Below, one piece after another: positions 1-64,000 of a stretch of 64,000 nucleotides of DNA (positions are counted from its first letter, which is position 1; each line of letters opens with the position of its first letter). This DNA comes from Candidatus Eiseniibacteriota bacterium. Lineage in GTDB: Bacteria > Eisenbacteria > RBG-16-71-46 > CAZAMP01. A program made the position numbers and the translations under genes. The notes beneath the pieces are model-generated. The model made no database searches. It was not told where the DNA came from and was given only the letters and a program-made list of their open reading frames with translations. The DNA lies in the NCBI GenBank assembly GCA_965224245.1, contig OZ245046.1, positions 5,216,001 to 5,280,000 of the forward strand, given 5' to 3'.

Positions 1-46
1 ACGCTCGCCCGGCGGGGCGCTGGCACGTCGAGTGACCGCTCCCAGG

Positions 47-129
47 TGGTGGCAATCCCCGGGTGTCGGTAATCCCCGGCGTTGGCATCACCGAGCGCTG
101 GCGGCCACCGAGTGCATCGGATCCCGGGG
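47..129 (-). repeat. Left degenerate 17-bp tandem array (about 5 units), inverted relative to the 1432-1840 array
   Basis: 47-63 tggtggcaatccccggg and 64-80 tgtcggtaatccccggc are reverse-complement variants of cccggggatcgccaaca. The reverse complement of 47-80 matches 1432-1465 at 29/34 nt. Confidence 0.75.
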
Positions 130-479
130 CGTACCCGTCGTTCTGCGGCGGGTGACCGTCGCCGTCGTGGGGCTTGCGGTCGTCATCGTCTTCCGCGGTG
201 CTACCGATGCGGTACCCGGGTATGAGAGACGCTCCGGACTGCGGGCGGTTCGGTCACAAGGTGCGGGCGAGGGATCCGTGCCGGCGCGCACGATGCGATC
301 CCCTCGCCAGCCGCCGCTGTTCCCCGACCGCCGCGTTCGCTCCGAACATCCCCGTCGTGAGTGTGCCATGAGCCGCTGTCACTTCGCCGTCCGCCCCGAC
401 ATCGCACTCGGTCGACGTGACGTCGAGCGCGATCGACGTCGCGCATGCCGCCGCCTCGAACGCGTGCAGTGCGTCGAGG

Positions 480-1364
480 GTCGCGCCGGCATCGCGGTGG
501 CGCTGACCTCGGATTCGGCGGCTCGCTGGATCGAGCTCGCGTCGACGCTCTCCCGGCGGGCACTCGAGCAGCGCATCGCGGAGGCGAGGAGCCGGGCCCG
601 GCGCGTCGCCGCGGATGACCCCGGACAGGCGGCGATCGGTGTCGGGGAGTCGGCACCGCTGGAGCCCGTCGGGGTCCTCGAGACGCGCGCGGAGCCGAGC
701 CGGGTCTCGAGATCGACCGACACCGCACCCTCCGACGCAGAGGCGAGCGTTCCCGAGGTGGAGGTCGAGCTACGCGTAACGCTCGATCCCGTCACGCATG
801 CGCATGCGGAGGCCGCGTGGGCGCAGGCGAGCGTACGGCTTTCGCGGGTCGAAGGCGGAGTTCGTGGCGGCTGCGATGTCGGCGTACGCGGCGAGCTTGG
901 CCTCCGCGGGAAGGATCGAGACGGATACCAGGCCCGAGCGCAGAGAGGTCGCGACTCCCGAGACGTCATCGTCCGTGGGCGGCACGGCAACGCCGACGGT
1001 GCCTCGGTCGACCTATCGGATCGTCGTGGTCGAGTGCCCATCGTCTCGCCGGGCCCGCGTCGGGGACCGACCGATCTCCGAGTCTGCGCGGCGGGCCATC
1101 TTCTCCGATGCCGACGTCGTCGACGACCGAGGGCGCCGCCGTGCCACGATCCCGCCGAGGCTCAGGCGGCGTGTGCTTTGGCGCGACGGGCATCGATGCA
1201 CGATACCCGGGTGTGAGAATCGACAGCACCTCGCCATTCACCACCGGGTCCCGGTCGAGCTCGGCGGATGAAACACGCCCGAGAGCCTGACGACGCCGTG
1301 CTGGCGGTGTCACGCGTCGCTTCACGCGATGCCGGACGCCGTCGCCCGGACCGTGCGGTTATGA
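480..1364 (+). pseudogene. Degraded HNH endonuclease (DUF222-like/HNH)
   Basis: C-terminus reads RATIPPRLRRRVLWRDGHRCTIPGC..LAIHHRVPVELGG*NTPESLTTPCWRCHASLH, with an in-frame TGA at 1269-1271 and a stop at 1362-1364. A frameshift near 830 joins the 32..1216 frame to the 798..1271 frame. The 5' end is uncertain. Confidence 0.8.
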
Positions 1365-1431
1365 CCGCCGCCTCGTGAGGACACGCGCCGTGGCAACATG
1401 AGCGGGTGAGTGTGGGTAGTTGACGATCACG

Positions 1432-1840
1432 GCGGGGGATAGCCGACACCCGGGGATTGTCAGCACCCGGCAGTTGCTGAGACCGAGGAGTTGCGAAGCC
1501 CCGGGGATCGCCAGCACACGGAGATCGCCAACACTCCGGAGCAGCGAAGCCCTGGGCGAAGCCCCGCGGATTGCGAGTCCCCGGGGATCGCCAACACCCG
1601 GGGATCGCCAACACCCGGGGATCGCCAACACCCGGGAGTTGCGAGGACCCGGGAGTTGCGAAGACCCAGGAGCTGCGAAGGCCCGGGGCAAAGCCCCGAG
1701 GCAAAGCCCCGAGGAGTGGCAGAAACCCCGGGGACTGCAAGACCTCCCGGATTGCGAGGACCCGCGGATCACCAACACCCTGGATCACGCACACCGAAGG
1801 ATCGCCTGGACCGAGGGATCGCGTCGACCGGGATTGCCTG
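1432..1840 (+). repeat. Degenerate 17-bp tandem repeat array (about 25 units)
   Basis: Three perfect copies of CCCGGGGATCGCCAACA at 1580-1630. A second subtype CCCGGGAGTTGCGA(A/G)GA lies at 1631-1664, with a few 12-13 nt truncated units. No spacers. Confidence 0.92.
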
Positions 1841-1850
1841 TGCTCGTGTA

Positions 1851-2246
1851 TCAGTCGCGGTCCGTGTCGCCGCCGGACGTGATCGGTCGCAGGAACGCTC
1901 GCGCCTTCATCTCGTCGATGGGTCGGGTCAGGTACACGAACCCGTTCTGCCCCGCGCGATGCTCCACCACCGGATGATCGTGCGGGGTCACGACCCCGAT
2001 GTGCGCGCCGGGATGGCGCAGCTTCAAGTCGGAGGCCAGGGACAGCCCGTTCCGGCCGCGCATCGTGACGTCCACGAGGACGACGTCCAGCGAGCGACAG
2101 TGTGAGGCCCGCTCGATCGCCTCGTCCGCGTTCCGGGCGGTGATGACGTCCCACGCGGGCAACGCGTCGCGCACGATGTTCTTCAGGAAGTCCCGGGCCG
2201 AGAGGCTCTCGTCGACGACGAGGGCGGTTCCGGGCGATTCTGCCAT
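1851..2246 (-). CDS. Stand-alone response regulator receiver domain (atypical)
   Basis: ALVVDE, DVVLVDVTMRGRNGLSL phosphoacceptor region, and YLTRP in place of the usual KP. Confidence 0.8.
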   Translation of the reverse strand: MAESPGTALVVDESLSARDFLKNIVRDALPAWDVITARNADEAIERASHCRSLDVVLVDVTMRGRNGLSLASDLKLRHPGAHIGVVTPHDHPVVEHRAGQNGFVYLTRPIDEMKARAFLRPITSGGDTDRD

Positions 2247-2591
2247 GATGCTCTCCGCTGTGATGACGGTCGTGCACGCGGCGCGCGATCCCTGCCGGGC
2301 ACGGGTGCGGTGGCTCGACCATGCGGCTCGGACGTGCGTCGCGCGTCCGGGGAGTACCCGGGTACGAGAGGTGCCCCCGTGAGAAGCGATCGACCAGTAT
2401 CCGGTCGGCTTGAGCCTCTCGGACCCGCTCCCGATCCAGCGGCCGATTTCGGATCACACCGCGCGCCCGAGCCGTTAGACTCTCGAAACGACCGTCGCGT
2501 CCCGCGAGCGTGTCCGCCTCGTCATGGGGGCCGCACGGGGCCGCGCACGCCCGTCGCGCCGCGCGCCGCGGCGTTTCACCGGAGCCCGCGC

Positions 2592-3761
2592 ATGTCCCTC
2601 GATCCGTCGAAAGCGCCCAACACGTCCCTCGGCGCGGCCGAGATCGACCGCTACAGCCGACACCTGATCCTCCCCGAGGTCGGCATGGAGGGGCAGAAGC
2701 GCCTCAAGAGCGCCAGCGTGCTCCTGATCGGTGCCGGAGGACTGGGGTCTCCGCTCGGCATGTACCTGGCGGCCGCCGGGGTCGGCCACATCGGCATCGT
2801 CGACTTTGACTACGTGGACGGGAGCAATCTCCAGCGGCAGATCATCCACGGCACGAAGGACATCGGACGCTCGAAGCTGGAGTCGGCGCGCGAGACGATC
2901 GCCGACATCAACCCGCACGTCGAGGTCACGACGTTCGAGGGGGCGCTGCGCTCGGAGAACGCGCTCGACGTTCTCGCCGACTACGACATCGTCATCGACG
3001 GCACCGACAACTTTCCCACCCGCTACCTCGTGAACGACGCGTGCGTACTCCTCGGAAAGCCCAACGTGTACGGCAGCATCTTTCGGTTCGAGGGGCAGGC
3101 GTCGGTGTTCTGGGCGGAGAAGGGGCCGTGCTACCGGTGCCTCTACCCGGACCCGCCCCCGCCGGGACTCGTGCCGAGCTGTGCCGAGGGCGGCGTCCTC
3201 GGCGTGCTGCCCGGCATCGTCGGGTGCATGCAGGCGACCGAGGCGATCAAGCTGATCCTCGGACACGGAGAGCCCTTGATCGGGCGGCTGATCGTGTTCG
3301 ATGCCCTGACGATGACGTTCCGCGAGCTCCGGCTCCGGCGCGATCCGGAGTGTCCGGTCTGCGGCGAGGACCCCACGCTGACCGATCTCATCGACTACGA
3401 CGCGTTCTGCGGCGTCGGCCAGACCGGCGAGCCCGAGCCGGCGGCGTCGGACCTGGCGCCCGCCGAGGTCCAGGAGCGCCTCGAGCGCGGCGATCGGCTC
3501 GTGCTCCTGGACGTGCGCAACCCGGTCGAGTGGGAGATCTGCCGCCTCGATGGCGCCACCCTGATGCCGCTCTCGGTGCTGCCCGCCCGGATGCACGAGC
3601 TGGATCCGGACGCCGAGATCGTCGTCTACTGCAAGGTGGGCATCCGCAGTGCACACGCGGCACAAATCCTTTCTGAGAATGGTTTTACGCGTGTACACAA
3701 CATGGCGGGCGGCATCCTCCGCTGGTCGTCCGACGTGGACCCGTCCGTCCCCCGGTACTGA
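2592..3761 (+). CDS. moeB: Molybdopterin-synthase adenylyltransferase MoeB with C-terminal rhodanese (MoeZ-type)
   Basis: RYSRHLILPEVG, GAGGLG, SNLQRQ, DGTDNF, CYRC and CPVC motifs, rhodanese YCKVGIRS. GGAG precedes the ATG at 2592. Confidence 0.95.
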   Translation: MSLDPSKAPNTSLGAAEIDRYSRHLILPEVGMEGQKRLKSASVLLIGAGGLGSPLGMYLAAAGVGHIGIVDFDYVDGSNLQRQIIHGTKDIGRSKLESARETIADINPHVEVTTFEGALRSENALDVLADYDIVIDGTDNFPTRYLVNDACVLLGKPNVYGSIFRFEGQASVFWAEKGPCYRCLYPDPPPPGLVPSCAEGGVLGVLPGIVGCMQATEAIKLILGHGEPLIGRLIVFDALTMTFRELRLRRDPECPVCGEDPTLTDLIDYDAFCGVGQTGEPEPAASDLAPAEVQERLERGDRLVLLDVRNPVEWEICRLDGATLMPLSVLPARMHELDPDAEIVVYCKVGIRSAHAAQILSENGFTRVHNMAGGILRWSSDVDPSVPRY

Positions 3762-3951
3762 TCGCCGCGGATTCGGGAACCGCGTACTGCAATACCACGT
3801 GCGCGCGCGACGGCAGGTGCTATCATCACGGGCCGAAAAAACGAGGGCGCGCATCGACCAGCTCGAGCGCGCCCGATCGCGTACCCGGCCACGGGTGGTT
3901 TCCGTGACGCCGGTACGCCGAGAGACGCCCTACAGCACGGTGTGAACAGCC

Positions 3952-5100
3952 ATGATCGTCGGAGTACCCAACGAAACCGCTCCTCGTGAGCGTCGCGTCG
4001 CGGTCACGCCCGACGCCGTCAAGAAGTTCGAGAAGCTCGGTCTCCAGGTGGTCGTGGAGAGCGGCGCGGGGGACTCCGCGTCCTATCCCGACAGCACCTA
4101 CGAGGCGGCCGGCGCCCGGATCGTCTCCGGTGACGAGGCGTTCGGGGCCGACGTCGTCCTCAAGGTCGCGTGTCCGCTCGAGGCCGAGATCGCACGGTAC
4201 AAGCCGGGCGCACTCGCGGTGTCGCTGATGGACGTGTTCGGCCGTGGCCCCGACATCATGCGTCGGATGGCCGCGGCCAAGATCGACGCGATAGCGATGG
4301 AGCTGATCCCGCGCGTCACCCGCGCTCAGGCGATGGACGTGCTCTCGTCGCAGGCCAACCTGGCGGGGTACAAGGCCGCCATCGAGGCCGCGCACCACTT
4401 CGGTCGCCTGATCCCGATGCTGATGACGGCGGCGGGCTCGGTGCCGCAGGCTCGCGTGGTCGTGCTCGGCGCCGGCGTGGCCGGACTCCAGGCGATCGCG
4501 ACCGCGCGCCGACTGGGCGCGCAGGTCGAGGCCTACGACGTGCGGCCGGCGGTGCGCGAGGAAATCATGTCGCTGGGGGCCCGTTTCCTCGACATCCAGC
4601 TCCACGAGTCGGGCGCCGGCGAGGGCGGCTACGCGCGCGAGCTCACCAAGGACGCCCAGCAGCTTCTGATCGACGCGCTCACCGAGGAGCTCCCCAAGCG
4701 CAACATCATCATCAGCACCGCCCAGATCCCGGGCAAGCCCGCGCCCACGCTGATCTCCGAGGAGGCCGTCCGCCGGATGGCGCCGGGCTCGGTCATCGTC
4801 GATCTGGCCGCGGGGTCGGGTGGTAACTGCCCGCTCTCGGTGGCGGACGAGGTGGTGGAGCGCCACGGTGTCACGATCGTCGGGCACACCGACTATCCGT
4901 CCCGGCTGGCGCACCACGCGAGCCTGTTCCTGGCCAAGAACATGGTCAACCTCCTGGGCCTCGTGGCGAAGAAGGAGGACGAGAAGACGACGTTGTCGTT
5001 GGATCTCGAAGACGACATCATCTCGGCCGCTCTGGTGACGCTCGGCGGCGAGATCCGATGGGAAGGCGCGCGGCAGGCGGCGACCGAGCAGGTCAGCTGA
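3952..5100 (+). CDS. pntA: NAD(P) transhydrogenase alpha subunit, part 1 (domain I)
   Basis: [41 protein letters not shown]. Confidence 0.95.
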
Positions 5101-5123
5101 CCGCGAAACGACGGAGCTGCAAG

Positions 5124-5405
5124 ATGTCCCCAGTCATGGCGAGCGTGTTCGTGTTCGTGCTCGCGTGCATCGTCGGATACCACGTCATCTGGAACGTCAC
5201 GCCGGCGCTGCACACGCCGCTGATGTCGGTGACGAACGCGATCTCGGGCATCATCCTGGTCGGGTGCATGCTCGTGTGTGGCAGCGAGGGTAGTCCGCTC
5301 TTCGCGAAGGTGCTCGGCTTCATCGGCATCGTCCTGTCGTCGATCAACATCTTCGGCGGGTTCGCGGTCACCCAGCGCATGCTCGGCATGTACAAGCGTC
5401 GATAG
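5124..5405 (+). CDS. pntAB: NAD(P) transhydrogenase alpha subunit, part 2 (membrane)
   Basis: [31 protein letters not shown]. Confidence 0.95.
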
Positions 5406-5416
5406 GAAGTCGAACC

Positions 5417-6841
5417 ATGACCCCGCATGCTGACGGTTCGGCGAGCGTGATGTCCGAAGACCTCTTCGCGCTCGTCTACCTGGTGGCCTCGGTCTTCTTC
5501 ATCTTCGGTCTCAAGGGTCTCAGTCATCCATCCACCGCGCGGCGCGGCAACCTCCTGGGGATGGTGGGCATGGTCCTGGCGGTCGCCGCCACGTTCTTCC
5601 GCCCCGAGATGAGCCCCCGCAACTTCGGGTGGATCTTCGGTGGGCTCGCGGTCGGCGCTGCGATCGGCCTGCCGCTGGCGATGCGCATCGCGATGACGTC
5701 CATGCCCGAGCTGGTGGCCATCCTGCACAGCTTCGTGGGAATGGCCGCGGTGCTCGTGGGCATCGGCTCGTTCGTGCTGCACGAGGCCACCGGCGCGCAT
5801 ACCGCGGGCGTCGTCCGCGTCGAGACCTTCATCGGCGTGTTCATCGGCGCCATCACGTTCACGGGCTCGGTGATCGCGTTCGGCAAGCTCAGCGGACGCA
5901 TGGGCTCGGCGCCCCTGATCTTCAAGGGACAGCACCTCCTGAACCTGGTGATCTTCCTGGCCATGATCGGTCTGGGCATCGGGTTCGCGGCCACCAGCAA
6001 CATCGTGCTCCTCTACGCGATGACGGCGCTTGCCCTCATTCTCGGCTACACGCTGATCGTACCCATCGGCGGGGCGGACATGCCGGTCGTGGTGTCGATG
6101 CTGAACTCGTACTCGGGCTGGGCGGCCACGGCCACCGGGTTCATCCTGGGCAACAACGTGCTGATCGTGACCGGCGCCCTCGTCGGCTCGTCGGGCGCGA
6201 TCCTGTCCTACATCATGTGCAAGGCCATGAACCGCTCGATCATCAACGTGCTCCTGGGCGGCTTCGGCACCGGCGACGACGTCGCCGCCATCGCGCAGAC
6301 CAACGGCAAGCCGTACCGGGCAGCTGCGGTCGAGGACGTCAGCTTCATGATGAGGAATTCGTCCTCGGTCATCATCGTACCCGGGTACGGGATGGCGGTG
6401 GCCCAGGCCCAGCACGCGGTGCGCGAGCTGACCGACCTCCTGGTCGAGAACGGCGTCGACGTGAAGTTCGCCATCCACCCGGTGGCCGGCCGGATGCCCG
6501 GCCACATGAACGTCCTCCTGGCCGAGGCCGACATCTCGTACGACCGGGTGCTCGAGCTGGAGGACATCAATCCCGAGTTCGGCCACACCGACGTGGTCCT
6601 CGTGATCGGGTCCAACGACGTCATCAACCCGGCCGCGAAGACGGACAAGGCGAGCCCGATCTACGGGATGCCGATCCTGGACGCCTACAAGGCGCCGCTC
6701 GTGTACGTCATCAAGCGATCGATGAAGCCGGGCTACGCGGGGGTCGACAATGAGCTCTACTACGCCGACAATTGCAACATGGTCTTCGGAGACGCCAAGA
6801 AGGTGTGCGAGGAGCTCGTTCAGGCACTCAAGGCCGGCTGA
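5417..6841 (+). CDS. pntB: NAD(P) transhydrogenase beta subunit (start may be 5450)
   Basis: IGGADMPVVVSMLNSYSG, PGYGMAVAQAQ, HPVAGRMPGHMNVLLAEA. Confidence 0.96.
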   Translation: MTPHADGSASVMSEDLFALVYLVASVFFIFGLKGLSHPSTARRGNLLGMVGMVLAVAATFFRPEMSPRNFGWIFGGLAVGAAIGLPLAMRIAMTSMPELVAILHSFVGMAAVLVGIGSFVLHEATGAHTAGVVRVETFIGVFIGAITFTGSVIAFGKLSGRMGSAPLIFKGQHLLNLVIFLAMIGLGIGFAATSNIVLLYAMTALALILGYTLIVPIGGADMPVVVSMLNSYSGWAATATGFILGNNVLIVTGALVGSSGAILSYIMCKAMNRSIINVLLGGFGTGDDVAAIAQTNGKPYRAAAVEDVSFMMRNSSSVIIVPGYGMAVAQAQHAVRELTDLLVENGVDVKFAIHPVAGRMPGHMNVLLAEADISYDRVLELEDINPEFGHTDVVLVIGSNDVINPAAKTDKASPIYGMPILDAYKAPLVYVIKRSMKPGYAGVDNELYYADNCNMVFGDAKKVCEELVQALKAG

Positions 6842-6893
6842 TCGTGCGACAACGCGCGCGCCCGCGCGCGCGACTTCGAAAGCGAGCGGACCC

Positions 6894-7658
6894 ATGTCCG
6901 ACACGGGGAGCCGCCCGCCCCTCGTCCCATCCGACATCGACGGAATCACGTTCGACTTCGGCAACACGCTGATCGAGTTCTCGCCGCGCCAGCTGGACGC
7001 GCTGGACACGGCGCTGGCCGGATTCCTCGAGGGCCGCTTCGGGCCATTGGACCACGAGCGGCTGCGGGCCATCCGACAGCACGACCGCGAATCGCCCTAT
7101 CACGGAGATCCCCCCACCTATCGCGAGAACGATCTCCGGACGATGACGATCGACATGTTCGAAGAGATCTACGGCCGCACGCCCACCTCGGGCGAGGTGG
7201 ACGAGATCGTCGCGTTTCGCCGCCGCGCGTTCGTGGGCGTCATGGCCCCCTGGGACGAGCTCCGCGAGGTGCTGGAGCGACTGCGCGCGCGCTACACGCT
7301 GGGGATCCTGTCGAACTACCCCGACGGGGGCGCCATCCGGGAGGCGCTCGCGACCCTCGAGATCGATGACCTCTTCTCGGCGGTGGTGGTGTCCGCGGAT
7401 CTGGGCGTGATCAAGCCGCATCCGGACACGTTCGCGGAGATCGTCCAGCGTCTCGAGATCCCACCGGCACGGCTTCTCCACGTGGGCGACAACTGGCTGG
7501 CCGACGTGCAGGGAGCGAAGCGAGCGGGGCTCCATGCGGTGTTCCTCCGGAAGTGGGCGCCCCCGGAGCCGGAGCGGCGATCGGACGACGACGTGGAGCC
7601 GGATCGGTCGGTGGTGAACCTGACCGAGCTGGCCGCGTGGCTGCTGGAAGAGGCGTAG
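6894..7658 (+). CDS. HAD-family hydrolase
   Basis: FDFGNTL, LSN, KPHP, HVGDNWLADVQGAKRAG. Confidence 0.88.
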   Translation: MSDTGSRPPLVPSDIDGITFDFGNTLIEFSPRQLDALDTALAGFLEGRFGPLDHERLRAIRQHDRESPYHGDPPTYRENDLRTMTIDMFEEIYGRTPTSGEVDEIVAFRRRAFVGVMAPWDELREVLERLRARYTLGILSNYPDGGAIREALATLEIDDLFSAVVVSADLGVIKPHPDTFAEIVQRLEIPPARLLHVGDNWLADVQGAKRAGLHAVFLRKWAPPEPERRSDDDVEPDRSVVNLTELAAWLLEEA

Positions 7659-7718
7659 GATGCCTCCAGCCGGCTCGATGCGGCCGATGCCGACATTCGC
7701 GATCTGAGAGCCACGCCG

Positions 7719-7901
7719 ATGATCGTGGCGTGGAATGTGTACTTCGCCAGGCTGCGAGACGTCGGCGCGTTCCAGGGCGGCAGCGCGATCGGCGATGGGA
7801 ACCCCTTCTACGAGGCCGGCGGCACCGTCGAGGTCCGTGAGCTCCCGAGAGACGGATGGCGGAAACGAATACCGGGTGTAGGCGGTTCGGCGAGCGCGTG
7901 A
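7719..7901 (+). pseudogene. Probable internally deleted YciI-like gene remnant
   Basis: W.YFARLRDVGAFQGGSAIGDG is joined directly to NPFYEAGGTVEVRELP. From memory these are the two ends of short YciI-like proteins, with the middle missing. Confidence 0.45.
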
Positions 7902-7925
7902 CACCCGGGTACAGGCCCTCGAGCG

Positions 7926-9974
7926 TCAATCCGTGAGCACCAGCCGGTGTGACGTGAGCTGCCCGCCCGCCCCCAGCGCCAGGAAGTAGACTCCGGGGGC
8001 GACCCGCCGCCCGGCCCCGTCGCGCCCGTCCCAGCTCACGATGGACCGCCCCACGCGCTCGTCGACACGCAGCCGTCGCACGCGGCGGCCTCCGACGTCG
8101 AAGACGTCGTGCACGTCCAGGACCGGTGCCCCCAGCACCTCAACCCGGAACCTCGGCGCCGGATTGGCGAACGCCCCCACGCGATAGGCGGCGCTCGATG
8201 CCACGTCTCCGGTCCCCAGGAGCGCCCAGTCGGTGATCGGAAGCACGAGATGACTCGGATGCAGAACGTCCGCGTAGACCCCCACCGTTCCCTGGACGCT
8301 CGGCCCGCCCCAGCCGAACGGGTTGCCGTCCTGCGGATTGACCGCGAACCGGGGGTAGTTGCTGTTGGTCACCGTGACCACGATGCGGTGGCCCACGTCG
8401 AACGCGATGGCCGTGGACCAGAGATCCACCTCGTACTCGGCCACCGTCCACGGCGTCACGGGCTCCTCGACCTCGAAGCCGTTCCGGAAGCGCGCGCGCA
8501 GGACGCCGTCGGTCACGAGCATCTCGCGACCGTCCGGATACCTGTCGATGAGCTTCACGCACCAGTCGATGTCGCGCGTGGAGACCTCCGCCCAGAAGTG
8601 GAAACGGACCTTGCCCATGATCGTCAGCGGCACCGTCATCGCGTCGCTCTGGAAGCGGACACCGTCCGTGCGACCCGCGTGGGCCGGGACCTGGTCCATC
8701 GGGCCGGCCGGGATGTTCAGGTTGCGGCCGCCGCGGGTGGAAACCGGGTCCGCGGGGTCGTTCTCGTACCAGGCCGTGTCGTACTCGAGCTCGGGCGGGT
8801 AGCTCTGGAGCGTGCGCGGCTTGTCGGCGTCGGGGCCGTGCAGATAGAACGGCGTGTCCCAGGCCGCCTGGGGAAACGTGTCGGAGAAGCGCCACTCGTT
8901 TCCCGCGCTGAACGGCGCGCCGGGATCGCCCATCACGTACACCTGAGCCGCCGGCTCGTCCTCGATCCCGTTCTCGACGCCCTTCACCCAGCGGTCGTAC
9001 CAGCGCCAGATGACGCTGTCGGCCTCGAAGCCGGCGTGAGGTGGGTACGTGAGCTCGCCCTGAACCGTCTCGCCGATCCCGAAGTGCGTCCATGGTCCGA
9101 GCACGAGCTTCTGCCGGCCCGCCGCGCCCGGGCCGCCCTCGGACTGCAGGTATCGAAACGCGTCGACCGCCGACTCGCCGAAGATGTCGTAGTGGCCGCC
9201 CACGTGGAGGATCGGTACCGTCACATCCGACGCCCGCGTACGAAGGTCGAGCGCGTCCCAGAACGGGTCGTGCGTCGGATGTGCGAGGAAGAACGGCAGC
9301 ATCTCCTCGGAGCCCTGATCCTCGAACCAGCCTTCCACCAGTGACTCGCGATACGCGCCGCCCTGGAAGAACGCCTTCTGGTAGAAGTCGTCGCACGCGA
9401 TGGTCGACACGCACGCCTTCAGCGCGGGGGGGACCGCACCCGCGGCCAGGTACTGGACGATGCCGCGCGCCGATTCCCCGACCATCCCCACCGCGCCGTT
9501 GCTCCAGGGGCGGGTCGCGATCCACTCCACGGTGTCGAAGCCATCCTGGTTCGCGCCCCACGCGTCGGTCCAGAACGTGGAGTCGGCACCCTCGGAGGCG
9601 TAACGCCCGCGCATGTCCTGCGCGACGTACGCGTAGCCGCGACTGCGCGCCTCCTGGATGAACTCGGGGTCGATCGCGCGCGGGTCGGTGGCCTTGTTGT
9701 ACGGCGTTCGCATCAGGATCGCCGGCCACGGTCCCGGTGACGTGGGCAGATAGACGTCGGTCGCGAGAAGGGTTCCGTCGCGCATCGGGACCGACGCCGC
9801 GATGTCCTGCCCGCGTGCGGACGTCGTCGCGGTCGCGGTCAGCACGAGGCCGACGAGCGATGCCAGGGCGGCGGTCCCGCGACCGACCGGGAACGCGTGT
9901 CGAAATGGAGCGAGACCCGAACGGAAGCGCCTCGCGGCGCGGCCCCCGGGCGGGCTGGGCGCAGTGTTGATCAT
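7926..9974 (-). CDS. Secreted CocE/NonD-family hydrolase with C-terminal FlgD-Ig-like domain
   Basis: Signal peptide, PMRDGTLLATDVYLP, RTPY, QDMRGRYASEG, nucleophile GESARG, GPWTH, SNYPRF, C-terminal WDGRDGAGRRVAPGVYF. Confidence 0.9.
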   Translation of the reverse strand: MINTAPSPPGGRAARRFRSGLAPFRHAFPVGRGTAALASLVGLVLTATATTSARGQDIAASVPMRDGTLLATDVYLPTSPGPWPAILMRTPYNKATDPRAIDPEFIQEARSRGYAYVAQDMRGRYASEGADSTFWTDAWGANQDGFDTVEWIATRPWSNGAVGMVGESARGIVQYLAAGAVPPALKACVSTIACDDFYQKAFFQGGAYRESLVEGWFEDQGSEEMLPFFLAHPTHDPFWDALDLRTRASDVTVPILHVGGHYDIFGESAVDAFRYLQSEGGPGAAGRQKLVLGPWTHFGIGETVQGELTYPPHAGFEADSVIWRWYDRWVKGVENGIEDEPAAQVYVMGDPGAPFSAGNEWRFSDTFPQAAWDTPFYLHGPDADKPRTLQSYPPELEYDTAWYENDPADPVSTRGGRNLNIPAGPMDQVPAHAGRTDGVRFQSDAMTVPLTIMGKVRFHFWAEVSTRDIDWCVKLIDRYPDGREMLVTDGVLRARFRNGFEVEEPVTPWTVAEYEVDLWSTAIAFDVGHRIVVTVTNSNYPRFAVNPQDGNPFGWGGPSVQGTVGVYADVLHPSHLVLPITDWALLGTGDVASSAAYRVGAFANPAPRFRVEVLGAPVLDVHDVFDVGGRRVRRLRVDERVGRSIVSWDGRDGAGRRVAPGVYFLALGAGGQLTSHRLVLTD

Positions 9975-10106
9975 GCGTGGATTCTAGGCGATCGGCTCCG
10001 ATGGGGGGAGACAATCCGGCGCTCGCCGCTGCGCGGGCCGCGAAGCGGGCCGGCGGGGCACGTGCGGCGAGGTCGATCGTGAACGGATGTTCGGGTACGG
10101 TCGGTT

Positions 10107-11006
10107 TCAGCCTCCGGGGGCTTCCCGGGCGAGGTACGGGGGACGCCAGGACGCCCTCGGCCCGGACGATCGGAGGAACCACACGAGCCAGGGTACCCCG
10201 ACCCCCGCGCCCACGGCGCCCAGCCACCATGCGGCGCGGAAGCTCTCGAGGGAGTCGGTCCTGGGCAGGTAGGCGTCGGCGGCGATCAGCACCAGAACGA
10301 GTGCGTTGTTGCCGGCGTGTACGAGCATGGGCACACGCAACGAGCGCGTGCGAGCGTAGAGCACGACCTGCACGAGGCCGAACGCGAACCCCCCGATCAT
10401 GTCGGCGTGCAGGACGGCGAACGTGGCCGCGGAGCCGAAGATCCCCACGTCCGGTCCGTACCGATGGGTCCACCGGGTGAAGACGACACCGCGGAAGACG
10501 AGCTCTTCGACGACGGGAGCCAGCACCACGAGCAGGACCGCGTTCGCGACCGCGATCAGGGGTCTGCCGGCCGGAAAGAGATCCGGGTCATCGAGGAGAA
10601 ACGACTCGACGAAGCCCGGGAACGGGAACGAGAGCGGCACGTAGCAGAGGAACACACCCGCCAGCGACAGCGCCACGAGCGGCAAGACGGTGCCCAGCGC
10701 CACGCGCGCGCTCGCACGATCGACCGGAGGACCGACGAGCCGGTTCAGCTGAACGCCGTACGTGTGAGCGACCCCCGAGAGCAGCACCCCGAGCACGGCG
10801 TACCCGATCGCCTGCGCGAACGGGTCGTCGAGGGCTGCCGGGATCGCGACCCCGAGCGCGCGCTCGCTGATCGCGGACACGAGCGTGAGGGCGAGCCAGG
10901 TGGCGAGGCCCGCGAGCAGTGCGATCAGAAGACACAGACGCGCGGTCAGCCGGTCGAATGGATTCGCGGTCGACACGCGGCGTCCCTTCGCGGTGGAGGT
11001 CCACAA
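10107..11006 (-). CDS. CPBP (CAAX protease/Abi) intramembrane metalloprotease
   Basis: Multiple transmembrane segments, EELVFRG, FAVLH, HAGNN. Confidence 0.88.
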   Translation of the reverse strand: MWTSTAKGRRVSTANPFDRLTARLCLLIALLAGLATWLALTLVSAISERALGVAIPAALDDPFAQAIGYAVLGVLLSGVAHTYGVQLNRLVGPPVDRASARVALGTVLPLVALSLAGVFLCYVPLSFPFPGFVESFLLDDPDLFPAGRPLIAVANAVLLVVLAPVVEELVFRGVVFTRWTHRYGPDVGIFGSAATFAVLHADMIGGFAFGLVQVVLYARTRSLRVPMLVHAGNNALVLVLIAADAYLPRTDSLESFRAAWWLGAVGAGVGVPWLVWFLRSSGPRASWRPPYLAREAPGG

Positions 11007-11149
11007 GTGGTGGATGTTCAGTGACTTGTGGATCTCCCGGGGCGAGGATGATGAGCGAGCTGCGTGATGCTACCACAACTCACGCTCTACACCGGTAGAT
11101 GACCACATCGAGACGGACGAACGGCGACGGACGACCAGGAGGTATCGAG

Positions 11150-11878
11150 GTGGGCAAGGTGAGCGCGCTCGACTACGCGTTGATGGCCAACGCGGTGTAC
11201 GAGAATGACCAGGCCAGCGCGGCCGTGGCCGGCTGGAGCGTCGGCTCGTTCTACGAGGGACGGTCGTGGGGCGGCCTGAAGGCCGATGGGTTCCAGGGGT
11301 GCTTCTACGTCCGCGAGTCCACCAAGGAAGTGGTGGTGGCCTTCCGCGGCACGCAGCCGACGAGCTTCAACGATCTCACGGCCGACCTGAAGATCGCGAT
11401 CGGACTCCTGCCCAATCAGTGCAGCTCGGCGTGGCGGCTCTTCGAGCAGACGCTCGAGCAGTACGCATCGTACGACATCACGCTGACCGGGCACTCCCTC
11501 GGAGGTGCGCTGGCCCAGGTGGTCGGTCACTGGAGCGGCCGCCCGTTCTGCACCTTCAACGCGCCGGGCATGTGGGGCGACATCCAGAAGTCGAAGATCA
11601 ACGTGCTCGCGCCCCAGAAGATGTGGCGGTCGCTCAAGGGAACGTTCATCGGCTCCGCGACCGCGAAGCAGTCGGCGAACACGGGGCGGAACTTCCGGAA
11701 CATTCTCGATCCGGTCAGCGCCTACGGCATGCACTACGGGCCGGTCACACGGTTCTACAACGCGGGCGTGCACTCGATGTCGGACATGGTCGAGTACGTC
11801 CGCCGCTCCCGGTGGGCCGACAAGAACCCCTTCGCGCACCGGGAGTGGGGCGAGCTGGGTAGCGGCAAGAAGCTGTGA
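11150..11878 (+). CDS. Class-3/DUF2974-like lipase
   Basis: AGGAGG RBS with GTG at 11150. VVVAFRGT, TGHSLGGALAQ, TFNAPG, DPVS, late HS. Confidence 0.85.
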   Translation: MGKVSALDYALMANAVYENDQASAAVAGWSVGSFYEGRSWGGLKADGFQGCFYVRESTKEVVVAFRGTQPTSFNDLTADLKIAIGLLPNQCSSAWRLFEQTLEQYASYDITLTGHSLGGALAQVVGHWSGRPFCTFNAPGMWGDIQKSKINVLAPQKMWRSLKGTFIGSATAKQSANTGRNFRNILDPVSAYGMHYGPVTRFYNAGVHSMSDMVEYVRRSRWADKNPFAHREWGELGSGKKL

Positions 11879-12820
11879 CGAGACGAAGGAAGATCGGCGA
11901 GCTCGGCTCGGTGGTGGGGGCCAACCGTCCAGCTGGGCCGAGCCCGCCTCGGGCATGTATGTGGGCTCGGAGGTGCCGGCGGGCGCCGGTGAAGGCGCGT
12001 CGCGCCGTGTGAGGCGCAACCGCGTCATCCCGGCGGCGGGCGCCTCTTCGCACTCTCCGAGCCCGAACGCTCCGATCCGATCACCACAGGGGCTCGTGCC
12101 TGGCAAGCACGGCGAGTCGGCACTTGGAGCGTGTATCCCTCCGGTGTCCTGTCCCGCGACCAATAGGCGACGGCACAGCCGATGAGCGCGAGATCGGTGG
12201 CTTCTCGCAATCGGGCTGCACCGTCGCCACACCTGTCGAGCTCACCCCGAGCACGCGTCGACGGGGTGGTCTCCCACGACTTCGACGAACTCGTCGTGGC
12301 ACGCGACGTTGTCCCGAGGGACGCGGTCCCGGACGACGAGTTCGCCGTGAAGCAACCTCGACTGCGCCCGTCATGACGAGGTTGCGTTCAATCGAACGAG
12401 GGCGCGACCCTCTCCGAGCGATCGGGCACGCCGATCGGGACGACCCCTTCGGGTCGTGACGATCACTGACGACCGCCACCGCGATCCGAAAGCGTGGCCA
12501 CGAGCCCCAGGCTCGTTCCCATGACGTCGAGGGAACCGATCCGGTGCCCGTGACCCCGTGGGGTCGCTCGGGGTGCTCGGCGCGGCGGAGCCCATGCCGC
12601 ATGGAGCGTCTCGCCGGACGGATCCGCCTCTGGTGGATCGCGGTGGCGTCGGGGCGGAGACGACCTATGGCACTATGGTCCGACTCCGCTCACGGGACCC
12701 ATCGTGACCCCGGGCAACCGAGCCACGCCATGATGCGTTTGCATCATTTGCCGCTCGCACCACGCGGCCGGGGAGGTACCGCCGAGGCGTGATGGCGCCC
12801 CACGTTCCGGCCCCGATCCG

Positions 12821-15016
12821 TCAGCGACGCGAGAGCTTTCGCACCAGCGTGCCCCGATCGGACGTCGCGCGGAGGAAGTAGACGCCGCTCGGCACGTCGG
12901 ACGCCAGCGTGTCCCATCGGAACTCGGCACGTCCGTTCACGACCGGAACGTCGCCGAGCCGCGCCACGAGCCGGCCGCTCACGTCGTGCAGCGAGAACGC
13001 GGCGCGCGAGGCCCCCGGCAGCCCGAGCGTGATCGTGGCCGACCGGTGGACCGGATTGGGCGCCACCGTCAGCGAGCTCATCGCCTCGACGACCGTCGGG
13101 GCCGTGGCCACGATGTCGCCGGTGACCTCTTCGGTCAGCCAGGCCGCGCTCTCGGGGGAGATGAAGATGTGCTCCTCGTTCGCGTCGGGCACGAAGCAGC
13201 GCACGAACGGCGTCGAGGCGCCGGTCACGTCCATGAACGGATCGTCGGTCTCGAGGCCGAGCGCGCTCACGGTAGGAATGAAGCAGTGACTCGGATGAAG
13301 CGCGACGATGTCGCCGAACGGAGCCGACACGGCGTCCATCTGCGCCATGCTGGGGCGAAGCCCGCCCGGCGCGTTGTCCCAGGGGCTGGTGCCGGACACG
13401 GTGACGTTCTGGACCTCCGCCGGGAGCCCGAGGATGTCGAGGAGGCCCGCGAAGATCAGCTGCGACGAGCCGTCGGGCAGCGCCCAGACGTTGCCGGTCA
13501 GGTCCACCAGGAAGCTGGAGTACTCCCAGCGGATGATCTGTGCGCCGGGACCGTAGCCCTGATCGGCGCCGATGCCACTTCCGTTCGAGACGCACACGAG
13601 CCGCGGCCCGGAGGGATAGTCCCCGAGCGCGGCCAGCTCGGCGACGAGCACATCGCGAAGCGGATCGGGCTCGCCGGTGGTTCCCGCCGGGCTCGTGTGG
13701 TGGTAGCGCAGCATCTGCCGCGCACCCGGTGAGTCGAGCGACTCGAGGAAGGATGCCGCGTCCGCCGAGTCGTCGGCGAAGAAGGCCACCCAGTACTGGA
13801 TGCCGAGCGGGATGTTCGCGCCGGTCTGCGGAGCGTCGAACGAGATGAACGTGCGCACGTTCGCGTCGAGGTCGTTCGCCTCCATGTAGGCCAGCGCATA
13901 GCGACAGCAGAGCCCGCCCATGCTCGCCCCGACGAGGACGAGATCCTGGTCCGGCGCGATCACTGCGTTCACCTGGGCCAGGAGCTCCATGACCAGATAC
14001 GCGTTTCGCTGGATGTAGGTCGTGGGTGACACGAAGTCGAGGACCACCGCGTCGTAGCCGAGCGCCCGCAGCGACTCCAGCAGATTCTCCTGGTTCAGCA
14101 GGAGGTACAGGTCGTCCCAGTCGAGGTTGTCCTCGAGATCGAAGCCCTCGATCACGACGATCGGGTTCGTGATCTCGGTGTGACCCTCGGCGAGGTATAC
14201 GTAGGCGTCACCCGACGCGACGTCGCCCGCGTACGCGACCGTGCCGGTGACCGACAGGGTATCGTCGGGCAGGGGCACCCCGAGGCGCGTGACCTCGAAC
14301 GTGAACGACGCGTCGCGCTCGACGCCGCTCGCCGTGGTGTGTCGGACTCGCACGTGGCGAGTGCCGGGGTGCGTGTAACGGGCCACGACCGAGCGACCGG
14401 GGCTCAGCGCCCGGAACCCGAGGCCGTCGCCGGGATCGATCCGGACCGACTCGATCGGATCGTCGGCGTTGGTCGCGATGAGCCGCGGATCGAGAACGAA
14501 CCGTACGGCCTCGCCGCCGCTCGTCGCGTCGCACGTGGCCGCGGCGGCGAACGCGTGTCCCGACACGACGTCTGCCCCGGACGCCGCCACGTGTCCGGCT
14601 CCGTCCGTCACGATATCGCCCGATGCCACACGCGACGGATCGAGTCGGTCGTAGATCACGTCGAGGATCGCGACCGGCACGTCACCGCGTCGCTCGTGCT
14701 CGCGTGCGATCGCTCGCATCTCGTCACGCGATCGCCAGGGAACCGGGCCCGTCGCCGCGCGCTCGAGCTGATGGCGCATCTGCTGGAGCACACCGTACGT
14801 GATCGGCGTCTCGCCCGGTCGTCCGGTTTGCTCGGCCAGGTCGACGATGGGCAGCGCGCGATCGGCCAGGATCCCCGACGGAACGGCGCTCGCCGGAACG
14901 TGCTCGAGCGCGTCGTGCAGGGCGTCGCCGGCCGAGGCGTGGGCGCCGAGCCCGACGCCGGAGACGGCGAGGACGCCGAGCATCATCAGAGCGCGGCTGA
15001 TCGAGTGGCGAGACAT
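12821..15016 (-). CDS. Secreted alpha/beta-hydrolase-fold protein with C-terminal FlgD-Ig/T9SS-like domain
   Basis: Signal peptide, NPIVVIEGFD, GASMGG, SFDAPQTGANIP, C-terminal APNP..DVSGRLV..SGVYFLR. Confidence 0.82.
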   Translation of the reverse strand: MSRHSISRALMMLGVLAVSGVGLGAHASAGDALHDALEHVPASAVPSGILADRALPIVDLAEQTGRPGETPITYGVLQQMRHQLERAATGPVPWRSRDEMRAIAREHERRGDVPVAILDVIYDRLDPSRVASGDIVTDGAGHVAASGADVVSGHAFAAAATCDATSGGEAVRFVLDPRLIATNADDPIESVRIDPGDGLGFRALSPGRSVVARYTHPGTRHVRVRHTTASGVERDASFTFEVTRLGVPLPDDTLSVTGTVAYAGDVASGDAYVYLAEGHTEITNPIVVIEGFDLEDNLDWDDLYLLLNQENLLESLRALGYDAVVLDFVSPTTYIQRNAYLVMELLAQVNAVIAPDQDLVLVGASMGGLCCRYALAYMEANDLDANVRTFISFDAPQTGANIPLGIQYWVAFFADDSADAASFLESLDSPGARQMLRYHHTSPAGTTGEPDPLRDVLVAELAALGDYPSGPRLVCVSNGSGIGADQGYGPGAQIIRWEYSSFLVDLTGNVWALPDGSSQLIFAGLLDILGLPAEVQNVTVSGTSPWDNAPGGLRPSMAQMDAVSAPFGDIVALHPSHCFIPTVSALGLETDDPFMDVTGASTPFVRCFVPDANEEHIFISPESAAWLTEEVTGDIVATAPTVVEAMSSLTVAPNPVHRSATITLGLPGASRAAFSLHDVSGRLVARLGDVPVVNGRAEFRWDTLASDVPSGVYFLRATSDRGTLVRKLSRR

Positions 15017-15168
15017 GCAGACCTCCGATTCGACGTCAGACCGGATGCCGGGGCGGCGGGCGGAACGTGCGGCGTCCGGTCGTGATGAGATGGTGCGAGC
15101 CCGGCGCGTGCGATGACGTGGAGAATCGTGCCCGACGGAAGCGGTTCGCGTCAATCGGCGCCGGAGTC

Positions 15169-16479
15169 TCAGGAGTCGCCGGAGTCGCCGGAGGCTCCGG
15201 TGGCGCCCGCGGCGATGGCCGCGTTCGACGCGGCGCGGAGGCCCGACGCGACGTCCGCTCCGGTGGGCAGCTGGAACACGCGCAGGCCGAACTCCGGAAT
15301 CACCGCGATCAGATGATCGAAGATGTCGGCCTGAATGTCCTCGTAGTTCGCCCAGCGCTGGTCCTTGGAGAAGACGTAGATCTCGATGGGGATGCCGCGC
15401 TCGGTGGGCGGCAGCTGGCGGACGAGAAACGTCAGGTCCGGGTGGACCTCCGGGTGCGCACGGAGATAGGCCTCCACGTAGTGCCGGAACGTGCCCAGAT
15501 TCGTCAGCCGGCGGCCGTTGATGATCTCGTCGTCGTCACCGAAGCCGCGCTCGGCGTTCCACGCGGCGATCTCGTCGAGCTTGCGGTCGATGTAGTCGTT
15601 CAGGAGCGAGAAGCGTCGCCAGCGTTCGATGGTGTCGGTGTCGGCGATGCGCACGGTGGTCATGTCGATCGCGATCGAACGCTTGATCCGCCGCCCCCCG
15701 GACTCGGACATCCCGCGCCAGTTCTTGAACGACTCGCTGACCAGGGCATACGAAGGGATGCTGCTGATCGTCTTGTCCCAGTTCTGAACCTTGACGGTGG
15801 TCAGCGAGACGTCGATCACGTCGCCGTCGGCGTCGTACCTGGGCATCGAGATCCAGTCGCCCACCATCACCAGGTTGTTGGCCGAGATCTGGATGCCGGC
15901 CACGAGTCCCAGGATGGAGTCCTTGAAGATCAGCATCAGGACCGCGGTCAGCGCCCCCAGACCGCTCAGGAACGCGATCGGTGACTGTCCGAGGACCTTG
16001 GAGAGCACGATGACGGCGATGATGAAGAACGCGATGATCTTCACGAAGTCGAGGACGGTCTTGGCGGGGAAGCGCTGGGCGATCGGGTACTGACGGTAGA
16101 TGATCAGCATCGCGTTGAGGGTCGCGTTCACCACCATCGCGCCCACGACGAGCATGTAGATCTGGGTGCCGCGGAGGACGAGATCGACGACGCGCGGGAG
16201 GTCGAAGAGCGCAAGAGGCGCCAGAAGCTGGACGATGATCGCGGGGGCGAGGTGGGCCAGGTGCCGGAACACGCCCTGGCCGACGAGCGTGTCGTCCCAG
16301 TCGGTCTTCGAGTGCTTCGCCAGGCCGACCACCGACCGGAGCAGGAGCCGGCGCGCGACGGCGTCCACAATCCAGGCCAGGATCGCGACGCCGAGGCACA
16401 GCACCACGTGAACCGTTCCCCGGGCCATGGTGTCGCTGAGTCCCTGCTGGATCAGCCAGCTCTGGGCGGTATCGAGCAT
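15169..16479 (-). CDS. ybdG: MscS-family mechanosensitive channel (YbdG/MscM-like)
   Basis: FKDSILGLVAGIQ, GDWISMPRYDADG, VQNWDKT, SFKNWRGMSESGGRRIKRS. Confidence 0.9.
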   Translation of the reverse strand: MLDTAQSWLIQQGLSDTMARGTVHVVLCLGVAILAWIVDAVARRLLLRSVVGLAKHSKTDWDDTLVGQGVFRHLAHLAPAIIVQLLAPLALFDLPRVVDLVLRGTQIYMLVVGAMVVNATLNAMLIIYRQYPIAQRFPAKTVLDFVKIIAFFIIAVIVLSKVLGQSPIAFLSGLGALTAVLMLIFKDSILGLVAGIQISANNLVMVGDWISMPRYDADGDVIDVSLTTVKVQNWDKTISSIPSYALVSESFKNWRGMSESGGRRIKRSIAIDMTTVRIADTDTIERWRRFSLLNDYIDRKLDEIAAWNAERGFGDDDEIINGRRLTNLGTFRHYVEAYLRAHPEVHPDLTFLVRQLPPTERGIPIEIYVFSKDQRWANYEDIQADIFDHLIAVIPEFGLRVFQLPTGADVASGLRAASNAAIAAGATGASGDSGDS

Positions 16480-16679
16480 GCGTGACGTCTCCGGGTTCCT
16501 GGTGAGAAGAGCCGACCATTCTGCCGATCCGGGTGGCGCGCGACAACCCCGCAGCCCACACCGCGCGCGAATCGCGCACGCATCGCGGTCGTGTATACTG
16601 CCACGCGGTTCGTTCGACCGTCCGTTTCGGGGGGTGTCCCGCGTGCTGGGGGCTCCGTCCCGGGTCCGAGTGGAGTCGC

Positions 16680-17735
16680 ATGGCGAAGCCCCCGTCCACG
16701 CACGCGTACTGCCCGAACTGCGGCAACGAGATCCTGGATCGGCGATACTGCGCCGAGTGCGGTCAGGAGAACGTCGCCGACGTCTATTCCGTTCGCGACA
16801 TGTTCCGGAGCGTCCTCGACGAGGCCCTGTCGCTGGACTCCAAGGTGGTCCGGAGCATGGTCCCGCTGCTCGTCAAGCCCGGCTTTCTGACCAACCAGTA
16901 CGTCGCGGGTCGCCGGGCGCACTTCGTGCGCCCACTGCGTCTCTATCTCGTGTCGAGCCTCCTGTTCTTCCTCGTGCTCTCGCTGACGAGCCAGGACAGC
17001 GGCATCCTGACGCTGGGATCGGCCGGCTCCCCCGAGGAGGAGGCCGCGCGCGACGCGCGGGCGGATTCGCTGGCCGCCGCGGTCGCGGACTCGCTGCGCG
17101 CCGAGGGGATCGTGGTCGCCGCCGACCAAGACGAGACGATCGGCGAGATCCTCGGCTCCACGGACCGCGCCGCGCCGCGGGCGGACCGGCCGGACTCGTT
17201 CCTCGCCGACTCCACGCACACCGGCGCGAGCACCGACGACGACGGCACCGACGACGACAACCTGACGGTCGACATCGGTGACGCGGGTGACATCCCGCTG
17301 ATCGGCGCGCACATGGTCGCTCAGAAGGAGAGGATCGAGTCCTTGACCGTGGACGAGCTGCAGACCGCCTTCGGGCGCACGTTCCGCCGCCACCTGCCGA
17401 AGACGGTGTTCGTGCTGGTGCCCGTGTTCGCGCTGATCCTGAAGCTCCTGTACGTGCGGCGCCGGCGCTACTACATCGAGCACCTGGTGTTCGCGTTCCA
17501 CGTGCATGCGTTCCTGTTCCTGATCTTCACCCTGATGGTCGTGAACCCCTGGACGCCGCTGGACGTCCTGCTGCTGATCTCGACGGTGGTCTATCTGTTC
17601 GTCGCGATACGCCGCGTGTACCGTCAGTCGTGGCCGAAGACGGTCCTCAAGTTCGTGATCCTGCAGAGCGCGTATCAGTCGGCGCTCGCGATGGCCCTGA
17701 TCCTGACCGCGCTGGTCACGGCGCTCACGATATGA
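16680..17735 (+). CDS. DUF3667 domain membrane protein
   Basis: N-terminal CPNCG..YCAECGQ, KPGFLT..YVAGRR..VRPLRLYL, YYIEHLVFAFH. Confidence 0.85.
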   Translation: MAKPPSTHAYCPNCGNEILDRRYCAECGQENVADVYSVRDMFRSVLDEALSLDSKVVRSMVPLLVKPGFLTNQYVAGRRAHFVRPLRLYLVSSLLFFLVLSLTSQDSGILTLGSAGSPEEEAARDARADSLAAAVADSLRAEGIVVAADQDETIGEILGSTDRAAPRADRPDSFLADSTHTGASTDDDGTDDDNLTVDIGDAGDIPLIGAHMVAQKERIESLTVDELQTAFGRTFRRHLPKTVFVLVPVFALILKLLYVRRRRYYIEHLVFAFHVHAFLFLIFTLMVVNPWTPLDVLLLISTVVYLFVAIRRVYRQSWPKTVLKFVILQSAYQSALAMALILTALVTALTI

Positions 17736-18490
17736 GACCCGACGCGGCGCCGGGGAGTCGCGGCCTCTCGCTGTCACCGCGGCTGGCGGCGATCGTGGAC
17801 CTCGTCCCCGATTCCGGCTCGGTGGCCGACGTGGGCTGCGATCACGCGCACGTCGCGATCGCCCTGGCCGCCCGCGGTCACCGGCACGTGATCGCGTGCG
17901 ATCGGGCCGAGGGGGCGCTCGCGATGGGACGAGAGCAGGCGCGCCGGTTCGGGATCTCCGGGATCGACTTTCGGCTGGGCGACGGGCTCGAGCCGCTGCG
18001 GCGCGGCGAGGTCGAGATCCTCCTCCTGGCGGGTGTCGGACATCTCACGATCCTGAACGTGCTGGGGCGCGCGCCCGCCGATGCGCTGGGCGCGAGACGC
18101 CTCGTCGTGCAGCCGACGACGGCGATTCCCCTCGTCCGGCGCGATCTCGGGCGGCGTGGTTGGCGATGCGTGGACGAGACCCTGGTTCGCGACCGGGGAC
18201 GGTTCCACTGGACGCTCGCGTACGAGCGGGATCCGTCGATGGCCGGGGCGGATCTCCCGTGGGACGATGATCCCTACACCGTGCGCGAGTGGGCGGTGGG
18301 CGAGGTCGTCGGTGAGTCGACGCACGAGATCTACGCCGCGTGGCTGGGCGCCGAGCGCACGCGCGTGAGCACGTGCCTTCTCAGAATCGCCAACGGGCGG
18401 GCGCCCGAAACTAATCGCAACCGGTTTCTGGCCTACCGGCGTATCCTGGACGCGGAAGTGTCCCGTCAGCAAGCGGAGGCCCGAACGTGA
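17732..18490 (+). CDS. trmK: tRNA (adenine(22)-N1)-methyltransferase TrmK-like
   Basis: LSPRLAAI, VADVGCDHAH, RLGDGL, AGVG, LVVQP. ATGA overlap with the upstream stop. Confidence 0.8.
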   Translation: MRPDAAPGSRGLSLSPRLAAIVDLVPDSGSVADVGCDHAHVAIALAARGHRHVIACDRAEGALAMGREQARRFGISGIDFRLGDGLEPLRRGEVEILLLAGVGHLTILNVLGRAPADALGARRLVVQPTTAIPLVRRDLGRRGWRCVDETLVRDRGRFHWTLAYERDPSMAGADLPWDDDPYTVREWAVGEVVGESTHEIYAAWLGAERTRVSTCLLRIANGRAPETNRNRFLAYRRILDAEVSRQQAEART

Positions 18491-19554
18491 ACTACGACTC
18501 CTGGATGCGCCCGCTCCTGTTCCGGCTTCCGCCGGAGAGGGCGCACGAGGTCGCGATGTCGTGTCTCTCGCTCGGCGCGTCGCTGCCCGGCGTCCGGTCG
18601 TGGCTGGCCAGCCTGTGCGATGCCGAGTGGCTCGACACCGAGGTGGAGGCGTTCGGGCTCCGGTTCCGGAACCCCGTCGGCCTGGCCGCGGGCTTCGACA
18701 AGAACGGACGACACCTGCACCTGATCGACCTGATGGGGTTCGGCTTCATGGAGGTCGGATCCGTCACCGCGAAGCCGACCATGGGCAACCCCAAGCCGCG
18801 GTTGTTTCGCCTCGCGTCCGACGGCGCGCTGATCAATCGCATGGGGCTGAACAACGACGGGGCACAGGCGATTGCGGCCAGGCTACGCGCTCGCGACACC
18901 GCGCCGCGGGGGCCCGTCTTCGTGAACGTCGCGCGGACGCCGTCCGTGGTCCTCGACGAGTCGGCCGGCGTGGACGACTACGTCGAGTCGGTCGTGCACG
19001 TCCGGTCGGTGGCCGACGCGGTCGTGCTCAACGTGAGCTGCCCGAACACCGGTGATGGACGCACCTTCGAGGAGCCCGGCGCGCTGGATCGCCTTCTGGG
19101 GGCGGTACGCGCGGTCCTCACGGCCGAGGATCGCCCCCCGCTTCTGGTGAAGATCTCCTCGGACGTCGACGACGCCGCGATCAGCGAGATCGTCAACGTC
19201 CTCGGACGGCACGCGATCGCCGGCATCGTGGCCGTCAACACCACGGTGGATCGTTCGGGACTGAAGCACGCCGACGCGGCCGCTCTGGAGGGCATCGGCC
19301 CCGGCGGGCTCAGCGGCGCCCCGCTTCACGAGCGCGCCCTCGGGACGGTTGCCCGGCTCCACGAGCTGACGTCGGGCACGCTGCCCATCATCGGCGTCGG
19401 CGGCATCGTGGACGCCGCCGGCGCGCGCGCGATGTTCGACGCGGGCGCGACGCTGATCGAGCTGTACACCGGTCTCGTCTACGAGGGCCCTCGCGTCGTC
19501 CGCCGGATCATGACCGGCCTGAAGGCCCGTGCCGCGGAGGTCGTCGCGACCTGA
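18487..19554 (+). CDS. pyrD: Quinone-dependent dihydroorotate dehydrogenase
   Basis: NPVGLAAGFDKNG, GNPKPRLFRL, INRMGLNN, NVSCPNT, GGLSG. Confidence 0.95.
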   Translation: MNYDSWMRPLLFRLPPERAHEVAMSCLSLGASLPGVRSWLASLCDAEWLDTEVEAFGLRFRNPVGLAAGFDKNGRHLHLIDLMGFGFMEVGSVTAKPTMGNPKPRLFRLASDGALINRMGLNNDGAQAIAARLRARDTAPRGPVFVNVARTPSVVLDESAGVDDYVESVVHVRSVADAVVLNVSCPNTGDGRTFEEPGALDRLLGAVRAVLTAEDRPPLLVKISSDVDDAAISEIVNVLGRHAIAGIVAVNTTVDRSGLKHADAAALEGIGPGGLSGAPLHERALGTVARLHELTSGTLPIIGVGGIVDAAGARAMFDAGATLIELYTGLVYEGPRVVRRIMTGLKARAAEVVAT

Positions 19555-19604
19555 CGGACCCGGCGCTCGACGTCGGACACGACGACAGGCGATCCCGGGG
19601 AAGC

Positions 19605-20627
19605 CTAGGCGTCGCGCTCGCGCCCGAGCCGGGCCACCAGGGTCGTGGCCAGCACCCCCGCCAGCACGAGGCCGACGGCGCCGGCGGCCTCGAACGTGCC
19701 GGGGCGGAAGAACGCGGTGGGATAGTCCTCTCGATCGAACTCGTGGAGGGTCTCGGCCGTGACCACGCGGCCCTTGATGATCGTCTCCCCGAGCGTGGGC
19801 TCGAGCGTCTCCTGAAACGGCCAGAGGCCCACCACTGCACCCACGAGGAGGCCCAGCAGCACGCCGAGTGTGGGCCCGGCGTGACGGGCGAGAAGCCACT
19901 TCAAGAGATTGCTGATCCCCACCACGCCGACGACGACCCCGAGCCCGACCGGCAGCACGACCCGGAGCCCCACGTCCAGGATCGCACCGGCATCGCGGGC
20001 CTCCAGCGCGAGCTTGAACGCGTCGACTCCCGAGAGGATCGGGATGTACATGCCCATCACGAGGAGCAGGTATCCGCCCGAGACGCCGGGCAGGATCATC
20101 GCGCTCGCACCGGCCACGCCGGCGAGTGCGAACATGATCCAGCCGGCCTCGGCCCCGCCGGCCGCCGCGGCGCCACGCTGCTGGGCCAGCGCGAGGAGGG
20201 CCATCCCGACGAACCCGACGGCCGCACCCGCCCACACGCGGCCGTCGACCGGGGCCGCGAGTCGCCAGACGACCGGAACGCCGCCCAGCGTCAGGCCGAT
20301 GAAGAGGCTGTACATGACCCAGCGGTGGTCGACGACCAGGTCCTTGATGATGCCCGCGCCGAGCAGCACCGCGACCATCGCGGCCAGCACGACCGAACCG
20401 AGGACGACGAGCGATGGCCGGTTGAGCCGGAGCGTCGTGACGTCGGCCACCGCCTGGATGAAGCGCGGATACACGCCGGCGGCCAGGAGCATCGTGCCCC
20501 CGCTGATCCCGGGCACCAGGTTCGCGAGTCCCATCAGGACGCCGCCGACCGACCCGCGAGCGGCGAGGGCCGGCAGCGCGATCGACGCCGCGTCGCGGTC
20601 GGGCGTGGCGGGTCGGGGAACGGACAC
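19605..20627 (-). CDS. DUF368 membrane protein (undecaprenyl-phosphate translocase family)
   Basis: MGLANLVPGISGGT and SAMILPGVSGG repeats, followed by WPF. Confidence 0.9.
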   Translation of the reverse strand: MSVPRPATPDRDAASIALPALAARGSVGGVLMGLANLVPGISGGTMLLAAGVYPRFIQAVADVTTLRLNRPSLVVLGSVVLAAMVAVLLGAGIIKDLVVDHRWVMYSLFIGLTLGGVPVVWRLAAPVDGRVWAGAAVGFVGMALLALAQQRGAAAAGGAEAGWIMFALAGVAGASAMILPGVSGGYLLLVMGMYIPILSGVDAFKLALEARDAGAILDVGLRVVLPVGLGVVVGVVGISNLLKWLLARHAGPTLGVLLGLLVGAVVGLWPFQETLEPTLGETIIKGRVVTAETLHEFDREDYPTAFFRPGTFEAAGAVGLVLAGVLATTLVARLGRERDA

Positions 20628-20717
20628 GGTCAGCCTCCGGTCGGGTTGGTGACGTCGGGACGGGTCTCGGGTGTGCGCGTGACGATCGAGATGGTCGATC
20701 GACCCTGCTCGTTTACC

Positions 20718-21065
20718 TCACATGAGGCGCAGGCCGCAATCGGGACACTCCTCGGTGCCCGACGGAGATCGATGCTGGCACGCGGGACACGTGATCTCCG
20801 GTGCGTCGTGATCGATGAACGCGGCCGCCGCGGCGCGCTCCTCCTCGGAGGCCTGCTCGAGCCAGTCCGACTCGATGAGCGACATGGCCGACTGTGCGTC
20901 GTGGCTCGCGACCGCGAGCCAGACCTTGGTGCCTCAGGAGTTCGCGGCCGACGGCGGGGCGACCAGCTCCGCGTCGACGCCGGCGCCCCGGAGGCGGGCT
21001 CGGATCGGCTTCAGATCGGGCAGGCGCCCTTCCAGCAACACGACGATTTCCGGCTCTTCGGTCAC
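20718..21065 (-). CDS. Candidate selenoprotein, 115 aa, Sec at codon 44, C-terminal zinc ribbon
   Basis: GAGGA RBS with GTG at 21065. Translation: MTEEPEIVVLLEGRLPDLKPIRARLRGAGVDAELVAPPSAANS-U-GTKVWLAVASHDAQSAMSLIESDWLEQASEEERAAAAAFIDHDAPEITCPACQHRSPSGTEECPDCGLRLM. TGA at 20936-20934 is followed by a SECIS-like hairpin. Confidence 0.82.
20898..20924 (-). promoter_or_regulatory. Bacterial SECIS-like hairpin
   Basis: Minus strand reads UGA-GGCACCAAG-GUC-UGGCUCGC-[GGUC]-GCGAGCCA-C-GAC: a perfect 8-bp upper stem, a bulged C and a 3-bp lower stem. The loop starts 21 nt after the UGA. Confidence 0.78.
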
Positions 21066-21192
21066 GATGAGATCCTCATGAAACGCGGCGGCAAAAAGCG
21101 ACCCCACCTTCTCGAGGTGGGGTCGCGGGCCCCGATTGGTGCCTCCGGGACACTACCCCGGCCGGTCGACCGGCCCGGCCGGCAGCGGTCGA

Positions 21193-23121
21193 CTACCTCA
21201 GAATTGTAACCCGGATCGGCCGGTCCGTGACGGGATTCCCTCGGGCGTCCATCGGTCTCGCGAAGTACGTCCCCTGCGGCACGCGCCCGCCGATCTCGTT
21301 GCGCCCGTCCCACGTCCACGCCGCGCCGCCGACCGGGGGATCCAGCAGCGTTCGGACGAGGCGGCCCCGCACGTCGAAGACGTCGACGCGCGCGGCATCA
21401 GCGGGAGTCGTGATCGCGACCGTCGCACGAGACGGGTTCGGCCGCGCGCTCGCGACGACGTCCGCGACGCGGGCCACTGTCTCGTGCAGCGAGGATCGGC
21501 CGGAGCCCCCGCCGGTCAGGTCGTACTCGAACTGCCAGACGAGCCCGCCGGCCTCGGGCGCGGCCGCGTCCTCGGTCCACTGGAGCGCGTCGACGTACAT
21601 CGACAGCGCGGGTTCGATGTACACGAGGCTCGGGATCGAGTCGTAGAACAGGTTGGTCAGTCCCGTGAAGCCCCAGATCATGTCGGTTCGGTTGGCCACG
21701 GGATCGGAGATGTTTGACGGGAACATCCGGCCGACCTCGAACGGGATCATCTGATCGGCCAGCCACTGCGCGGCACGCAGGAAGCCGAGGCCGTGATTGA
21801 CGTCGCCGGTCACGTCGTACGCGTCGCCGAGGAAGTTCATCGGTCCGATGTGCCCGACGCACCAGTTCGTCCAGTCGAAGTGCGCGGTCCAGTCTAGCGT
21901 CCCGGCCGGCGTGTCGGTGTTCCCCTCGTGCAGCACGTAGTTGGCGGCGCCCTCGACGAACTCGAGGTAGCGGGCGTCGCCCCACGCCTCGTAGGCCGAG
22001 AGGAACGCGCGTCCGATCCCGGCGGCGCCGTTGCCGGTGATCACCGAGTAGGTCTCGGTGCCCGGCGCGACGTCCTCGCGACCCGGCCAGCGATACGCCG
22101 GCTGATACGGCGATTCGGGGACCTCCTCGGACATGTTGATCAGGTACTTCAGGGCGCTCCGGGCCAGCATCTCGTACTCCGGGTCGTCCCAGGTGATCGC
22201 CATCTCGATCAGGAACTCGGCGATGCCCGAGACGCCGGCGCAGAACGACGTGCCGTAATAGCCGCTCAGCATCGGGGAGAACACGCCCCACTTGAGGCCC
22301 CCGTTCCCGTCGTCCTCGGCGAGCTCGAGATAGCTCTGGGCCACGCAGCGTACGACGTTCTCGGCCTCCGCGCTGCCGGTGGCCCGGAACACCTCGACCG
22401 CGCCGCGGCCCACCGCGGCCACCCCGTAGGAGCCGATGTTGTAGAAGTGCGGGTGCTGGAACAGCTCGAAGAACACGCACCCCTCGGCGTCCGCGTACTC
22501 GGGGAACCACGTGGCGAAGTAGCTGAGCGGCACCTTCACCGCGTCGAGCCACACCATCGCGTCGTCGGCCATGTCCCGGTAGGCATCGGCCTGGGCGGTG
22601 GAGCCGCCGGCGGCCAGGACGCGGAGATAGCCCTCGGCGAACGCCATCGCGTTCCACGCGGTGGACGCCTTGGCGATCTGCTCGTAGTAGGGCGTGGCGT
22701 TCTCCCAGCCCGGCCACGCGTGCCCACCCTCGGGCTGGGGCTGCGCACGCGTCGCCATCCAGTCCAGTGCCCCGGTCCAGTACGTGTCGCTTCCGACGTA
22801 GTTCGCATCCATGAAGAGCTGGGCCACCGCGCCCATGCTGACGATCCCGTGCGCGCGCCACTGGGTGTAGTCGGTCTCGTCGTCGGGCAGGCTGCTCGGG
22901 CTCGCGACCACGTCGACGCCCGTGATCGCCGTGTGCCCGGTCGATTCCTGATACGCGCGAATGGCGGTCTCGATCTCCTTGGGGATCGGGGCGTGAGGCA
23001 CGTTGGCGCAGTCGGTCGCGGGCGATGGTCCGATGCCACACGCGATCGCGACACCGGTGGTGATCACGACCAGCCCGGCGGGTGTCAGCGTGGACCACAG
23101 CGCAAAATGGGTTCGACGCAT
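21193..23121 (-). CDS. Secreted LanC-like (alpha/alpha toroid) protein with C-terminal FlgD-Ig-like domain
   Basis: Hydrophobic N-terminus, repeated GxxG helix motifs (FCAGVSGI, GNGAAGIG, WCVGHIG, IWGFTG), C-terminal RPNP..DVRGRLV..WDGRNE..GTYF. Confidence 0.75.
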   Translation of the reverse strand: MRRTHFALWSTLTPAGLVVITTGVAIACGIGPSPATDCANVPHAPIPKEIETAIRAYQESTGHTAITGVDVVASPSSLPDDETDYTQWRAHGIVSMGAVAQLFMDANYVGSDTYWTGALDWMATRAQPQPEGGHAWPGWENATPYYEQIAKASTAWNAMAFAEGYLRVLAAGGSTAQADAYRDMADDAMVWLDAVKVPLSYFATWFPEYADAEGCVFFELFQHPHFYNIGSYGVAAVGRGAVEVFRATGSAEAENVVRCVAQSYLELAEDDGNGGLKWGVFSPMLSGYYGTSFCAGVSGIAEFLIEMAITWDDPEYEMLARSALKYLINMSEEVPESPYQPAYRWPGREDVAPGTETYSVITGNGAAGIGRAFLSAYEAWGDARYLEFVEGAANYVLHEGNTDTPAGTLDWTAHFDWTNWCVGHIGPMNFLGDAYDVTGDVNHGLGFLRAAQWLADQMIPFEVGRMFPSNISDPVANRTDMIWGFTGLTNLFYDSIPSLVYIEPALSMYVDALQWTEDAAAPEAGGLVWQFEYDLTGGGSGRSSLHETVARVADVVASARPNPSRATVAITTPADAARVDVFDVRGRLVRTLLDPPVGGAAWTWDGRNEIGGRVPQGTYFARPMDARGNPVTDRPIRVTILR

Positions 23122-23441
23122 GGCGGTACTCCCTCATCGCGGGATGGACCGGGACGCGCTCCGGATCGGGCACGCCACCGGTCGTCCTGGCGCTCGGTCG
23201 AGTCGCGGCGATGCGCGCGCTCGGGCCGAGAGCACGAATGATCCGGTCATGGTGCGGGCGAGCATTGCTCTCGGAGCGAAGGCGGGCGAACGCCGGATAC
23301 TGTCCACCGCCGGGCGCTCACGCGGCGGTGCGAGCGGGACGGGACCGGACGGGTGTCGTTCGATGCTCCGAGATCGGGATTATCGCACGAGGGCCCCGAG
23401 CGGACAACGAGAAGGCGTCGGCGTCGTACGGATGGCCTCGA

Positions 23442-24248
23442 TCAACGTCGACGTCGGCGCTTGGGTGTCTCCTCCGTCTCGTCGTCGTCGTCGTTCTCGT
23501 CCACGAACACCGGGCCATACCCCTCGCGCACGATCGTGAGGCCGCCCGTGGACTGATGCACCCGGAGGTAGGACCGATCCGCGGCGGACACCGTGAAGTC
23601 GAGCTCCACGTCGTCGATCCCCACCACGAACGAGAGCGTCTCGACGTCGGCGCCGTTCAGCTGTCCGGTAGCGGCGGTGACGCCGGGCTTGACCTCGATC
23701 TCGGTGGCGTGCGGAGGGCCGAGCTCGGCGACCGGGAACGTGCGGGACGAGGACGGATCGTCGAACCAGCCCGACCGCTCGAGTCGCCGGAGAAAGATGC
23801 TCGCGTGCTGGCACATGAAGCGATTGCTGATGATGGCGTCCTCGGGCATCTCGATTGTCATGTTCATCGACTGTCCGCCCATCGTGGCCTCGATGGCGAG
23901 CGAATCGCCGTCGCGCTTGCCGATCACACGGACGGGCGTGGTCTGGCCCGCGCGGGTGATGTCGCCGTTCACGTCGATGCCCTGCACGACCAGGCCGTCG
24001 CCGCTGACGACGGTGCGAGCCGTCGAGGACACCTTCGTCCCCGACATGTCCGCCTCGATCTTGCTCTTGTAGACCTCCTCACCTTCGGCGGTCTTCGCCA
24101 GGCTGACGGTCTCCACGCCGACGCTGTCCTGCCCGACGTACATGATGTAGCTGGTCCGGACGGCCTGCGCGTGCGCCGGGAGAGACGTCACGGACATCAG
24201 GGGTGCCAGCGCGGCGGTGAGCACCAGGAGGACTGCGGTCGTGTTCAT
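23442..24248 (-). CDS. Secreted hypothetical protein (beta-rich)
   Basis: GGAG RBS, signal peptide ending AHA-Q, coding-like codon bias, acidic then basic C-terminal tail. Confidence 0.75.
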   Translation of the reverse strand: MNTTAVLLVLTAALAPLMSVTSLPAHAQAVRTSYIMYVGQDSVGVETVSLAKTAEGEEVYKSKIEADMSGTKVSSTARTVVSGDGLVVQGIDVNGDITRAGQTTPVRVIGKRDGDSLAIEATMGGQSMNMTIEMPEDAIISNRFMCQHASIFLRRLERSGWFDDPSSSRTFPVAELGPPHATEIEVKPGVTAATGQLNGADVETLSFVVGIDDVELDFTVSAADRSYLRVHQSTGGLTIVREGYGPVFVDENDDDDETEETPKRRRRR

Positions 24249-24743
24249 GTCGGTCTCCAGGGATCGGGACACGTTCGAGGATCGACGGAGTGTACCGCCC
24301 CGCGCGACGTACATTCACCCGCGACCGGAATTCGTCTTGATTCCGTGGTGGTCGGCGTTCGAGCATGACCGGACGGCGTTCGGGGCCTGTCGCTCCGATG
24401 CCACACTACACCATGGTGGGCGATATCATGGTGGGCGATGGGGCGCGGCGTACGCTGGCGGCTCGCTCGCGGGCAGGGCTCGACGTCGTCCCCGATGTGT
24501 GCCACTGCCGTGTACACGCGACCACCGGGCCTGCCCGCGCGATGCGCGGGCGACCATGCGGCCTTCCCGTCCCGTTCGTGGGGGTGACGTGTCCGATCGA
24601 CGTGATCTGGTGGTCGACACGTCCCCCGAGAGCGCCGAAGCGTGTGCCGCTGCGATCCAACGACGACTCGACACCGGTCCCCCGGGGGTCGCGTTTCACC
24701 GCCTGGTCCGCGGGTGAATCTGTCGATGGGCGGAGGTGTTGCC

Positions 24744-25262
24744 GTGGATGTTCGAGCACTCGGGGACGAGGATCGATCACACGTGTGCGAGCGACTGACC
24801 GAGCGATGGGGATCGCCCGTGATCGTCTCCCGGGGTACCGTCCATCGTGCGGCGGAGCTGCCCGGATTCGTGGCCGTCGAGGGCGGGCGACTCGTCGGAG
24901 CCGCGCTCGTCTCCTGGACCGATCGCGAGTGCGAGATCGTCTCGCTGGACTCCTGGATGTCCGGTCTCGCCGTCGGAACGGCGCTGGTGGACGCAGTGCT
25001 GAGAGAGGCGGAGCGCACCCGGGTACGGCGCGTGTGGCTGGTGACGACCAACGACAACACGCGGGCGCTTCGCTTCCATCAGAAGGTCGGATTCCGACTG
25101 GTCGCCCTGCACGCCGACGCGATCGCGCGCTCGAGGATGCTCAAGCCCGAGATCCCCGACGTGGGGTGCGACGGCATTCCGATCCGGGACGAGATCGAGC
25201 TGGAGATCCGTCTCGACGCACGGTTGCCCCGAGCCCGCGCCGAACGACCGCCGACGAGTTGA
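24744..25262 (+). CDS. GNAT family acetyltransferase
   Basis: GGAGG RBS with GTG, EIVSLDS, VGTALV, WLVTTNDNTRALRFHQKVGF. Confidence 0.88.
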   Translation: MDVRALGDEDRSHVCERLTERWGSPVIVSRGTVHRAAELPGFVAVEGGRLVGAALVSWTDRECEIVSLDSWMSGLAVGTALVDAVLREAERTRVRRVWLVTTNDNTRALRFHQKVGFRLVALHADAIARSRMLKPEIPDVGCDGIPIRDEIELEIRLDARLPRARAERPPTS

Positions 25263-25329
25263 TGCGGGCGGGAACCCGAGCGTGTATAACCCTCGGAGAC
25301 TCGCTGAGACCCGCTGGGCGTCACCGCGC

Positions 25330-25980
25330 ATGCCACGGAGGGATCGGGACATCGCCAACCTGTCGGCCATGGAGTCGCTCGAGCGACTGCGAGAGGGAAA
25401 CCGGCGCTTCGTGCTCGGGACACCGTCGGACGAGCCCCTCACCCATCACATACGGCGGAGCGAGCTGGTGTCCGGCCAGGCGCCGTTCGCGATCATCCTC
25501 GGCTGCTCGGACTCGCGCGTCCCCGCCGAGCTCGTCTTCGATCAGGGGCTCGGCGATCTGTTCGTGATCCGGGTGGCCGGCAACGTCGTGGCGCCGTCCC
25601 AGGTGGGCAGCGTCGAGTTTGCCGCCGACCGGTTCGGCACGCGTCTCGTCGTCGTGCTGGGCCACTCCATGTGCGGCGCCGTCGAGTCGACGCTCGCGGA
25701 GCTGGCGCGCCCCTCGACCAGCCGCTCGCCGAACCTCCGCTCGATCGTCGATCGCATCCGGCCCGCGGTCGAGCCGCTCGTGGAGGCCGAGCTTCCCCGC
25801 GATCCCGCCGAGCTGATGACGGCCGCCGTTCGAGCGAACATCCGCGCGTCGGTCGATCATCTCCGACACGGATCGGAGATCCTCGAGCAGCTGATCCGCG
25901 ACGACGGTCTTCTCGTCGTGGGGGCCGAGTACTCGCTGGAGACCGGTAGGGTCGAGCTACTCGACGACGTCTCCGGCTGA
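25330..25980 (+). CDS. Beta-class carbonic anhydrase (start uncertain)
   Basis: GNRRF, GCSDSRV, RVAGN, GHSMCGAV. Confidence 0.93.
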   Translation: MPRRDRDIANLSAMESLERLREGNRRFVLGTPSDEPLTHHIRRSELVSGQAPFAIILGCSDSRVPAELVFDQGLGDLFVIRVAGNVVAPSQVGSVEFAADRFGTRLVVVLGHSMCGAVESTLAELARPSTSRSPNLRSIVDRIRPAVEPLVEAELPRDPAELMTAAVRANIRASVDHLRHGSEILEQLIRDDGLLVVGAEYSLETGRVELLDDVSG

Positions 25981-26071
25981 GCCGATCGAGCGTACCTGTG
26001 TCAGCCGAGCCGGGTCGCCGCCGCTGCCCTCCGCGGCGCGGCCCGGCGTGGACCTCACACCGGCGCCGCGG

Positions 26072-27079
26072 TCAGAGCGAGACCGTGCGGCCGGTCCCCG
26101 AGGCCAGAACAGCGGCCGCGACCGCGACGTCCTGCGCCGCCGTGCCGACGGAGTCGAAGAGCGTCAGCGCCCATCGATCGTCGGTCCCGGTATCGGGCGT
26201 CACGCCGCCCGACCCAGTCGCATCCGCGTTGCCGACGAGCAGGTCGCCCAGCGTGACCCATGTCGCCGGATCGGTCGCACCCACGGCGATGGCGGCGACC
26301 AGCTCGCCGGCCTCGGCTTCGGCTCCCTCGCGCGTGTCGACGACCACCCGTGAGCGCGCGACGGTCGCGACCTCGATCTCACGCATCGTGGGTCGAAAGC
26401 TCCCGAGCGCACAGATCACGCGGGCCGACTCGAGTGCGGCATCGGAGACGACGGGCGTTTCGGACGTGGTGGCGGTCACGACCACGTCGCACCCCTCCAC
26501 GCACGACGCGGCCGTCGGGGCCGCCTGGACCGACGTCGACGCCGTGGTCTCGGCGCGCTTCACGAACGCCGCCAGGCGGCACCGATCTCGGGCGTAGACG
26601 CGGATGTCGACGACGCCATCGATGGCGTCCAGCGCCGGGACCAGCGCCTCCGCGAGACCGCCCGCGCCGATCAGCGCGACGCGGGTGGGGTCGGGGGTCA
26701 GGGTCTCGATCGCCAGCGCGGCGGTGGCGGCGGTGCGCCACGCGGTCAGGAACGTGCCGTCCAGGATCGCCGACGGGACACCCGTGACCGGATCGATCGC
26801 GATCGCGAGACCGGACGTGGTCGGAATTCCACGGTCGCGGTTGCCGGGCACGACCGAGACGAGCTTGGCTCCCACCGCCCACGGAAGCACCGCCGGTTTG
26901 ACGAGGAGGTGGCCCGATCCCCCGGTCCCGGACGTACCCGGTAGCGGAAGGCTCAGACGGACCGGAACGGTGGCGCGGCCGCCAGACAGCGACTCGAACG
27001 CCGGCCGCACCGCGTCGATTGCCGCGCGCATCGGCAGCGCGCGGCGGATGTCGTCCGCGCCGAAGATCCGGAGCTCCAC
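26072..27079 (-). CDS. Ornithine cyclodeaminase/mu-crystallin family, probable delta1-pyrroline-2-carboxylate reductase
   Basis: KLVSVVPGN, LTAWRTAA, GAGGLA, DVVVTATTS, FDSVGTAAQD. Close to the Hyp cluster. Confidence 0.82.
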   Translation of the reverse strand: MELRIFGADDIRRALPMRAAIDAVRPAFESLSGGRATVPVRLSLPLPGTSGTGGSGHLLVKPAVLPWAVGAKLVSVVPGNRDRGIPTTSGLAIAIDPVTGVPSAILDGTFLTAWRTAATAALAIETLTPDPTRVALIGAGGLAEALVPALDAIDGVVDIRVYARDRCRLAAFVKRAETTASTSVQAAPTAASCVEGCDVVVTATTSETPVVSDAALESARVICALGSFRPTMREIEVATVARSRVVVDTREGAEAEAGELVAAIAVGATDPATWVTLGDLLVGNADATGSGGVTPDTGTDDRWALTLFDSVGTAAQDVAVAAAVLASGTGRTVSL

Positions 27080-27236
27080 TCCCGCCTCCCTCGGTCGTCG
27101 TCCACGAGCCACGGTCCATTCTGGACGCTCGGTGCGGTCGGCGCGAGTCCGTTCCGTGCAGGCGTGGAGAGGGACGGAGGAGAGAGTGCGGACCGCGCCG
27201 GGGCGCGGCCCGCGAGAGGGGTCTGGCCGTACCGCG

Positions 27237-28289
27237 CTAGTGAGATTCCGATGGGGTGACGACGTTCTCGGCGGCGTCCGTCGCGCCCCCGGCTGCCACC
27301 GCCTGCTCCTTCATGGCCGCGAGCTTCTCCTGGAGATTCTCGACGCGGACGTAGGTCGCGTGGTCGCGCGGGATCTCGTCGATGAGCAGCGGCGCCGAGC
27401 GTCCGTCGAACAGCTCGATCGATCCGTTGGCGTCCAGCTCGAGCGTGAGCCAGGCCACGTACTGACCGCGTGTGCCCGGGCGCACGACGATCGCGTCGCC
27501 AACCTGCGAGTGGGTCTGACGCAATCCGCCCTGGTGCGACATCAGCACCACGTCGATGCCCGGGACCTCGCCGAGGAGGCGCTCGATCTCGTCGACCTCC
27601 ATCCTGGCCAGCAGCACGACGACGTCGCAGCCCTGGACCTCGAGCTCGGCCAGGGTGCGGATGGCCGACTCCGTGACGTCGTCGGCGACCAGGCCGACGC
27701 CGTCCAGTGCGGCCTGCGAGCCGGCGAGCACGTTCGGGCTCATGAGCGAGAACACGCCGACCCGGGCATCGCCGACGTCACGCGTCAAGTACGGCCGGCC
27801 GACTCGCGCCCCCGACTCGGTCCTCAGGTTCGATTCGATCACGGATGGGAGCGTGGTCCCGTCGCTCAGCGGAGCAAACTCGGCGGCCTGGGTGTGGTGG
27901 AAGCTCCCGTCCGGACCCGCGGCCTGTGCGTTGATCTCACGCACACCGATCGACATGGCGTCGTATCCCATGTCGGCCATCGTCCGCACGATGAACCCGT
28001 TGGTGAGCGGGGCGGTCAGCGCCTGGCTCGAGGCCCAGTTGCCGCCGTCGATCACGAGCGTGCTCGCGCACTCGGCGCGTAGCGAGTCGATGAAGCCCGC
28101 TCGCCACGCCAGGCCGCCCTTGGGATCCTTCTTGCATCCACACTGGTCGATCTCGCCGTTCCCGTGCGCGGTGAAGATCAGCTGCACGGACGTCCGGCCG
28201 TCGGTGCCCGTGCAGGGCGCGGTCGCCGACGGTCCCGCCATCACCCCGAGCGCGACGATCGCGCCCAGTACTCCAAAACGAAGATGCAT
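27237..28289 (-). CDS. Secreted UshA/5'-nucleotidase-like metallophosphoesterase-fold protein with CGC motif
   Basis: Signal peptide, GEIDQCGCKKDPKGGLAWRA, VIDGGN, MGYDAMSIGVRE. Confidence 0.75.
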   Translation of the reverse strand: MHLRFGVLGAIVALGVMAGPSATAPCTGTDGRTSVQLIFTAHGNGEIDQCGCKKDPKGGLAWRAGFIDSLRAECASTLVIDGGNWASSQALTAPLTNGFIVRTMADMGYDAMSIGVREINAQAAGPDGSFHHTQAAEFAPLSDGTTLPSVIESNLRTESGARVGRPYLTRDVGDARVGVFSLMSPNVLAGSQAALDGVGLVADDVTESAIRTLAELEVQGCDVVVLLARMEVDEIERLLGEVPGIDVVLMSHQGGLRQTHSQVGDAIVVRPGTRGQYVAWLTLELDANGSIELFDGRSAPLLIDEIPRDHATYVRVENLQEKLAAMKEQAVAAGGATDAAENVVTPSESH

Positions 28290-28447
28290 CGATGCTCTCC
28301 TTGCCAAGTTCGCGTGTCGAGGTCCAACGCGAGCATTATCGGACATCTGCGACTTCTCGTGGGTAAAGGGTGGGTAAAGGGCGAGATGCGCCGGCGAGAG
28401 GTGTCGCGAACCCGGTACGTGACCGGTCGCGCTCGGCCACGGGATCG

Positions 28448-29479
28448 TCAGCGCAGCCTGAAGCCCCCGACCAGCGGATCCTGAGGATCGATCAGAAACG
28501 TGTGTCGGCCGGTGAGGTGCGCGGAGCCGCCAACCTCGGGGATGATCGCATCGATCTCTCCGAATGTGGTCGTCTGGAGAATACGTCCCTCGAAGACGCT
28601 GCCGATGATGCTCTCGATCGCGATGGTCGTGCCGACCTCGAGGTCGCCGCGGTGATGGAGGAGCGCGAGCCTCGCGCTGACGCTGGTGCCGGTGGGCGAC
28701 CGATCCACCTCGCCGTCGGCGAACACGCAGACGTTGCGCGAGTGACGAGCGCGATCCACCGGAGGTCCCACGAAGACGACGCCGTAGAGGAACGACAGGT
28801 CCGGCTCGACCGGATGGAGTACGGGGCGGTCCGCGATCACGGCGGTCTTGATCAGGCGTCCCAGGCGTGCGAGCTCGGAGGCATGATCGCGATCGAGTGG
28901 TACGCCGATGACCGACGCATTCACGTAGGCGTAGAAGGCGCCGCCGAACGCGAGGTCGTAGCCGACGCTTCCCACTCCCTCGACGTTCACGCGACAGTCC
29001 GTGTCGAGAACGAAGGATGGCACGTTCTGGAACGCGACGCGGGTGACCCGGCCGTCGTCAATCTGTGCCGTGGCCGTGACCAGGCCCGCGGGGGTGTCGA
29101 TCCGGAGTGTCGCCGGTGAGCCCGTCACCGGCCACATCCCGGTCTCGATGACGGCCGTCGTCACGCCGATGATGCCGTGACCACACATCGTGCTGAAGCC
29201 CTCGTTGTGCATGAACACGACGCCGAAGTCGGCCTCGTCGGAGACGGGGTCGGTGAGGAAGCACCCGTACATGTCCGCGTGTCCGCGCGGCTCGAGCATC
29301 AACGTCCGTCGCACGTGATCGAAGCGTGTCTCGGCGTCTCGACGGCGTTCGAGCATCGTCGCGCCCCGCAGCGAGGGCAGTCCGTCGACGACGACCCGAA
29401 ACGGCTCCCCGCCGGTGTGGGCGTCGATCGTGTCGATCCGGATGTGGGGTGGAAACGATCTGGGCGGCTGGAGCGGCAC
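28448..29479 (-). CDS. Proline racemase family, Cys/Thr type: trans-3-hydroxy-L-proline dehydratase
   Basis: HTGGEP, EPRGH, MCGHG, and DRSPTGT with Thr replacing the second catalytic Cys. Confidence 0.85.
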   Translation of the reverse strand: MPLQPPRSFPPHIRIDTIDAHTGGEPFRVVVDGLPSLRGATMLERRRDAETRFDHVRRTLMLEPRGHADMYGCFLTDPVSDEADFGVVFMHNEGFSTMCGHGIIGVTTAVIETGMWPVTGSPATLRIDTPAGLVTATAQIDDGRVTRVAFQNVPSFVLDTDCRVNVEGVGSVGYDLAFGGAFYAYVNASVIGVPLDRDHASELARLGRLIKTAVIADRPVLHPVEPDLSFLYGVVFVGPPVDRARHSRNVCVFADGEVDRSPTGTSVSARLALLHHRGDLEVGTTIAIESIIGSVFEGRILQTTTFGEIDAIIPEVGGSAHLTGRHTFLIDPQDPLVGGFRLR

Positions 29480-29483
29480 GCCG

Positions 29484-30380
29484 TCATCCCCAGGTCGGGC
29501 GCGCCGCGAGCTGCGCGCGCACGATGGCCAGCGCGTCGCGTCGCTCGGCGCCGTCCAGGGGGAGCCGTGGCGGGCGGACGTGCTCGGGATAGCCGTCCAC
29601 CTCGTGCGCCACCAGCTTGATGAGCTGGACGAACTTCGGAACGGTGTCGAGCCGCAGGAGCGGCAGAAACCACTCGTACAGCGTGCGGACCTCGTCGGTG
29701 CGTCCGGCGCGGGCGAGCTCGAACAGACGAACCGATTCCTCGGGCAGCGCGTTCACGAGTCCGGCGATCCAGCCGACGGCGCCGGCTGCGACGCCCTCGA
29801 CGATCACGTCGTCCACGCCCACGAAGAGCGCCAGTCGATCCCCGACGTGTTCGCGAATCGCGGTGAGTCGCCGCACGTCGGTGCTCGACTCCTTCACCGC
29901 ATCGAGGTTGTCGTGCGCCTCGGCCAGCTCCTTTATCTGGTGGGGGAGAATGTCGGTCCCGTAGGCGATCGGGTTGTTGTAGAGCATGCACGAGAGCGAC
30001 GTCGCCGCGATCACGGCGCCCAGATGGGCTCGTGTCTCGCGCCAGTCGCCGCGATAGACGTACGGCGGCAGCACCATCAGCCCGCGGCATCCGACGCGCT
30101 CGGCGTCGCGTGCCAGGTCGACCGCCTCCGCGGTGGACATGCCCGAGACGCCGGCCACGATCGGGCACCGCCCGCGCGTGCGCTCGCAGAGACGCGACAG
30201 CACGGCGATCTTTTCGTCGTGCGTCAGCGTGGCCGCCTCCCCGAGCGAGCCCAGCGGAACCACGCCCCGCGAGCCGGCCGCGACGAGCCGCTCGACGTGG
30301 GCGTCGAACGCATCGAAATCGAGGCCGCCGTCGGCGTGAAACGGCGTCGTGACCGCCGGAAACACCCCTTCCCACTGCAT
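29484..30380 (-). CDS. lhpC: DHDPS family, delta1-pyrroline-4-hydroxy-2-carboxylate deaminase
   Basis: WEGVFPAVTT, GSLGE, YNNP, KESS, GVDD, FVQLIK, plus operon context. Confidence 0.85.
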   Translation of the reverse strand: MQWEGVFPAVTTPFHADGGLDFDAFDAHVERLVAAGSRGVVPLGSLGEAATLTHDEKIAVLSRLCERTRGRCPIVAGVSGMSTAEAVDLARDAERVGCRGLMVLPPYVYRGDWRETRAHLGAVIAATSLSCMLYNNPIAYGTDILPHQIKELAEAHDNLDAVKESSTDVRRLTAIREHVGDRLALFVGVDDVIVEGVAAGAVGWIAGLVNALPEESVRLFELARAGRTDEVRTLYEWFLPLLRLDTVPKFVQLIKLVAHEVDGYPEHVRPPRLPLDGAERRDALAIVRAQLAARPTWG

Positions 30381-30386
30381 GTTCGA

Positions 30387-32042
30387 TCACGTCCTTTCGA
30401 TCGAGGAGCCCGGATGATCTCGCTCGGCAATCAGCGTCGCCAGCGACGCGGGCGTCGACGGGGATCGCACGGCATCACGCGTCCACCCGAAGCGGTCGGA
30501 CAGGAACGTGCCGCAGACGCGTCCCTGGCAGGGACCCATTCCGACCCGACAATAGAGCTTCGCCTGCCGCGTCGTCCAATCGGGATCCAGCTCGCCCAGG
30601 CGCACGTCCTCGCAGCGGCACACGAGCTCGTCCACGCCCGCGAGCGCCAGCACCTCGTCACGGGGGGCGAAGGTACGCTCCAGCCGGTCCGCGAAGCGGC
30701 GGCCACGCGCCGCGAGTCGCCGGAGCGCCGACGCCTCGTTCGCCACGCGAGACGAGAGGGACCGACCGGCGTCGGCCGCCGCCGCGAGTCCGGCGAGCTG
30801 GCCCTCGACCAGCGCGGCGTCGACGCCGGCCACGCCGGTGGTCTCTCCGGCCACGAAGGCCCCGGCGACGTCGGTCCGTCCGTCGGCGTCGGCGACGACA
30901 CGTCCCCGGTCGATCCCGCATCCCACGAGGAGCGCCAGCTCGACGTTGGGCACGAGCCCGTATCCGACGAGCGCCAGGTCGACGGCCTCGCGGCGCTCCC
31001 GTCCCGCGAAGCGGATGCTCACCTCCTCGAGACGGTCGTCCCCGTGGGCGGCGCGCACCCACGAGTCACCGATCAGCTTCGCCCGTCCCATCGAGGCGAG
31101 GTAGCCGGCGGCTTGCGCGAGCTTCCACGGCTCGGGCAGCAGCGAGAGCGCGAAGCGGCGCAGCGCTCCGCGGGACACCTGCTCGACGACGACTCTCAGA
31201 TCGGCGCCCCGTCGCGCCAGCATCGCGGCCACCGGGAGCAGCAGGGGGCCGGTGCCGCCGACCACGACGCGCTTCCCGGCCACGTCGAGTCCCGCCTTCA
31301 TCAACGCCTGTCCGGCGCCGACGCCCATGACCCCGGGCAGCGTCCACCCGGGAAACGGCACGAAGCGCTCGCGCGCTCCGGTCGCGAGCACGAGCGCGTC
31401 TGCGTGCAGGACGAGAGCGCCGTCGGCCGTCTCGGCGGTCACGACGAATGCGGGATCCCCGGACGAAGCCGCTCCCCGGGATCGGGGAACGTGTGCGACG
31501 TCGACGACACGGGTCGAGGGAACCGTGCGAGCACCCGATCGGTCGAGCCGATCCAGCCAGGCCCGCGCGTCGGCCCAGCGGCGCCGTGTGACCGGAAGCT
31601 CGCGACGCTCGCGGTGGCGCCATATCTGTCCGCCGACTCCCGGGGACTCGTCGAGCAGCACGACGTCGAGACCGTGCTCGGCGGCGCGGGCCGCCGCGCC
31701 CACCCCGGCGGGGCCGGCGCCGATCACGACCACCGCGGTCGAGAGGTACGTGGCCTCGGGTGCCGGATCGTCGCCTCGCACCGCGGGCGCGGTCGTCTCG
31801 ATGCGAAGGCCGTCGCGACACGTCACGAGGCATGCACGTTGATGCGCCCGGCCGTCGATGGTGACGCGGCACTCGTGACACACGCCCATCGCGCAGAGCG
31901 GCCCGCGTCGTTGACCACGGACGCTCGTTCGCAGCCCGATGCGACCCGCGTTGATCAGCGCGGCGGCCACGCTGGCCGTGGGATCCGCCTCGATCTCGCG
32001 GCCGTCGACGTGCATCCGGACACGCTCGGGAGGACGGGTCAC
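30387..32042 (-). CDS. Fused 2Fe-2S and FAD oxidoreductase (HcnA+HcnB-like), probable D-hydroxyproline dehydrogenase subunits
   Basis: N-terminal CAMGVCHEC..RAC, GAGPAG, ATGARE..PFPGWTLPGV, C-terminal CRCE..GMGPCQGRVC. Confidence 0.85.
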   Translation of the reverse strand: MTRPPERVRMHVDGREIEADPTASVAAALINAGRIGLRTSVRGQRRGPLCAMGVCHECRVTIDGRAHQRACLVTCRDGLRIETTAPAVRGDDPAPEATYLSTAVVVIGAGPAGVGAAARAAEHGLDVVLLDESPGVGGQIWRHRERRELPVTRRRWADARAWLDRLDRSGARTVPSTRVVDVAHVPRSRGAASSGDPAFVVTAETADGALVLHADALVLATGARERFVPFPGWTLPGVMGVGAGQALMKAGLDVAGKRVVVGGTGPLLLPVAAMLARRGADLRVVVEQVSRGALRRFALSLLPEPWKLAQAAGYLASMGRAKLIGDSWVRAAHGDDRLEEVSIRFAGRERREAVDLALVGYGLVPNVELALLVGCGIDRGRVVADADGRTDVAGAFVAGETTGVAGVDAALVEGQLAGLAAAADAGRSLSSRVANEASALRRLAARGRRFADRLERTFAPRDEVLALAGVDELVCRCEDVRLGELDPDWTTRQAKLYCRVGMGPCQGRVCGTFLSDRFGWTRDAVRSPSTPASLATLIAERDHPGSSIERT

Positions 32043-33274
32043 GTGTCACCTCGCGCCCGGGGCTCGACTGCGCGCGAGCCGTCGTCGACCGGCGGCCCAT
32101 CGGACGGTGCTCGTCCGGGGGTCATGGGCCGGACGGGGTCGAACGGCGCGGCGTCGATCGCCGGGGTCGTGCCCGCGACGAGATCGGCGAGCAGTCGGCC
32201 GGTCGCGAGCGCCGTGGTGATCCCCAGCCCTTCGTGACCGGCGGCGACCCACACACCCGGGAGCGCCGGCCACGCCCCGATCAGCGGAAGATTGTCCGGG
32301 GTCGCCGGCCGGAACCCGACCCACGTACGGAGCACCGAGAGCCGGGCCAGATCGGGGATGAACTCGCACGCCCGCGCGAGCATGCGCGCACGCACGGCGG
32401 GATTGATCCGCGTGTCCAGCCCCACGAACTCCCGCGACGAGCCGATCAAGAGCTGCCCCGTACGCCGGGGCTGCGTGTTGAAGGCCACCGACGCGGCCTC
32501 CGATCCGTGCGCGCTGTCGAAGTACCCGAGCTCCATCACGTGGCGGCGCACGAAGCCGGGGTACCGATCGGTGATCACGAGATGCCCGCGTCGCGGTGTG
32601 ATCGGAAGCGTCGGCATCAGCTCGGCCGCGCCGATTCCAGCGGCGTTCACGATCAGCTCGCACCCGAGGGATCGGCCGTCCGCGACGACGTGGCGCTCGC
32701 CGATCGACGAGACGCGACCGGCCACCAGCGTCGCGCCGTCCTCGATCGCGCGTGCGAGCAACCACCTGACCACCGCCGGCGGGTACAGCACGCTGTCGCC
32801 CGGCACGCGGAACCCGCCCGCCAGACCGGGTCGCAGGCGCGGCTCGGCCATGGCCAGCGCCCGCGCGCCGAGGAGCTCGGCCTCGACGCCCGCGGCCTCG
32901 AGGCGAGCCACCTTCGCCTCGGCGATCGCCATCTCTCGCGCGGTCGAGGCCACCCAGAGCGTGCCACCGAAGTCGACCTCGCAGTCCTCGGGGAGCGAGG
33001 GGAGCACGTCGGCCCAGAGCTCGTTCGAGTAGCGAAGAAGTGCGAGCTCGACGTCGGTGTCGTCGAGAACGATCAGGTGGCCCTGCGATCGGGCGCTGAC
33101 GCCGCCCCCCGGCACGTCGCTCTCCAGGATACAGACCCGGCGTCCGTCGCGCAGGAGCTCCCGCGCGCAGGCGGCCCCGATGATGCCGGCCCCCACGACG
33201 ACGGCGTCCAGCGGTGGATCCAGCGACTCCACCGGTGTGCACGCGAGCCGATCGCGGGGCGGGCTCACCGTCAC
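32039..33274 (-). CDS. lhpB: DAO-family FAD oxidoreductase, probable D-hydroxyproline dehydrogenase catalytic subunit
   Basis: GAGIIG, PRRGHLVITDRY, ELGY, WVGFRPATPD, GHEGLGITT. GTGA overlap with the upstream stop. Confidence 0.85.
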   Translation of the reverse strand: MTVSPPRDRLACTPVESLDPPLDAVVVGAGIIGAACARELLRDGRRVCILESDVPGGGVSARSQGHLIVLDDTDVELALLRYSNELWADVLPSLPEDCEVDFGGTLWVASTAREMAIAEAKVARLEAAGVEAELLGARALAMAEPRLRPGLAGGFRVPGDSVLYPPAVVRWLLARAIEDGATLVAGRVSSIGERHVVADGRSLGCELIVNAAGIGAAELMPTLPITPRRGHLVITDRYPGFVRRHVMELGYFDSAHGSEAASVAFNTQPRRTGQLLIGSSREFVGLDTRINPAVRARMLARACEFIPDLARLSVLRTWVGFRPATPDNLPLIGAWPALPGVWVAAGHEGLGITTALATGRLLADLVAGTTPAIDAAPFDPVRPMTPGRAPSDGPPVDDGSRAVEPRARGDT

Positions 33275-34218
33275 CTCGCCGTGAACCCGAACCGGTGTCG
33301 ATCGGCCGGATCGAACAGGAGCGAGCTTCGAGCCACGACGAACGCACTGCCGCTGATGAACGGGACCAGCTCGCCGTCGATCTCCTCCAGCCAGCCGGTG
33401 AACCGGCCCTTCGTGATGCTCCGCTGCGTCCAGCGCTGACCGGGCTGAAGAAGTCCCCGGGCGTGGAGCACGGCGAGCTTCGCCGAGGTGCCGGTTCCAC
33501 ACGGCGATCGGTCGTACTCGCCCCCCGGACACAGGACGAAGTTGCACGCGTCGACGCCCGGCTCGTCGCCGTGCGCGGACAGCTCCACGTGATCGATCTC
33601 GGCCCCCCCGGCGCCGGTGATGCCCTCGCGCGCGAGTGCGGTCAGGATCGCCCGGGTGACGTCGAGAAGCTGATCGACGTTCCGCAGGGAGAGCTCTCCC
33701 GCGTAGTCGGTGATGAAGAACCAGTTCCCACCGTAGGCGACATCGCCGGTGACGGTGCCGATGCCCGGGACGTCGACGCTCACGTCCTGTCGGAACGCGT
33801 GAGCGGCCACGTTTCGAATCGTGACCTTGCCGTCGAGCGCGCAGCGCGCGGTGACGGTGCCCACCGGGGTGTCGATCCGGACGTCGCCGGAGACGACGCG
33901 ACCGAGGTGGATCAGCGTGGCCGCCACGCCGATCGTCCCGTGCCCGCACATCCCGAGGTACCCGACGTTGTTGAAGAACACCACGCCGCACTCGGCGCCC
34001 GGGGTGACGGGGTCGGTGAGCAGGGCGCCGACCATGGCGTCGTGCCCGCGCGGCTCGCAGGTGACGGCCTTTCGCAGATGGTCCTGGTGGCGCCGCATGT
34101 AGGCGAGTCGCGCCGCCATCGTGTCGCCCTCGGGCTGCGGCCAGCCTCCCACCACGACGCGCGTCGGCTCACCTTCGGTATGCGAGTCGATGACGCCGAT
34201 CGCCTCGGGAAACCGCAT
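33271..34218 (-). CDS. lhpA: 4-hydroxyproline 2-epimerase (proline racemase family, Cys/Cys)
   Basis: HTEGEPTR, MCGHGTIG, DVAYGGNWF, DHVEL, YDRSPCGTGTSA. Confidence 0.9.
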   Translation of the reverse strand: MRFPEAIGVIDSHTEGEPTRVVVGGWPQPEGDTMAARLAYMRRHQDHLRKAVTCEPRGHDAMVGALLTDPVTPGAECGVVFFNNVGYLGMCGHGTIGVAATLIHLGRVVSGDVRIDTPVGTVTARCALDGKVTIRNVAAHAFRQDVSVDVPGIGTVTGDVAYGGNWFFITDYAGELSLRNVDQLLDVTRAILTALAREGITGAGGAEIDHVELSAHGDEPGVDACNFVLCPGGEYDRSPCGTGTSAKLAVLHARGLLQPGQRWTQRSITKGRFTGWLEEIDGELVPFISGSAFVVARSSLLFDPADRHRFGFTAR

Positions 34219-34221
34219 CGC

Positions 34222-35664
34222 TCATGCACCCATCTGGACGGTCTTGATCTCGGTGTAGAAGTCCCGGGCCACGCGGCCCTGCTCACGCGTGCCGGAGCTG
34301 GACCCCTTCATGCCGCCGAACGGCGCGTGGGGGTCGACGCCCGTGGTGTCGCCGTTCACCCGCACGAGCCCGACCTCGATCTCGTCGACGTAGCGGAGGG
34401 CCGCACCGATGTCGCGGGTGAAGATCGAGGCGCTGAGTCCGTAGGGCGTGTCGTTGGCCACCGCGAACGCATCGTCGAGATCGTCCACGGGAAACGTGGC
34501 CAGAACCGGACCGAACAGCTCCTGCCGAGCGATCTCGGAGTCGTGGGGGACGTCGGCCACGACGGTCGGCGTCACGAACCACCCGTGGCGCAGCTCCCCG
34601 TCCTCGGCGACCGATCCACCGCAGGCGATCCGGCCCGAGGTGGCCGCTATCGCCCCGAGCACGCGATCGCGGGCGGTCTCGGTGATCAGCGGACCGACCA
34701 GCGCTTCCGTGTCGGTGACCGGTCCCAGCGTCATCGACCCGCACGCGGCGACGAGCTTCTCGATGAACGCGTCGTGGACCGACGCCGCGACCACGGCGCG
34801 ACTGGTGGCCGTGCACTTCTGGCCCCCGAACCGCATGGCCCCGGCCGTGGTCAGCGCCGCCGCCCGGTCGAGGTCGGCGTCCTCCAGCACGATCACGACG
34901 TTCTTGCCGCCCATCTCGGTCTGATACGGGATGTTCCGGCTCGAAGCGATCTCGGCCACCCGTGCGCCGGCACGCGTCGAGCCCGTGAAGCTGACCCCAC
35001 GCACGATCTCGTTTCCGACCAGCGCCTCTCCGGCCACGGGTCCCACGCCGTGGACGACGTTGAAGGCGCCCTCCGGAACGCCCGCAATCGACGCCGACTC
35101 CGCGAGCATCTGGGCCACGTGCGCGGAGTGCTCCGACGGCTTCAGCACCACGGTGTTGCCGAATGCCATGGCGGGGGCCGCCTTCCACAGCGGGATGGCG
35201 ATCGGAAAGTTCCAGGGGGTGATGAGCCCGACGACACCCAGCGGCTGCCGGACCGTGAACTGGAGCGTGTCCCGGAAGCCGGCCGGGATGACCTCCCCGA
35301 CCTCGCGCACCGCCTCCCCGGCGTAGTACCGCAGAATGACGACGGCCCGGGCGACCTCGCCCCGCGCCTCGACGATCGGCTTGCCGACCTCGCGGACGAT
35401 GGCGCGCACGAAGTCCTCGGCCCGGTTGTCGATGACGTCGCTCCACTTCTGCAGTGCGGCCGCGCGCTCGGCGCCCGTCCTGCGACGCCACCCCTCGAGT
35501 GCCTGTCGTGCCGATGCGCAGGCCGCGGACACGTCCTCGGGCGAGCCGACGGGAACCTCGGCCACGACGTCGTCGCGTCGAGACGGATTGATCGAGGGGA
35601 TCATGTCGTCCGAACGACTGTCGACGAAGCCGCCGGATACGTACTGGGAGAGTCGGGTTGTCAT
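34222..35664 (-). CDS. Aldehyde dehydrogenase, probable alpha-ketoglutarate semialdehyde dehydrogenase
   Basis: ITPWNFP, FTGST, EMGGKN, GQKCTA, ELFGP. First gene of the Hyp operon. Confidence 0.9.
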   Translation of the reverse strand: MTTRLSQYVSGGFVDSRSDDMIPSINPSRRDDVVAEVPVGSPEDVSAACASARQALEGWRRRTGAERAAALQKWSDVIDNRAEDFVRAIVREVGKPIVEARGEVARAVVILRYYAGEAVREVGEVIPAGFRDTLQFTVRQPLGVVGLITPWNFPIAIPLWKAAPAMAFGNTVVLKPSEHSAHVAQMLAESASIAGVPEGAFNVVHGVGPVAGEALVGNEIVRGVSFTGSTRAGARVAEIASSRNIPYQTEMGGKNVVIVLEDADLDRAAALTTAGAMRFGGQKCTATSRAVVAASVHDAFIEKLVAACGSMTLGPVTDTEALVGPLITETARDRVLGAIAATSGRIACGGSVAEDGELRHGWFVTPTVVADVPHDSEIARQELFGPVLATFPVDDLDDAFAVANDTPYGLSASIFTRDIGAALRYVDEIEVGLVRVNGDTTGVDPHAPFGGMKGSSSGTREQGRVARDFYTEIKTVQMGA

Positions 35665-35886
35665 CGTCGTTCCCTGCCGCGCCCCGGCGCGGTCGCGTTG
35701 AGGCGGGACATGACCCGCCGAGCTCGAGGTTCTTTGGAAGTCGACCAGTGTATCGCGTCCCGGTCCCGGGTCGCGACATCAAAGCCGGGGACGTGCGCGC
35801 GCCTTTGCTTGCCAAGCGCGTCTCGAACCCCCAGGCTTGGACGGATCTCACACGGTTCGGGACGACGTCGAAACGAGGATCCAATC

Positions 35887-36915
35887 ATGAGATACCGTCT
35901 TCTCGGCTCCAGCGGACTCCGTGTCTCGGAGCTCTGCCTTGGCACGATGACGTTCGGCGAAGACTGGGGCTGGGGTGCGTCGAAGGCCGAGAGCCGCGAG
36001 ATCTTCGACACGTTCGTGCAGGCCGGCGGCAACTTCATCGACACGGCCAATCTGTACACGAACGGCAGCAGCGAGGCGTTCCTCGGCGAGTTCATCCAGT
36101 CCGAGCGCGAGCGGATCGTGCTGGCGACGAAGTACTCGCTCACCACTCGCGCCGACGACCCGAACGGCGGCGGCAACAGCCGGAAGAACATGATCCAGTC
36201 GGTGGAGGCGAGCCTCGAACGACTCGACACGCCATACATCGATCTGTTCTGGCTGCACGCGTGGGACGGCATGACGCCGATCGAGGAGGTGATGCGGGGG
36301 CTCGACGATCTGGTCCGCGCGGGCAAGATCATGTACGTGGGGCTCTCCGACACGCCCGCCTGGGTCGTGTCACGGGCCCATCTGCTCGCGCAGCTACGCG
36401 GGTGGGCGCCGATCGTGGCGCTGCAGGCGCCGTACAGCCTGGTACGCCGCGACGTCGAGCGAGAGCTGCTGCCGATGGCGAAGGCGCTCGACATCGCCGT
36501 CACCCCGTGGGGCCTCCTGGCCGGCGGCGTTCTCAGCGGCAAGTACGATGACGACGACGCATCGCCGAAGCGGTACGAGAAGGCCGACGTGAAGCCGGCT
36601 CGCCTGGAGATGGCCCGCACGCTCGGGCGTGTCGCCTCCGAGGTCGGCTGCACGGCCGCGCAGCTCGCAATCGCGTGGGTGCTGCACCAGCAGCACCGGG
36701 CCGAGATCCTGCCGATCCTGGGGGCCCGCACGACCGAGCAGCTGGAGGGGCTCCTCGCGTGCCCCGACATCGATCTCACCGAGGATCAGATCGCGACCCT
36801 GGAGGCCGCCTCCGGATTCGAGCCGGGCTTCCCCACCGATTTCCTGAGCACCGACAACATCCGGGGCCTCTTGAACGGGGAGAACGCCGACAACGTGTTC
36901 AACCACCGTGAGTGA
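35887..36915 (+). CDS. Aldo/keto reductase
   Basis: LCLGTMTFG, FIDTANLY, LATKY, IDLFWLH, PILGART. Confidence 0.93.
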   Translation: MRYRLLGSSGLRVSELCLGTMTFGEDWGWGASKAESREIFDTFVQAGGNFIDTANLYTNGSSEAFLGEFIQSERERIVLATKYSLTTRADDPNGGGNSRKNMIQSVEASLERLDTPYIDLFWLHAWDGMTPIEEVMRGLDDLVRAGKIMYVGLSDTPAWVVSRAHLLAQLRGWAPIVALQAPYSLVRRDVERELLPMAKALDIAVTPWGLLAGGVLSGKYDDDDASPKRYEKADVKPARLEMARTLGRVASEVGCTAAQLAIAWVLHQQHRAEILPILGARTTEQLEGLLACPDIDLTEDQIATLEAASGFEPGFPTDFLSTDNIRGLLNGENADNVFNHRE

Positions 36916-38467
36916 CGCGAGCATCCCGCTCCTCGTCCGGGCCGATGCCCGGCGCGTCCGCGATCGTCTCGCGATGTCGTGCGCGAGCTCGGACTATCGG
37001 ACCGTCTCGTATACCGAGCTGTGTGAGAGATCGTCGCGTCTCGCGGTCGAGATTCTCGACGGCGTGTCCGATCTCGGCGAGGCTCCGGTGGCGTACGCGT
37101 GCCCGTCGCATCCCCGCACCGTGATCGCGCAGTGGGCAATCTGGCGCGCGGGCGGCATCGCCGTCCCGCTGGCGCCCTCGCATCCTCCGAGAGAGCTGGC
37201 GTACACGCTAGCCGACTCGGGGGCCCGGATCGTCCTCTGCGATCGCGCGCTACGGGATCGGCTCCCGCAGGCGGAGATCGACCCCACCGTCCGGCTGATC
37301 GACGTCGACGGGAGCCCTGCCGCGGGGTCAGCCGTCCCGTCTCCTCCGGGACTGCCCGACGTCGTCGAGTCCCGGGGCGCGCTTCTTCTGTACACCAGCG
37401 GCACGACCCATCACCCCAAGGGCGTCTTGATCACCCACGCGAACGTGGCCGCGCAGATCGCGTCGCTCGTGGACGCGTGGGGCTGGCGGGAGGACGATCA
37501 CATTCTGTCGTTCCTGCCCCTTCACCACGTGCACGGGCTGGTCAACGTCGTCAGCTGCGCGCTCTGGTCCGGCGCCCGCATCACGTTCATGCCCGCGTTC
37601 GATGCCGCGCGCGTATGGGAACACGTCGCGTCGTCCGAGCTGACGCTGTTCATGGCCGTTCCGACGATCTATCACCGGCTCGCGACGACGTGGGACGAGC
37701 TCCCGGCCGACGTGCGGGACGCGGCCCGACGCGGCTGCGAACGGATGCGTCTGATGGTATCCGGATCGGCGGCTCTCCCGGTGAGCCTCCTCGAGCGCTG
37801 GCGCCGGATCACCGGTCACGTGCTCCTCGAGCGCTACGGCATGACGGAGATCGGGATGGCGCTGTCGAATCCGCTGGAAGGGCCTCGCGTGCCCGGATAC
37901 GTCGGCCGTCCGCTCCCCGGGGTGTCGGTGCGTCTGGTCGACGATCGGGGTGACGACGTTCCCGACGACGAGCCGGGCGAGATTCGCGTGAAGGGGCCCA
38001 CGGTCTTCGAACGCTACTGGCGCCGACCCGACGCCACCGGTGACGCGTTCGACGGTGACTGGTTCCGGACCGGCGACGTCGCCGTGCGCGACGCCGTCGG
38101 CTATCGCATCCTCGGTCGTCGCGACGTCGACATCATCAAGACCGGCGGCTACAAGGTCTCGGCGCTCGAGATCGAGAGCGTGCTCCTGGAGCATCCGCGG
38201 GTGGGGGAGTGTGCCGTGGTCGGCATCCCCGACGCGGAGTGGGGTGAGGTCGTCGCGGCCGCGATCGTGGTGCGATCGCCCTCGACCGATACAGACGACG
38301 AGATCGTGGACGCCGACGCGCTTCGCGCCTGGGCGAAGACCCGGCTGGCCGCGTACAAGGTGCCGGCCAGGCTCGTGGTCGTCTCCGACCTGCCACGAAA
38401 CGCCCTCGGGAAGGTCCAGAAGCCGCGCCTCGCGTCGCAGATGCGCGGAACGGGCAGCGTGACCTGA
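36908..38467 (+). CDS. Acyl-CoA synthetase (malonyl-CoA synthetase/ACSF3-like)
   Basis: YTSGTT..PKG, LPLHHVHG, ERYGMTE, FRTGD, PRNALGKVQK. Confidence 0.9.
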   Translation: MSDASIPLLVRADARRVRDRLAMSCASSDYRTVSYTELCERSSRLAVEILDGVSDLGEAPVAYACPSHPRTVIAQWAIWRAGGIAVPLAPSHPPRELAYTLADSGARIVLCDRALRDRLPQAEIDPTVRLIDVDGSPAAGSAVPSPPGLPDVVESRGALLLYTSGTTHHPKGVLITHANVAAQIASLVDAWGWREDDHILSFLPLHHVHGLVNVVSCALWSGARITFMPAFDAARVWEHVASSELTLFMAVPTIYHRLATTWDELPADVRDAARRGCERMRLMVSGSAALPVSLLERWRRITGHVLLERYGMTEIGMALSNPLEGPRVPGYVGRPLPGVSVRLVDDRGDDVPDDEPGEIRVKGPTVFERYWRRPDATGDAFDGDWFRTGDVAVRDAVGYRILGRRDVDIIKTGGYKVSALEIESVLLEHPRVGECAVVGIPDAEWGEVVAAAIVVRSPSTDTDDEIVDADALRAWAKTRLAAYKVPARLVVVSDLPRNALGKVQKPRLASQMRGTGSVT

Positions 38468-38626
38468 TTCCCCGGAGACGTGCTTGGAGCCCCGAACCTT
38501 CCCATCGTATAGTGCCGAAAGACCCGTGCGAGACGCCCCGTGCGAGATGCCGCGGTGCGACGGCCGGCCCACGCCATCGTCGTCGATCCGCGCTCGCGCG
38601 CGACTTCCCCCGGTCGAGGTGTGCCC

Positions 38627-39310
38627 ATGTCACTCGAAGACCACCTCCCGTCGGACGAGCGAGACGGTCTCGAGCCGGGTGCCGAGCTCGACGCGGCGAG
38701 TGCAGAGGGCGACACCGGCGATCCCGCGGGGCTCGGAGACGAGCCGGCGGACGGGGCGACCGACGCCGGACACGGCTGGGTTCCTTCGGACCTGGTCGAT
38801 CGCGTGTACGAGGACCTGCGTGAGATCGCGGGTCGTTTCCTGAAGCGCGAACGGGTCGATCACACGCTCCAACCGACCGCGCTGGTGCATGAGGCGTATC
38901 TCCGACTCTCCCGCCAGGATCAAGCTCGGTGGCGATCCCCGAGCCAGTTCAAGGCCCTGTCGGCAAGCGAGATGTATCGCGTGCTCGTGGACTACGGGCG
39001 TGCGAAGAAGGCCGCCAAGCGGGGAGGCGATCGCGTCCGCATCCCCCTCTCGGACGACCTCTCACTCACTCGTCACGGCAACCTGGAGTTCGAAACGTTG
39101 AACCAAGCACTGGAGCGACTGCACGATCTCGATCAGGAATGCCACATCATCATCGTGCAGCACTACTTCGGTGGCATGACGTATCCCGAGATCGCGTCTC
39201 TGATCGGACGATCGGAGGGCTGGGTTCGAAAGCGTGCCACGTGGGCCCGCGCGTGGCTGAGGGATCAGATGGACGACAACCTGTGGGCCGAAGAGCGGGC
39301 CTCGACGTAG
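38627..39310 (+). CDS. ECF sigma factor, TIGR02999/ECF43-like
   Basis: VYEDLREIA, HTLQPTALVHEAYLRL, KRGG, YFGGMTYPEIA, ARAWL. Confidence 0.88.
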   Translation: MSLEDHLPSDERDGLEPGAELDAASAEGDTGDPAGLGDEPADGATDAGHGWVPSDLVDRVYEDLREIAGRFLKRERVDHTLQPTALVHEAYLRLSRQDQARWRSPSQFKALSASEMYRVLVDYGRAKKAAKRGGDRVRIPLSDDLSLTRHGNLEFETLNQALERLHDLDQECHIIIVQHYFGGMTYPEIASLIGRSEGWVRKRATWARAWLRDQMDDNLWAEERAST

Positions 39311-39335
39311 CCGCTGCGTCGATCAGATCGATCAA

Positions 39336-41603
39336 TCACTGTCGGCGTCGCGTCGGGCGAGCCCGGGCGGCGCCGATCTCATGATGCGCCCGAGGCGCGC
39401 CGGCCACGGTGGGCACCTCACGGCGAACGGACACCCACGTTGCCTTGAACGCCGGGGTCCGCGAGACCGGATCCACGCGTCGCGAGACGAGAACGTTCGC
39501 TTCCGGGTAGTACATGATCACGTTGCCCTCCCGCACGTCGAAGACGCGGACGCGAACGTCGCGGAGACATCCGGTCTCGCTCTCGACGGTGACGACGTCG
39601 TCCTCCCCGAGCGACCGGGCCGCCATGTCGCCCGCGCTCATCAGGATCACGTCGCGCCGCTCCTGGCCCCGGTAGAGATCCTCCTCCTCGTACACGACGG
39701 TGTTGAACTGCCCTTCCGAACGGACCGTCATGAGCCGCAGGGAGAAGCGCTCCTCGCACGGACGCGTGGGCTCGGGGATGGCATGTGGATGCAGGCGGGC
39801 GCGCCCGCTCGGAGTACGGAAGCGAGGCGCGTGAAGGATGCGCCCGGGAATGTGGAACTCCCGCCCGTCGCGCCCGATGGACGCCATCTCGCCGAGATCG
39901 GGAATGACGCGGGCGATGAGCTGGCGAACCTCCTCTGCGTCGCCCAGCGCCTGCCAGTCCACGGGCGAGTCGGGATGGTGTGAACGCGTCGTGCGCGCCG
40001 CGAGATCCGCGACGACCTGAACCTCGCCTCGGGGTCCCTCGTGTCGCGGACGTCCTCCGCTGCTGAGCCGGACGAAGTTGAACATCGACTCCTGCGTGGT
40101 CGCGTACGGCTCCTCGTCGCGGGCCAGGACCGGGAGGATGATCGTGTCCTCGCCCGTGCCGTGGGCATGACCCGTGTTGAGCGTCGTGGACAGGTACACG
40201 AGCGTTCCCACGCGCCCGAGCGCGCGCGCGGCGAACGTCGAGTCGGGGTTCGAGCCGTAGAGGTTCCCGCCGAGCGCGATGCCCACGCGCATCTCGCCGG
40301 CAGCCGCGGACTCCATGCACGCCATCGTGTCGCGGCCGGGCGTGGACGGGGGCGTCACCCCCGCACCGGCCAGACGATCCATGACGGCCTTGGCCAGCGC
40401 CGGCTTCGCACCCACCGTCCCGATCCCCTGCACGTTGCTGTGGCCGCGAATGGGCAGGAGCCCGGCATACGGTCGCCCCACCATCCCGCGGAGAAGGGCC
40501 AGGTTCGCGATCCACTGCACGTTCTCCACACCGTGTGCGTGATGCGTGATTCCCATGGTCCAGGCGAAGATCACACGCTCCGCCCGGAGGTAGCGATCGG
40601 CGATGGCATCGATGGCCTCACGAGAGACGCCCGAGCGCTCGAGGATGTCGTCCCACGACGCGGCCTCGATGTGGGCCCGGAACGCCTCCCATCCCTCGGT
40701 GGCGCGGTCGACGAAGTCGCGGTCTACCTCACCCCGCGCCAGAAGGGTCTTCGCGACGCCGGTCATCCACGCGATGTCGCCGCCGATGTGCGGCTGCACG
40801 TAGAGGCCGGCGATCTCGGTTCCGGTGAGCAGGCTTCGGAGATCCGACGGCACCCGGAAGCGGAGAAGCCCGAGCTCCTTCGCCGGGTTCACGACGACGA
40901 CCTCCCCGCCGCGCCGGCGAAGCCGTACGAGCTGCGACATCAGGCGCGGGTGGTTCGAGGCCGGATTGCCACCGATGAGCACGAAGAGGTCCGCCTTTTC
41001 GACGTCGGACAGCTCCACCGTGGCGGTGCCGGTCCCGATCGACTGCTGGAGGCCGGCGCCCGACGCCTGGTGACAGTAGTACGAGCAGTTGTTGACGTTG
41101 TTGGTGCCGATCGCCCGCGCGAAGAGCTGCAGGAGGAACGCGGCCTCGTTCGACGAGCGACCGCTGAAGTAGAAGAAGATCTCGTCGGGCGGCGCCTCGC
41201 GCAGGGTGCTCGCGACGTCGTAGAGCACCGAGTCCCAGGTGGCCGGCTCGTAGTGAGTGGCCCCGGGGCGCGCGCGAAGCGGGGTCACGAGCCGGCCCGC
41301 GTGCTCGAGCTGTCGCGGCGTCATGTGCCGGAGGTCGGCGATCGACGTGGTACGGAAGAACGCGTCGGGGATCGCGTCCTGCATGTCGGCGGCCATCGCC
41401 TGGAGCGACTTCTTGCACACCTCGGGGAAATGGCCCGACTCGTTGACCATGCCGCCGCGCTGTCCCCCCATGCCGAGCGCGCAGGTCTTGCACGTGTTCC
41501 TCGATCGCATCGCGCGCCAGAGGCGGATCCATCCGACCCGTCTCGCCATCGACGCGGTGTAGGCGATCGCGGGCCATCCGCCGCCCGCGGTGAGCTTCGG
41601 CAC
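39336..41603 (-). CDS. FdhF/YdeP-family molybdopterin oxidoreductase (Cys ligand)
   Basis: AGGGW, CKTCALGM, SGRSSNE, NNCSYYCHQAS, RGHSNVQG, RSEGQFNT. Confidence 0.92.
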   Translation of the reverse strand: MPKLTAGGGWPAIAYTASMARRVGWIRLWRAMRSRNTCKTCALGMGGQRGGMVNESGHFPEVCKKSLQAMAADMQDAIPDAFFRTTSIADLRHMTPRQLEHAGRLVTPLRARPGATHYEPATWDSVLYDVASTLREAPPDEIFFYFSGRSSNEAAFLLQLFARAIGTNNVNNCSYYCHQASGAGLQQSIGTGTATVELSDVEKADLFVLIGGNPASNHPRLMSQLVRLRRRGGEVVVVNPAKELGLLRFRVPSDLRSLLTGTEIAGLYVQPHIGGDIAWMTGVAKTLLARGEVDRDFVDRATEGWEAFRAHIEAASWDDILERSGVSREAIDAIADRYLRAERVIFAWTMGITHHAHGVENVQWIANLALLRGMVGRPYAGLLPIRGHSNVQGIGTVGAKPALAKAVMDRLAGAGVTPPSTPGRDTMACMESAAAGEMRVGIALGGNLYGSNPDSTFAARALGRVGTLVYLSTTLNTGHAHGTGEDTIILPVLARDEEPYATTQESMFNFVRLSSGGRPRHEGPRGEVQVVADLAARTTRSHHPDSPVDWQALGDAEEVRQLIARVIPDLGEMASIGRDGREFHIPGRILHAPRFRTPSGRARLHPHAIPEPTRPCEERFSLRLMTVRSEGQFNTVVYEEEDLYRGQERRDVILMSAGDMAARSLGEDDVVTVESETGCLRDVRVRVFDVREGNVIMYYPEANVLVSRRVDPVSRTPAFKATWVSVRREVPTVAGAPRAHHEIGAARARPTRRRQ

Positions 41604-41692
41604 GTGGGCTCCTTTCTCGCGCCGGCTCCACGACGCGGGCGACGCCGCGGCGACGGGGTCGATGTCGACGGCGCCGTGCGGGCCGCCGGACC

Positions 41693-43621
41693 TCAGTACC
41701 CGAGCCGCTCCAGCGCGCCCCGCGTCCCATCCAGAAGCGGCTTGACCGAGATCTTCCGGCCCACCGCCTTTTTCATCCATTCGTCGGGATAGATCGACCC
41801 GATGCCGCAGATTCGCTCCATCTCGTCGGCCAGCGGCCGATCACGGAGATGCTTCCGGATCTGATACGCGATGACGTAGCCCATCGGATAGTCGGCCAGG
41901 TAGAAGTCACAGAACAGCACGTGGCTGTAGACCGACATGAACCCGTAACCCTCGGGCCCGAAGATCGGCGCGTAGAACTCCTCCCACACCTCGTCGCCGA
42001 TGCGGCGGATCGCCTTCTGAATCGCCGTCGCGGTGGCGGTGGGGTGCGCGTACAGCCAGTGGAAGAACCGGATCTCCGTGAGCGCGGGGCCCGCGATCTC
42101 GAACGGTTCCCAGAACCGAACCAGCTCGGTGGCGTCGTGGACGCCGTCGCCGTCGGGGTTGTCGCGGCCGAGTACGTCGTCGGCGCGATCCTCCAGCGTG
42201 AACGCGAATCCCTCCGTCACGGCCGTGTTCGGAACGCTCCAGAGCATCTTGTAGTCCATCTCGTAGCTGGAGAGGACGCCCTCGACACAGTGACCCAGCT
42301 CGTGCATGAACGTATCGAAGTCCCGCTCGTTGCAGCCGTCGGGATCCACGCGCACCCGGAGAAGCTGCACGTCCTCGTCCAGGCTCGGCGGCCAGGCATG
42401 GCCCGCGCTGCGCGAGTTGTCCACGCGAATGCGCGACCCGATCCACTCGGCACGCTCGCGGGTCCATCCGAGATGGGTGAGGACGTCGGGGATCGCGGAC
42501 TGGAGCGCGGCGACCGACGGATACCGCGCCTTGATGTCGTAGGCCAGAGGCGGCTTGCTCGCGCCGGCGGTGAAGCCCGTGTAATAGACGTCGAACGGCT
42601 CCAGCGGCCGGCCCAGCCGATCGCTCACGTACCGTGAAACGCGGCGCGCCAGCGGGGAGGAGAGCACGTCGGTGAGGATGCCCACGACCACGGACTCCTC
42701 GATCTCCCGATCCTCGAGGAACTTCTCGTCGATCAGGTTTCCGTGGATGCGGTACGCGTCGAGCTTCCGCTGGAGCTTCCACATGCGGCGGAACTTCTCC
42801 CACCGGAGAGGTCCGTGCCCCCTGGCTCGCCGGGTACCCGCGCCGTTCGCGATCGTGCCCTCGCCCACGCTCCAGCGGACCGACGGATCGTCGAGCACCT
42901 CGGCCGGAACGGCGCCGTCCACGACGCGTCGCATCAGGTCGGCGATCGCGCGCTGCTTGCGGAGCGCGTGGGGCGTCCCGTTCAGCGACGTCATGTAGTC
43001 GCGCAGCCCCCAGTGCGAGATCAGGCGTGTGCCCTTCGGGAAGCGCACCTTCGGATCTCCGAAGTCGATCCTGTCGAGGTGCAGGTTGTACGACGACACG
43101 AAGCGATCCACGTCGGCGGCAACCCGGGACATCTCCGCGGTCAGCTTGGCCGGAACCGTGACACGGCCGAGCTTCGCCAGGCGTCGCGCGGCCCACGCCT
43201 CGCGCGTGCGGGGTGGCCGCGTCTCGTCGCTACCGAAGTTCAGCTGGGCCAGGGCGGAGATCCGCGCGTTCCGGTAGTCCTCGGACAGGTGAGCGCCCGG
43301 CGCGAACGCACCGAGCACGCTCTCGGCCGGGAGGTCGGGACGATCGGCGATGTCGATGCCGGCGCGGACGGTCTTGACGGCCATGCCCGCGCTGCCGGTC
43401 ACGCTGTGGTGGAACTCGTCCAGCCGTCGGAGGAGAAGGCGGCGGGCCTTTCCCGGTGGTGCGTACTGCTCCCCGCAGAACGCGGCGAACGCGTCTTCAC
43501 CCCACTCGTCGAAGCTCCAGACCCGGGCGCACGCCACGACGCCGCGGCGGATGTCGGCCTCGTGTTTCTTTCCGTATCGTTTGATCAGCGCGTTGACGAC
43601 GGCGCGTCGCGTTCTGGACAT
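41693..43621 (-). CDS. Uncharacterised gluzincin-like metallopeptidase
   Basis: AGHAW, FMHELGHCVE (HExxH), downstream VPNTAVTEGFAF. Real start MSRTRR at 43621. Confidence 0.72.
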   Translation of the reverse strand: MSRTRRAVVNALIKRYGKKHEADIRRGVVACARVWSFDEWGEDAFAAFCGEQYAPPGKARRLLLRRLDEFHHSVTGSAGMAVKTVRAGIDIADRPDLPAESVLGAFAPGAHLSEDYRNARISALAQLNFGSDETRPPRTREAWAARRLAKLGRVTVPAKLTAEMSRVAADVDRFVSSYNLHLDRIDFGDPKVRFPKGTRLISHWGLRDYMTSLNGTPHALRKQRAIADLMRRVVDGAVPAEVLDDPSVRWSVGEGTIANGAGTRRARGHGPLRWEKFRRMWKLQRKLDAYRIHGNLIDEKFLEDREIEESVVVGILTDVLSSPLARRVSRYVSDRLGRPLEPFDVYYTGFTAGASKPPLAYDIKARYPSVAALQSAIPDVLTHLGWTRERAEWIGSRIRVDNSRSAGHAWPPSLDEDVQLLRVRVDPDGCNERDFDTFMHELGHCVEGVLSSYEMDYKMLWSVPNTAVTEGFAFTLEDRADDVLGRDNPDGDGVHDATELVRFWEPFEIAGPALTEIRFFHWLYAHPTATATAIQKAIRRIGDEVWEEFYAPIFGPEGYGFMSVYSHVLFCDFYLADYPMGYVIAYQIRKHLRDRPLADEMERICGIGSIYPDEWMKKAVGRKISVKPLLDGTRGALERLGY

Positions 43622-43821
43622 GGCTGGCACTCCGACGGTTGAGCTCGAGGCCGAGCCCGCGGGCCGGCCGATCGGCGGTTCGAGAAGCGTGCCATTCTCG
43701 CTCGTCGGGAGCGGATTGCCAAGGGCCGGGGGGCGGCGTCCTCGGCCCGCACCGGCGGTCGATGGAAGCTCCGGTGGTCTCCGACGTGAGCGCCGGTCGG
43801 CCGCGACCGGGGATCCCGACG

Positions 43822-45723
43822 TCAGCGCACCGAGCCGACCGGCCGTCCGTCCTCGGCCTGGATCGCGATGACCGTCGGGCGGGCGGGTCCCTCGGGATCC
43901 GGCCAGTGCAGCGTCGGCGCGTCGACCGTGCCACCGCCCGGATGCTGGATCGCGACGAAGAGCGTCGTGTCGTCCGGGGTGAACTCGGGCCCGCAGACCT
44001 CGGCTCCGGGCACGGCGCTGAAGAACTGCCGCACCAACCCACGCTCGGGACCGTCCACGGGCACCGCGAAGAGCCCGTCGTTCACGTCGAGAACCCAGGG
44101 CTGTCCGTCGGTCGCGATCCAGAGGTTGCCCGATCGGTCGAACGTGAGGTTGTCGGGCGATGAGATCGGACTCACGGCCTCCCTGGGATGGCCCGCGAAG
44201 TAGGTGTCCTCGCGTGCGGGGTCGCCGCAGAGCATGAAGATCTCCCAGCGAAACGTGTTCGCGGCGTGATCCCCGTCCGGGTGCACGAGCTCCAGGATGT
44301 GTCCCGAGCGGTTGTTCGCACGCGGGTTGCACGCGTCGACGCGCGGGTGGTCGTCGACGCCCCGCCGTTCGTTGCTCGTGAGCACGACGTAGGTGGCGCC
44401 CGTCGTCGGGCTCGTCTCGATGTCCTCGGGGCGGTCCATCCTCGTGGCGCCGAGGAGGTCGGCCGCACGCCGCGCCTGGATGAGGACGTCGCCCTGGGAG
44501 TCGAAGCCGTTGGACTCGGTCAAGGGTCCCTCTCCGAAGACGAGCGGAACCCACTCCCCGCTGCCGTCCTCGTGGAAGCGCGCGACCGAGAGCGTGCCGT
44601 GGTCCAGGAGATCGGCGTTCGCCCGGTCGTCGCCGGGCACGTAGGAGGCCTCGCTGACGAACCGGTAAACGTACTCGAACTTCGCGTCGTCCCCCGTATG
44701 GACGACCGCACGGCCCGACGGCGCGATCACGACGGTGGCCGCCTCGTGGGAGAAGCGCCCGAGCGCCGTCCGCTTCTTCGGCATCGACGTGGGATCGTAG
44801 GGATCCACCTCGACGATCCACCCGAACCGGAAGGGCTCGTTGGGCTCCTTCACGACGTCGAAGCGCGGGTCCCGGATCTCCCACCGATGGTCGCTCCGCC
44901 GCGATCGGATCCCGTACCGGGCGTGGAGCTCGCGCGTCTCGGCGTCCTCGAGGGCCGCGCGGTTGCCGAAGAACTCCTGGACGTTCTCCTCGGCCGTCAG
45001 CACGGTACCCCACGGCGTCTTGCCGCCGGCACAGTTGTACAGTGTGCCCGCGACACGCCTGCCGGTCGGATCGGTGCTCGTGCGGAGGCGCCGGTGGCCC
45101 GACGCCGGTCCGGCGATCGCGATCGGGGTCTCGGCCGTCAGCCGGCGGTTGAGCCGAGAACCCGTCTGCACGCGCCAGCGCCGATCCGAGCCGCGTCGGA
45201 CCTCGACGACGGATGCCCCGTGAGCGGCCTTGAGGATCGCGACGTGGCCGGCGCTCGGATGATCGGAGTTGTACCGGTACAGCATGCGCTCGGGATTCGT
45301 GAACTCGTGGTTCACGAACAGAAGCCCGTGATCGGACGCGCGAGATCCCCGTGGAAGCGGCACGAACGCGACGTAGTCGCAGTTGTACCCGAACTGACGC
45401 TGCTGGAGCTCGGCGCTCTGGTGTGCGAGCTCGAGCGGGGGCGTGTCCGCGTGAAGCGGATCGCCCCAGCGTAGCAGGGGTGTGATCCGATACCCGTCGG
45501 GCACGCGGGGCATCGGACCGCCGTCCGGGGCGATCGACCGAAAGCCGACTCGCCCGCGTCCCCGAGCGCGGCGATCGGGCGGGCCGGCCCAGCCGATGCC
45601 GCTCAGCACGAGCGTGGACCCGGCGACGAGGCTCCGGAGAGCATCGCGCCGCGTGAGTCTGGCCGAGACGATGTCCCGGAAGACGCGCCCCGACGCTCGC
45701 GTGGAAGACGACTCGTGCGTCAT
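43822..45723 (-). CDS. phoX: PhoX/DUF839 alkaline phosphatase with Tat signal
   Basis: TRRDAL, FGYNCDY, VNHE, NCAGGKTPWGT..AEEN, GRFSHE, MDRPED, SPDN, IQHPG. Confidence 0.93.
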   Translation of the reverse strand: MTHESSSTRASGRVFRDIVSARLTRRDALRSLVAGSTLVLSGIGWAGPPDRRARGRGRVGFRSIAPDGGPMPRVPDGYRITPLLRWGDPLHADTPPLELAHQSAELQQRQFGYNCDYVAFVPLPRGSRASDHGLLFVNHEFTNPERMLYRYNSDHPSAGHVAILKAAHGASVVEVRRGSDRRWRVQTGSRLNRRLTAETPIAIAGPASGHRRLRTSTDPTGRRVAGTLYNCAGGKTPWGTVLTAEENVQEFFGNRAALEDAETRELHARYGIRSRRSDHRWEIRDPRFDVVKEPNEPFRFGWIVEVDPYDPTSMPKKRTALGRFSHEAATVVIAPSGRAVVHTGDDAKFEYVYRFVSEASYVPGDDRANADLLDHGTLSVARFHEDGSGEWVPLVFGEGPLTESNGFDSQGDVLIQARRAADLLGATRMDRPEDIETSPTTGATYVVLTSNERRGVDDHPRVDACNPRANNRSGHILELVHPDGDHAANTFRWEIFMLCGDPAREDTYFAGHPREAVSPISSPDNLTFDRSGNLWIATDGQPWVLDVNDGLFAVPVDGPERGLVRQFFSAVPGAEVCGPEFTPDDTTLFVAIQHPGGGTVDAPTLHWPDPEGPARPTVIAIQAEDGRPVGSVR

Positions 45724-45888
45724 GTACAGATGATCCTCGGGAGTGCGGGACGGCGCGGGACCCGCGCGGACGCGCGATCGTGGAACCCACGGTATCAGTC
45801 CGTTCGACGAGGTTGATACCCTGTTTTCCCGTGAACTCGATGAGAGCCGTCCGGTCTGCCGTCCCGGGCGGACCCTTCCGGAGGAGCG

Positions 45889-46465
45889 ATGCTCACGGTC
45901 CGCGACGCCACCGTTGCCGACGCCCGCCGGATCGCCGAGATCCACGTGTCCGCGTGGCGCGCGGCGTATTCGCGGGCTCCTGCCCGGGGCGCTCCTGGAT
46001 GGGCTCACCGTGTCGGCTCGCGAGTCCTTCTGGAGCGAGGTTCTCAGCAAGCGGTCGAGAAACGTCCTCGTCACCGAGCTCGATGCCGGCGGCGCAAGCG
46101 CCGGCGGCGCGCGCGCCGACGGCGCGGACGCGGGCTCGGTCCCGGGGGTGCCGGCGTTGACGGGCTGGATCACGTTCGGGCGAAGCCGGGACGACGACGC
46201 CTCGCCCGGAACCGCCGAGCTGTACGGGCTCTACGTCGACCCGGATCGATGGCGCAGCGGGACCGGAATCGCGCTCTGGCGCGCCATGCTGGACCGAGTC
46301 GGCCGAGAGGGGTGGGACGTCGTCACGCTCTGGGTCTTCCGCGAGAACGTCCGCGCACGTGCGTTCTACGAGGCGGTCGGGTTCCGGGTGGAGCCGGACG
46401 TCACGAAGTCCGTGGAGCGCGGGGGCGCGCGTCCGATGGAGATCCGTTACCGTCGCTTACTCTGA
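45889..46465 (+). pseudogene. GNAT acetyltransferase with +1 frameshift (or sequencing error)
   Basis: MLTVRDAT..IAEIHVSAWRAAY continues in another frame as RGLLP..ELYGLYVDP..LWVFRENVRARAFYE. There is an extra T at about 45970 (tatTcgc). Confidence 0.85.
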
Positions 46466-46535
46466 TCGATCGGCGTTCGCATCGCACCGGCGCACGCGGC
46501 CGCACGTTGCCGCCACGTCGGCTGAGCCCCGACGT

Positions 46536-46565
46536 TTGACAGGATTCGACCACCGTCAGTACAGT
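46536..46565 (+). promoter_or_regulatory. Sigma70-type promoter upstream of the M36 protease
   Basis: TTGACA-18 nt-TACAGT in a very GC-rich background. Confidence 0.55.
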
Positions 46566-46676
46566 GATTCGGCATGTCGGACCCGCACCGCTACCCGTGG
46601 ATCGCCGCGGGCCGCGGCGGCGCGTCCGTCGAGCTCGACCCGACATCCCCCAGGAACCCATCTCGAGGAGCGTGCG

Positions 46677-48644
46677 ATGGCGTCAGCGCGAAACGTGTGG
46701 ATTCTGCTCGGCGCGGCGATGACTCTCTACGGGATCGCCGAGGCCAAAGTGTCACCCCAGCATCCGTCGGGCGTCGTGATCGTCGCGCCCGACGAGATCG
46801 AGGACTCCATCGTCCTCGGATCCGAGCGGATCAGTCTCGAGACCGGGGTGCCGCTCGCGCTCTACGACCCGCGCACACCGGTGCCTCACGGAGCGCCCGA
46901 GGAGATGGCGCGCACCTTCCTCGGGGATCGCGCCGAGCGGTTCGGTCTGGCGGATGCGGCCCTCGGAGATCTCGAACACCATCACACGCGTGAGAGCGAC
47001 GTCGGCTACACCGTGCGCTTTCGGCAGCGACACCGCGGACTGCCGGTCCACGACTCGGGGATCGCGGTGACGATCAACCGCGACGACACGGTGGTCTACG
47101 TCGTCAACGGCTACAAGCCGGCGCTCGACCTGGTCACGACGACGCCGGCGATCGCGGCGGACGTGGCCCGCTCGATCGCGCTCGAGCACCTCGGCGTGCG
47201 AGGCCCGATCGGGTTCGAGGCGGTCGATCTGGTGATCTACCACGTCGAGGGACGGTCGCACCTGGCCCATCGAGTCGTCGTCGTCCCCGGCGAGTCCCCC
47301 ATCGGGGAATGGCAGGTCATGATCGACGCGTTCACCGGGGAGATTCTGAAGGCGGTCGACGTGTCCCACTACGTCGACGGGACCGGAAACCTGTTCGACC
47401 CCGACCCGCTCTCGTCCGCCGGCGCGACCTACGGCGATCCCGGATACACCGATGCCGGCGACGCCGACTCTCCGGAGCTGGTCGCCGAGATCGTCTCGTA
47501 CACGCTGCCCGACATCACGTACAACGGCCTCGTGTACAGCCTCGTCGGCCCGTGGGCCGAGATCCGCGACACCGAGGCCCCGTTCGAGGGGCTGTACAAC
47601 CAGCCGACCTCCGACTGGAACTTCACGCGATCGCCGCAGGAGTTCGAGGCCGCGCTCTGCTACTGGCACATCGACAACTACATGCGATACATCAACCTGA
47701 CGCTCGGTGTCCCCGTGACGCCGTTCCAGTACACCGGGGGTGCACGCTTCGATCCGCACGCGCTGAACGGCGCGGACAACTCCCACTACACCGGTGCAAC
47801 CGGCGTCGTCGCGTTCGGCGACGGAGGCGTCGACGACTCCGAGGACGCGGACGTCGTGCTCCACGAGCTCGGCCACGCGATCCACGACTGGCTCACCGTC
47901 GGAGGCCTCTCGCAGGTGAACGGTCTGAGCGAGGGGTTCGGCGACTACGTCGCCGCCTCCTACAGCCGGAGCCTCGGCCAATGGGATCCGTCGGATCCGC
48001 AGCATCAGTGGGTCTTCAGCTGGGACGGGCACAACCAGTTCTGGGGCGGACGCCGCACCGACTACGGCGCGACGTACCCCGACGGTCTCGTCGGTCAGAT
48101 CCACACCGACGGGCAGATCTTCTCAACGTGCATGATGCGCATCTGGGACCGGATCGGTCGCGAGCAGACCGACAAGGCCACCTTCGAGGGGCTGGCGATG
48201 ACGGGCAGCTCGACCAGCCAGCAGGGGGCGGCCCAGGCGATCATGCAGGCGGCGATCAACCTCGACTACTCCGAGGTGGATCTGAACGCGATGTACGAGG
48301 AGTTCACCACGACCGGCTACGTGGTCGACCCGCCGGTGGCGGTCGCCGAGACCGGACTCGCGCTCGATGCGACGCGGATGCTGACGAGCCACCCGAACCC
48401 GTTCAACCCCAGGACGACGATCGAGTACGCCGTTCCGGCCGCCGGCGCGGTGACCCTCGCGATCTACGACCCGGCCGGTCGGCTCGTGCACGAGCTGGTG
48501 AGATCCACGCTCGAGGCCGGCCGCCACACCGTCACGTGGGACGGTCGAGCCGCGTCGGGGGCGGAGGTGGCGTCGGGTGTCTACACGCTTCGGCTGACGG
48601 CCGGCGGGCTCACCGAGTCGCGGAGGCTCGTGCTCCTCAAATGA
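46677..48644 (+). CDS. Secreted M36/M4-like metalloprotease with propeptide and FlgD-Ig/T9SS-like C-terminus
   Basis: Signal peptide, FTP-like VRFRQRHRGLPV, DNSHY, VVLHELGH, SEGFGD, C-terminal HPNPFNPRTTIEY..SGVY. Confidence 0.9.
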   Translation: MASARNVWILLGAAMTLYGIAEAKVSPQHPSGVVIVAPDEIEDSIVLGSERISLETGVPLALYDPRTPVPHGAPEEMARTFLGDRAERFGLADAALGDLEHHHTRESDVGYTVRFRQRHRGLPVHDSGIAVTINRDDTVVYVVNGYKPALDLVTTTPAIAADVARSIALEHLGVRGPIGFEAVDLVIYHVEGRSHLAHRVVVVPGESPIGEWQVMIDAFTGEILKAVDVSHYVDGTGNLFDPDPLSSAGATYGDPGYTDAGDADSPELVAEIVSYTLPDITYNGLVYSLVGPWAEIRDTEAPFEGLYNQPTSDWNFTRSPQEFEAALCYWHIDNYMRYINLTLGVPVTPFQYTGGARFDPHALNGADNSHYTGATGVVAFGDGGVDDSEDADVVLHELGHAIHDWLTVGGLSQVNGLSEGFGDYVAASYSRSLGQWDPSDPQHQWVFSWDGHNQFWGGRRTDYGATYPDGLVGQIHTDGQIFSTCMMRIWDRIGREQTDKATFEGLAMTGSSTSQQGAAQAIMQAAINLDYSEVDLNAMYEEFTTTGYVVDPPVAVAETGLALDATRMLTSHPNPFNPRTTIEYAVPAAGAVTLAIYDPAGRLVHELVRSTLEAGRHTVTWDGRAASGAEVASGVYTLRLTAGGLTESRRLVLLK

Positions 48645-48813
48645 CGGCGGCGCCCGGCGTCGAGGCACTCGGCGCCGGGCTCGCGTCCTCCGCATCCGGG
48701 ACATCTCGGCATCGGGGACAATTGCGTTCGGGCGGCCCCGGGGCGATGGAGAAGCGATGCCGGCCGGTCGAAGAATCCCCGAACGGAGCCACGACCCGAG
48801 CGCCGGAGCCGAG

Positions 48814-49929
48814 ATGTCCTCTCGTCGCGTTTCGTTGACCAGTCTGAGGCGGTTCGTCGAGGAGGTCTTCGTGGCACTCGGCGCGTCCCGGGTCGAGTCG
48901 GAGACCGTCGCCGACGTCCTCGTGGCGGCCGACCGGCTCGGCATCGATTCACACGGGGTGAGTCGCCTCGGGTACTACGTTGAGCGCATTCGCGCGGGGA
49001 TCACCCGGCCCGGCGCCCCGGCCACCGTGGTGCGGGAGTCCCCGACGACGGTCGTGGTGGACGGCGGTCATGGTCTCGGTCACGTGGTCGCGCGCGACGC
49101 GATGCGCCGCGCGATCGAGAAGGCGCGGCGGGTCGGCCTCGGCGCCGCGGCGGTGCGCAACTCGACGCACTACGGCATCGCCGGCTACTACGCCCTGCTC
49201 GCGTCGGACGCGGGCATGATCGGGATCGCGACGACCAACGCACGCCCGTGCCTCGCGCCGACGAATGGCACCGAGCCCCTCTATGGAACCAACCCGCTCG
49301 CGATCGCGGCTCCCAGCGACGAGCCGCACCCGTTCCTCTTCGACGCTGCGTTGTCGATCATCCAGCGCGGGCGTGTGGAGCTCCATCGCCGCGACGGCGC
49401 GCCCCTCCCCGAAGGCTGGGCCATCGACGCCGCCGGAGAGCCGGCCGTGGATCCGGCGACGTTGCTTCAGGCGTTCATGACAGGGGATGCGGCGCTGCTT
49501 CCGCTGGGGGGATCGGGGACCTCGCACGGCGGCCACAAGGGATACGGGCTGGCGATCGGCCTCGAGATCCTGAACGCGGCGCTATCCGGCGGCGCGTTCC
49601 TCGACGGCCTCGGCGGCAACGACCGCGAGCGTGTCGCGGGCGGAGCGACCGAGCGCCGCACGTACGACACCGGCCACTTCTTTCTCGCCCTGGACGCGAA
49701 TGCCTTCATGGGGATCGACGCGTGCCGCCATCGCGTCGGGACGATCACGCGCCGGCTGCGTGCGTCGCGCCGCCGCCGGGCCGATGGACCCGTCCTCGTC
49801 GCGGGGGATCCCGAGTGGGCGGCGGCCGCGCGGCGGGAGCGCGACGGCGTGCCGATCCCCGACCCACTGGCCGAGGAGCTCGAGCATCTCGCGGATGCGC
49901 TCGGGGTTTCGCATCTCGATTCCCTGTGA
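48814..49929 (+). CDS. Ldh_2-family (malate/lactate/ureidoglycolate) oxidoreductase
   Basis: GIDSHG, NSTHYG, GTNPLA, LLPLGG, GHKGYGL. Confidence 0.9.
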   Translation: MSSRRVSLTSLRRFVEEVFVALGASRVESETVADVLVAADRLGIDSHGVSRLGYYVERIRAGITRPGAPATVVRESPTTVVVDGGHGLGHVVARDAMRRAIEKARRVGLGAAAVRNSTHYGIAGYYALLASDAGMIGIATTNARPCLAPTNGTEPLYGTNPLAIAAPSDEPHPFLFDAALSIIQRGRVELHRRDGAPLPEGWAIDAAGEPAVDPATLLQAFMTGDAALLPLGGSGTSHGGHKGYGLAIGLEILNAALSGGAFLDGLGGNDRERVAGGATERRTYDTGHFFLALDANAFMGIDACRHRVGTITRRLRASRRRRADGPVLVAGDPEWAAAARRERDGVPIPDPLAEELEHLADALGVSHLDSL

Positions 49930-50118
49930 GCGGCGAGTGCTCGCTCGGATCCGAAAACGGCCCGGGCACCGCTCCCGTTCGCGAACTCCCCTGCGGCGCG
50001 GCACCCGGACCGGAGTCGTGTCGATAAACGGCGTATCGCGCTTGCGATCCCGATCCAACGGCCGCAGTCTACCCACGTTCCCCCTGCACGGGGGTTAGGA
50101 GAGGGTCAGGAGAGCCCG

Positions 50119-50892
50119 ATGAAAGATCGCCTCGAGATCGCCAAGAACTGGCTGCCGCGCTACACCGGAATGTCGCTGGACGACTTCGGCGACTACGTGC
50201 TGCTGACGAACTTCCATCACTACGTCGCGACGTTCGCCGACCGCTTCGGCGCCGACGTCCAGGGTGAGGGCAAGCCGATGCAGGCCGCGTCGAACGGCCA
50301 GGGGCTCACGATCGTGAACTTCGGGATCGGGTCGGCGAACGCGGCCACGATCATGGATCTCCTGATCGCCAGACAGCCCAAGGGCGTCCTGTTCCTGGGA
50401 AAGGCCGGCGGCCTCAGCAAGTCCACCGAGATCGGCCACTTCATCCTGCCCATCGCCGCCATCCGCGGAGAGGGCACGAGCAACGACTTCCTCCCTCCCG
50501 AGGTTCCCGCCCTCCCGTCGTTCAAGCTGCACAAGTTCGTGTCGGAGAAGATCGTGGAGGCCGGATTCGACTATCGCACCGGCGTGGTGTACACGACCAA
50601 CCGGCGTCTGTGGGAGCACGACGCGCGCTTCCGCCGCCACCTCGAGAAGCTGACGTGCGTGGCCATCGACATGGAGACCGCGACCATCTTCATCGTCGGG
50701 CACTACAACGAGATCTCGCGAGGCGCGCTCCTGTTGATCTCCGACGTGCCGATCACGCCCGACGGCGTCAAGACTGAGGAGTCCGACGCCGTCGTGACCC
50801 GTGACTGGGCCCGCCGGCATCTCGAGATCGGGATCGAGGCGATGACCGAGATCGGACACAAGGGCGAGCAGATCCGGCACTTCCGCTACTGA
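50119..50892 (+). CDS. amn: AMP nucleosidase (short type)
   Basis: NWLPRYTG, NFGIGSANAATIMDLL, YTTNRRLWE, DMETAT. Confidence 0.93.
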   Translation: MKDRLEIAKNWLPRYTGMSLDDFGDYVLLTNFHHYVATFADRFGADVQGEGKPMQAASNGQGLTIVNFGIGSANAATIMDLLIARQPKGVLFLGKAGGLSKSTEIGHFILPIAAIRGEGTSNDFLPPEVPALPSFKLHKFVSEKIVEAGFDYRTGVVYTTNRRLWEHDARFRRHLEKLTCVAIDMETATIFIVGHYNEISRGALLLISDVPITPDGVKTEESDAVVTRDWARRHLEIGIEAMTEIGHKGEQIRHFRY

Positions 50893-50901
50893 GCTTCCGG
50901 T

Positions 50902-51663
50902 CTACGAACCGGCCTTCGCCGACCGCTGCCGGAAGATCTCGTAGATGCAGAGCGCGGCCGCCACCGACGCGTTCAGGGAGTTCAGATGTCCCCGCATGGG
51001 CAGCCGCACCCGGAAGTCGCACGTCTCGGACACGAGTCGGCCCAGCCCCTTGTCCTCGCCCCCCACAACGAGCGCGATCGGAACGTCGTAGGTGACCTCT
51101 GTGACCAACCGGTCACCGTCCGCGTCGGCCCCGACGATCCAGAAGCCCGCCTCCTTCAGCCGCTGCAGCGACTGAACGACGTTCGTCACGCGCGCCACCG
51201 GTACGTGCTCGATCGCCCCTGCGGACGCACGCGCGACCGCGGCGGTGAGGCCCACCGCGCGGTGCTTGCCGATGACCACGGCGTCGACACCCGCGGCGTC
51301 CGCCGTGCGCAGGATCGACCCGAGGTTGTGAGGATCCTGAAGCTCGTCCACGACGACCACGAGGCCCGGCTCGGAACGATCCGAGAGCGATGCGATCACG
51401 TCGTCGAGGTCGACGTACTCGTACGCGGCGCTGGATGCGGCGACACCCTGATGCCGCTGGCCACGAGCGAGCTGATCCAGTCGCGGCCGCGGGACGACCT
51501 GCACGAGCACGTGACGGCCCCTGGCGAGCCCGGTGATCTCGCCCAGGCCGCGCGTCCCGTCGGCGATCAGGACCCGGTCGATTCGCCGGCCCGTGCGGAG
51601 GGCCTCGGCGACCGGGTGGCGGCCGAGGATCCACTCGGTATCGTGATCTCGTCGAGGACTCAT
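50902..51663 (-). CDS. rlmB: 23S rRNA (Gm2251) methyltransferase
   Basis: GRHPVAEAL, HQGV, DPHNLGSILRTA, GGEDKG, SLNASVA. Confidence 0.94.
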   Translation of the reverse strand: MSPRRDHDTEWILGRHPVAEALRTGRRIDRVLIADGTRGLGEITGLARGRHVLVQVVPRPRLDQLARGQRHQGVAASSAAYEYVDLDDVIASLSDRSEPGLVVVVDELQDPHNLGSILRTADAAGVDAVVIGKHRAVGLTAAVARASAGAIEHVPVARVTNVVQSLQRLKEAGFWIVGADADGDRLVTEVTYDVPIALVVGGEDKGLGRLVSETCDFRVRLPMRGHLNSLNASVAAALCIYEIFRQRSAKAGS

Positions 51664-51779
51664 GCGAGGAGACTACCGCATCGGTGGCCGGCGACGGACG
51701 CGTTGATTTCGCGATTCGAGATCGGCCCGGTGGTACACTCGCTCGCGCTACTCGGACCGACCACACGGAGCAAGGCGAC

Positions 51780-54089
51780 GTGAAGCGACTCGGCAGCAGG
51801 GCCGGTACCACCGCGCTCGCGGCACTCATCGGCGTACTCGTCCTCGGGGTCGCGTGCAGCCGCTCGGACCACGACGGCACCACCGGTGACACCGAGCGCG
51901 GCGCGACGGACACCGGCCGGGACGTCGGCGCGATCGGCAAGACGTCGACCGACCCCGGAGCCCGCGATGACGACGAGGAGAACCTCACGCCGATCCGCGC
52001 GGAGTTCCTCCGCGTGGCCGACGAGCTCTACGGTGGCAGCGACTTCTATTTCGGACGCCAGCAGCTGGCCGCGTGGCAGGGTGCGCTCGACGTGCCGAAC
52101 CTGCCGCTGCCCAGGCGGATCCAGGCTCACGCCAAGCTGAGCGTGGAGCTCCTGCGCGTGGGCGACATCGATGCGTGCCTCGAGCACATCGGCGAGGCAC
52201 GCCGACTGGCCGAGGGCGATCCCGCGATGCGGTCGGTGATGCCGCAGATCCTGCGGAACCAGGGCATGATGTACCTGCGCAAGGCGGAGCTGGAGAACTG
52301 CATCGCGCGGCACAACGCCGAGTGCTGTCAGTTTCCCCTGCGCGGAGGAGGCGTGCACGAGGTCCGGTCGCCCGCGGAGTCGGCCGCGGAGTGCTTCGAG
52401 CGGTTCCTCCAGCTCGAGCCCGGGGATCTCCGTGTACGCTGGCTCCTGAACCTGACGCACATGGCGCTCGGCGATCATCCCGAGGGCGTGCCCGAGCGCG
52501 ACCGGATCCCGCCGAGCGCGTTCGAGTCCGACGCCGACATCGGACGGTTCGCGAACATCGCCTCCGACGTGGGCATCGACTCCTTCGACCTGGCCGGGGG
52601 CAGCCTCGTCGAGGACTTCGACGGCGACGGGTTCCTCGACATCATCACCTCCACCGTCGATCCGAGAGGATCGATGACGTACTACCGCAACCGCGGCGAC
52701 GGGACGTTCGAGGATCGCACCGCCGTCTCCGGGCTGATCGATCAGCTCGGCGGGCTCAACTGCATCAGCGGTGACTACGACGACGACGGCGACGTGGACG
52801 TGCTCGTGCTCCGCGGCGCCTGGCTCTTCGAGGCGGGGCAGATCCGGAACTCCCTGCTCCGAAACGGTGGTGACGGCACCTTCACCGACGTCACGCACGC
52901 GGCCGGTCTCGCCACGCCCGCGCGCCCGACGCAGGCCGCGACCTTCCTCGACTACGACCTCGACGGCGATCTCGATCTGTACGTCGGCAACGAGTCGCGC
53001 GCCGGAGCGGAAGCCGGTCAGGACTTTCCCTCGCAGCTCTTCCGCAACGAGGGCGACGGCACGTTCGCCGACGTGTCCGCCGCCGCCGGTGTGACGAACG
53101 ATCGCTACTGCAAGGGCGTCGCCGCCGGTGACTACGACAACGACGGGGATCCCGACCTCTACGTATCGAACATTCGGGACAACCGGCTCTATCGGAACAA
53201 CGGCGACGGGACGTTTACCGACGTCGCGTTCTCGGCCGGCGTGGCCGAGCCGCGCGGACGCGCGTTCGCGACCTGGTTCTTCGACCACGACAACGACGGC
53301 TGGCTGGACATCTTCTGCGCCGCATACGACGCGTCGGTGGAGGCGATCGCGTCGGACTATCTGGGGCTCCAGCACCAGGCCACCGGTCCCAAGCTCTACC
53401 GCAACCAGGGCGACGGCACGTTCCGGAATGTCGCGCCGGAGCTCGGACTCGATCGGCCCTTTCTGCCCATGGGCGCGAACTTCGGCGACCTCGACAACGA
53501 CGGCTGGCTCGACGTGGCACTGGCCACCGGAGACCCCAACTTCGAGACGCTCGTCCCCAACGTGATGCTGCGCAACGACGGCGCGCGGGCGTTCCAGGAC
53601 GTCACGACGTCCGGCGGCTTCGGACACCTCCAGAAGGGTCACGGCGTGTCGTTCGCCGACATCGACAACGACGGCGACCAGGACGTGCACCAGCAGCTCG
53701 GCGGCATGCTGATGGCCGACCAGTACTTCAACGCGCTGTTCCAGAACCCGGGACACGGAAACGCGTTCGTGATCGTCGAGCTCGTGGGGCGCGAGACGAA
53801 CCACTTCGGTGTCGGGGCGCGAGTGGCGGTGACCGTAGACACGCCCGAGGGGTCACGAACGCTCCACCGCGCGGTGGGATCGGTGTCGAGCTTCGGCGGA
53901 TCGCCGCTGCGTCAGGAGATCGGGCTCGGCGATGCGACCGCGATCACCGAGATCGTCGTCGAGTGGCCGGTGTCCGGGGATCGCACGCGGGTGACGAACG
54001 TGAGGCTGAACTCACGCGTGCGCGTGTCCGAGATGGACGGTCCCGCCGAGCCGGAGACGCTTCCGCTCACGCGGGTGACCCTGCCCTAG
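51780..54089 (+). CDS. CRTAC1-family lipoprotein (helical N-region, FG-GAP repeats, ASPIC/UnbV)
   Basis: Lipobox GVAC, many DxDxDGxxD and RNxGDGTF repeats, C-terminal SSFGG..EIGLG..VEWP. Confidence 0.88.
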   Translation: MKRLGSRAGTTALAALIGVLVLGVACSRSDHDGTTGDTERGATDTGRDVGAIGKTSTDPGARDDDEENLTPIRAEFLRVADELYGGSDFYFGRQQLAAWQGALDVPNLPLPRRIQAHAKLSVELLRVGDIDACLEHIGEARRLAEGDPAMRSVMPQILRNQGMMYLRKAELENCIARHNAECCQFPLRGGGVHEVRSPAESAAECFERFLQLEPGDLRVRWLLNLTHMALGDHPEGVPERDRIPPSAFESDADIGRFANIASDVGIDSFDLAGGSLVEDFDGDGFLDIITSTVDPRGSMTYYRNRGDGTFEDRTAVSGLIDQLGGLNCISGDYDDDGDVDVLVLRGAWLFEAGQIRNSLLRNGGDGTFTDVTHAAGLATPARPTQAATFLDYDLDGDLDLYVGNESRAGAEAGQDFPSQLFRNEGDGTFADVSAAAGVTNDRYCKGVAAGDYDNDGDPDLYVSNIRDNRLYRNNGDGTFTDVAFSAGVAEPRGRAFATWFFDHDNDGWLDIFCAAYDASVEAIASDYLGLQHQATGPKLYRNQGDGTFRNVAPELGLDRPFLPMGANFGDLDNDGWLDVALATGDPNFETLVPNVMLRNDGARAFQDVTTSGGFGHLQKGHGVSFADIDNDGDQDVHQQLGGMLMADQYFNALFQNPGHGNAFVIVELVGRETNHFGVGARVAVTVDTPEGSRTLHRAVGSVSSFGGSPLRQEIGLGDATAITEIVVEWPVSGDRTRVTNVRLNSRVRVSEMDGPAEPETLPLTRVTLP

Positions 54090-54095
54090 GCCGGC

Positions 54096-55871
54096 TCAGC
54101 GCGTGAGCGCGTCCAGACGCGCCTTGACCTCGTCGTCGGGCTCCAGCTCGAGGAGCGTCTCGTAGGCCGCCTTGGCGTCGTCCGTGCGGCCCAGCGCCTC
54201 CAGCGTCACGCCGAGGTTGTACCACGCGCGCGCATACTCCGGATCGCTCGCCACCGACTGGTAGAGCTTCTCGACGGCCTCTTCCGGGCGACCGGTGGCC
54301 TTGAGCACGAGCCCCCAGTTGTACGCCGTCGAGGCCCGGAGCGTGCCGAACTGCTCGAGCCTCTCGAACGTCTCCAGCGCCTCGTCGAGCTTGCCGATGC
54401 GCGCGAGCGTGGTGGCCAGCCGCGTGGCCACGTCCGGATCCGATGGCGCGAGCCGGGCCGCGTCGCGATACGCGATCGCGGCCTCCTCCAGCCGATCGAG
54501 TCGGACGAGCGCGATGCCGATGTTGTCGTACGCGGCGCCGTTCGTCGAGTCGGCCGCCACGGCCCGGCGGTACCGGTCCAGAGCGGCCTCGTTGTCGTCG
54601 GCCAGTCGATGCACGTTCCCCCAGTTCACGTAGGCCGGCGACGAGAGCTCGCCGCTGCCCTCGGCGCGCCGGAACTCCGCCAGCGCCTCGTCGATCGATC
54701 CCGCGCGCCCGAGCGTCGTGGCGTACGCGGCCCGGAGCTCGTGATCCTCGGGCGTTGTCGCGGTCGCCGCCCGGTACTCGGCCAGCGCGCCGTCCATGTC
54801 ACCGTCCTCGAGGAGAAGCGAGGCCAGCTGCGAGCGCGAGGCGACCATGGTCGAGTCCAGCTCGACGGCCCGGCGCAGGTGGTCGAGTGCGGGAAGGCGA
54901 TCGCCGGTCTGGAGGTAGCACGTGCCCAGCCGCTGGTGCGCGGCCGCGCGATCGGGCTCCTCGTCCACGACGACGAGAAGGTCCTCGATCGCGCTCGCGA
55001 AGGCGCCGGCCTCCATCGCCTGCACCGCGCGCTGGAAGCACAGGAACGAGCTGATCCCCTCGGCGCCCACCTCCTGGATCAGAGGATCGGGGAGGTTGTA
55101 GATCGTCTCCAGGCCCGATGCGCGGGCCGCCGCGGACTCGGCGTCCTCCCGGCGATCCAGGCGCGCGTACGCCTGGGAGAGCGCGATCAGCGCCGCCGCG
55201 TCGGTGGGGACGAGCTCGGCCGCCCGCTCGAGATGCGACACCGAGGCTGCCGCGTCGCCCTGCCCCAGCAGCACCTGACCGAGTCCGCGATGCGCCACGG
55301 CCAGGTTCGGCGCCAGATCGATCGCGTGCTCGTAGCTCGCGCGGGCCTCGGCGGGCAGGTTCTGCTTGGCCTGGAGATCGGCCAGGCGCACGAGGAGCGG
55401 CGGATAGTCGTCGCGGATCACGCGGGCGCGCTCGTGGGCAGCCAGCACCTCCTCGGCGGGCGCGGTGCCGTCGAGATCCATCGCTCGGGCGAGGAAGTAG
55501 GCCCATCGAAGATCCGCCGGCGCCAGCTCGTTGGCGCGCCGGTAGCCCGCGATCGCCGGTGCGTAGAGACGGTGCACGTGACACACCTTGCCGAAGCGTC
55601 CCCACGCCTCGGCGTCGCTCGGCGTCGAGAGTGCGGCTCGGTGCGCCTCGGTGATGCGCTCGGCCACGCGCCGCTGCATGCCCGAGAGATCGGGCAGCGC
55701 GATCGACACCGTCTCGGCGGGAGGCGTGTCCTCGGAGGACCCGCACCCGAGCGGTCCCGCCGCCAGCGCGGCCACGAGCGCGACGGCAATCAGTCGGCCG
55801 GCGAGCGTGAGGGTGACGGATGCGCCGCACCACGACTCGCGAGCTCGGGATCGGATCATGGCTTCGTTCAC
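54096..55871 (-). CDS. TPR-repeat protein, possible lipoprotein
   Basis: PLGC after a hydrophobic stretch, serial TPR repeats (AWYNLG, AYDNIG). GTGA overlap with the upstream stop. Confidence 0.85.
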   Translation of the reverse strand: MNEAMIRSRARESWCGASVTLTLAGRLIAVALVAALAAGPLGCGSSEDTPPAETVSIALPDLSGMQRRVAERITEAHRAALSTPSDAEAWGRFGKVCHVHRLYAPAIAGYRRANELAPADLRWAYFLARAMDLDGTAPAEEVLAAHERARVIRDDYPPLLVRLADLQAKQNLPAEARASYEHAIDLAPNLAVAHRGLGQVLLGQGDAAASVSHLERAAELVPTDAAALIALSQAYARLDRREDAESAAARASGLETIYNLPDPLIQEVGAEGISSFLCFQRAVQAMEAGAFASAIEDLLVVVDEEPDRAAAHQRLGTCYLQTGDRLPALDHLRRAVELDSTMVASRSQLASLLLEDGDMDGALAEYRAATATTPEDHELRAAYATTLGRAGSIDEALAEFRRAEGSGELSSPAYVNWGNVHRLADDNEAALDRYRRAVAADSTNGAAYDNIGIALVRLDRLEEAAIAYRDAARLAPSDPDVATRLATTLARIGKLDEALETFERLEQFGTLRASTAYNWGLVLKATGRPEEAVEKLYQSVASDPEYARAWYNLGVTLEALGRTDDAKAAYETLLELEPDDEVKARLDALTR

Positions 55872-57652
55872 GATGCAGCTTCTCCCTGTCCCCGTATCAG
55901 CGTGATCTCGACGTTCGTCGGTCCGCCCGGAAACCGTTCGCGGTATCCATCGGTCCACTGTACGACCAGCGCGTCGACCGTCTCCCGCGGACCGACGCCG
56001 AAGTGCGGGACCGGATCCGAGCTCGACAGGTACGAAAACCCCCGATTGACGGTACGGACCCACTGCCGATCGCCGGCACGGATCTCCACGCGGGAGCCGA
56101 TGGCGAGCGTGCCCGGTCGTGTCTCGGCGCGGATCCGCAGCCAGCGTCCGGCCGGTGGAGCGTCGTTGCGGAAGATCCGGGCCGGCCCCTCGACGTTGGC
56201 CACCAGCAGGTCGAGGTCGCCGTCCCCGTCCACGTCGCCGGTCGCGAGGCCCCGCGAGATCTCCACGTCCCCGGTCAGGCGACCGCCCACGCGGGCCGAG
56301 GCATCCTCGAACACCCCGGTCCCGTCGTTCAAGTGAACGAGGTTCGGCTCGGCGTAGTCCTTCCAGAATCCGGTGGGGATCGCGTCGGGGTACGCGTCCT
56401 GCCTGAGCACGCGGCCGTTCAGGATCACGAGGTCCAGTCCACCGTCCAGGTCCAGATCGATCGCGGCGGTGCCGAACCCCGTGAACGGCACGCTCGGGCG
56501 CTCCAGACGGGCACGCGCGGTGACGTCCTCGAACCCGGTGGCGCCGAGGTTGCGATAGAGCGTGTTGCTCTCGCGCGTGAGGTGTGTGACGAAGAGATCC
56601 AGGTTCAGATCACCGTCGAAGTCGGCGGCGAGCACGCCCATCCCGGCCTCGGCCACGCCGTGCCAGTTCAGCGCCACGCCCTGGAACATCGCCTCGTCGG
56701 CGAACGTGCCGTCGCGCCGGTTCATCCAGAGCTGATTGGCATCTCCGTCGTTGGCCACGTAGATGTCCACCCATCCGTCGCGGTCGAGGTCCTCGCAGAC
56801 GACGCCGAGACCCGCGCCCGCCACCGTCGTCATGCCGGCCGACGCCGACACGTCGGTGAACGTGCCGTCTCCCTCGTTGCGCAGCAGGACGTCGCTGACC
56901 GGGGGAAACGACTTCGGTCCGCAGAAGTCCGGCCGGCCCGTGAACTCCGTGCACGCACGCGACGGGTCGTAGTCGAGGTAGCGACAGACGTAGAGATCGA
57001 GGTCCCCGTCGCGATCCACGTCCACGAAGCTCGCCGACGTGGACCATCCGTCCACCGAGACGCCGGCTGCCTCGGTCACGTCCTCGAACGTGCCGTCGCC
57101 GCGGTTTCGGTACAGGTGATCGCGGCCGACGTTCGTGACGTACAGGTCCACGTCGCCGTCGGCGTCGATGTCGCCGGCGGCGACGCCCATGCCGTACCCC
57201 GGGTCTCCGAGACCGGACTCGTCGGTGACGTCCACGAACGTCCCGTCGGGATCCTGGCGGTAGGCACGATTGCGGGCCTCGCCGGATGCGGGGTCGAACG
57301 CACGGAGCTCCTCGGTCGACATCGCGCGCGTGATGCCGGGCCGGCCGTTGGTCAGGTACGCGTCGAGATCTCCGTCGCCGTCGAGATCCACGAGCGCGGC
57401 ACCGGCGCCCATGATCTCGGGAATGTGCATCTCGCCGGAGCCTCCGGAGGTGTGTGCGAATGCGAGGCCGAGCGACTCGGTCACGTCCACGAACCAGGCC
57501 GCGCCGCCGTCGGTCGCCTCCGTCACCGTGGCCTCACCGGTCGGAGTGGCCCTCGGACGCGCGTCGTCCGAGCCGCCGCAGCCTACGATCGACAGCGCGA
57601 ACGCCGGCAGACACACGATGCCGAGACCTCGGCGGAGAGAGCGTTCGCGCAT
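55868..57652 (-). CDS. CRTAC1-family lipoprotein (FG-GAP + ASPIC/UnbV)
   Basis: Lipobox IVGC, EIMGAG, AGMG, SRGLA, SYLSSSD..HFG. Confidence 0.9.
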   Translation of the reverse strand: MRERSLRRGLGIVCLPAFALSIVGCGGSDDARPRATPTGEATVTEATDGGAAWFVDVTESLGLAFAHTSGGSGEMHIPEIMGAGAALVDLDGDGDLDAYLTNGRPGITRAMSTEELRAFDPASGEARNRAYRQDPDGTFVDVTDESGLGDPGYGMGVAAGDIDADGDVDLYVTNVGRDHLYRNRGDGTFEDVTEAAGVSVDGWSTSASFVDVDRDGDLDLYVCRYLDYDPSRACTEFTGRPDFCGPKSFPPVSDVLLRNEGDGTFTDVSASAGMTTVAGAGLGVVCEDLDRDGWVDIYVANDGDANQLWMNRRDGTFADEAMFQGVALNWHGVAEAGMGVLAADFDGDLNLDLFVTHLTRESNTLYRNLGATGFEDVTARARLERPSVPFTGFGTAAIDLDLDGGLDLVILNGRVLRQDAYPDAIPTGFWKDYAEPNLVHLNDGTGVFEDASARVGGRLTGDVEISRGLATGDVDGDGDLDLLVANVEGPARIFRNDAPPAGRWLRIRAETRPGTLAIGSRVEIRAGDRQWVRTVNRGFSYLSSSDPVPHFGVGPRETVDALVVQWTDGYRERFPGGPTNVEITLIRGQGEAAS

Positions 57653-57794
57653 CGTCGGGAGTCTCCTCCAATGAGTCCAACTTCTTGCGACAAAGTGGGT
57701 TAGTCTACGTGTGGAAGCGCGATCGTGGCAACAGGTAGACTCCTCGGCGCGAAGTCGGGCGGCCGGCACACGAGACACACGGAGAGCTTCGAAC

Positions 57795-58403
57795 GTGAGC
57801 AACGACCCCCAAAGCTCGACACCGCACGGATCCGACCTCGGGAGCACGGCCCACCTCCTGGACGCCGTCCGACGGGGCGACGAGTCGGCAATCAGCAGAC
57901 TCGTAACGATTTACGCACCGCTGCTGGAGCGCTGGGCGCACGGGCGTCTGCCCGCGAGCGCGCGAGGTCTGGTCGAGACGCAGGACCTCGTGCAGGTTTC
58001 CCTGATCCGGGTGTTGGATCGGATAGAGCACTTCGACGCGGAGCGGCCGGGCTCGTTCCTGGCTTACCTCCGCCGAACGGTGCTGAACCAGCTCCGCAAC
58101 GAGATCCGGAACGCCGGGCGACGGCCCTCGGGCCCTCCGGTGACCGACCTGGAGCCCGATCCGGCCCCGTCGGTTCTGGAGCAAGCCGTGGGGCGCGAGG
58201 CGCTCGAGCGATACGAGGCGGCGCTCGCGGAGCTCAACGAGGAGTACCAGGCGGCGATCATCCTGCGCTTCGAGTTTGGACTGAAGCACGCGGATATCGC
58301 CGACGCGCTCGGCAGTCCGTCGCCGAACGCCGCTCGCATGGTCGTGTCGCGCGCCGTGCACCAGCTCACGCGGCTGCTCGGCACGCCGGAGGGAGACCGA
58401 TGA
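57795..58403 (+). CDS. ECF sigma factor (kinase-associated)
   Basis: LLDAVRRGDESA, ETQDLVQ, FLAYLRR, IADALG..NAARM..RA. Confidence 0.88.
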   Translation: MSNDPQSSTPHGSDLGSTAHLLDAVRRGDESAISRLVTIYAPLLERWAHGRLPASARGLVETQDLVQVSLIRVLDRIEHFDAERPGSFLAYLRRTVLNQLRNEIRNAGRRPSGPPVTDLEPDPAPSVLEQAVGREALERYEAALAELNEEYQAAIILRFEFGLKHADIADALGSPSPNAARMVVSRAVHQLTRLLGTPEGDR

Positions 58404-60175
58404 CCCCGACTTCCGACTCGGCGCTCGAGCGCTTGACCGACCGGGTCGTGGACGCCACGCCGATCGACTGGGACGCCGAGGACACGTCTTTCACCCCAGA
58501 CCTGCGCGGCCGCGTGGACGCACTCCGCCTGCTGACCACGATCGGTGACGCACACCGGATCGTCGACGAGCCGGAGGCCGATCGCACGATCCTGTTCGAG
58601 TGGGGCGGGCTCCGGGTACTGGAGAAGATCGGCGAGGGGAGCTTCGGAGACGTGTATCGGGCCTTCGATCCGCTGCTGCGGCGACAGGTCGCGCTGAAGC
58701 TCTGGCGGGGCTCGGCATCGGAGAAGCCGCTGATGGCGCGCCGCATCCTGGAGGAGGCGGGGCGCCTGGCCCGGGTGCGCCATCCCAACGTGCCGGTGAT
58801 CCACGGCGCGAGGACCGAGGACGATCGCGTCGGCTTCTGGACCGATCTGCTCTTCGGACGCTCGCTGGACTCGCGGCTCTCGAACGGGGAGCGCTTCGGC
58901 GCGGTGGAAGCCGCCGCCATCGGCATGGACGTCACCGGAGCGCTCACGGCCGTTCACGGGGCGGGGCTGGTCCACGGCGACGTCACCGCCGCCAACGTGA
59001 TGCGAGAGCCCGACGGGCGGTGCGTGCTCGTGGACTTCGGTGCCGGCTCCGAGCAGCCCGCGGACCCCGATGCGCCGGTCAGCCCGGCGTTCGGGACGCC
59101 GCTGGCTCTGGCGCCCGAGACGCTCGCGGGCCAGCCCGCGTCGGCCGGCTCCGATCTCTACGCGGTGGGCGTGCTCCTGTTCCGGCTCGTCACCGGGCGG
59201 TTTCCGGTGACGGCCTCCACGCTGGTCGAGCTGCGGGCCAGGCACCTCGCCGGTGAGCGGGCCAACCTGCGCGATCTCAGACACGATCTGCCGGAGTCGT
59301 TCGTCGCCGTGGTCGACCGGGCCCTGGAGCCGGCGCCCTCCGATCGCTTCGCGACTGCGGGCGACATGCTGGGTGCGCTCCGTGAGTCGCTGGCCGACGC
59401 GCACGCGCGGCCGCGCGATGGATCCGACCCGGCGCGCCCCGCCGCCACCGTGTCCGGGGCACCGCCGTCGCGGTCCCCGCTGCCACTGCTGGGCTTCATC
59501 GTCGCGCTGGTGGCCGTGATCGCGCTCGTCGTGGGGCGACCGCACGCGCCGTGGCTCGATCCGGCCCCGCTACGAGCTCCATCGACGAGCACCGGCGCGG
59601 CACCGGTCGCGCTCGACGTCGAGCTCAGCTTCCTCCGGAGCCGCGGCGGCGCGCGCGACGTCCTGCCCGCCGGCTCGATGGTGCGACCCGGCGACGCGCT
59701 CTTCATGGAGGTCGAGCTGGGCCAGACGTCGTACGTGTACGTGCTGAACGGCGACCAGGCCGGCGACGTGTACGTGCTGTTCCCCACGCCGGAGCTGGAT
59801 CTCGGCAACCCGCTCTCCGCGTCCCGGCATCGGCTGCCCGGTCCGGTCGACGGTGAGATGCTGGACTGGCAGGTGACGTCGGGACGGGGATACGAGAGCT
59901 TCCTCGTGGTCGTCGCCCGGGATCGACTGACCGCGCTGGAGCGCGCGATCGCGGATCTCCCACGGGCGTCCACCGGCGCCAGCGTGAGCGCGGCGCCACT
60001 GGACATCGCGGCGCTGACGGGACATCGCGGCGTGGGCGGGCTCACGCCCAGCGCCGGGGAGTCCGGCGGCGAGCACGAGGGTCTGACGCGGCTGGCGCGA
60101 TACCTGGAGTCGTCGAGCGCCGAGCCCGGCACGATGCGCATCCGCCAGTTCTCGCTCTACAACGTGGGATCGTGA
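58400..60175 (+). CDS. Membrane Ser/Thr protein kinase with DUF4384-like C-terminal domain
   Basis: GEGSFG, VALK, HGDVTAAN, DFG, APE, one transmembrane segment, GDALFMEV..YVYVLNGD..VLFP. Confidence 0.88.
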   Translation: MTPTSDSALERLTDRVVDATPIDWDAEDTSFTPDLRGRVDALRLLTTIGDAHRIVDEPEADRTILFEWGGLRVLEKIGEGSFGDVYRAFDPLLRRQVALKLWRGSASEKPLMARRILEEAGRLARVRHPNVPVIHGARTEDDRVGFWTDLLFGRSLDSRLSNGERFGAVEAAAIGMDVTGALTAVHGAGLVHGDVTAANVMREPDGRCVLVDFGAGSEQPADPDAPVSPAFGTPLALAPETLAGQPASAGSDLYAVGVLLFRLVTGRFPVTASTLVELRARHLAGERANLRDLRHDLPESFVAVVDRALEPAPSDRFATAGDMLGALRESLADAHARPRDGSDPARPAATVSGAPPSRSPLPLLGFIVALVAVIALVVGRPHAPWLDPAPLRAPSTSTGAAPVALDVELSFLRSRGGARDVLPAGSMVRPGDALFMEVELGQTSYVYVLNGDQAGDVYVLFPTPELDLGNPLSASRHRLPGPVDGEMLDWQVTSGRGYESFLVVVARDRLTALERAIADLPRASTGASVSAAPLDIAALTGHRGVGGLTPSAGESGGEHEGLTRLARYLESSSAEPGTMRIRQFSLYNVGS

Positions 60176-61155
60176 TGATCCCGGGGCTTCTCGGCCTCCA
60201 TCACGTGACCGCGCTGGCCGGCGATGCCCCTCGCAACCTGCGCTTCTGCCGCGACGTGCTGGGGCTCCATCTCGTCAAGCTGACGGTCAACTTCGACGAG
60301 CCGTCCATGCATCACCTCTACTACGGCGACCGCACGGGCCGACCGGGAACCATCCTGACGTTCTTTCCGATGCCGGGCGGAAGGCGGGGTCGGATCGGGG
60401 CGGGGATGATCACGCGGGTGGCGTTCGCCGTCTCGCCCGGCTCGATCGAGGCGTGGAACGCGACTCTCGGCGCGCGCGGTGTGGACACCTCGACCCCGTT
60501 TCGGCGCCTCGATCGCGAGACCGTGCTCCGGTTTCCCGACCCGGACGGGCTCGTGCTGGAGCTGGTCGCGCCGGACGACGTCACCGCCGTCGACGCCGGC
60601 CCCGCACGCGACACCTCGGCGGACGCCGGCCGGACGACACTCACGAATGCGCCCGCGATCCGCCGTCTCCACGGCGTCGGGCTCCTGTCGCGCGACCTCG
60701 ACGCAACGCTCGGGTTTCTCGTCGACGTGCTCGGCATGACGCCGGTGGACGGGACCGACGGGCGCCTCCGTGTCCGCGCATCGGATCCCGATGGCGGGGT
60801 CGTGGACGTGGAAGGCGCGCCGCGCGGCGCCGAGCGGGGTCGCGTCGCCGCCGGCACGACGCACCACGTGGCGTTTCGCGTCCCCGACGACGCGAGCCTC
60901 CGGCACTGGCGCGCCGTGATCGCCGAGACCGGCGCGGTGGTGACCGAGGTGAAGGACCGGAAGTACTTCCGATCGATCTACGTTCGCGAGCCCGGCGGCG
61001 TGCTCGTGGAGCTGGCCACCGATCCTCCGGGGTTCGACGTGGACGAGCCCCCCGATACGCTCGGAACGGCGCTCAGGCTGCCGGCCTCTCTCGAGAGTCG
61101 TCGCGCGGAGATCGAGGCCGCGTTGCCGGACCTGGACACGACTACCAGCCGGTGA
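60172..61155 (+). CDS. Ring-cleaving dioxygenase, VOC family (MhqO-like)
   Basis: GLHHVTA, TVNFD..HLYYGD, HHVAF, DRKYFRSIY, ELATDPPGF. Confidence 0.92.
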   Translation: MMIPGLLGLHHVTALAGDAPRNLRFCRDVLGLHLVKLTVNFDEPSMHHLYYGDRTGRPGTILTFFPMPGGRRGRIGAGMITRVAFAVSPGSIEAWNATLGARGVDTSTPFRRLDRETVLRFPDPDGLVLELVAPDDVTAVDAGPARDTSADAGRTTLTNAPAIRRLHGVGLLSRDLDATLGFLVDVLGMTPVDGTDGRLRVRASDPDGGVVDVEGAPRGAERGRVAAGTTHHVAFRVPDDASLRHWRAVIAETGAVVTEVKDRKYFRSIYVREPGGVLVELATDPPGFDVDEPPDTLGTALRLPASLESRRAEIEAALPDLDTTTSR

Positions 61156-62275
61156 CCTTCGGCCACTCCCCGATCACCCGATCCCCGTCGGCGACCACGA
61201 GCCGATCGTAGGGCGCCGCCATCATGCAGGCGTGGTTCGGAAAGATGCGCACCGGCGTGCCGACCGGGATCGCATCGAACGGGAGCCTCCCCGAGGGCGA
61301 GCGCAGAAACCCGTGCTCCTGGTGCGCGTCCGCGACCACGACGTCGCCGAGGCGCCGCCGGCCGGTCACGTCGAAGACCGGACCGTACCCGAGCGCCCAG
61401 CCGAACGCCTCGCAGCTCCGGTCCTTGGACAGCGCGAGGGCGCCCGCGTCCACGAGCGCGTATCCGGACTCTCGCCGGTGTGTGATGACGGTGGCGAGCA
61501 CCGAGACCGCGACGTCGTCCTCGTCGCACAGCCCGAGCCCATGCTGGTAGTAGTCGAACGCCATGTACACGCCCGGACGCATCTCGGTGACCCCGGTGAG
61601 ATCGCGCGCCAGGAGCGCGGTCGGCGTGGATCCCACGCTGACCGTCGGACACGGGAGGTCCGCGGCCCGGAGCCGAGTCGCCGACGCCACGACCGCGTCG
61701 CGCTCCGCGGCGGCGACGCGCGCGAGGACGTCGGGTCCGCCGCCCGCGTAGCTGTGGCCGGCGTGCGTCATGACTCCCGCCAGCTCCAGCTCCGGTGCAT
61801 CCGCGATCGTGCGGGCGACGTCGACCAGAAGCGGATCCTCCGGCGGTATCCCACCTCGCCTCGCGCCGCAGTCGATCTCGATCAGGACCGGATGCCGGCT
61901 GCCGATCGCACGCGCGCGATCCGCGACCCCACGGGCACCGATCAGGTCGTCGACCACCAGCGTCAGGCGTGCTCCCTCGTGTGCGACGTCCGCTGCTTCA
62001 CGGACCTTGCTCGGCGTGATGCCGATCGCAAGCGTGAGATCAGCGAAGCCCTCCTCGGCGAACGTCCGGGCCTCGCGCAGCGTCGACACCGCCACCGCGC
62101 CGCGCGTGCCGACGGCACGCCGCGCGATCTCCGGACACTTCAGCGTCTTCACGTGAGGCCGAAGCACCACCCCGAGCTCGCGCGCGCGCGCCGACATGCG
62201 ATCCAGGTTGCGCTGGAGCCGTGGCTCGTCGACCACGAGCGCGGGCGTGGGGACGTCGTGGAGGCGCGTGCTCAT
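61142..62275 (-). CDS. DSD1/D-threonine aldolase-like PLP enzyme (alanine racemase fold)
   Basis: TPALVVD, RPHVKT, HAGHSY, GSTPT, EMRPG, QEHG, PNHAC. Confidence 0.9.
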   Translation of the reverse strand: MSTRLHDVPTPALVVDEPRLQRNLDRMSARARELGVVLRPHVKTLKCPEIARRAVGTRGAVAVSTLREARTFAEEGFADLTLAIGITPSKVREAADVAHEGARLTLVVDDLIGARGVADRARAIGSRHPVLIEIDCGARRGGIPPEDPLLVDVARTIADAPELELAGVMTHAGHSYAGGGPDVLARVAAAERDAVVASATRLRAADLPCPTVSVGSTPTALLARDLTGVTEMRPGVYMAFDYYQHGLGLCDEDDVAVSVLATVITHRRESGYALVDAGALALSKDRSCEAFGWALGYGPVFDVTGRRRLGDVVVADAHQEHGFLRSPSGRLPFDAIPVGTPVRIFPNHACMMAAPYDRLVVADGDRVIGEWPKVTGW

Positions 62276-63807
62276 CGCCGCCCGGCGATGACGCGCGCGG
62301 CGAGCGCACCCGGGCCGCCGGTGACGCCGCCGCCGGGGTGTGATCCGCTCCCGCACAAATAGAGCCCCGAGATTGGCGTGGCGAACCGCGCGCACTCGAG
62401 CGTCGGGCGAACCGCGAGCTGATCGATCGCGTGCTCGCCGTGATGGATCTGTCCGCCGGTGACGCCGTACGTGCGGGCGATGTCGGCAGGTGTCAGCACC
62501 TCGCGCGCGACGACACGATCGGCGACTCCGGGGGCGACGCGTTCCAGCTCGGCGACGACGCAATCACCCAGCCGCTCGCGTCGAGCGTCGGTCCATCCGC
62601 CACAGAGCGCGTGCGGAACGAAGTGGACCAGCGCCGACACCACGGCGTGTCCCTCGGGCGCGAGGGACGGATCGTCCACGGTGGGGACGGCGACGTCGAG
62701 GACGGGCCGCTCGGGATGCTCGCCGTACTTGACGGGATCGAACGCGCGCTCGATCTCGTCCACGCTCGCGCCCGTGCGGGCGAAGAGCACGTCCTCATCC
62801 GGCCGTCCCGCGAAGCGAACGGGGCCCCGGACGGCCAGGTGCACCTTCGCGGTGGTGCCGTTCGTCCGGACGTGCGACACGTGCCCGGCCAGCGTCGGCG
62901 TGACGGTGCGCGGGGGCATCAGGGATCGGAGCGTCGTCTTGGGGTCGCAGGCGCTGGCGACGACGGGCGCGTCGATCGTCTCGCCGTCGGCCAGCGTCAC
63001 GCCCTCCACCGACCCGTTCGACACCCGGATCGACGCGACCGGCGCATTCCTCCGGATCGTCGCCCCGTGGGCCTCGCAGGCCCGCGTGAGGGCGGCGACC
63101 ACGGCGGCCGGTCCCCCGGGGACGTGCCCGCCGGCGAGCGCCTCGTGCCGGAGGAGGAGCGCGTTGGAGCCGGGCGACCAGGGTCCCATCCACGCGCCGG
63201 TCAGCGCCGGTCCGGCGAGAAGCGCCTTCAGGCGCGCGCCCTGGAACCACTCGCCGAGCCAGTCGGCCACGCACATCGGCGCGATGCGGAAGAGCTCCAT
63301 CGCATCTCGCCGGCCGAGCCGGCGAAACGAGAGGCCGCGCGAGACGATCCCGAGCATCGCGCGTGGGCTGTCGTCGTCCAGCGCCAGTGGGAGCGCATCG
63401 AGCGAGGCCGCGACCGCCGGCCGGACACGATCCAGGAATGCTCGATAGGCTGCGTAACGCTCGGCGTCCTCGGAGACTCCCAGCGCGCTCGCGCGCGCGA
63501 CGTCGCCCAGGAAGATCCCGGATCCGTCGGGATCGGGAGACAGGACGGCCGACCGGCCGTCACGCACGACGAGGCCGAACGATTCCAGCCCGAGCGTGCG
63601 AACGACATGGGGCCGCAGCGTCGAGGCGTCGTGAAACAGCCCGACGTGCCGGTAGCCCGGGTGAAACTCCTCGCCGGCGGCGAGACCACCCACGACGCTC
63701 CGTTGCTCGAGCACGATGACGTTGCGGCCGTCTCTGGCCAGGAGTGCGGCCGTGGTGAGGCCGTTGTGCCCGGCGCCGATCACGACCACGTCCACTCGTC
63801 CGGCCAT
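62272..63807 (-). CDS. Phytoene desaturase-family FAD oxidoreductase
   Basis: GAGHNGL, EEFHPGY, GGQIHHGE, YLCGSGSHPGGGV. Confidence 0.9.
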   Translation of the reverse strand: MAGRVDVVVIGAGHNGLTTAALLARDGRNVIVLEQRSVVGGLAAGEEFHPGYRHVGLFHDASTLRPHVVRTLGLESFGLVVRDGRSAVLSPDPDGSGIFLGDVARASALGVSEDAERYAAYRAFLDRVRPAVAASLDALPLALDDDSPRAMLGIVSRGLSFRRLGRRDAMELFRIAPMCVADWLGEWFQGARLKALLAGPALTGAWMGPWSPGSNALLLRHEALAGGHVPGGPAAVVAALTRACEAHGATIRRNAPVASIRVSNGSVEGVTLADGETIDAPVVASACDPKTTLRSLMPPRTVTPTLAGHVSHVRTNGTTAKVHLAVRGPVRFAGRPDEDVLFARTGASVDEIERAFDPVKYGEHPERPVLDVAVPTVDDPSLAPEGHAVVSALVHFVPHALCGGWTDARRERLGDCVVAELERVAPGVADRVVAREVLTPADIARTYGVTGGQIHHGEHAIDQLAVRPTLECARFATPISGLYLCGSGSHPGGGVTGGPGALAARVIAGRR

Positions 63808-64000
63808 CACACCGCCCCCGATCCGAGCATCGTCTTCGCGGCGAGCTCGCCCGGCGATCCCATGATGCCTCCGCCCGGGTGGGCTCCCGACGCGCACAGC
63901 CAGAGATCGCGAATCGGCGTCCGGTAGCGGGCCCAGCCGGGAGCCGGCCGCTGGAAGAGCAGCTGCTCGGGGCTCAGCTCGCCGTGGAAGATGTTGCCCT
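63807..64000 (-). CDS. Second phytoene desaturase-family oxidoreductase (3' end only, runs off the window)
   Basis: GNIFHGELSPEQLLFQRP..YRTPIRDLWLCASGAHPGGGIMG. Its TGA overlaps the next ATG (TGATG). Confidence 0.88.
   Translation of the reverse strand, partial: GNIFHGELSPEQLLFQRPAPGWARYRTPIRDLWLCASGAHPGGGIMGSPGELAAKTMLGSGAV

Follow-up and report, generated by a model that had tools for sequence, protein, structure and literature searches.

Whether the in-frame TGA of a short reading frame acts as a stop or as a selenocysteine (Sec) codon is the question raised by the gap between two minus-strand genes of the window, the whole 64,000-nucleotide stretch of DNA that was analysed. The gene upstream of the gap (21196-23121) encodes a LanC-like/FlgD_ig protein and the one downstream (19608-20627) a protein of PF04018, which we take to be the former DUF368, as the initial annotation had named them. 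The frame described there was also found in the minus-strand sequence: a GAGGA ribosome binding site, a GTG start at 21065, a TGA at codon 44 in the context PSAANS-U-GTKVW, and a C-terminal end of CPAC...CPDCG followed by the terminal TGA at 20720-20718. Codon 44 is the sole in-frame TGA before that stop. GTG at 21065 was chosen as the start instead of GTG at 21107, because the intrinsic terminator of the upstream gene lies at 21126-21098. As judged from sequence comparison, 20718-21065 holds a genuine gene, so far mis-annotated, for a small, predicted Sec protein (Table 1).

Table 1. Features of the predicted selenoprotein gene and its surroundings, in window coordinates
Feature	Position	Strand	Details	Basis
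Complete CDS	20718..21065	-	115 codons + terminal TGA; GTG start; Sec codon 44	Translation with TGA=U; full-length homologues with one TGA each
RBS GAGGA	21072..21076	-	7 nt 5' of the GTG start	Direct sequence reading
In-frame UGA	20934..20936	-	Residue 44, read as selenocysteine	TGA/Cys column in homologues
SECIS hairpin (candidate)	20898..20924	-		Fold; six core pairs kept; compensatory changes; LAVAS codon bias
N-terminal β-α-β-β-α domain	20853..21047	-	Residues 7-71; Sec in the β2-β3 loop	AlphaFold2 model; hhalign
C-terminal Cys4 zinc ribbon	20736..20789	-	C93, C96, C107, C110 (CPAC...CPDC)	Invariant in alignments A1 and A3; sub-threshold Pfam zinc-ribbon matches
Intrinsic terminator of upstream LanC-like gene	21098..21126	-	Bounds the CDS 5' end	Terminator scan; 12-bp stem, then T run
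55-aa ORF	20718..20885	-	ATG start; truncated call	Exact look-up; ORF list

Gene callers had been expected to miss or truncate such a gene, and exact look-up in the public protein collection returned the 55-aa C-terminal ORF as the only piece of it there. Like truncated gene calls, at least 35 related rows in the database start within profile positions 46-52, just past the Sec column, and proteins of 67-72 aa that start just past the TGA are many among the database entries. The initial annotation had also raised the possibility that the TGA is an error. In independent Logan contigs of three runs, all of a single sample, the stretch recurred with 0 differences, by which an assembly slip is only weakly excluded, since this one sample is possibly the source. 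None of the runs listed for the stretch that carry it was an RNA run.

Homologues aligned across codon 44, and the coding sequence was conserved on either side. Nine of the 206 genomes of the phylum contained a full-length match with exactly one TGA, and all of these TGAs fell in one column. At 21 of 50 genome loci, and at 14 of 26 metagenome loci (26 examined of 49), the Sec column held TGA. All 30 distinct TGA-carrying homologues, which came from Eisenbacteria, Myxococcota and Nitrospirota, had the TGA in a single alignment column, and the interrupting codon was never TAA or TAG. Cys was the commonest residue at this column in database proteins, where 104 full-length rows showed Cys in 70, another residue in 31 and a gap in 3; at the DNA level, 15 Cys-form loci were found. 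The reading of the gene as a Sec protein, proposed in the initial annotation, was therefore supported by both the TGA and the Cys forms of the column. Not every member thus requires Cys or Sec here, both being absent from 34 of the 104 rows. Three database proteins have Trp at column 44, which might reflect a TGA translated under code 4; on a quick tree they were placed among the non-Cys forms. On the same poorly resolved tree, Sec and Cys forms were interleaved. A Cys was present 3-5 residues upstream of Sec in 13 of 22 Sec forms, and was absent from the window copy.

In the window, a conserved run of 16 codons leads from the TGA to the next in-frame start codon (GTKVWLAVASHDAQSA); it contains no start codon of its own and hence would be translated only by read-through. 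The balance of synonymous to non-synonymous changes was similar upstream (e.g., 8:10 and 12:12) and downstream (e.g., 16:16 and 9:16) of the TGA. Among the neighbouring ORFs at 24 loci, no cluster was common to more than three loci except the antisense ORFs of the gene itself, so the surroundings give no operon clue and no pointer to a pathway.

The hairpin just 3' of the UGA has the sequence GUC-UGGCUCGC-[GGUC]-GCGAGCCA-C-GAC, and its first base is the 10th nucleotide past the UGA, in agreement with the initial annotation. Its 8-bp stem (20921-20914 with 20909-20902) starts 12 nt past the TGA, its GGUC loop (20913-20910) lies at +21 to +24 after the UGA, and its lower stem consists of 3 bp with a bulged C. 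Folding over 47 nt gave -19.9 kcal/mol with z = -1.83, and 8 of 200 shuffles were as stable; over 66 nt, z was only -0.29. A perfect hairpin of at least 8 bp with GU in the loop, 8-16 nt past a TGA, followed only 1 of the 1,257 TGA triplets on both strands of the window, namely codon 44. Such hairpins numbered 5 in 128,000 strand positions, which corresponds to a chance expectation of about 0.4 TGA-hairpin cases per window. Taken alone, the hairpin is within chance for GC-rich sequence; the feature was judged real because it is conserved in other genomes, not from its energy.

Pairing was kept at each of the six core positions of the stem in every one of the 30 distinct Sec forms (180 of 180 cells). 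Two of these pairs showed compensatory changes at synonymous third positions, which replaced C-G by U-A in six forms and G-C by A-U in one, and the covariation score of 0.178, compared with 0.132 ± 0.014 after shuffling, was reached by none of 500 shuffles. The loop was GGUC in 20, GGUU in 1 and AGUU in 1 of the 22 forms of alignment A2, and GGUC in all eight metagenome forms added later, so that the GU of the loop is invariant in 30 of 30. Because the hairpin overlaps a conserved LAVAS peptide, its conservation is partly at the protein level. In alignment A2 the LAVAS codons avoid CTG (0 of 22), GCC (0 of 44) and GTG (0 of 22), codons that make up 48%, 47% and 41% of those for Leu, Ala and Val, respectively, in three neighbouring genes. 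Only one of the 15 Cys forms (L060) keeps a comparable hairpin. The hairpin of selD in the same genome shares this geometry: the spacer is 12 nt, the stem has 8 bp, and a GGU loop lies at +21. An Rfam scan of 20000-22000 at E ≤ 10 returned no SECIS and no other credible family.

The genome carries a complete set of Sec genes, selA, selB, selC and selD, for which the initial annotation had suggested a search. SelA scored 515.8 bits (cut-off 267.9), SelB 324 bits (cut-off 242.25), and SelD, whose gene has its own in-frame TGA, 378.4 bits (cut-off 125). The tRNA-Sec (selC) scored 71.9 bits against a cut-off of 47, and ARAGORN also called a tRNA-SeC with the anticodon TCA. SelB was above its cut-off in 177 of the 206 phylum genomes, including 9 of the 9 that carry the gene described here. 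We predict that 21065-20718 is very probably a functional selenoprotein gene.

Other explanations of the TGA were weighed against this prediction. If the UGA were a true stop, the locus would encode a 43-residue peptide, a separate 55-aa zinc-ribbon ORF, or both, with the hairpin acting in attenuation or RNA stability or arising as a side effect of the LAVAS codons. The presence of the 55-aa ORF alone in the public collection, the many 67-72 aa entries that start just past the TGA and the unexceptional hairpin energy fit a stop. However, the conserved codons that follow the TGA in the window have no in-frame start, both halves align as a single domain to full-length Cys homologues with strand 3 of the fold past the TGA, and TGA alone, never TAA or TAG, interrupts the 30 distinct forms. 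The nearly equal synonymous and non-synonymous balance on both sides and the complete Sec machinery also speak against termination, and we regard it as very improbable. Even less credible is a pseudogene, or a sequencing or assembly error for TGC or TGT (Cys) or for TGG: the TGA is indeed one base from each of these codons, and the database includes Cys forms as well as three Trp forms, but the same-column TGA recurs in homologues whose record titles carry at least three phylum labels, covariation accompanies the conservation of the hairpin, and the Logan contigs of the three runs, although all of one possible source sample, show no difference.

The recoding of UGA-44 might instead be regulatory, with selenium availability setting the ratio of truncated to full-length protein or a near-cognate tRNA reading through, and with a non-catalytic Sec. 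The 31 non-Cys, non-Sec rows and 3 gapped rows at the column are compatible with this, as is the absence of a partner Cys near the Sec of the window copy. Nevertheless, a column in which Sec and Cys alternate, with the two forms interleaved on the tree, usually marks a residue that is used chemically. In addition, the Sec is matched to the invariant Cys-Gly of PF11823 (see below), and 13 of 22 Sec forms have the upstream Cys. A purely regulatory role is hence unlikely, if somewhat less so than a true stop, and the selenoprotein reading, with Sec as a chemically used residue, is preferred.

The window protein matched the NCBIfam family NF049953, 'zinc ribbon-containing (seleno)protein DG', over profile positions 54-171 of 172 with 74 bits and an E value of 1.3e-20. 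This score, like the 70.2 bits of a six-frame search, is under the cut-off of 130 bits, whereas true members scored 171-224 bits. NF049953 is the 'hypothetical protein DG' of Xiao & Zhang (2025), a selenoprotein family predicted by deep-Sep, as given in the available part of PMC12013277, where the family is described without a conserved domain. DG is also listed, with the motif GUxG, in a review (PMC13188914). The initial annotation is to be corrected in this respect, the family having already been predicted as selenoprotein in 2025. The N-terminal zinc ribbon of the profile (positions 1-53; CPxC...CxxC) was not found in the window protein; the in-frame sequence upstream contains no CxxC and runs into the terminator. 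Because it scores under the cut-off and has no N-terminal zinc ribbon, the predicted window protein is termed a short-form variant or relative of the DG family, and the family itself is not new. Short forms may already be among the deep-Sep DG homologues; here they are set apart by the NF049953 profile. A true member, L104 (181.6 bits), has a TGA in the same loop. The deltaproteobacterial homologues with Cys-rich loops that the initial annotation mentioned do exist, and occur in Myxococcota and among the long forms as well.

The AlphaFold2 model of the window protein (pLDDT 91.4) reproduced the predicted topology. The initial annotation had called the N-terminal domain DUF2007-like. This was upheld by hhalign against DUF2007 (PF09413; 94.5%, E 7.9e-8, 61 columns) and weakly by structure, since 2hfv, a DUF2007 entry, was the fifth best match in VIA-align (Z 6.7, rmsd 5.1 Å, 69 residues aligned), with a Z within the range of common small α/β arrangements. 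PF11823 (DUF3343) fits the Sec loop better than DUF2007, because the Cys-Gly motif is shared: in the hhalign alignment (92.8%, E 4.1e-7, 54 columns), U44 fell on the invariant Cys, U44-G45 and P37 being aligned with the invariant C38-G39 and P31. The probability was 82% for the nine phylum sequences alone and fell to 57% for the long forms only. Both the window-type and the long-form Sec positions fell on the PF11823 Cys.

In direct searches with the Pfam HMMs, the window protein matched neither PF11823 at E ≤ 1 (gathering score 25 bits) nor PF09413 (gathering score 25.7 bits), and a PF11823 search of its own genome at E ≤ 0.01 gave no match. Weak direct matches were seen in only 3 of 50 family members for PF11823 and 2 of 50 for DUF2007, whose relation to the domain is visible only at the profile-profile level. 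These alignments point to a probable remote homology of the N-terminal domain with DUF2007 and PF11823, a link not found in the literature search. According to the available part of Lin et al. 2015 (PMC5322559), PF11823 is 'putative Se/S carrier protein-like', a role predicted by comparative genomics. None of the PF11823 matches listed had a TGA at the Cys (81 of 121 genomes had a match). Foldseek against the PDB gave no match at E ≤ 0.001, and PDB sequence searches gave nothing significant with the family profile (best E 0.034) and nothing with PF11823. The top VIA-align matches were the ring-building domains of EscJ/PrgK (Z 8.2-8.8), read as a common β-α-β-β-α arrangement and not as homology; the comparison barely covered the zinc-ribbon part of the model.

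The recoding model rests on established SelB biology. SelB carrying Sec-tRNA(Sec) would bind the hairpin, whose GGUC loop lies 21-24 nt past UGA-44, and the ribosome would insert selenocysteine at the UGA instead of stopping. The product would be a 115-residue cytoplasmic protein, with a small β-α-β-β-α domain that holds Sec in the loop before strand 3, followed by helices and the Cys4 zinc ribbon. As its likeliest function, the selenol may tentatively be regarded as an exposed nucleophile that carries or relays S/Se or takes part in thiol/selenol redox exchange. Sec could pair with the Cys 3-5 residues upstream in the 13 forms that have it, though not in the window copy, where the missing Cys speaks against a redox couple of the CxxU type. 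More speculatively, and on present evidence rather doubtfully, the 'DG-like' short forms would belong to a DUF3343/DUF2007 superfamily as Sec-bearing proteins that act in Se/S relay, the selenol serving as the carrier atom and the zinc ribbon docking them onto a partner. If this carrier-superfamily reading were true, the orphan DG family would gain a testable role in Se/S trafficking, and the DUF3343/DUF2007 superfamily its first selenoprotein branch. The match of Sec to a Cys that is invariant in a predicted Se/S carrier family would provide a first concrete and testable hypothesis for the function of the DG family.

Eisenbacteria gain one predicted selenoprotein, and a full-text search found no paper that treats Eisenbacteria and selenocysteine together. 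Short-form genes stay mis-called because the cut-off of the curated NCBIfam NF049953 excludes the short form. The candidate SECIS, placed within the codons of the conserved LAVAS peptide and showing compensatory synonymous changes, would be a natural example of RNA structure constraining a coding sequence.

Several known systems resemble the predicted gene in part. Like DG, it has the C-terminal CPxC...CPxCG ribbon (invariant C93, P94, C96, C107, P108 and C110), the same Sec- or Cys-bearing loop ahead of the corresponding β strand, and a SECIS hairpin with a G/U-containing loop about 21-26 nt past the UGA. DG differs by its N-terminal zinc ribbon of about 53 residues, which the window protein does not have, and in the local motif of the Gly-rich loop before the third strand, G-U-x-G compared with S-U-G-T in the window protein. 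The Sec of L104, the sole true Sec member examined, lies one column before the window Sec in the MAFFT alignment. The short form occurs in Eisenbacteria, Myxococcota and Nitrospirota, whereas DG was named in Desulfobulbia species. PF11823 proteins share the β-α-β-loop-β-α order, but as described in the available part of PMC5322559 they are stand-alone proteins of about 70-100 aa with no zinc ribbon, unlike the window protein; DUF2007 has no conserved Cys in the β2-β3 loop. At the RNA level, the closest comparison is the E. coli fdhF SECIS, a hairpin that likewise follows the UGA closely on its 3' side within the coding sequence and has an apical GGUC loop, as the initial annotation had correctly stated. 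The loop lies at +19 to +22 in fdhF and at +21 to +24 here, the stem sequence is different, and the hairpin described here, to which SelB binding is putative, has its bulge in the 3' strand of the lower stem.

The candidate lies on the minus strand between a LanC-like/FlgD_ig protein gene and a PF04018 (formerly DUF368) protein gene, in the gap where the initial annotation had placed it. All of the elements described there were present: a clean frame with GAGGA and a GTG start, a TGA at codon 44, a GGUC-loop hairpin whose first base is the 10th nucleotide 3' of the UGA, and a C-terminus reading CPAC...CPDCG. The hairpin has an 8-bp stem after a 12-nt spacer. Since an alternative GTG at 21107 is overlapped by the terminator of the upstream gene, the start in the table was favoured. 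The terminator scan found none in 20628-20717 (minus strand), the 90 nt that separate the candidate's stop from the downstream PF04018 gene, and the two genes may be co-transcribed. This pairing was not kept in other genomes, and no conserved gene neighbourhood was found among the homologue loci compared.

Features of the candidate selenoprotein gene and its upstream flank (window positions)
Feature	Position	Strand	Basis
Intrinsic terminator of upstream gene, strong	21126-21098	-	terminator scan
Ribosome-binding GAGGA	21076-21072	-	read from sequence
Start GTG	21065	-	read from sequence
Coding frame, 115 codons, closing TGA at 20720-20718	21065-20718	-	translation
In-frame TGA, codon 44, context PSAANS-U-GTKVW	20936-20934	-	sole interruption of frame
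Hairpin GUC-UGGCUCGC-[GGUC]-GCGAGCCA-C-GAC	20924-20898	-	read from sequence, fold

Folded over 47 nt, the hairpin gave z = -1.83, with 8 of 200 shuffles folding equally well, and over 66 nt z = -0.29. Only one of the 1,257 TGA triplets in the window, the candidate's, precedes at 8-16 nt a perfect hairpin of at least 8 bp with GU in its loop; the chance expectation calculated from observed rates is about 0.4 per window. By itself the hairpin is not decisive in this GC-rich DNA, so it is comparison with other genomes that carries the case for the candidate.

A six-frame search of 206 phylum genomes returned nine full-length matches (own genome included; 42-53% identity to the window protein), each with exactly one internal TGA, all in a single alignment column. 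Eleven more matches were only partial and had weak E-values (6e-4 to 8e-3). Among 50 related loci in genome_contigs, 21 had TGA at this Sec column, 15 had Cys, and 14 had neither or matched in the C-terminal ribbon only; their record titles named Eisenbacteria, Myxococcota/Myxococcales, Nitrospirota, 'Deltaproteobacteria', Bradymonadales and one Nitrosopumilus bin. The contig of that archaeal bin (L058), which is probably mis-binned, carries a bacterial-type Sec form with the same hairpin. In metagenomes, 26 of 49 loci were examined, giving TGA in 14 (eight new distinct sequences), Cys in five and neither in seven. The interrupting codon was TGA in all 30 distinct forms. The 16 conserved codons 3' of the TGA in the window contain no in-frame ATG, GTG or TTG, so that there only read-through can make them. 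Synonymous and non-synonymous proportions in close pairs were similar upstream and downstream of the TGA.

The hairpin is conserved together with the TGA. Its six core pairs were paired in 180 of 180 cells over the 30 distinct Sec forms. At pair 30-39, 24 forms have C-G and 6 have U-A, the latter through synonymous changes on both sides (CTC to CTT for Leu, GCG to GCA for Ala). Of the other pairs, 27-42 has G-C in 27 forms, G-U in 2 and A-U in 1, and 29-40 has U-A in 23 forms, with U-G in the remaining 7. The covariation score of 0.178, against 0.132 ± 0.014 for shuffled alignments, was reached by none of 500 shuffles and exceeded every slid version. The whole 11-pair structure was paired in 77.6% of cells because pairing is less consistent in the outer positions. 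In the alignment of 22 Sec forms the loop was GGUC in 20, GGUU in one and AGUU in one, and the spacer was constant save for one in-frame codon insertion; all eight metagenome forms added later had GGUC. The stem is encoded by the codons of a conserved LAVAS peptide, where CTG (0/22), GCC (0/44) and GTG (0/22) are never used; in three neighbouring genes they account for 48% of Leu, 47% of Ala and 41% of Val codons. A comparable hairpin was absent from 14 of the 15 Cys forms. The Cys form L060 (TGT at the Sec codon) has a 6-bp hairpin, GCUGGC-UGUG-GCCAGC, at the SECIS position, in which different codons compensate for each other. L060 may have switched from Sec to Cys recently, or its hairpin may serve some other function as well.

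At E <= 1e-3, an exhaustive search with the family profile yielded 539 proteins. The best 150 of these and four found earlier were realigned, giving 186 domain rows, of which 104 cover the Sec column. Cys was the commonest residue (70 rows), followed by Ala (6), Gly (4), Trp, Arg, Met, Val and gap (3 each), Pro, Ser and Leu (2 each) and Thr, Tyr and Asp (1 each). Another 35 of the 186 rows start at profile positions 46-52, immediately past the Sec column, as expected of a gene caller's output for a Sec form, and 47 start later. The predicted truncation was also seen in the own genome, whose only entry for the candidate in the public protein collection is a 55-aa ORF (20721-20885). Sec and Cys forms were interleaved on a quick, poorly resolved tree. 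Three database proteins with Trp at the Sec column (P0014, P0045 and P0068; e.g. GGW-GTQFWLAVAS) fall among the non-Cys forms on that tree; the Trp could be a true TGG, or a TGA translated by a gene caller under genetic code 4. The Anaeromyxobacter-type relatives (L064, L066, L067, L070, L074, L079) have N- and C-terminal ribbons and a loop RPRWNLYVP lacking Cys or Sec, and this branch has lost the reactive residue. A truncated 69-aa homologue (P0003) was named 'rubrerythrin' by one source, seemingly only from its CxxC...CxxC ribbon.

The genome (6.94 Mb, 27 contigs, 97% complete) holds selA, selB, selC and selD, the components named for checking in the initial annotation: selA scored 515.8 bits (cut-off 267.9), selB 324 (242.25), selD 378.4 (125) and tRNA-Sec 71.9 (47), and ARAGORN called a tRNA-SeC with anticodon TCA. 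Across the phylum, selB was above cut-off in 177 of 206 genomes, a tally that takes in one unpublished genome (G072), including all nine with the candidate gene. The genome's own selD is a selenoprotein too (SGAGU-ASK; DNA locus L001:1528-1574, C1:4218184-4219107), and its SECIS, in which a 12-nt spacer precedes an 8-bp stem and the GGU loop lies at +21, is nearly equal in geometry to the candidate's. The gene, the conserved UGA and hairpin, the Cys homologues and the Sec machinery together make it very probable that the candidate is a selenoprotein gene, and the original reading of a Sec zinc-ribbon protein with an in-frame UGA and SECIS was correct in observation and interpretation.

Direct hits were weak, to PF11823 (Se_S_carrier, DUF3343) in 3 of 50 family members and to DUF2007 in 2. 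With hhalign, the family matched 27 PF11823 domains at 92.8% (E 4.1e-7, 54 columns); against PF11823, the nine phylum sequences used alone gave 82% (E 1.1e-5, 52 columns) and the long forms alone 57% (E 1e-4, 50 columns). The family matched DUF2007 at 94.5% (E 7.9e-8, 61 columns), bearing out the proposed DUF2007-like N-domain, and PF11823 matched DUF2007 (PF09413; alignments A5 and A8) at 85.8% (E 5.3e-6, 59 columns). The invariant Pro, Cys and Gly of PF11823 correspond to P37, U44 and G45, whereas the loop of DUF2007 lacks a conserved Cys. These profile matches indicate that PF11823, DUF2007 and the N-domain of protein DG belong to a single superfamily, whose members are small beta-alpha-beta-beta-alpha domains. 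An AlphaFold2 model from a 50-sequence alignment, with Cys replacing Sec (pLDDT 91.4, pTM 0.70), consists of beta 7-14, alpha 15-27, beta 32-35, a short helix 38-41, the loop with residue 44, beta 47-53, alpha 54-71, alpha 74-81 and then the ribbon. Foldseek of the model against PDB gave nothing significant. VIA-align ranked EscJ/PrgK domains highest (Z 8.2-8.8) and the DUF2007 structure 2hfv fifth (Z 6.7), values read as reflecting a common small fold.

By the established route of SelB-dependent decoding, the apical part of the hairpin would be bound by SelB together with Sec-tRNA(Sec) and UGA-44 would be decoded as Sec, giving a 115-residue protein; from homology, its selenol would lie in an exposed loop where PF11823 has its invariant Cys. 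For the PF11823 family, Lin et al. 2015 (PMC5322559) gave Se or S trafficking as a prediction only. A carrier or redox role is the function suggested for the candidate protein, tentatively and at less than even odds. A Cys lies 3-5 residues upstream of Sec in 13 of the 22 Sec forms and at -7 or -8 in three. A selenenylsulfide redox couple is thus plausible for many members and cannot be a universal mechanism, since six forms, the window's included, have no nearby Cys.

The link between the Sec loop and DUF3343/DUF2007 was found in none of the literature passages searched. The candidate is real and un-annotated, and its family was already predicted as a selenoprotein in 2025: Xiao & Zhang (deep-Sep, PMC12013277), from whom the family has its name, describe 'hypothetical protein DG' from two Desulfosediminicola species, with no conserved domain reported, and a 2026 review (PMC13188914) gives protein DG as NF049953 with the motif GUxG. 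Our literature search found NF049953 in no further paper and the term 'selenoprotein DG' in none. The new elements are the short-form subfamily of Eisenbacteria, Myxococcota and Nitrospirota, which scores under the curated cut-off, and the clean covariation evidence for its SECIS.

Pfam gave the candidate zinc-ribbon hits only, all sub-threshold. Against NF049953, 'zinc ribbon-containing (seleno)protein DG', it scored 74 bits (E 1.3e-20), below the curated cut-off of 130 bits and over profile positions 54-171 of 172 only, and all nine phylum homologues behaved in the same way. By its sequence, therefore, it is classed as a short-form relative of the DG family and not as a member by the curated criteria. 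The long forms (172-176 aa, 187-224 bits) differ in an extra N-terminal CPxC...CxxC ribbon. A true member, locus L104 (181.6 bits; MRGGU-GGPQLFLQV), carries its TGA in the loop that holds the candidate's; MAFFT places its U one column before the window's, where long Cys forms have a CC pair. As the initial annotation stated, the E. coli fdhF loop contains GGUC, at +19 to +22, compared with +21 to +24 in the candidate.
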